A stretch of DNA of 26,930 nt from an uncultured Thermococci archaeon (lineage in GTDB: Archaea > CAYQAE01 > CAYVLA01): assembly GCA_964549615.1 (NCBI GenBank), contig CAZJVP010000100.1, positions 1 to 26,930 of the forward strand, written 5' to 3'. A program made the position numbers and the translations under genes. Each line of letters begins with the position of its first letter. The first letter of the stretch is position 1. Shown here piece by piece: positions 1 to 26,930 of the stretch. Under the pieces are notes generated by a model. The model was given only the letters and a program-made list of their open reading frames with translations. It searched no databases and was not told the DNA's origin.

Positions 1-78
1 GGCGGTGACCTGAGGCGAGGGAATGCGCCATGGTTCTCTCGACCTCAGAGCGAACGGGCGGGGTGCGAAAAGCGGAGA

Positions 79-546
79 TCAGAAGCGATCCTCGTCCATG
101 CGTAGGCCTCTTTGCTGCCTGTAGGCCTCGAAGAAGAACGCTGCGGAGCTGAAAGCCCCGAAGGCCAACGTCGCCAGATCCCGGAAGTCCCAGCTGAAGG
201 GCCAGAAGATGATGTACGAGGCCAAGATGCCCAGGACGAAGGCGCCGTAGATGACGAACCTCGGCACCAAGCGGCCCCTCAGGACGAGGAAGCTCTTGAG
301 CGCCTCCAACTGTTGGTCGGGGGCTGGCGCATACCCCCCGGAGGCCGGCTGTATCAGTTTCAGTTCCAGGAGCTTGTTGATGTGGTACTGCGCCAGGCTC
401 GGACTCGATAGGCCAAGCTTCCTCCAGATCTCCCTGACGCCTACGGGTTCCCTGGAGGTCAGGATGCAGAGGTAGACGTCCCAGGTCTTTCCGTGGATCC
501 TCCTTCCGCCCATCCATGGCCTCCAAGCTTTTCTTTCGCTCGCCAC
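79..546 (-). CDS. Membrane-anchored winged-helix transcriptional regulator
   Basis: N-terminal wHTH-like segment (GKTWDVYLCILTSREPVGVREIWRKLGLSSPSLAQYHINKLLELKLI) followed by two hydrophobic helices; lies 14 nt downstream of the beta-propeller gene. Alternative ATG start at 513. Confidence 0.75.
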   Translation of the reverse strand: MASERKAWRPWMGGRRIHGKTWDVYLCILTSREPVGVREIWRKLGLSSPSLAQYHINKLLELKLIQPASGGYAPAPDQQLEALKSFLVLRGRLVPRFVIYGAFVLGILASYIIFWPFSWDFRDLATLAFGAFSSAAFFFEAYRQQRGLRMDEDRF

Positions 547-560
547 GGCCTGAATAAGGT

Positions 561-2534
561 TTACGAAAGCTCAAGGCTGTTGAGCGGCTCAAGGCCCGGC
601 AGGGCGTTCATCCTGATCATGCCCATCGAGATCGTGTAGAGCACGTCGTCTATGTACAGGGCCCTCTCGACGGTGTACTTGGACTCGAAGTAGAATCCGC
701 TCTTCAGCAGGTCATCCTTGCCCTCCAGGTGGGTGATCCTCCCCATTAGGACGATGCCGTTCTCCGGGTCGATCCTGAAGACGTACGCCCCCTGGTATAC
801 GTACTCGCCGTAGGCCTGGGCCGGCACGACCCCATCGGGGTAGGCAGACGGGTCGATCTCGGCCACCAGGACCGGGATCACCAGCAGGTTCTTTTCCAGG
901 CTGAAGAGGAAGGCCTTGTGGTCCGTGAGAACGGGCGAATCGGTTCCGCGGTCGCCGATCTCGTACTTGGCCACCTCCTTCGGGCTTGCCACATCGCCCA
1001 CGTCAAATAGCGAGATCTTGACGCCCTGGTACCAGGCGAAGTCGCCCTCCTTGGCCTCCTCGGTCTCCTTGCCAACCCCTATCAGGTGTGTGTCGTCGTA
1101 TGGGTGGAGGTAGTCGGAGTAGCCGGGGATCTTGAGCTTGCCCAGAACCGTCGGCTTCTCGGGATCTGCAAGGTCCACCACGAAGAGGGGATCGATCTTC
1201 TTGAAGGTGACCAGGTACGCCTTGGAACCCATGAACCTTGCCGAGTGCATGGTCTCCCCCGGCGCAAGCCCCTCCAGCTTCCCGACGATGCCCATGGTGG
1301 AGTTGAGGACGTATACGTTGGTGCCAGACGGGCCTCCGCTCGACGTTTCGCCAGTGGTGACTATCCTGAAATATCCACCGCTCTCGTCCATGGAGAACTG
1401 GTTGAGCACCCATCCCGGTACGTGCCCGTCGGCCATATAAGATATCTCGCCCCCGTGGATGCGTATCTTGTGGATGCTGGTTCCGTAGATCGCGCTGGAT
1501 TCCCGCTGCTCCCTGTAGGGAGAGGTTATGTACATGTGATCCATGGAGACGTACATGCCGCATGTGGCGCCCAGGAGGAAACTCTGCTGTACGAAGGGCT
1601 CGGCCTTGTCTTGGGCGTTGAAGCCAACGATGGTGGCGAAGACGTAGCCGTAATCGGTGTGGTTGGAGTAGTAGATGGAGTCGGCCTCAACGTCGACAGT
1701 ACCTCCCTCAGTCTGGATGGTGGGCAGGTCGACCTTGCCGTCCTCCAAGACGGCGGGTTTCTCAACGACCAGGTATACGTAGTCCCCTATCATCCGAGAG
1801 TTGGTGTAGAAACCATCCAGCGTGATGTTCCTGTCAAGGATGGGCGAGGCCCTGTCCGCTACATCGTAGACCAGCGCGATGGTGTGGCCAGCGTATTCCC
1901 GCGGAACATCTTCCGCGGCCTTACGGACGGCGGCGGCCGACTCCAAAACCCAGTAGGTCTGGGGCGCTCCCAGGAAGACGACGAGCTTGTCGCGGCTAAC
2001 GAAAAGCTCGCCCACCGTCCTATTCAGTTCCAGCCTGGACACTATCCCAGCCTGGTCCGGCGGATATGCCCTGACTATGAGAACCGCGGTTCCGGAGACG
2101 AGGTAGATGTACCGTCCGTCGGTCTTGACCACGTCCGCCTCGTCGACGCCCGCAACCTGGATGTTGGTGCCGGAGTAATCCTGGGACGAGCTCTCGCCGC
2201 GCGCGGAAAGTGCCAGATCGTACATCGGTCCCCAAACGACCTTTCGAGTTCCGCCGAGCAGTCTCTCAGCGATGCTCTGAACCCTGCCCCCACGCTGCGA
2301 GTAGGACTGGGCCGCGGCCAAGAAGCCCTTAAGCTCCTTGTACGATGCGAACCTTGCCAGGGGACCCGGCGAGCCGTAGATGAACGTCGCCTCGGGAGGA
2401 TGGAAACCGCCGATCCTCCAAAGCCCGAATCCCATAATGGCCCCTATGATAAGCCCGATCGCAAGGTTGGTTAAGATCCTTCCTCCCTTCGGATACATGA
2501 CCCGATCCTCCGACCATGGCGGTGTCCCTTGCAC
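561..2534 (-). CDS. Secreted/membrane-anchored beta-propeller domain protein (Beta_propel / COG4880-like)
   Basis: N-terminal TM helix; family motifs YSGTNIQVAGVDEADVVKTDG, LNQFSMDE, YLVTFKKIDPLFVVDL, GKLKIPGYSDYLHP. Start may be ATG at 2498. Confidence 0.88.
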   Translation of the reverse strand: MQGTPPWSEDRVMYPKGGRILTNLAIGLIIGAIMGFGLWRIGGFHPPEATFIYGSPGPLARFASYKELKGFLAAAQSYSQRGGRVQSIAERLLGGTRKVVWGPMYDLALSARGESSSQDYSGTNIQVAGVDEADVVKTDGRYIYLVSGTAVLIVRAYPPDQAGIVSRLELNRTVGELFVSRDKLVVFLGAPQTYWVLESAAAVRKAAEDVPREYAGHTIALVYDVADRASPILDRNITLDGFYTNSRMIGDYVYLVVEKPAVLEDGKVDLPTIQTEGGTVDVEADSIYYSNHTDYGYVFATIVGFNAQDKAEPFVQQSFLLGATCGMYVSMDHMYITSPYREQRESSAIYGTSIHKIRIHGGEISYMADGHVPGWVLNQFSMDESGGYFRIVTTGETSSGGPSGTNVYVLNSTMGIVGKLEGLAPGETMHSARFMGSKAYLVTFKKIDPLFVVDLADPEKPTVLGKLKIPGYSDYLHPYDDTHLIGVGKETEEAKEGDFAWYQGVKISLFDVGDVASPKEVAKYEIGDRGTDSPVLTDHKAFLFSLEKNLLVIPVLVAEIDPSAYPDGVVPAQAYGEYVYQGAYVFRIDPENGIVLMGRITHLEGKDDLLKSGFYFESKYTVERALYIDDVLYTISMGMIRMNALPGLEPLNSLELS

Positions 2535-2582
2535 GTCAGGGACAACCAGCCCATTAGTAGACTCTCGGCCGGACGATAAAAC

Positions 2583-2619
2583 ACTACGTTTTAGTACGGG
2601 CGTTCAAGAAAACTGAACG
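2583..2619. promoter_or_regulatory. Candidate operator palindromes upstream of the beta-propeller/wHTH operon
   Basis: CGTTCA-N7-TGAACG (2601-2619) and ACTA-CGTTT-TAGT (2583-2595), just upstream of a minus-strand TTTTAT TATA-like box (2576-2581). Confidence 0.35.
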
Positions 2620-2809
2620 TCAGGCCCTCGCGATGCCTGCAAAGATCTTGCCTCGGGGCTGGCCGCAGCGCACCCGGCGGGTGCACACGCGTGTTTTTCC
2701 GGGACGACCGTCCTGGGTCTGGGAGACGAAGTAAGAACGGAACCAACCAATGATACGCCTATTCTGGGAAAGATGCCAGATATCAGTTATCACCGGGCAC
2801 AGATTCGCA

Positions 2810-4081
2810 ATGAACGTGAAAGGCTTCGACAGGCGGGCGGTCTGGGGCGTGCTCCTCCTTGCGACAGTAGCGATCATTGTTTCGTGCCTTATCTGGCGCT
2901 TGGCAAGAACCCCACGCTCCTTCACGTTTGCCGTGATGGGGGACAGCCAGGGCAACTCAAGAATGCTGAGGCTGATCGTCGAGAAGATCGAATCCTTGTC
3001 TCCCGACTTCGTGATCCATCTGGGCGATTGCGTTCCGATGGCCAGGCGATCCGTATATGAGAGGTTCCTCGGAGACGTCGGGGGGCTGAGCATGCCCTTC
3101 CACGTCACGCCGGGCAATCACGACATCAAGGGGGATCCCACGCTCTTCTACTCCCACTTTGGGAAAGGGGACTACTACTTCGACTGGAAAGGATATCGGT
3201 TCATCTCGGTGGACACATCCGACCAACGCATCGGCGACGCCCAGCTTGCCTGGTTAAGGCAGATCCTGGAGAGCTCCCGCGAGAGGCAGGTGGTCGTTTT
3301 CACGCACGTTCCACCGTTTGACCCCATTCCAGGGGGCAATCATAGCCTCCTGGACGGTCGGGGAGGGATCTTGATGGACGCGATGGAGGAGTTTGGGGTT
3401 CGTGCGGTCCTGGCTGGTCACCTGCATATGTTCTACCATACCTGCAGGAACGGCGTCGAGTATTTCATATCGGGCGGTGCGGGGGGCGGCCTCTACGCCC
3501 CTCGGGAGGCGGGAGGATTCCACCACTTCTTGCTCTTCCAGGCCAGGGGCAAGAGCCTCGACTTCGCCGTCATCCAGGTGGAGCGGGAGCTGGAAGCCGA
3601 AACGGTTACGGTTTCGGGCCCGCTAGCAAACATAACCTTTGACTCCTCCGACCTGGCTGCGATGGATCTGGTGGAGAGGAACGGGTCCTACCAGAACGTG
3701 CTTGGCAACTGGAGGGATCCCGGGCGCTACACGGGGGTGCGCATCGCAGATCTCCTTGACTTGGTCGGAGGGATGGATGAGGACTGTGTGCTGAGGATCG
3801 AAAGCGCTGACGGGTATTACCAGGATTTCTGTTACGGCAACGTCTATCCCAACGCCAGCTGGTATTCGGCCCAAGGCGAGATGGTGCTTGCCTTTTCGCA
3901 CGATCAGGCGTCGGTGCCGATCTGGGAGGATGGGCCGAGGGTTGTCTTCCTGCCGCAGGACGGGGGGTACAGCAACGAGGATTGCCTTCTGACCTCGTGC
4001 CCAGGTCAGGGTTGTCGGGAGTACCCGTCCGCGGGATCAAGGTGGGTCAAGAAGGTCACGCGGATCATCATTCTTGGCTGA
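2810..4081 (+). CDS. Membrane-anchored calcineurin-like metallophosphoesterase with C-terminal molybdopterin-oxidoreductase-like domain
   Basis: TM helix, then GDSQ, HLGD, PGNHD, FTHVP, AGHLH motifs. C-terminal third (DLAAM...YTGVRIADLLDLVGG...SADGY...GPRVVF...RWVKKVTRI) resembles the Oxidored_molyb fold. ATG 2810 preferred over ORF start 2750. Confidence 0.8.
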   Translation: MNVKGFDRRAVWGVLLLATVAIIVSCLIWRLARTPRSFTFAVMGDSQGNSRMLRLIVEKIESLSPDFVIHLGDCVPMARRSVYERFLGDVGGLSMPFHVTPGNHDIKGDPTLFYSHFGKGDYYFDWKGYRFISVDTSDQRIGDAQLAWLRQILESSRERQVVVFTHVPPFDPIPGGNHSLLDGRGGILMDAMEEFGVRAVLAGHLHMFYHTCRNGVEYFISGGAGGGLYAPREAGGFHHFLLFQARGKSLDFAVIQVERELEAETVTVSGPLANITFDSSDLAAMDLVERNGSYQNVLGNWRDPGRYTGVRIADLLDLVGGMDEDCVLRIESADGYYQDFCYGNVYPNASWYSAQGEMVLAFSHDQASVPIWEDGPRVVFLPQDGGYSNEDCLLTSCPGQGCREYPSAGSRWVKKVTRIIILG

Positions 4082-4124
4082 TTGCGTCCGCAGATAGGCG
4101 GTCTCGCCCAAGGTAATGTGTCGC

Positions 4125-4532
4125 TCATTTCAACCAGAGCGTATTCGGGAGCCCGGCAAAGTGCTCATCCCTAGTCAGAACCTTCGCATCCAAGGATTTC
4201 GCCGTGGCAAGGACAATTGCGTCAAAGAGGCTTGGATTTGGCAGTCCCGACGACCGCGCCTTTTCCTTGAGCTGGAGGTAACAGTCCGCGGAAAGCAAGG
4301 CACAGCGCTCATCGATGCCGGAGACGTTTGATGCTCGTGTGATTCTGTTCAAGCGATCTGTCGTCTCCTTTGCCGTGATTCCCTCGCGCACGTACTTGCG
4401 GGCTATCTCCGCCAGGACTGTGCCTGGGGTGTGGACTTCGGTTGCCTTGCTCAAGGCGTCCATCGCACGGTGCCCCTCCTCGCTGCCCCTGAAGATCTCC
4501 ACCCAAGCGTGGGCGTCAACTACGATCCTCAC
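4125..4532 (-). CDS. vapC: PIN-domain toxin, VapC family
   Basis: IVVDAHAWVE, TVLAE, SLFDAIVLATA, VLTRDEHF carry the PIN acidic residues; GTG start at 4532 overlaps the antitoxin end. Confidence 0.88.
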   Translation of the reverse strand: MRIVVDAHAWVEIFRGSEEGHRAMDALSKATEVHTPGTVLAEIARKYVREGITAKETTDRLNRITRASNVSGIDERCALLSADCYLQLKEKARSSGLPNPSLFDAIVLATAKSLDAKVLTRDEHFAGLPNTLWLK

Positions 4533-4725
4533 CGCGATCCTCCTCAACGAATGGCCCTACTCGCCCCCTGTCTAGGCCGTATGCCTCCGCAACGACCGCA
4601 TGCCTTTGAGCCCTTATCAGCATCTGTATGGCTTCGTCCAGGCTCCTTGCGTTCGTTTTGTCGCGGAGGTTCTCCAACATCGCCAGAGTGGCCTGGGACA
4701 CCCTGATGGTTGCAGGTTTCTCCAT
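4516..4725 (-). CDS. vapB: VapB-type antitoxin (RHH-like)
   Basis: 69 aa with TIRVS beta strand then two helices and acidic C-terminus (FVEEDRGEDRS); directly upstream of and overlapping vapC. Confidence 0.8.
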   Translation of the reverse strand: MEKPATIRVSQATLAMLENLRDKTNARSLDEAIQMLIRAQRHAVVAEAYGLDRGRVGPFVEEDRGEDRS

Positions 4726-4752
4726 AACTTTTCGCTAGGCGACGGAAGATAA

Positions 4753-4783
4753 AAGTGTATAGTATATTGTATACTGTATACTT
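4753..4783. promoter_or_regulatory. Inverted-repeat operator/promoter of vapBC
   Basis: AAGTGTATAGTATA-ttg-TATACTGTATACTT, 12/14 complementary arms, AT-rich, starting 28 nt upstream of the vapB ATG. Confidence 0.65.
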
Positions 4784-4944
4784 AGGGAAAAGGACACGGT
4801 CTTGGTTAGACGGTAGTGGCGCCAGATCCCTAAAGGCCTCACCGTGAGCTCGTTTCCGCTCAAGGCGGAGGTGTCTGGGCACGAAGGCTTGTAACGATGA
4901 TTCTTCTCCCTGTTGCCGTTGACCTTCTGGGGGTACGCAGCTCC

Positions 4945-5353
4945 GAGGGCAGCGCAGTCCAACGGCTTGGACACGCGGCCGTAGTTCCTGCTGGCAGCTT
5001 CCTCCAGCGCCCTCAGAAGCGCATCCCTGCCCTAACCGCCTCAGCCACGTCTTTCAACAGGCGGGGTACATTGGGGTCCACCTCCTCAGCCATCTGATGT
5101 TGTTGTACTCAGCTGCCGCAGGTATGGCAAGCGCGACGAGGAGCGCGAGCGCTAGGGCGTTATTGGTCGTCCGGCTGAGGGGTATCGTGTAAGTCGATCT
5201 TGTGATGTATGCGCCCTGCAGGAGGACGAGCAGGCAGATGGCGCCGGCCACCGAAAGGGAAAGCGCCCAGACGATGATTCTATGTCTGCGCTCGAAGTAC
5301 ACTCCTCCTCCGTTATCGGACTCCGAACGTCTTGGCAGCTCGATCTTGGCCAA
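4945..5353 (-). pseudogene. Truncated, frameshifted type II secretion F / TadC-like pilus membrane protein
   Basis: Two TM helices, then after frameshifts near 5082 and 5020 reads VDPNVPRLLKDVAEAVRAGM / LLRALEEAASRNYGRVSKPL, typical of the start of a T2SSF domain; remainder absent. The 3' boundary is approximate. Confidence 0.65.
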
Positions 5354-5514
5354 GCAGTGACTCGCGCGAGCGGGATGACTCGGGGGCGCTCACATTCAAG
5401 AAGGCCGCGATTTCTGCGGTGTGGGCAAGGTTGTATGGTCCCTGGGTCCATGCAATGCCGGGCGAAAAGCTGCCCCGCGAATGGGAATGCCGGCTCGCGT
5501 CAGAAACAACGTAG

Positions 5515-6927
5515 GTGACGAACTTGAACATAATCCTGGTTGTGTTTGACTCCCTTCGGAAGGACTGCGTGGGCGTCTACGGGTCCCCTCCGTGGGGCAG
5601 TGTACATACCCCTCACTTCGACGAGTTTTCTAAAGAGTCGATGGTGATGACGAGGGCCTATCCCGAGTCCCTCCCGACCCTTCCCGCCCGCCGGGCCCTG
5701 TATACGGGGCGCCAGGTCTACCCCTTCCACAACGCAGATTTTCATCTCAAAGGCGACTTTGTGGGCGCTCCCGGGTGGGGTCCCATACCTGAGGACCAGC
5801 CAACGCTGGCCGAGTTGCTTGGCCAAGAAGGATATCGGACAGCCCTGATCTCGGATGTTTACCATATGTTCAAGCCCTCAAAGAACTTCTGGAGAGGCTT
5901 CGACCAGTGGACCTTCCTCAGGGGCCAGGAGTCGGATCCCGGCCGATCCGGGCCAAGGCTGACCCAGGAGGAAATCGACTACTGGCTCCCGAAGGAGATG
6001 CAGAACCCCCGCACGATCTCGTTCATACAGCGCTGCATCACCAACATCAGGGATCGAAGCAAGGAGGAGGATTTCTTCGCCGCGAGGGTCTTCAGGGAAG
6101 CGGCCCTGTGGCTTGAGCAAAATCAGGACGCGCAGAAGTTCTTCCTCACGGTTGAGTCCTTCGACCCGCATGAGCCCTGGCTGGTGCCCGCCCACTACCG
6201 AAGGATGTACCTGAAGGACGAGGGAAGGGAACAGGTCAAGTCAGGCTACAAGGACACGTCCACGATGGACCCCGCCCTGCTGGCTCGCACGCAGGCCAAC
6301 TACAGCGGGTTGGTGACGTTCTGCGATCGCTGGTTCGGATACTTCATGGAGTCGATGAGGGTTCTGGGCCTGCTTGACAATACTTTTGTCATCCTCACCT
6401 CGGACCACGGCCATTCCATCGGAGATGGAAACTATATGGGAAAGAGAGGATATCCGTCTGCGCCCGAGGTCTTCGACGTGCCTCTCATGGTAAGGCAGGC
6501 GGGGGCCAAGGGGGCCGGGTCAAGCGACTTGCTCGTGCAGCACACCGATATAGCCGCCCAGGTGCTTGAGTCGGCGGGAGTCAAACCGCCCCCGGAGATC
6601 GACGGACGTCCATTCCTGCGAGCCGCCCTTGAGGGAAAACGCCGCTTCCGGGACCACGTCACCATAGCCTGGGGATCGGCCGTGACGGTGGTCACACAGA
6701 GGTGGTGGTGCAACTGCAAGGTGAACGGGAGGGGCGTGTTTCTCTACGATCTCGGCAGGGCAAAGCCCTTTGAGGCCAACCTCGCCGACAGACACCCCGA
6801 TGTAGCTAGGCGCTTGTTCTCCATGGCCGTCAAGGATGCTAAGGGCGGCTTCCCCGAATGGCTGCTTCAGCTGGCGGACAAGGAGAAGGACGCGCCGGGA
6901 TGCAGTGATCTCGTGGCCAGGGAATAG
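5515..6927 (+). CDS. Sulfatase-like hydrolase (alkaline phosphatase superfamily)
   Basis: NIILVVFDSLRKD, TPHFD, PTLPARRALYTG, FDPHEPW, LTSDHG, VPLMVR, HTDIA motifs. Confidence 0.88.
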   Translation: MTNLNIILVVFDSLRKDCVGVYGSPPWGSVHTPHFDEFSKESMVMTRAYPESLPTLPARRALYTGRQVYPFHNADFHLKGDFVGAPGWGPIPEDQPTLAELLGQEGYRTALISDVYHMFKPSKNFWRGFDQWTFLRGQESDPGRSGPRLTQEEIDYWLPKEMQNPRTISFIQRCITNIRDRSKEEDFFAARVFREAALWLEQNQDAQKFFLTVESFDPHEPWLVPAHYRRMYLKDEGREQVKSGYKDTSTMDPALLARTQANYSGLVTFCDRWFGYFMESMRVLGLLDNTFVILTSDHGHSIGDGNYMGKRGYPSAPEVFDVPLMVRQAGAKGAGSSDLLVQHTDIAAQVLESAGVKPPPEIDGRPFLRAALEGKRRFRDHVTIAWGSAVTVVTQRWWCNCKVNGRGVFLYDLGRAKPFEANLADRHPDVARRLFSMAVKDAKGGFPEWLLQLADKEKDAPGCSDLVARE

Positions 6928-6982
6928 GTAACGCCTCTCGGGCTCGAGTCCAGAGATGGCCAAGAGAGAGCGAACGGCCGGA

Positions 6983-7011
6983 GGAAAGCATTTATTCGTG
7001 CCATTGAACAA
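6983..7011 (+). promoter_or_regulatory. BRE/TATA promoter with abutting GTGC-N4-GCAC-type palindrome upstream of DUF134 gene
   Basis: GGAAAGCA-TTTATT followed by TCGTGC-CATT-GAACAA (6996-7011); ATG at 7023. Confidence 0.5.
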
Positions 7012-7022
7012 AATGGTCACCC

Positions 7023-7379
7023 ATGGCTGGGTATCGATGGCGATGGCGCGGGCGCGGGGGTCCTGGCCGACCAATGAAGCCAAGGATCGTCAGGACCCAG
7101 CTACCCGCAAGTCGTTTCGTGCCAGTGTTGACGGGTCCATCGCAGCCCGGGGCAAGGCAGCCCGTAGTCCTTACGCTCGACGAGATGGAAGCCCTGCGCC
7201 TCGTCGACTACGAGGGTCTCCTTCAGGAGGAGGCCGCCAAGCGGATGGGGGTCTCCAGGGGGACGGTCTGGCGCTGCCTTGACAGTGCGCGCAGGAAGGT
7301 AGGCGCCATGCTTGTGGAGGGACGGGAGCTTATCCTAGCATCCGGGCCCCCTGAAGATGGACCGGCCATCGACGGCTGA
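7023..7379 (+). CDS. DUF134 (UPF0251) family predicted DNA-binding protein
   Basis: GRPMKPR...VVLTLDEMEALRLVDYEGLLQEEAAKRMGVSRGTVWRCLDSARRKV...LVEG signature with HTH. Confidence 0.9.
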   Translation: MAGYRWRWRGRGGPGRPMKPRIVRTQLPASRFVPVLTGPSQPGARQPVVLTLDEMEALRLVDYEGLLQEEAAKRMGVSRGTVWRCLDSARRKVGAMLVEGRELILASGPPEDGPAIDG

Positions 7380-8726
7380 AGCACCGGGCCAGTTCCGGGG
7401 TGACGACGTGAGTGTGCAAGCCGCGAAGCTCAGACGCGCTGCGCGGCTCTCCCTTCTGTTGAACACATTCATGGCAGTCCTGAAGATTGCAGGGGGCCTC
7501 TTGTCGGGCAGCATCAGCCTCCTTGGGGACGGGCTTCACTCAATCTTCGACTCGTTCTCCTCGGTTGCGGTGTACGCAGGTATCAGGTTGAGCGAGAGGC
7601 CCCCCGATGAGAGGCACCCCTACGGCTACTTCAAGGCCGAGACGCTCGCGGGTCTACTCGTGACGGGAGTACTGCTGCTTGCCGGCCCGGGCATAGCGTG
7701 GGAAGCCACGCGCAGCCTCAAGGCCGAAAGCGTCCCCGAGGCCATCCCCATCCTCATGGGGGTCGCGTTGGCATCCGCCCTTTTGAGCGAAGCCATGGCA
7801 AGGTACAAGCTCCGCGTCGGAAGCGAGTCGAACAGCTTCGCCCTGTTGGCCGACGCCTATCACTCTAGGGCGGACGTTCTGAGTTCAGGCTCAGTTTTCG
7901 TAGGTCTCGCCCTCGCGAATCTCGGCGTTCATTGGGGGACGCCGCTGCAGGGATGGTCGTGGCGGCCATCATCGCGCTGACCGGCGTAAGGCTCGGCCGT
8001 GAGGCGGCAGATGTCCTGATGGACAGGAGTGCGGGCGAGGGCGTCCTGTTGAGGATCACTCAAGCGGCGAGGTCTTCCCATATGGTCAAGGATTGCCGTG
8101 TGAAGCGCTCGCGCGCCGTCGGAAACCATATTTTCCTGGAGCTAGAGGTGGACCTCGACGCAGGGCTCTCGATTGAATCGGGGAACAGGATCGCCCGAGA
8201 GGTTGAGGGCAGAGTGAAGGCAGCTGTCCCGGAGGTTGAGTCCACGGTCGTCTCGCTCAAACCGCTCGGCATCGAGGCTAGGCGGATGTGGGCGCGCGGT
8301 CCTTGGTCAAAGGGGCGAGCCCTGGGCCATCGAGACCAAAGGTGGCGGCCGGCAGCGTCTGAAAGGAATACCTCGCCGAACAAGACCATCGCCGTTCCTG
8401 TCGCTGGGCGAAATGTGGAGGACCCGATGGAAAGGCATTTCGGCAGGAGCTCCGCGTTTGCAATCATCGAAACCGATGGGGCCAGGCTGGTGAATGCGAG
8501 GATCCTGAGGAACCCCCATCGGTCTGCTGAGTACGGCGCAGGGAAGCTTGCCGCGCGCCTGGTTCTGGAAGCTGGCGCGGATGTGGTCATAGCGGATGAG
8601 CTTGGGGAGGGCTCTGCCGTTGCATTGCGGGAATCCGGGGTGGAAACCCTTTCCGGCGTCAAAGCTGCGACGGTAAAGGAGGCGGTGGAGAAGTATCTGA
8701 AAAGGGAGATAAGGATCTCTCCGTAG
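7357..8726 (+). pseudogene. Cation diffusion facilitator (FieF-like) fused to C-terminal NifB/NifX domain; single frameshift in G5 run (pseudogene or sequencing error)
   Basis: DGLHSIFD, PPDERHPYGYFKAE and DAYHSRAD in ORF 7357-7980; TM6, dimerisation domain and IAVPV...HFGRS in ORF 7932-8726. One extra G at 7934-7938 joins them as VHWGDAAAG. Confidence 0.82.
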
Positions 8727-8930
8727 AGGCAGGGTGATGCGACCCATCTGCTGTTCAGCGCTTATGGCACCGCTGCCAGTTTCGACTTCTCCGGACTTGC
8801 AGGCGCTCCCCGTTTGGGGAAATCCTTCGCGAACGTGCTGCGATGTCGTTTGCACTCATGGGCCGCCGCCTCCATGCATGAAGCCTGGCTGCATACGCCA
8901 CAGGAATCGCTGGGACGGAGGACCCATCGT

Positions 8931-8989
8931 CTGCTCAAGGGCACGTCAATTACGTGCAATAGCAAAATTTATATTGTGCGAATGCACGT
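8931..8989 (+). promoter_or_regulatory. Promoter (TTTATA 8968-8973) flanked by three phased palindromic sites
   Basis: CTGCTC-AAGG-GCACGT (8931), ACGTGC-AATA-GCAAAA (8952), TTGTGC-GAAT-GCACGT (8974), spaced 21-22 bp; GGTGAT SD at 8997 before ATG 9008. Confidence 0.6.
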
Positions 8990-9007
8990 ATAGTTTGGTG
9001 ATGAACG

Positions 9008-9355
9008 ATGGCTTGGAGAGGGCTTGGCTGGGCTGGCAGAGGCTGGCTCGGTCAATGGCCGGGAAGAGGACCTTTCAGCTACCTGCCGCCCTGGCAGAGG
9101 CCGGGATGGGTCTTTGGCAGAGGGGCTTGCTGGTGGCTGTTCAGCCCCTACTTCGGGGGAGGATACCCGTTGGCGGCATACCGATACCCGTGGGCCGCAT
9201 ACGGATACCCAGGATTTCCTCGATGGATGGGTTACGCCGGGGCTCCCGGATATGGCCCTTGGATGGGGTTTGGCGCAGTCGCGCCGCCCGCGTATCCTAG
9301 CTGGTATGCTGGCGCGGCGTACGGGTTCGGCCGGCCTTACGGCTACTTCTGGTGA
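9008..9355 (+). CDS. Gly/Trp/Tyr/Pro-rich low-complexity protein (DUF5320-associated type)
   Basis: WPGRGPFSYLPPWQRPGWVFGRGACWW motif; promoter and SD upstream; stop 6 nt before the next ATG. Confidence 0.75.
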   Translation: MAWRGLGWAGRGWLGQWPGRGPFSYLPPWQRPGWVFGRGACWWLFSPYFGGGYPLAAYRYPWAAYGYPGFPRWMGYAGAPGYGPWMGFGAVAPPAYPSWYAGAAYGFGRPYGYFW

Positions 9356-9361
9356 TGCAAT

Positions 9362-9892
9362 ATGGGTTACAGATGGAGGAACATGTACTACCTGACGGGA
9401 TTGCCGGGTTGGATGAGGTTCGGGTACTCCCCTGGTTGGGTAGGCAGGTCGGCAACGGGTCTACCGCCCACCGCTGAGTGGCTGATTTCAAGCGGCCTGC
9501 TTCCTCAGTTCCGCCAATACCTGGCGAGCGGCACGACGGCTCCGATGGCTCCGCCGGTCGCTCCCATCGGCGCACCTCTGACCCGTGAACAAGAGGTCCA
9601 GATACTGGAGCAGCAGGCAAGGGTCATCGAGGCGCAGCTCGAGGCTATGAGGAGGAGGTTGGAGGCGAAGCGGAAAGAGCCAGAGAGCAAGGAGCCCGGA
9701 CCAGCTCAACCATACTATCCACCATATGGATACGCGCCCGTGCCGTATTCCTCGCCATATGGTTCTCTCTCGCCCGAGGAAGAGCTGGCTGCGTTGGAGG
9801 ACTACAGGAGAGAACTCGACGAGGAAGTCAAGGGTGTGGAGGCAAGGATCGAGGAGCTCAAGAGGCTCACGGAAGGCAAGGAGAAGACATAG
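9362..9892 (+). CDS. DUF5320-like protein with two coiled-coil repeats
   Basis: YRWRNMYYLTGLPGWMRFG N-terminus; two heptad segments LTREQEVQILEQQ... and LSPEEELAALEDY... separated by a Pro/Tyr-rich linker; GGTGAT SD. Confidence 0.8.
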   Translation: MGYRWRNMYYLTGLPGWMRFGYSPGWVGRSATGLPPTAEWLISSGLLPQFRQYLASGTTAPMAPPVAPIGAPLTREQEVQILEQQARVIEAQLEAMRRRLEAKRKEPESKEPGPAQPYYPPYGYAPVPYSSPYGSLSPEEELAALEDYRRELDEEVKGVEARIEELKRLTEGKEKT

Positions 9893-9905
9893 GAGGTGTA
9901 AGTGA

Positions 9906-10205
9906 ATGCCCTACGGAATGGGTCCCTGGAGTTGGTTTTTCGGTCCCTACAGCTACTGGGGCTGGGGTAGGTGTCGATGGTTTCCGTGGCTGCCCCGACG
10001 GTGGTGGACAGGGATCTATGGCCCCATAGCACCGTACTGGCCGCCTGCACTGTCGAAAGAGCAGGAGCTAGCAATGCTTGAGGAAGAGGCAAGGCTCTTG
10101 GAGGAGGGACTCACCCAGATTCGCAGGCGATTGGAGGAGCTCAAGGAAGGAGAACCTGAGAAGGGAGAGGTCCGCAAGACAGAACCCAAGAAGCAGGTGG
10201 ACTAG
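9906..10205 (+). CDS. DUF5320-like protein
   Basis: Trp-rich N-terminus (GWGRCRWFPWLPRRWWTG) plus LSKEQELAMLEEEARLLEEGLTQIRRRLEELK coiled coil; GGAGGTG SD at 9892. Confidence 0.8.
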   Translation: MPYGMGPWSWFFGPYSYWGWGRCRWFPWLPRRWWTGIYGPIAPYWPPALSKEQELAMLEEEARLLEEGLTQIRRRLEELKEGEPEKGEVRKTEPKKQVD

Positions 10206-10784
10206 ATGAAAGTGGCGGTATCTGCAACAGGTCCGAGCCTAGATGACCAGGTCGATCCTAGGTTCGGGAGGTGCCAATGTTTCATCATTGCTGATGCGGA
10301 CAGCACGGCGTTCGAAGCTGTCCCCAATGCAAGCGCCGGCGCCATGAGTGGCGCTGGCATCGAGGCCGCGCAGACGGTTGTTAGCAGAGGGGTCCAGGCG
10401 GTCATCACCGGACAGGTTGGGCCAAACGCCTACCAGGTGCTAACGGCTGCGGGGATAAGGATCTTCACGGGAGCCTCAGGCACGGTTCGGGAGGCTATCG
10501 GTAAGTTCAAGAGGGGCGAACTGAGCGAAGCCGCCAACGCAGGCCCAGCAGGGCTCGGGATGGGTCGTGGCGGTGGAATGGGCCGTGGCATGGGGGCAGG
10601 GGGGTTCCCGGCGGAGCCATTGGCACAAGCGCCATTCGGCGGCGTTCCCATGGAGTCTCCGCCGATGTCGAGACAGCAGGAGATCTCGCTCTTGGAGAGC
10701 CAAGTGGAGAGCCTGCAACGGGAACTGGAGCGAGTAAGGAAGAGGCTCGGCGAACTTCGCGAATCACCCCGTAACGAAGGCTGA
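10206..10784 (+). CDS. NifB/NifX (dinitrogenase FeMo-cofactor-binding-like) protein with Gly/Met/Arg linker and C-terminal coiled coil
   Basis: MKVAVSATG...VDPRFGRC...GAGIEAAQ...ITGQVGPNA; GMGRGGGMGRGMG linker; MSRQQEISLLE coil. Confidence 0.9.
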   Translation: MKVAVSATGPSLDDQVDPRFGRCQCFIIADADSTAFEAVPNASAGAMSGAGIEAAQTVVSRGVQAVITGQVGPNAYQVLTAAGIRIFTGASGTVREAIGKFKRGELSEAANAGPAGLGMGRGGGMGRGMGAGGFPAEPLAQAPFGGVPMESPPMSRQQEISLLESQVESLQRELERVRKRLGELRESPRNEG

Positions 10785-10793
10785 GGTGGCAGG

Positions 10794-11144
10794 TTGGCGG
10801 GAGGCAGACTCAGGATAGCAGTGCCGACGTGCGGAGACCGCGGCCTAGAAGACACGGTGGCGGAGGTCTTCGGCAGGGCGAAGACCTTCACTATGGTGGA
10901 TGTAGATAGCGGTAGGGTTGAAGCGGTGAGGGTGCTTGTCAACCCGGCCGCGTCTTACAGGCAGGGCGCGGGTCCCATCGCAGTAAAGATGCTCATGGAC
11001 CACGGAGCCAACATCGTGGCAGCAGGTGATGTTGGCCCTGGTGTACTGAGTCTGCTCGAGCAGCACGGCGTGCCTATGTTGACGGTTAAACCAGGGACGC
11101 GGGTTGCGGAGGTCGTCAGGCTGGCAAGGGATCACGCGATCTGA
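10794..11144 (+). CDS. NifB/NifX family protein
   Basis: IAVPT...VFGRAKTF...NPA...GAGP...GDVGPG; GAGGTG SD before TTG start. Confidence 0.88.
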   Translation: MAGGRLRIAVPTCGDRGLEDTVAEVFGRAKTFTMVDVDSGRVEAVRVLVNPAASYRQGAGPIAVKMLMDHGANIVAAGDVGPGVLSLLEQHGVPMLTVKPGTRVAEVVRLARDHAI

Positions 11145-11325
11145 GGCCGCCGCATGACATGCCATGTCAGGGAAGCCGTTCTTGGAGTAGTTCCTACAGG
11201 TCTTGTCTAGGGGCGACAGCATCAGGCAAGGTGTTCCCGACCGCACTGGCGGACCGCATAGGTTTGAGGCTGCGTAGCCGTAGCTACAAGGCTCGCCGTG
11301 AACTCGCCGGTCGTGAGGGAAGGAA

Positions 11326-12180
11326 ATGGTGAGGGGGATCTCGATCAGGGTCCTTGTCGAGGACACGGCACGAGAGGCTGGAGGCAGGTATCTGTCCCAG
11401 CACGGTCTCTCACTGGTCGTGGACGCAGAGACGAATCATGGCAGGGCTTCGGTCATCCTAGATACCGGTCCCTCTGCAGAGGCCGTGGCCCGCAACGTGG
11501 AGGCCATGGGAGTCGATCTAGGCACCGTGGTTGCCATCGTCCTTACCCACGGTCACTATGATCACGTGGGTGGGGTGTTGCAGGTTCTCAAGTCGGTTCG
11601 TCGACCCATGCCTGTCATAGCCCATCCCAGCACCTTCAGCCCCAAGATCGTTCTCTCCCCAAGTCTCAGGTTTGCTGGGTCACCGTTCAGCGTATCAGAC
11701 ATAGCCAAACGGGGGGGAATCCCGCTTCTTGGCAGAAACTCCATCCGCCTGGCTGAAGGCATTATGACCAGCGGAGAGGTAAAGCGCGAAACACAGTTCG
11801 AACAGGCCGAGGGCTTCTGGACCATCGAGAACGAGAGGTTCGTCGAAGATTGGATGCCCGATGATCAGGCGCTGATATTGAACCTCGAGGAGCGGGGTTT
11901 GGTCGTCTTGGTCGGATGTGCCCATTCGGGAATCGTGAATACCCTTAGAGCCGCCCAAGACGTGGCTTCGGAGCGCAGGATACATGCGGTCGTGGGCGGC
12001 TTCCATCTCTGCGGGGCCAGCGAGGAGCGAATTGCCAGAACGGTGGACGAGTTGCTTAGGCTTAACGTCCAGCTAGTCGCGCCGTGCCACTGTACGGGCT
12101 CGACGGCCACAGCTCGGCTCATGCAGGGCCTCGGCGGGCGCTGCAGGCCGCTTCACACGGGAGATGTGATCAGGCTCTAG
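11326..12180 (+). CDS. MBL-fold metallo-hydrolase (COG1237 / MJ0301-like)
   Basis: HGLS, LDTG, LTHGHYDHVGG, DDQAL, GCAHSG, GGFHL, PCHCTG motifs. Confidence 0.9.
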   Translation: MVRGISIRVLVEDTAREAGGRYLSQHGLSLVVDAETNHGRASVILDTGPSAEAVARNVEAMGVDLGTVVAIVLTHGHYDHVGGVLQVLKSVRRPMPVIAHPSTFSPKIVLSPSLRFAGSPFSVSDIAKRGGIPLLGRNSIRLAEGIMTSGEVKRETQFEQAEGFWTIENERFVEDWMPDDQALILNLEERGLVVLVGCAHSGIVNTLRAAQDVASERRIHAVVGGFHLCGASEERIARTVDELLRLNVQLVAPCHCTGSTATARLMQGLGGRCRPLHTGDVIRL

Positions 12181-12237
12181 CTGGGTGAAGGGATGGCTGC
12201 CAGGGGTCGCATGTCAAGAAGCGTCGGCGGCACCGAT

Positions 12238-12921
12238 ATGAGGACAACACGGCGGCGTGCGGCCTACCTGGAAGCGATCTACAGATTGCAGGAGGAATCA
12301 GGAACCGCGAGGACATGTGAGCTGGCCCTTCGAATGGGTGTATCGGCTCCAAGCGTCACGGAGGTCGTTCGCAGGCTGAGGAAGGAAGGCCTGGTGATCT
12401 ATCAGCCATACAGGGGTGTGAGATTGACGGATGAGGGGCGCAGGCTGGCCCTGGGCCAGATAGGCAAGCACCGCCTCGCAGAGCAACTGCTCTTCGGCGT
12501 TCTACGTATCGACTGGACTAGGGTGCACGAAGAAGCATTGAGACTTCAATGTGGCATTTCGGACGAGGTCGTCGGGCCGTTGGAGAAGGCCCTTGGCTAC
12601 CCGCGAAGGTGCCCGCACGGGAACCCGATACCAACAAAATGCGAGGGGATAGTCGAGGAGGAATCGGAATCGTTGACCAGTATTGGGGCCGGAGAAAGCG
12701 GGGTGGTAGTGAAGCTCACAAACGAGACACCCGAGGTACTCGAACGGCTCGCCAAGATGGATGTCAAGCCGGGCGCGACCATCTGGGTTCGGGAGGTAAG
12801 ACCTCAAGGTCAGGTCGTGGTTGTGACTGGAGATGGAAAGGTCCACATGCTGCCCTGGGAGGCCGCACGCACGGTCAAGGTCAGAAGGGTGCGCCCGGGA
12901 TCCGGATCCGGGAATCGGTAG
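12238..12921 (+). CDS. DtxR/MntR-family transcriptional regulator with FeoA domain
   Basis: YLEAIYRL, HTH LALRMGVSAPSVTEVVRRL, YQPYRGVRLTDEG, KHRLAE, CPHGNPIP, C-terminal SH3-like FeoA. Start 12238 or upstream ATGs (12193/12211). Confidence 0.88.
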   Translation: MRTTRRRAAYLEAIYRLQEESGTARTCELALRMGVSAPSVTEVVRRLRKEGLVIYQPYRGVRLTDEGRRLALGQIGKHRLAEQLLFGVLRIDWTRVHEEALRLQCGISDEVVGPLEKALGYPRRCPHGNPIPTKCEGIVEEESESLTSIGAGESGVVVKLTNETPEVLERLAKMDVKPGATIWVREVRPQGQVVVVTGDGKVHMLPWEAARTVKVRRVRPGSGSGNR

Positions 12922-13016
12922 AGATAAAAGGCCTGCAGGCTTCTGCTCGCCTACCATTGCTGCTTAGATGACAGGGAGAGGCGCCCTGCTTTGGAGCTTA
13001 CAAGGAGGTTGGTCTC

Positions 13017-13934
13017 CTGCTCGGATTTGAGAAGGAGCAGAGGATCTTCGAGATCGGCCGTGTCAAGGTCGGGGGACAGCCCGGCCAGCTACCCACCGTC
13101 CTGATAGGAAGCATCTTCCATCCGGGGCATAGGATCGTCCGGGACCCCGGGAAGGGCATTTTCGACCGAAAACGGGCCGAGATGCTAGTCCGGACGCAGG
13201 AAGCGCTGTCGGAGAAGACTGGGAACCCTCACATGCTGGACGTTGTGGGCGAGACCCCAGAGGCATTGAAGAGATACATAGACTTCGCATCGGAGGTCAC
13301 GGAAGCTCCCTTTCTCATCAATGGTCCATCGGCGGACGTGAGGCTGGAGGCGAGTCGTCATGCCGCTAGCATTGGGCTTGAGGAGAGGGCCGTGTACGAT
13401 TCCATAAACTGCAAGGTCACCGTGGAAGAGACGGCGGCATTGGCTGAGACCGGGATAAAGGCGGCGGTGGTCCAAGCCTTCAACCCGCGGAACCCGTGGC
13501 TTGAAGGTATGCGGCAGCAGCTCGTGGGAAGCTCGGGCGCTGAAGGGCTACTGGAGGCAGCCTCCAGAGCGGGTGTTGAGAAGCAACTGATTCTAACGCC
13601 CGTGCTCGACATTCCGAGCATTGGTGTCGCGGCGCGGGCCATCCGTGCATTGAAGGATGAGCTGGGCCTCCCAACGGGTACCGCTCCGATCGGCGCAGTG
13701 GCGCGTTGGCGGAAGGCTGGGGACTTCGAGGTGTCCTCAAAGAGGCTCGTTAGAGCGGCGGCCGCGGCCTTGGCTCAGTCCATGGGTGCCAACTTCATCA
13801 TCTACGGCTCAATGGAGAGGGCTGCTGACATGTTTCCAGTCTGCGCCCTGATCGACGCGATGATAGCGTACAATGCGATAGCCACGGGAATTAAGCCGTT
13901 GACGAGAAACCATCCTTTGTACAGGATCCTCTGA
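13017..13934 (+). CDS. mtrH: Tetrahydromethanopterin S-methyltransferase subunit H-like protein, probable CTG start
   Basis: In frame upstream of ORF 13182 reads (M)LGFEKEQRIFEIGRVKVGGQPGQLPTVLIGSIFH, the MtrH N-terminus; ends HPLYRIL; SD AAGGAGGT at 13002-13009. Confidence 0.85.
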   Translation: MLGFEKEQRIFEIGRVKVGGQPGQLPTVLIGSIFHPGHRIVRDPGKGIFDRKRAEMLVRTQEALSEKTGNPHMLDVVGETPEALKRYIDFASEVTEAPFLINGPSADVRLEASRHAASIGLEERAVYDSINCKVTVEETAALAETGIKAAVVQAFNPRNPWLEGMRQQLVGSSGAEGLLEAASRAGVEKQLILTPVLDIPSIGVAARAIRALKDELGLPTGTAPIGAVARWRKAGDFEVSSKRLVRAAAAALAQSMGANFIIYGSMERAADMFPVCALIDAMIAYNAIATGIKPLTRNHPLYRIL

Positions 13935-14077
13935 TGTCGGCTCGCATCGGACCGGCCAAGGCCCGGGTTTCTTGGTTCTCATGAGAGCCCGAGGCCGGGT
14001 CTTCATCACGGTCGATCTTCGTTCACAGCGAAAGGAACATCCCGGGCGCGGAAGGCGCTGTGAAGCACCAACACGCC

Positions 14078-14089
14078 AAAGAAAAAAAA
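14078..14089 (-). terminator. Oligo-T tract, candidate terminator of the minus-strand gene block
   Basis: TTTTTTTTCTTT on the minus strand in the convergent intergenic region. Confidence 0.45.
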
Positions 14090-14154
14090 GGTGTGGAGGC
14101 CGGGCGACCCCCACTTTGAATGGGAATTCAGATGATGCGTTAAGCCCCTGCCTT

Positions 14155-14510
14155 TCCTCTCCGATGAATATCACGTTGGGAAGGCCCCCCGGGAATGGAC
14201 GTCGCCCGTTAGAAATTGCCCTCGGTTCGGCTCGGCTACGGCGTAGACGAAGGAGTGTAGCATGCTCCAACCCCTAACCTGTGTCTTCATCTCATAGTTC
14301 GTCTCCAACCTTCTCAGCCGCGTCGGGGTCTATGCTCACCTCCCGGCTCTTGGCTCTGACGAACTCCATGATGCCCTCAATCACGCCAGGGTCGACATGC
14401 TGTTACAGAAGGGCTTCCCTTAAATCTGCAAGCACAGAGGCGGGAGTCAGGGCCTGATAGGCGCAACGCAGGTTTTCAGCGACCGTGCCGGCCCGGGGCC
14501 CCAGTGTGCC
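14155..14510 (-). pseudogene. Degraded PIN-domain (VapC) gene
   Basis: Stitched frames read ALTPASVLADLREALL*QH...IMEFVRAKSREVSIDPDAAEKVG / YEMKTQVRGWSMLHSFVYAVA...FLTGDVH / GLPNVIFI; internal TAA at 14403-14405, frameshifts near 14295 and 14188, 5' motif missing. Confidence 0.7.
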
Positions 14511-14511
14511 T

Positions 14512-15498
14512 TCACCGTGATCTGAAGTAGTCTTCATGCCGATGTCGGACCTTCACCGCCGCGCCGCGGTGCTCGAGTTCCCTTAAGGAGCTCACTATGA
14601 CGTTCATTGGCAGGTTCAGGCTTGAAGCGATGTCCTCCACTCTGCAGGGCCTCCTCTTTATCAGGCTCAGTATCTCAGCCTCCGTTTCGCGGTGACCGAG
14701 CCTTTTAGGGGACCGGTTTGCCCTTTCTTCGTACCTGGAGACGATCTTGGCGTTCGTGACAGACAGCTTGAATTTCTTGGCGATTGCCTCGAGCTTGTCT
14801 GGTTCAAGGGCGAGAACGAACTTCTCCGAGGGTGGCCTGGTCGGAGTGTTGATCTGGATCTCATCCGGTTCGATCCTCTCCGCTTGGCGCATCATGGCCT
14901 CAACGGCCTCGTCCCCGACGTTAGTGAGCCCGCCATTTTCGGATTCAAAGAACATCATCTGCAAAGCCAGTTCGCCAGTCATCTCACCTCTGAGCTTCAC
15001 CAGGCCTTCAACGATCCTGCCTTGCAGGATGCCCCGAGCAGGTCGGTTGACGGCCTCGAAAAGCCGTTGGTCCGGGGCGTCGAGCTTGGCAACCACGAGG
15101 TCAGCCATGGCGAGACTCCTCCTTACCTTTTCCTTCCCAACGAGGGATGAGTTCGTTAAGACAGCGATCGGTTTGTCCGTGAGGTTTCTCAAGCTTTCGA
15201 TGATCGCGCCCAGCTCGGGGTTCAGCGTGGGCTCTCCGCTTCCTGAGAAGGTGACGTAGTCGACTGAGGCGGGATCCAAAAGGTCAAGCGCCGTCTTTAC
15301 ATCGCGCAGGACCTGTTGTTTGGTTACCTGGGCCTGGACGAACCCCGATGCCTTCCGAAGAGTTCTTCCTAACTGACAGTACACGCAATCGAAGGTGCAG
15401 GTCTTCGGCGGCGGCACGACATCTATGCCCAGGGAAGGGCCTAGGCGCCACGAGGGAACAGGGCCGTACACCGCTGAAATTCTTCGTTTGCTTCCCAT
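14512..15498 (-). CDS. Radical SAM protein (COG0731-like) with C-terminal HTH-like domain
   Basis: YGPVPSWRLGPSLGID, CTFDCVYC (CxxxCxxC), TFSGSGEPTL, LTNSSL, KLDA, QINTPTRP. Confidence 0.9.
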   Translation of the reverse strand: MGSKRRISAVYGPVPSWRLGPSLGIDVVPPPKTCTFDCVYCQLGRTLRKASGFVQAQVTKQQVLRDVKTALDLLDPASVDYVTFSGSGEPTLNPELGAIIESLRNLTDKPIAVLTNSSLVGKEKVRRSLAMADLVVAKLDAPDQRLFEAVNRPARGILQGRIVEGLVKLRGEMTGELALQMMFFESENGGLTNVGDEAVEAMMRQAERIEPDEIQINTPTRPPSEKFVLALEPDKLEAIAKKFKLSVTNAKIVSRYEERANRSPKRLGHRETEAEILSLIKRRPCRVEDIASSLNLPMNVIVSSLRELEHRGAAVKVRHRHEDYFRSR

Positions 15499-15548
15499 GG
15501 TTCATCTTGTCCTTCCGTCGGCCTCTCGTTGGGCAGCCCAACGATGAG

Positions 15549-15759
15549 TTAGGCAAACCCCTTTGGGACGAGATCCACCGCACAGAGCATGAAGAGCGCC
15601 GTGAACGCGATGAACGCCAACCAGCCGATGAAGGGGCTGGCGGTTTTGCCCGACAAGGACACTTGGAGGGGACCCTCGACGGCTCGGGCAAGAGACAGCA
15701 CATGAGTGATCGAACGGGGTGTTGTAGGCATCCCCGTGATGGCGTAGCTTCGCGTTCAC
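15549..15759 (-). pseudogene. Possible C-terminal remnant of a membrane protein (ABC-2 permease-like)
   Basis: VNA/SYAITGM followed by one hydrophobic helix (FIGWLAFIAFTALFMLCAV); no intact gene. Weak. Confidence 0.25.
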
Positions 15760-16331
15760 TTCTCATCACTCCTTTTCGATGTCGAATGGGACGCACACCT
15801 CATGAAGACCAGTATGCGGTCCTGAAACTCCCTGCCTTTCAAGATGAAACCTGTCTCGGTCACGAGGTCCTCAACTTCGGCCGGCCTCAAATGCATCGGG
15901 AATATCGTCAGGACGGCAGCGGGCTTTGCCACCCTGTGGATCTCATCTAGGAGGCCCTTACGATCTTCTACCTCTTGGAGTACATCGATGAGGAGCACGT
16001 GATCAACCGTTTCCTTCTCCAGGGGGATCTTTCCCTCCCCGGTAGACCTGATGATCACGATATTCGTCAGGCCCTCCTTTGCGGCTTTCGCCCTAACCCG
16101 CTCAAGCGCAGCGTCGCTCACATCCAAGGCGTAGACCCTCCCTTTCTGTGTCACCAGTCTTGCCGCCGGAATCGTGTACTTGCCAGACCCGCAACCGAAA
16201 TCCAGAACAACCTGCCCGGGCTTGAAGCCGAGCTGGGCCAGAAGCTCGTTCGGATTCTGGTCCAACCATTTCTTGAACCGCATTTCCCCGAGATGCGCGA
16301 CCATTCCGAAGTGCTTCGAGACTCGCCTCAC
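15756..16331 (-). CDS. Class I SAM-dependent methyltransferase
   Basis: VVLDFGCGSG motif I, VYALDVS, VDHVLLIDVL, EIHRVAKP. Confidence 0.88.
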   Translation of the reverse strand: MRRVSKHFGMVAHLGEMRFKKWLDQNPNELLAQLGFKPGQVVLDFGCGSGKYTIPAARLVTQKGRVYALDVSDAALERVRAKAAKEGLTNIVIIRSTGEGKIPLEKETVDHVLLIDVLQEVEDRKGLLDEIHRVAKPAAVLTIFPMHLRPAEVEDLVTETGFILKGREFQDRILVFMRCASHSTSKRSDEK

Positions 16332-16399
16332 CCTTCAATCCTCTCCATGATGGAAACGGCCTTCGCGGACCATGCAATGTCACCGATGCCTTCCGGGTA

Positions 16400-17275
16400 T
16401 CATGGTTGTGAGTTCCTCCCTAAGGTGAACAGGACGTCATGCCAAGCCTTTCGTATCTCACGGGACGCAGGGCAACGGGGCGAGTATTCGACCACCGGTT
16501 CGCCTGCCACCATGGCCCGAATCACGGTTGGATCAAAGGGTATCATGCCTACGACACTGACGCCGTTTCGCCGGCAAGACTCCACAATGCTCTCCGCGTT
16601 CGCCTCGTTGATGTCGTGCATGTTGATGATGACCACTTGTCTGACCTTGAAGTGGTTTGCCACGGCCATCACCCTCTCTAGGTCGTGCCGCCCCGAGAGG
16701 GTTGGCTCCGCGACCATGACCGCTAGGTCAACGCCCGTGAGAGAGGAGATCAAGGGACACCCTATCCCGGGCGGCCCATCGATGAGTATGGTGTCTAGGC
16801 CTTCCTTCTCGGCTAGGAACCTTGCGTTCTGTCTTACCAGGGCCACCAATTTGCCCGAGTTTGCCTCGGCGGTGCCGAGCTTCGCATGGGACATCGGCCC
16901 GTACTTGGTATCGGAGATGTATGCGTGGCCGGAGACCCTCTCTCGGAGGCTGATCGCGCCTGCCGGACAGACGTATGCGCAGACGCCGCACCCCTCGCAC
17001 ATTATCGGGTCGACCTCAAAATCCCTGATTGCGTCGTATCTGCAGGCATCCTTGCACAGTCCACACTCAGTGCACTTCTCCTTGTCGATCGTCGCAAGCT
17101 TTGAGCCTTGGAATTCCTGTTTGGAGACCACTCTTGGTCTGAGGAGCAGATGCAGGGTGGCTGCGTCCACATCGCAGTCAGCCAGAACGATCCTGCCGGC
17201 CAGAGCGGCAAAGGATGCAGCTATTGTGGTCTTTCCTGTCCCTCCCTTGCCGCTGGCTACCACCATCTGCCTCAT
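16400..17275 (-). CDS. MinD-superfamily P-loop ATPase with inserted 2x[4Fe-4S] ferredoxin (COG1149), paralog 2
   Basis: SGKGGTGKT, DCDVDA, CTECGLCKDAC, CEGCGVCAYVCP, DGPPGIGCP, EPTLSG; ATG 17275 overlaps the upstream TGA (ATGA). Confidence 0.92.
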   Translation of the reverse strand: MRQMVVASGKGGTGKTTIAASFAALAGRIVLADCDVDAATLHLLLRPRVVSKQEFQGSKLATIDKEKCTECGLCKDACRYDAIRDFEVDPIMCEGCGVCAYVCPAGAISLRERVSGHAYISDTKYGPMSHAKLGTAEANSGKLVALVRQNARFLAEKEGLDTILIDGPPGIGCPLISSLTGVDLAVMVAEPTLSGRHDLERVMAVANHFKVRQVVIINMHDINEANAESIVESCRRNGVSVVGMIPFDPTVIRAMVAGEPVVEYSPRCPASREIRKAWHDVLFTLGRNSQP

Positions 17276-18111
17276 TTGACGGCAGCCTCCTTCGCCCTGG
17301 TCGCGAGCGAGGCCAACTTGTCCTTCCACTCGTGCATCCGGGTGACGAAGGGCGTTCCTTCCGAGTAAAGTTCTGCGATCGCCTTGTCGAACGGAATCTC
17401 AAGGAGAATTGGCACGCCCTCTTTCCGGCAATAGTCGTACACTTTCGTGTCACCGATCCCCGCGCGGTTGACGACGACGCCAAAGGGGATTCCCATCTGC
17501 CGAAGCAGACCGACCATGAGCTCGAGATCGTGGAGTCCGAAGGGCGTTGGCTCCGTGACGAGGATGCAGTAGTCAGTTCCCCATACGGATTGAATGACCG
17601 GGCAGGACGTCCCAGGTGGGGAATCGATGATGGTGATGCGAGTCGGGTTGACATTTCTCTTGAGCTCACGTATGACTGGACCGGGCATCGGTTCTCCCAA
17701 GCTCAGCTCGCCGTACGAGAAGTCGATGCGCCCGGCCGTGCCTGTCTTTATGACTCCGACCTCGCGGTCGACCTCAGTTATCGCCTTCTTGGGGCAGACA
17801 AGGCGGCATCCCCCGCAGCCGTGGCAAAGGTGGGAAAACACCATCGTCCTCTCCGGCACGACAGCTATGGCATGGAACTGGCAGAACTCCGCGCACTTGC
17901 CGCATCGGTCGCAAAGCGCATGGTCGACCTTGGGCACGGGCACGTAGACCGGCCTGACGGCATCGATGCGCGGCTTCAGGAATATGTGGGCGTTCGGCTC
18001 CTCGACGTCGCAGTCGATCAGCTGAACCGGTTCCTGCATGGAGAGCGCCATGTTGACGGCCACTGTGGTCTTCCCTGTTCCCCCTTTGCCGCTCGCTACG
18101 GAGATCATCAC
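17272..18111 (-). CDS. MinD-superfamily P-loop ATPase with inserted 2x[4Fe-4S] ferredoxin (COG1149), paralog 1
   Basis: SGKGGTGKT, DCDVEEPN, CDRCGKCAEFC, CHGCGGCRLVCP, DSPPGTSCP, EPTPFGLHD. Confidence 0.92.
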   Translation of the reverse strand: MMISVASGKGGTGKTTVAVNMALSMQEPVQLIDCDVEEPNAHIFLKPRIDAVRPVYVPVPKVDHALCDRCGKCAEFCQFHAIAVVPERTMVFSHLCHGCGGCRLVCPKKAITEVDREVGVIKTGTAGRIDFSYGELSLGEPMPGPVIRELKRNVNPTRITIIDSPPGTSCPVIQSVWGTDYCILVTEPTPFGLHDLELMVGLLRQMGIPFGVVVNRAGIGDTKVYDYCRKEGVPILLEIPFDKAIAELYSEGTPFVTRMHEWKDKLASLATRAKEAAVK

Positions 18112-18225
18112 AATATTTCCCTACCAACTCCTTGTTTGCTCACATCACCGCACTTTCTTCTTCGCCGGCAGCGATAACTCGCCAGTCGTCTTGTCACCCG
18201 ATTTCTGGTGGGCCGTGGACTTGGA

Positions 18226-19095
18226 TCATCTGACGGAATGCTCGATCGTGTCGACGATCGATCTGAAAGCCTTTGCGGCCGGCGAATCTGGATCCTTTAG
18301 CATGAAGGAAGCACCCTCGTCAGAGGCCTGGCAAATGCGCGGGTCGAGGGGGATCGAGCCGAGAAACGGAACACCCAGTTCGGTAGCTATCTTGGCTCCT
18401 CCGCCTTTCTTGAAGATTTCGACCTGGGCACCGCAGTTGGGGCAGACGAACCCGCTCATGTTCTCAATCATGCCTATGATGGGCACCCTCAGCTCGCGTG
18501 CGAAGGTAGCCGCCTTCTTCACGACGATCTGAGAGGCCTCCGAGGGTATCGTAACGATGATGGTCCCGTCCATTTCGGGGATGAGTTGCACGATGCTGAG
18601 TGGCTCGTCGCCCGTGCCCGGGGGAAGATCCACGAGGAGGAAGTCGAGTTTGCCCCATACGAATTCGGACAAGAACTGTCGGATGGCAGCCATCTTGAGC
18701 GGGCCCCGCCAGATGACCGGTGCCCCGTCCTCTGGGAGGAGGAAGTCCATTGAGACGACCCTGATGCCGAAGCGGCCAACTGCAGGAAAGGCTCCAGGCG
18801 GCCCCACGGTGATATGCTCTCCCCTCATGCCGAGCATCTTCGGGATGCAAGGCCCGTGGATGTCGGCATCGAGAACTCCCACCTGATAGTTTCTTTGGGC
18901 TAGGGCAATCGCCAGGTTCGCAGTTACGGTGCTCTTTCCTACACCTCCCTTGCCGCTTATGATCGCAATCTTGTGTTTGATCTGGCTCATTCTGGCTTTG
19001 AGCAATTCGTCCTGCCCAGAGACCTGCCCCTTGTCGTCGGTCGATCCCTCTGCCATGTTGTGATGGGCAGCTTGGCGGTCGCAATGCTCGCTCAT
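18226..19095 (-). CDS. mrp: Mrp/ApbC/NBP35 family Fe-S cluster carrier ATPase
   Basis: SGKGGVGKS, DADIHGP, VIWRGP, DLPPGTGD, ENMSGFVCPNC. Confidence 0.93.
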   Translation of the reverse strand: MSEHCDRQAAHHNMAEGSTDDKGQVSGQDELLKARMSQIKHKIAIISGKGGVGKSTVTANLAIALAQRNYQVGVLDADIHGPCIPKMLGMRGEHITVGPPGAFPAVGRFGIRVVSMDFLLPEDGAPVIWRGPLKMAAIRQFLSEFVWGKLDFLLVDLPPGTGDEPLSIVQLIPEMDGTIIVTIPSEASQIVVKKAATFARELRVPIIGMIENMSGFVCPNCGAQVEIFKKGGGAKIATELGVPFLGSIPLDPRICQASDEGASFMLKDPDSPAAKAFRSIVDTIEHSVR

Positions 19096-19104
19096 ATTGT
19101 CACT

Positions 19105-20463
19105 TCATGTGGCTTTCGAGCTGCGTCTGACTGCGGCGTCTTCGGCCGCGTTGGCGATCTGGTAGGTTATGGGTGAGCCCGTAAGCGCTGGATGGGTTCC
19201 CATCTGGAACGTCGCGATCTCCTCCATCGTCATCCTCTTCTGGATCATCGCCGCCAGGATGTTGGCGACCTCGCCGCTCGTCGGGCCACAGCAGACCTGC
19301 CCGCCTAGCAGCTCGCCCGTCGCTTTGTCAAACACGAGCTTGACTTTCATTTCGGTGGTCTTTGGCATGGAGGCCGGGTGCTTATCAGGCCCCATCGCGA
19401 TGCCAACGATGGGTTCATACATTGCGTCTCTCGCCGCTTTCTCCGTGAGTCCCGCTGCACACATCGCATGATCGCCGATCGTGGTCGAGAACGTGCCTAT
19501 CGTGCCCTCATTCCTCCTTCGCAGCTGGAAGAGGTTTGCACCCGCGATGCTTCCTTCCCTAGCTGCAACAGAGGCCAGTCTGAAGGCTACCGGCTGCCTC
19601 GTGAAGAACGACGTCTTCTCCGCACAGTCCCCGACGGCGAAGATCGTCTTGTCGCTGGTCCTCATGTATTGATCGACCCACACCGCGCGCTGGTGTCCCA
19701 GCCTCAAACCGGCCTGTTCGGCGAGTTCGGTGTTGGGCGCAACACCAATGGCCACAAGAACTAGGTCGGCTGTCAGTTCCTCGCCCGTGCTCAGTCGGAC
19801 CTTCTGGACTTTCTCATCGCCCAGGATGGCTTCCACGCGACCGTTCACCCTGGTTTTCACGCCCCTTTCCGACAGTCTCTTCTCGGCAAGAACGCAGAAC
19901 TCCTCATCATATGCAAGTTCGAGGCAGTGGGGCAGCATCTCGACGATCGTCACATCTAGGCCCCTTTTCCTGAACTCGTCCGCAAACTCCATGCCGACGA
20001 ATCCTCCACCGATGACCAAGACATGTGCGGCGTCTTTCAGCGCGTCGGACAACTTCTTCAGGTATTCGAAGTCCTTTCTTGCGAAGAATACGTTCTCCAG
20101 ATCGATACCGGGAATCTTGGGGACGATCGGCGATGAACCCGTTGCCAAGACCAGCCTTTCGTATTCGATCGTTGAACCGCTTGAAGTGAGGACCGATCGC
20201 TTGTTTCTGTCTATCGATGTCACCTCTTCGACAAGGAGTTCGATGTTGTTTTTCGATAGGAGGGCGTCAGGAATCAGGTTCTTGTCTGGTGAGCCGATCG
20301 TTCCCAAGATGTAGGGGATTCCGCACGGTACCAGCACCTGCCTCTCCCTTCGGACGAGCGTGATCTGGGCGTCCTCATGATGTGCCCTTGCGGTCACCCC
20401 CGTGGCTATGCCGGCCGCGCTTCCGCCTATGATGAGTATGTCGGTCTTTTCCGTATGGGCCAT
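19105..20463 (-). CDS. FAD-dependent pyridine nucleotide-disulfide oxidoreductase (CoA-disulfide reductase/NADH oxidase family)
   Basis: IIGGSAAG, single-Cys motif VPCGIPY, LATGS, IGGGFVGME, FAVGDC, C-terminal dimerisation domain with THP. Confidence 0.9.
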   Translation of the reverse strand: MAHTEKTDILIIGGSAAGIATGVTARAHHEDAQITLVRRERQVLVPCGIPYILGTIGSPDKNLIPDALLSKNNIELLVEEVTSIDRNKRSVLTSSGSTIEYERLVLATGSSPIVPKIPGIDLENVFFARKDFEYLKKLSDALKDAAHVLVIGGGFVGMEFADEFRKRGLDVTIVEMLPHCLELAYDEEFCVLAEKRLSERGVKTRVNGRVEAILGDEKVQKVRLSTGEELTADLVLVAIGVAPNTELAEQAGLRLGHQRAVWVDQYMRTSDKTIFAVGDCAEKTSFFTRQPVAFRLASVAAREGSIAGANLFQLRRRNEGTIGTFSTTIGDHAMCAAGLTEKAARDAMYEPIVGIAMGPDKHPASMPKTTEMKVKLVFDKATGELLGGQVCCGPTSGEVANILAAMIQKRMTMEEIATFQMGTHPALTGSPITYQIANAAEDAAVRRSSKAT

Positions 20464-20516
20464 CTCCTCTGCCTCGTGATATCCGTGGGTCAGGCTTGCG
20501 ACTGAGCCTGCGCTCG

Positions 20517-20888
20517 TCAGAGGCGGTGACGTGCTTGCCTGCAGGCTTCGGTCAACCCCCTCAGCCCGCCTCCCACGTACCCTTGCACTGCGTCTTGCAA
20601 GGTGGTGACGTCGCCAGTGAAGACGGCTATTCCCCTCATCTGGAAAGCATTCAGCCCCCTTGGCCCCATGCCCTTGACTACCAAGGCATCGGGCCTGAGG
20701 CCTGCGATGAGCTCCTCGACCGACACGCGCCCGCCCAGGTGTTCGCCGGTGTTCTCTTCTACCCGGACATCCTGTATCTTGCCGTCTTTCCCGACCTCAA
20801 CGATGGCGAAGAAGGGTGCCCTTCCGAAGTGCTGGGCAACGATCGACTTTAGTCCCTCATCCCTCTCGATGGGAACGATGACTCTCAT
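20517..20888 (-). CDS. NifB/NifX family protein
   Basis: HFGRAPFF, ENTGEHLGG, KGMGPRG, C-terminal AC...H. Confidence 0.88.
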   Translation of the reverse strand: MRVIVPIERDEGLKSIVAQHFGRAPFFAIVEVGKDGKIQDVRVEENTGEHLGGRVSVEELIAGLRPDALVVKGMGPRGLNAFQMRGIAVFTGDVTTLQDAVQGYVGGGLRGLTEACRQARHRL

Positions 20889-20904
20889 TGTTGTCGCCTT
20901 GTGG

Positions 20905-20950
20905 GTTCAAGAAGCGAATCAGTTATACATCTATTGTTCGAAAATCGAAC
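20905..20950. promoter_or_regulatory. Pair of 15-bp Lrp-type palindromes flanking a TATA-like box
   Basis: Perfect GTTCGA-AAA-TCGAAC at 20936-20950; degenerate GTTCAAGAAGCGAAT at 20905-20919 (11/15, 31 bp away); TTATAC between them. Confidence 0.65.
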
Positions 20951-21007
20951 CAAGCCGCTCCCTGACAATCCAATGGCCAGCTTCCGTTCATCGGTGAGGT
21001 GGGGCTC

Positions 21008-21868
21008 ATGAGGTTGAACCTAGATTGCATTCCTTGCTTTCAGAGGCAGGCGCTTCAGGCCATACGGTTCGTGACCGATGACGACGCCGTTCACGAGCTT
21101 GTCTTGCGGGAGGTCATGAAACGGCTTCAAGACCTCAGGTGGGAGTCCAGTCCGCCCACAATGGCTCGGCAGGTTCACCGGCTGATCAGGCAGCTTGGTG
21201 GAAACAGGGATCCCTACGCACGTGTCAAGAGGGAAAGCAACGATCATGCTTTGAGGCTGTATCCCAAGCTCAAACGGATGGTCGAGGAGAGCAGGGATCC
21301 GCTCATGACGGCTGTCAGGTTCGCGATTGCAGGCAACGTCATGGACTTCGGGGCGTTCCAGGAGTTTGACCTAGAGAAGGCTCTAGACTCAAGCCTGAAG
21401 ATGAGGTTCGGTGTGGACGACTACCCGAGATTCAGGGCGATGCTCGGGAATGCTAGGAAGGTTCTCTACTTTGCGGATAACGCGGGCGAGATAGTTCTCG
21501 ACAGGCTTTTGATCGAGACCATGATGAATCGTGCACGCGTCAACGAGGTCAGCCTAGTGCTCAAGGGCGGCCCGCTCATCAATGATGCGACGGTTGCGGA
21601 TGCAGTCTATGTGGGGCTGGAAAAAGTCCCAGGAGTGAAGTTCCTGAATGTGAGCAACGGAGATCCCGGAACGGGCCCGGAAAGGACCTCTCAAGAGGTC
21701 GTGGAGTGGATTGACAGGCACGACCTAGCCATATCGAAGGGTCAAGGCAACTACGAGGATCTGAGCGAACTGCACAACATCTTCTTCATGCTCATCGCCA
21801 AATGTCCGTTGGTGGCCTCGGATCTGGGGGTCAGTCCGGGAGACGTGGTGCTGAAGTACAGGCCCTAG
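21008..21868 (+). CDS. DUF89/ARMT1-like damage-control phosphatase
   Basis: DCIPCF, DPYARVK, AIAGNVMDFG, ADNAGE, PLINDAT, SKGQGNYE, AKCP. ATG 21008 (ORF opens at GTG 20999). Confidence 0.9.
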   Translation: MRLNLDCIPCFQRQALQAIRFVTDDDAVHELVLREVMKRLQDLRWESSPPTMARQVHRLIRQLGGNRDPYARVKRESNDHALRLYPKLKRMVEESRDPLMTAVRFAIAGNVMDFGAFQEFDLEKALDSSLKMRFGVDDYPRFRAMLGNARKVLYFADNAGEIVLDRLLIETMMNRARVNEVSLVLKGGPLINDATVADAVYVGLEKVPGVKFLNVSNGDPGTGPERTSQEVVEWIDRHDLAISKGQGNYEDLSELHNIFFMLIAKCPLVASDLGVSPGDVVLKYRP

Positions 21869-21909
21869 GAGAGATATCATGGTTGGCCACGACATCGCAT
21901 GGGTTTACG

Positions 21910-21924
21910 CTTCGAAAAACGAAC
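21910..21924. promoter_or_regulatory. Third copy of the 15-bp palindrome, upstream of the Lrp gene
   Basis: CTTCGAAAAACGAAC, 13/15 match to 20936-20950, ending 16 nt before ATG 21941. Confidence 0.65.
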
Positions 21925-21940
21925 TGGGAGGAAGGTCGGA

Positions 21941-22510
21941 ATGGACGATGTGGACCGAAAAGTAGTATCACTTCTGCAGATCGATGGCAGGATGACCTAC
22001 GAGGAGCTTGGCAAACAGGTAGGGTTAACTGGCGTGGGCGTGAAGAAGAGGGTCAGAAAGATGCTCAACCACGAGTTGATAAGGATCTCCGCTCTTCTGA
22101 ACGCCGAGAAGCTTGAGCTTCAGGCAGCCGTGGTTCTTCTCGAAATGGAGAATGCCGAAGCGATGAGACGAATCATAGAGCGGTTCAAGAACTGCCCTCG
22201 CGTGGTGCAGATCTTCTCAACAATTGGAGGCTACAATCTCATCGCGTTCATAGTTGCGGAGGACCGTGGAACGCTCGAAAGCGTATCGATGGAGAAGTGC
22301 TCTTTGAGGAGCAGCGAAGGGATTCGCAGGTCAGAGTTCTATCCCGTGGGCAAGGTCCATTATGCGCCATTTCTTCAGGTGAGGCAATACTTGGCGCACA
22401 AGGGCAGGCAAGAAACTCCCTGCAGTGTGGACTGCCGCCCGTGCGAGAGCTTCCATACCGGAAGGTGCGTAGCCTGCCCCGCAACGATGCACTACCGTGG
22501 CTCGCTGTGA
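21941..22510 (+). CDS. Lrp/AsnC family regulator with C-terminal Cys-rich extension
   Basis: MDDVDRKVVSLLQIDGRMTYEELGKQVGLT HTH, RAM domain (IGGYNLI), tail PCSVDCRPC...RCVACP. Confidence 0.88.
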   Translation: MDDVDRKVVSLLQIDGRMTYEELGKQVGLTGVGVKKRVRKMLNHELIRISALLNAEKLELQAAVVLLEMENAEAMRRIIERFKNCPRVVQIFSTIGGYNLIAFIVAEDRGTLESVSMEKCSLRSSEGIRRSEFYPVGKVHYAPFLQVRQYLAHKGRQETPCSVDCRPCESFHTGRCVACPATMHYRGSL

Positions 22511-22769
22511 TCGAACACCGCGACGTCGGTGACCCATTCCCATCATCTAACGCCCGCTTCCGTCCGGAAGATGGAGGCCTGGGTGGGGTCTCCTGGTCGC
22601 ATCATGATTCGTTTCTAGGTATTCCGGCCCGATTGGCACTTGGGGCTGAGGATCGATTCGGTGAGCCAGCGTTGTGGTGGGTGGCGGGTTGGCCATTTCA
22701 TGACAGGACCACTGCCGGGGCATCTGCCGTCGTCCCTAGGCTGGGTCTGCGGTCGGAGCTCAGGCCTAG

Positions 22770-23341
22770 CTAGAAAAGGATCCTGACCAATCCTTCGTCG
22801 ACCTGCATCACGGCGCCTGTAAGGTAGCTGGCCCTCTCCGATGCTAGGAACACGACCAAGTCGTCGATCTCCCTGGGTCGGGCCATCCTGCCAATGTAGA
22901 TATCCCTCTGCCAGTCGATGGTAACCTCCTCGTAGGGCTCCCGGGTCTGCATGGCCTTCCACTTTGCCTGTTCCTCAAGCCTGCTGGTGTGGGTGAAGCC
23001 CGGGCAGACCACCTTCACCAGAATCCCGTCGGGCGCCAGCTCGTTGGAGAGGGTCTTGGTGAGGCCAAGCATCCCGGCCCTGAGGAAATTCGACAGCTCG
23101 AGCCGATCAGCCTTTCGATATCCTCTTGCCTGGTCAGGTCGGCGTGCACCGGCAGGACCTTGGAACGAGTCACGGACTCCATCTCCCTGGCCGTCCTGAT
23201 GAGCTGCAATTCATCCTTGGCACAGATCGCCACCTTGGCCCCCTCCCCGGCCAGCTCCAGGCCCATGGCCTTCCCTATCCCCTTGCTCGAGCCAGTCACG
23301 ATCGCGACGCGACCTTTCAGACCCAGGTCTACTTCCTCCAT
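22770..23341 (-). pseudogene. Short-chain dehydrogenase/reductase with internal deletion and frameshift
   Basis: DLGLKGRVAIVTGSSKGIG...ADLTRQEDIERLI joined out of frame near 23100 to LSNFLRAGMLGLTKTLSNELAPDG...ASYLTG; the central NNAG region is missing. Confidence 0.8.
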
Positions 23342-23529
23342 CCCTGTGGTTCCGGCCCTCATCAGCTTGGCTATCCACTCTCAATGCTTTTGCCGTAGCC
23401 TGAGCCTGAATTCTGTTCGGCGGAAGCCTTTTATTCAACCGCCCCTTCTGCAAGGAGGAGCCCTGAACGACGTGAGGGATGCATGGAAGGCATTCCTTGT
23501 CGGGCTGGAGGGGCTGGGCAGAGGGTTGA

Positions 23530-24378
23530 ATGTTGGTTTCGGACGTTTGGTGCCAGACCAGCCGCAAGGGTGAAGCGGTACACCAATCGTCGTCGGCGAG
23601 GAATGGGCGCTTGCTCCTTGGTTGTCTGGCCTTGGTGGGTCTTCTCGGGTATGCTCCCGTCGCCCAGGCTCATGCACCATCTGGAATGAAGCTCGCCCAC
23701 GATCCCAACGCAAGCACCTTGATCGTGACCATAACGCATGCAGTCTCGGATTCCAACACGCACTACGTCCGCATGGTGACGGTCAATAGGAACGGGGTTG
23801 CCGTGGTAACGGAGGAGTACACCAGCCAGCCGACCCCCGACACGTTCAGCTACAGGTATGATGTCGCGGCCAAGGAAGGCGATATACTGGAGGCAACGGC
23901 CGAATGCAACCTTGGGGGGTCAATAACCGTGCAGCTCAGCGTCCAGGGGAGCGAGGAACCAAGCACGGAAGAAGGCAGAAGCCCTGGGCTGTGGCCGCTC
24001 CACGCCGCACTCATGGTCACGGCGCTGGTGGTATCGTCCATCGGAACCTACAGCATCTACATGAAGGGACATTCATGGTGGTTCAAGGCTCACAAGGCCC
24101 TTGGCACCTTCGGGGCCCTACTAGGGGCCGCCGGGTTGGCGACAGGAGTCTACATGGTTTCGCAGGCGGGGCGCGGCCACATCCGGGTGCCCCATGCCTA
24201 TCTGGGGTTGTTGACGATAGTTCTCGTGCTGGTGAGCCCCGTCCTGGGCATGCTGTTCCTCAGGTCCAAGGCGGCCAAGCCCAAGATTCGCAGGGTACAC
24301 GTGTGGTGGGGCAGGGGATCGATCGTGCTCATGCTGGTCACGGTCTTGCTCGGGCTCTACCTTGTGGGCGTAATCTAG
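23530..24378 (+). CDS. Exported His/Cys (SOR-like) domain fused to a 4-TM cytochrome b561-like domain
   Basis: Signal peptide ending AQA-HAP; THAV, THYV, AECNLGG; then four TM helices each with His (LHAALM, WFKAHK, PHAYLG, RRVHVWWGR). Start codon uncertain. Confidence 0.7.
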   Translation: MLVSDVWCQTSRKGEAVHQSSSARNGRLLLGCLALVGLLGYAPVAQAHAPSGMKLAHDPNASTLIVTITHAVSDSNTHYVRMVTVNRNGVAVVTEEYTSQPTPDTFSYRYDVAAKEGDILEATAECNLGGSITVQLSVQGSEEPSTEEGRSPGLWPLHAALMVTALVVSSIGTYSIYMKGHSWWFKAHKALGTFGALLGAAGLATGVYMVSQAGRGHIRVPHAYLGLLTIVLVLVSPVLGMLFLRSKAAKPKIRRVHVWWGRGSIVLMLVTVLLGLYLVGVI

Positions 24379-24468
24379 CTCGGTAGCCCCCCTGTGAGGC
24401 AGGCGTGTCAGCGTTAGCGTTCAGCGTTTCAGCAAAGCCTTATCTGTCGTTTCAGCCCACTCCACTAC

Positions 24469-26004
24469 ATGGCAAGACGTGGCTTAGCAATGGGTCTGCT
24501 CCTTGCACTGCTGGCGGCGGTCTTGGTCCTGGGTTTCTACGCCCAGCAAGGGATGGGCAAAACCAAGGAGACAATCGCTCACGACCCTGCCCCCTTTGTC
24601 TTCAGCTTCGGGCAGGATTTCAGCCCGAATGGATCGGTTACGGGGGTTATCGCGCTTGAAGCGCATCTTGACGGGGGCGAGCTGAAGGTCTGGGGTTTGT
24701 CCCCGAAGCTTTTCATTGGAAGACGGTTCTACAACATCAGAAGCGGCGAGGAGTACCTGGAGTTGGACGACCTGAACCAGATGGGCGTTCCAATCTCAGA
24801 GGACCGTCCCTTCGTCCTAGCTGACCTTGTGGTGCGCCCCTGGAGTTCGGAGTGGCTGTCCGTTCCATCCGGAGGCAATGTGATCATAGATTCTATTCAA
24901 CACATATGGGATCTGAACCTGAGTCAGGTCGTGCAGGAACTGGTCCAGGATTTCAGTGAGCGGGAGGCCGAGCACCGCTCGCAGGTGAGCCTCGCGATGC
25001 ATGTTCTTGATCCGGCAAGATACAACGTTCTCAAGACCCGGATCTGGGCCACCTTCTCCGACGGCAAGCCCCTGGTGGTCTTCGACCAAGCCGCGCGATA
25101 CGAGGGTCCCCTTGAATGGTATGTCGACCCGGTCCATCTGCTTGTCACCGCCTTTGAGCTGAACCAGGGCGGCAAGATCGAGAAAGTGATCGTGGTGCCG
25201 CCGCATCTGGCATCAGGGGTCTCAGGGGGGCTTCGCGTCCTACTCCTCATGAGCTCCGGGCAGATCAGGGCAGGCGATGAGGTGCGCTTCATGCTGGCGT
25301 TGGAAAACGAGGGGAAGGATCCATACGAGGTGCAGACCGGCCTCCCGTTGTTTGACGTAAAGCTTTGCGACAGCGCGGGCAGGGCGTTGGGGTCCTGGAG
25401 CCTAGGTAGGGCGTTTGCGCAGTATGTGGAGAACATCAAGCTGAATGTTGGGGAGTCTAGGAGGGAGACGCTTTCCTGGGACCTCTCTATCTACGATGAA
25501 AAGACGGGCCTTTCCAGCTACCCTCCAACGGGAGCCTACCAGGTCCTTGGGGTATGGCTTCCAGCCGGCGTCGAGACGACCAAGCTTAACATGAAGATCG
25601 ATTGCGGGCGCCCGCAGCTGAACCTTACCTTCTTGCGAACGGGCGGGGTAGCGGGACTCCGCGAAAGGTTCAGGCTCACGCTTGCGGGAAATGCCATCCT
25701 TGAAGACCTCAAGAGCGGTAGGAAGCTTTCCATGTGTCTGACTCCCTCCGAGCACTGGGCGGTCTACGAGTCCCTCCAGGAATACGGGCTGGCCCAGATC
25801 GTGCCCGAGGAGTTCAGGGCAAGGGCAGGCACTGCCGACTTCTTCGTCTACGACATCGAAGCCGTCTTGGATGACGACGAGAAGAAGTTAAGGTGGGTGG
25901 ATCTTTGGGCGATCCAGGAACCTTATCCGTTGTCGTTGGTGGGGATCGACAACACGATGGTGCGGCTTGTGGAGCGGGTCAGAAACGCGGGATCGCCTGC
26001 CTAG
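24469..26004 (+). CDS. Membrane-anchored hypothetical protein with BsuPI-like and emfourin-like domains
   Basis: N-terminal TM; Ig-like segment GDEVRFMLALEN...FDV...WSLGRAFAQ...L.VGES...WD...GAY; C-terminal RTGGVAG...ADFFVYDI. Coding status good, domain calls tentative. Confidence 0.6.
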   Translation: MARRGLAMGLLLALLAAVLVLGFYAQQGMGKTKETIAHDPAPFVFSFGQDFSPNGSVTGVIALEAHLDGGELKVWGLSPKLFIGRRFYNIRSGEEYLELDDLNQMGVPISEDRPFVLADLVVRPWSSEWLSVPSGGNVIIDSIQHIWDLNLSQVVQELVQDFSEREAEHRSQVSLAMHVLDPARYNVLKTRIWATFSDGKPLVVFDQAARYEGPLEWYVDPVHLLVTAFELNQGGKIEKVIVVPPHLASGVSGGLRVLLLMSSGQIRAGDEVRFMLALENEGKDPYEVQTGLPLFDVKLCDSAGRALGSWSLGRAFAQYVENIKLNVGESRRETLSWDLSIYDEKTGLSSYPPTGAYQVLGVWLPAGVETTKLNMKIDCGRPQLNLTFLRTGGVAGLRERFRLTLAGNAILEDLKSGRKLSMCLTPSEHWAVYESLQEYGLAQIVPEEFRARAGTADFFVYDIEAVLDDDEKKLRWVDLWAIQEPYPLSLVGIDNTMVRLVERVRNAGSPA

Positions 26005-26062
26005 GCGTGGCGCAGACGTTCGGGGCCATTAGCTTTATCTCCATTCGATCTTGTTCCATACC

Positions 26063-26930
26063 ATGCCCACCGGGGCCGATGTCGTAGCTAAGCAGCTTCT
26101 TTCCCAGGACGTCACGTGGGTTTCAACCCTGTGCGGCAACGGGCTGAACCCCTTCTACGATGCCTGCCGGAGGGCTGGCATACGGTTGGTTGACACCCAC
26201 AACGAGCAGGCAGCAGCTTACGTCGCCGATGCGTACGCGAGGCTGACGGGCAGGCTTGCGGTGTGCGCCGTGAGCAGCGGGATCGCCCACAGCAACGCCC
26301 TCACCGGCCTGGCAAACGCATATTTTGACTGTGCCCCCGTTCTTCTGATAACTGGCGCAAGCCCGGGGTACGGCTCGAACCGCGGTGTTTTCCAAGAGTT
26401 CGACCAGGTGGCGCTGGCCGCGCCCATATGCAGGTTCTCTGCAGCGGTCGGAAAGGTCGATGAGCTCCTCACGCTCTTGCGTGAAGCCATCTCATGCGCG
26501 CTTGGGGGCCGTCCGGGTCCCGTTCATCTGACGATTCCAGAAGATATCCTGAAGGCGGAGGTTGGCAGCCTGCCTCGGATCTCCAGGGTGCTGGGCAGCA
26601 GGCCGTCCGGTGCGTCGCCTTCGCAGGTGGCCTGCGCCGCTGAGAAGATCGAGGAGGCCAAGAGGCCGATCCTGATAGTCGGGACGGGCGCATTCCGGTC
26701 AGGCGCGCAGGCGGCGCTGATTCGGTTCAGCGAAGCATTCGGGGTGCCATTCGTCGTTCCCATATGGGACAGAGGGATCGTCGAAGCGCCCCACCCCAAC
26801 TTCATGGGCGTGATCGGCGCAGCGAGCGGGGAGCCGAGGCTCTTGGAGGATGCCGACCTCGTGATTCTCGCAGGTGCAGAAATTGACTACAGGTGCGGAT
26901 TCCTATCCCCGCCGAAGGTAGGGCCCGGGA
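26063..26930 (+). CDS. Thiamine pyrophosphate-binding enzyme (acetolactate synthase-like), runs off window end
   Basis: Manual translation: MPTGADVVAKQL...LCGNGLNPFYDAC...DTHNEQAAAYVADAYARLTG...PVLLITG...GRPGPVHLTIPED; absent from the ORF track, consistent with no stop before the window end. Confidence 0.88.
   Translation, partial: MPTGADVVAKQLLSQDVTWVSTLCGNGLNPFYDACRRAGIRLVDTHNEQAAAYVADAYARLTGRLAVCAVSSGIAHSNALTGLANAYFDCAPVLLITGASPGYGSNRGVFQEFDQVALAAPICRFSAAVGKVDELLTLLREAISCALGGRPGPVHLTIPEDILKAEVGSLPRISRVLGSRPSGASPSQVACAAEKIEEAKRPILIVGTGAFRSGAQAALIRFSEAFGVPFVVPIWDRGIVEAPHPNFMGVIGAASGEPRLLEDADLVILAGAEIDYRCGFLSPPKVGPG

Follow-up and report, generated by a model that had tools for sequence, protein, structure and literature searches.

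Three adjacent genes of an uncultured archaeon (positions 9362-10784 of the analyzed stretch of 26,930 nucleotides, hereafter called the window) encode proteins that end in the same type of helix, the C-terminal helix of the Pfam family DUF5320 (PF17253). These helices, referred to below as tags, likely constitute an antiparallel zipper capable of self-pairing and, likely, cross-pairing, which would tie a tagged protein of the ORP/NifX type (ORF C) to the products of ORFs A and B in a predicted assembly for iron-sulfur handling or storage. We assign this reading as a whole a probability of roughly 0.5. The DUF5320 family and the ORP-type operon have already been catalogued; what is new is the arrangement of a two-tag protein, a one-tag protein and a tagged ORP protein, together with evidence on the geometry of the tag.

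The tag is a helix of 32 residues and occurs four times in the window, each time on the forward strand. ORF A (9362-9892, +, 176 aa) holds two copies. Its alignment with 47 full-length two-tag homologues distinguished a conserved Gly/aromatic head (residues 1-56), a Pro spacer, a Q-type tag (A1, 9578-9673; E6, E11, R27, R32), a 31-aa Pro/Tyr linker and an acidic Y-type tag (A2, 9767-9862; Y13, R14, E25). ORF B (9906-10205, +, 99 aa) is composed of a Trp/Pro/Arg-rich head and a single Q-type tag (10050-10145). ORF C (10206-10784, +, 192 aa) contains a NifX-like/ORP domain (10242-10511; PF02579, 85.6 bits), a Gly/Met-rich linker (10530-10664) and a Q-type tag (10665-10760). A preceding sequence-only reading had placed one tag four times in these three genes, and all of its peptides translate exactly at 9578, 9767, 10050 and 10665. 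Compared pairwise, the four tags agree at 8-16 of their 32 residues and, in the DNA, at 45-55 of 96 bases; they are therefore old copies and not a recent DNA repeat, and the identity at the DNA level rules out recent duplication or gene conversion.

An HMM built from 70 single-tag homologues, none of them from the window, was applied to the genome translated in six frames (61,611 segments). It scored A1 at 42.2 bits, B at 31.6, C at 30.8 and a copy on contig C20 at 16.0, while the best other coiled coil reached 10.0. A2 was absent from the top 30 matches of this search; it represents a second tag subtype, which scored 67.1 bits with an HMM of 47 homologous second tags. A mixed tag profile of 38 rows recovers the four window tags as well as the C20 copy. 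This fifth copy (L003 1522-1704; G000:C20 about 264906-265088) belongs to a small protein (60 aa) whose head is rich in Cys, His and Gly and whose gene is not near any NifX gene; similar small proteins are found in L012 and L168. The Pro-rich spacers described in the sequence-only reading are real: the 15 residues preceding the tags contain 5, 4, 4 and 4 Pro, compared with at least 4 Pro in 1.4% of 58,252 15-mers of the genome. The polarity described there, acidic at the N-end and basic at the C-end, applies to A1, B and C (charge of the last 8 residues +4, +2 and +3, respectively) but not to A2 (-1, with a net charge of -7). Positions 29-30 are acidic throughout the family, so the C-end of the tag is not simply basic. 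Mis-binning of the contig was considered and rejected (GC 0.595 vs 0.599; tetranucleotide rank 21 of 25 among size-matched contigs, no outlier). Over window positions 9188-9826, a contig from a second study differs at 8 places and shows no gap.

All three proteins exceed the PF17253 cut-off of 27 bits (A 35.3, B 32.3, C 36.7), and the tag corresponds to the last ~35 of the 99 model positions. The canonical N-terminal segment (model positions 1-30) is missing, the matches of A, B and C beginning at positions 59, 42 and 30, respectively. In comparison with the Pfam family, the N-terminal third is thus replaced by three different heads, A bears two tags, and C joins the tag to a NifX domain. NCBIfam contains no family for A, B or the upstream ORF A0. 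No function for DUF5320 and no study of the tag were found in the openly accessible literature searched; the supplementary tail alignments and IssX clade of PMC5524996 could include tagged NifX.

The tag is widespread. The 38-row profile matched 1,170 protein clusters at E <= 0.001, and genomes with matches numbered 28-55 in each of four taxon samples (81-201 genomes each); the phylum of the window organism is represented by 5 genomes in the database, all of which carry the tag. DUF5320 also occurs in Methanosarcina acetivorans and Thermotoga maritima. In 162 of 171 proteins examined among the matches listed, which include the best 150 of the 1,170 clusters, no more than 10 residues separate the last tag from the C-terminus. 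In a profile search for other tag-bearing domains, which the sequence-only reading had suggested, the NifX domain is the only folded partner among the matches listed, the remainder being Pro/Gly/Tyr/Trp-rich heads, and genome scans add a ferredoxin and PadR-family regulators. Of 126 NifX ORFs, 55 are tagged, all 55 being of the C type (80 loci were gathered via A, so that the set is biased to A). Heads and tags are modular across genomes.

One of the two rarer carriers is a 4Fe-4S ferredoxin of 71 aa (L141 1280-1495, -), which ends in a tag-like helix and is represented by two full-length clusters. Its gene immediately follows a tagged gene and precedes genes for DtxR and NifX, and its homologues are named Methanocellales; it is possible that this ferredoxin is a second client of the tag system. 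PadR-family regulators with a C-terminal tag-like helix (L164 1051-1620, +, a strong match; L184 1045-1749, -, a weak one) were found outside the ORP-type context. Unrelated coiled coils among the weak matches were discarded, i.e. a prefoldin (L173), a nucleotidyltransferase (L185), L170, L182, L183, L190 and P0169.

The geometry of the tag could be predicted from its charge pattern. The heptad core is formed by a positions 7, 14, 21 and 28 and d positions 10, 17, 24 and 31, and two g residues are near-invariant (E6 in 265 and R27 in 258 of 271 tags). Scoring followed the textbook rules for charge pairs between e and g positions. With this scoring, antiparallel packing with full overlap yielded a mean of +3.93 for the 271 tags vs 0.01 +/- 0.13 for shuffled sequences, in which the helix-dipole charge bias is left in. 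In the 10 window pairs the parallel score is negative throughout, and the antiparallel score ranges from +2 to +6. All four window tags combine E6/E11 with R27 and K or R at position 32, a pattern that is repulsive in parallel and fits antiparallel packing only.

The bias left by the shuffle is removed in a test of covariation between positions. For this purpose, 448 distinct tags were passed through an 18-bit score filter and a filter on positions 10 and 27, and dereplicated at 70%, which left 193. The top covarying pair, the best of 300 tested, was 11e-32e, as the antiparallel register predicts, with 102 E11/K32, 20 K11/E32, 8 E/E and 4 K/K tags. Two positions separated by 21 residues along a single straight helix are out of each other's reach, and we therefore assign this contact to a pair of antiparallel helices. 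The swap of charges occurs on four head types (A, B, NifX and canonical). In a tree built from 58 NifX domains it requires 4 changes, 3 of them forced by well-supported branches; the tags were excluded from this tree, which has few columns and comprises 16 standard, 7 swapped and 35 unclassed rows. K11/E32 prevails among bacterial tags (17 of the 18 doubly charged ones in a set of 43); this state is compatible with parallel packing too and, being nearly the only one, makes the bacterial set uninformative as an independent covariation test.

The e/g scoring and the compensatory 11/32 swap support the antiparallel orientation that had been proposed for the helix in the sequence-only reading. It is thus likely that the tags pack antiparallel with full overlap, E6 being paired with R27' and E11 with K/R32', in a zipper that may be either a dimer or a four-helix bundle. 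A PDB search with the tag profile returned generic or designed coiled coils only (best E 0.0016). A parallel trimer has also been considered, as RhxxhE is a motif of parallel trimeric coiled coils. R27-h-x-x-h-E32 is present in 31 of the 271 tags (mainly an archaeal set), and E32 occurs in 23 of the 43 bacterial tags, usually with K11, which would suit a parallel E6-K11' pair. Position 32 of the window tags is R, K, K and R, with E in none of them, their charge pattern is repulsive in the parallel orientation, and a single antiparallel geometry covers both charge states; we therefore consider the trimer very improbable.

The next question concerns the partners of each tag. No hetero-specific charge code was detected by e/g scoring among the window tag pairs, the scores being 6, 2, 6 and 4 for homo-pairs and 3-6 for hetero-pairs. 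Hetero-pairing among A, B and C without a specificity code is the second step of the proposed mechanism, and judging from the sequence evidence we rate its chances slightly above even. The main competing explanation would restrict the tag to homo-oligomerization: each protein would pair only with copies of itself, thereby multiplying its head or its NifX domain, and the motif would be shared because of domain shuffling and not because of mutual binding. A homodimer fully accounts for the 11/32 swap, the homo scores in the window equal or exceed the hetero scores, and distinct subtypes are maintained side by side. Moreover, lone tag genes are the commonest state, and Y-type tags also stand alone. 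The lack of a charge code forbidding hetero-pairs counts against this explanation, as does the distribution of tagged proteins among genomes.

Co-occurrence was tallied by hand in 101 genomes of one archaeal phylum. A stand-alone tag protein is encoded in 14 of the 14 genomes with a tagged NifX, compared with 21 of the 57 with untagged NifX only (24 of 57 when three canonical DUF5320 matches are counted) and 5 of the 30 without NifX. The difference between 14/14 and 21/57 is a pattern for which the Fisher p-value is too optimistic, as the fusion genomes largely represent one clade; the Methanophagales NifX fusions form one group in the 58-domain tree. The NifX fusion of L063, labelled Desulfobacteria, nests among them and probably comes from a mislabelled archaeal bin. 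Loci that encode both tagged NifX and stand-alone tags numbered 72, or 30 after dereplication, and in 28 of these 30 no repulsive 11/32 combination was found. The mean compatibility was 1.18 vs 0.55 in shuffled pairs, a value in which kinship remains and which tag copying within the operon could also explain. In L155 and L088 both partners are swapped, as hetero-pairing predicts, whereas the polarities are mismatched in L030 and L086, which favours homo-oligomers. Taken together, we regard exclusive homo-oligomerization as unlikely, although a real contender.

The sequence-only reading had further suggested that the tag recruits NifX as cargo. Indirectly this gains support from the stand-alone partner in all 14 fusion genomes and from the compatible polarities. 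That the tag is a dedicated signal for NifX is contradicted by lone tags that lie beside untagged NifX in many genomes. Of 40 genomes that encode stand-alone tag proteins, 26 lack a tagged NifX, and among 20 lone-tag loci of Thermoproteota, gathered from small-ORF matches, NifX adjoins in 12 and is tagged in none. Only 1 of the 4 NifX domains of the genome carries a tag. The absence of a hetero-specific charge code and the basic C-end in only three of the four window tags were also counted against a dedicated cargo tag. The 26 genomes without a fusion and the lone tags beside untagged NifX point to self-association as the baseline; by its sequence distribution the tag would primarily be a self-association helix, with the NifX fusion an add-on and not a dedicated targeting signal.

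The two-tag protein A could connect other chains or close on itself. Two-tag proteins pair the Q and Y subtypes in either order (58 QY, 8 YQ and 5 QQ, according to rough automatic typing, the QY rows being mostly A orthologues). This nearly constant combination, linkers of 7-53 residues that permit a turn, and an A1:A2 antiparallel score of +4 would all suit a hairpin, in which case A would cross-link nothing. Two AlphaFold runs gave open models, with the helices separate both in complete A (48 sequences, pTM 0.27) and in its two-tag half (55 sequences, pTM 0.34), and Y-type tags lacking a Q partner occur in other genomes; the hairpin is accordingly improbable. An obligate Y:Q heteropair was dropped as well, because Y-type tags also stand alone and Y:Q pairs score 2.87 vs 4.15 for Q:Q. 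The models hint, weakly, that both tags of A may be available to partners on other chains. A cross-linking role for this two-copy protein, another suggestion of the sequence-only reading, is compatible with the predicted absence of a hairpin but would not be required, as two-tag proteins are a minority form. Low-rmsd structural matches to the A models span one helix only; Foldseek of both models against the PDB gave no match, VIA-align produced generic helices (best Z 4.9), and a search of the ESM Atlas with residues 110-192 of C gave no usable match.

Several irregularities of the two-tag gene were observed. It is broken in the linker by an in-frame stop in L018 (7974-8540) and by a frameshift in L029 (7989-8520), L028 retains one tag only, and P0157 fuses A-like and B-like parts. 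Either fusion and fission events or assembly errors are concentrated in the A linker. Four relatives of the window genome (G001-G004) encode single-tag proteins only, and most of the two-tag homologues with names come from records of the Thermoproteota type. The A gene of the window may have been acquired laterally.

ORFs A, B and C belong to a larger gene cluster. Upstream lies ORF A0 (9008-9355, +, 115 aa), a tag-less, aromatic/Gly/Pro-rich protein with 35 aromatic and zero acidic residues and no Pfam match; its head type bears the tag in other genomes. The A0 stop codon is located within the GGTGA ribosome-binding site of A (window 9347-9364), which indicates coupled genes. Read-through or selenocysteine incorporation at the in-frame TGA between A0 and A was rejected because this TGA is part of GGTGA and because both the distance between the two genes and their relative frame vary in relatives (in frame in L016, L017, L019, L021, L024 and L026; out of frame in L018, L023 and L028). 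Downstream of C, ORF D (10794-11144, +) encodes an untagged NifX-like protein, and a further one is encoded at 20517-20888 (-). Besides that of C, the window contains three more NifX-like domains.

Upstream of A0-A-B-C-D, a TATA-like box (TTTATA, 8968-8973, +) is followed by TGTGC-N4-GCAC (8975-8987), a candidate operator for the DUF134 helix-turn-helix protein encoded at 7023-7379 (+), which is the commonest neighbour of lone tag genes. The motif is present in 20 of 100 loci vs 2-8 in shuffles, and precedes the start of A by about 240-290 bases in L016, L019, L020, L022, L023, L024, L026, L027 and L028. Together with the named homologues, the TATA-like box and the GGTGA ribosome-binding site point to an archaeal organism.

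Other features of the region were noted. A gene that combines a cation-efflux (CDF) protein with a NifX-like domain (window 7357-8726) is split over two frames at a G run at ~7930-7940; the same letters are present in a contig of the probable source run, which is not independent. The Gly/Met/Arg repeat in the C linker (10550-10600) is of variable length: two additional 10-residue units are present in P0142, which is otherwise the same protein, and contigs break there. The cluster flanks (window 11326-12921, 14512-16331 and 19105-22510) encode an MBL-fold protein, a DtxR/FeoA regulator, a radical SAM protein with a C-terminal winged helix, a methyltransferase, a FAD disulfide reductase, an ARMT1-like phosphatase and an AsnC regulator. 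In 80 related loci, radical SAM genes recur in 30, MBL in 18, ARMT1 in 10 and DtxR in 8. A stand-alone gene of the MtrH methyltransferase family follows DtxR (window 13182-13934).

The gene content of the locus resembles the ORP cluster of Desulfovibrio, whose complex comprises Orp3, Orp4, Orp5, Orp8 and MrpORP (PMC6345978). The best solved match of the ORF C domain is the Desulfovibrio ORP 2wfb (84.5 bits, E 5.4e-23), a best match and not a tree-based assignment of orthology, and this NifX-like domain would be the Orp8 counterpart. Two MinD-like (CbiA/ParA) ATPases with 4Fe-4S (Fer4) domains (16400-17329 and 17272-18111, -) correspond to Orp3 and Orp4, and they are accompanied by an Mrp/NBP35 ATPase (18226-19095, -). 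Unlike MrpORP, the window Mrp has no NifX part; the NifX domains are encoded by separate genes. For this reason it misses the cut-off of the MrpORP model NF041136 (344.9 bits vs 450) and covers model positions 1-249 of 365. The two systems also differ in that the solved ORP chain has 120 residues, leaving no room for a tail or a tag, and that the nearby regulator candidate here is DUF134 and not sigma54/OrpR, for which no gene was found among the 25 window ORFs scanned. No tag proteins are mentioned for the ORP complex in the available text of PMC6345978. On the basis of this gene content we regard the locus as a predicted archaeal-type counterpart of the ORP cluster.

A second known system provides a model for the heads. 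IssA (PF2025), the thioferrate store of Pyrococcus furiosus, is composed of an IPR003731 domain and a 70-residue unstructured tail with 11 Pro, 7 cationic, 14 aromatic and 15 Gly residues (20% aromatic, 10% cationic), for which thioferrate binding was proposed; the purified protein forms homomeric, cytoplasmic particles of 20-300 nm, and MTH1175 was called IssA-type (all from PMC5524996). C shares the IPR003731/PF02579 domain, and the heads of A0, A and B resemble the IssA tail in composition and have a pI of about 10. The C domain scores 84.5 bits with ORP vs 69.5 with MTH1175, while D scores best with MTH1175, in a comparison that contained no IssA sequence. Domain and tail are on one chain in IssA; here the sticky segments are found in trans on A0, A and B, and the 45-residue tail of C contains 2 aromatic and 2 basic residues and has a pI of 6.2. 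Whereas the IssA tail is unstructured, A, B and C, though not A0, end in a coiled coil. That purified IssA particles are homomeric counts against the mixed assembly proposed here. The same division is apparent across the family: stand-alone heads (n=367) have a median of 15.7% aromatic and 0% acidic residues, and the tails between NifX and tag (n=77) have 1.6% aromatic residues. This complementarity offers a reason for the tag on C, namely to bring sticky segments in trans.

As a third step, we tentatively propose, at somewhat less than even odds, that an IssA-like store is split over several genes. The metal-sulfide scaffold domain would come from C, the cationic-aromatic tails would be provided by the heads of A0, A and B, and the two-tag A would raise valency and could cross-link where present. 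Metal binding and particle formation are features that we infer from IssA and ORP by analogy.

Two other functions of the heads were weighed against such a store. Trp/Arg-rich heads might lie at the membrane interface, so that the zipper ties ORP to the membrane or cell pole and positions the complex. The B head is basic, with 17 aromatic residues among 48, and in Desulfovibrio MrpORP is polar, and an amphipathic helix at the C-terminus has been described for Orp3/Orp4 (PMC6345978). Transmembrane segments are lacking (top 19-residue hydropathy 0.84), the same chemistry yields cytoplasmic particles in IssA (PMC5524996), and in many lone-tag loci MinD-like ATPases are not nearby; membrane positioning is distinctly improbable. 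Alternatively, the heads could bind nucleic acids in the manner of RGG proteins, the zipper oligomerizing a regulator that acts with DUF134. This would be in line with the DUF134 gene adjoining 16 of the 20 lone-tag loci of Thermoproteota, with the tag-like helix of the PadR protein of L164, and with a Methanosarcina mazei DUF5320 protein that matches an RG-rich quadruplex-binding motif, although this match comes solely from a motif scan (PMC7565180). In the window, the A0, A and B heads are rich in Trp, Tyr and Pro and contain few RGG repeats, and the constant folded partner is a metal-sulfide domain, so we see very little likelihood of a nucleic acid-binding role.

The tags recall, by analogy, polyketide synthase (PKS) docking domains and SNARE motifs, in which short terminal helices are likewise common to partners and one protein may have two copies. 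They have no sequence relation to either, and no pairing code was found for the tags.

The storage and hand-out of iron and sulfide in anaerobes is represented by a sole characterized store, IssA, and the role of the ORP complex is unsettled; the DUF5320 tag, in turn, defines a family that is as widespread as it is little studied. In a broader reading, which we consider speculative and rather unlikely, the DUF5320 helix would be a general antiparallel address tag of anaerobes, with sticky-headed one- and two-tag proteins building a membrane-less iron-sulfur granule loaded with ORP/NifX and, in some lineages, with ferredoxin. If this were true, archaea and anaerobic bacteria would possess a natural scaffold-client compartment for Fe-S storage, with a portable targeting signal of 32 residues.
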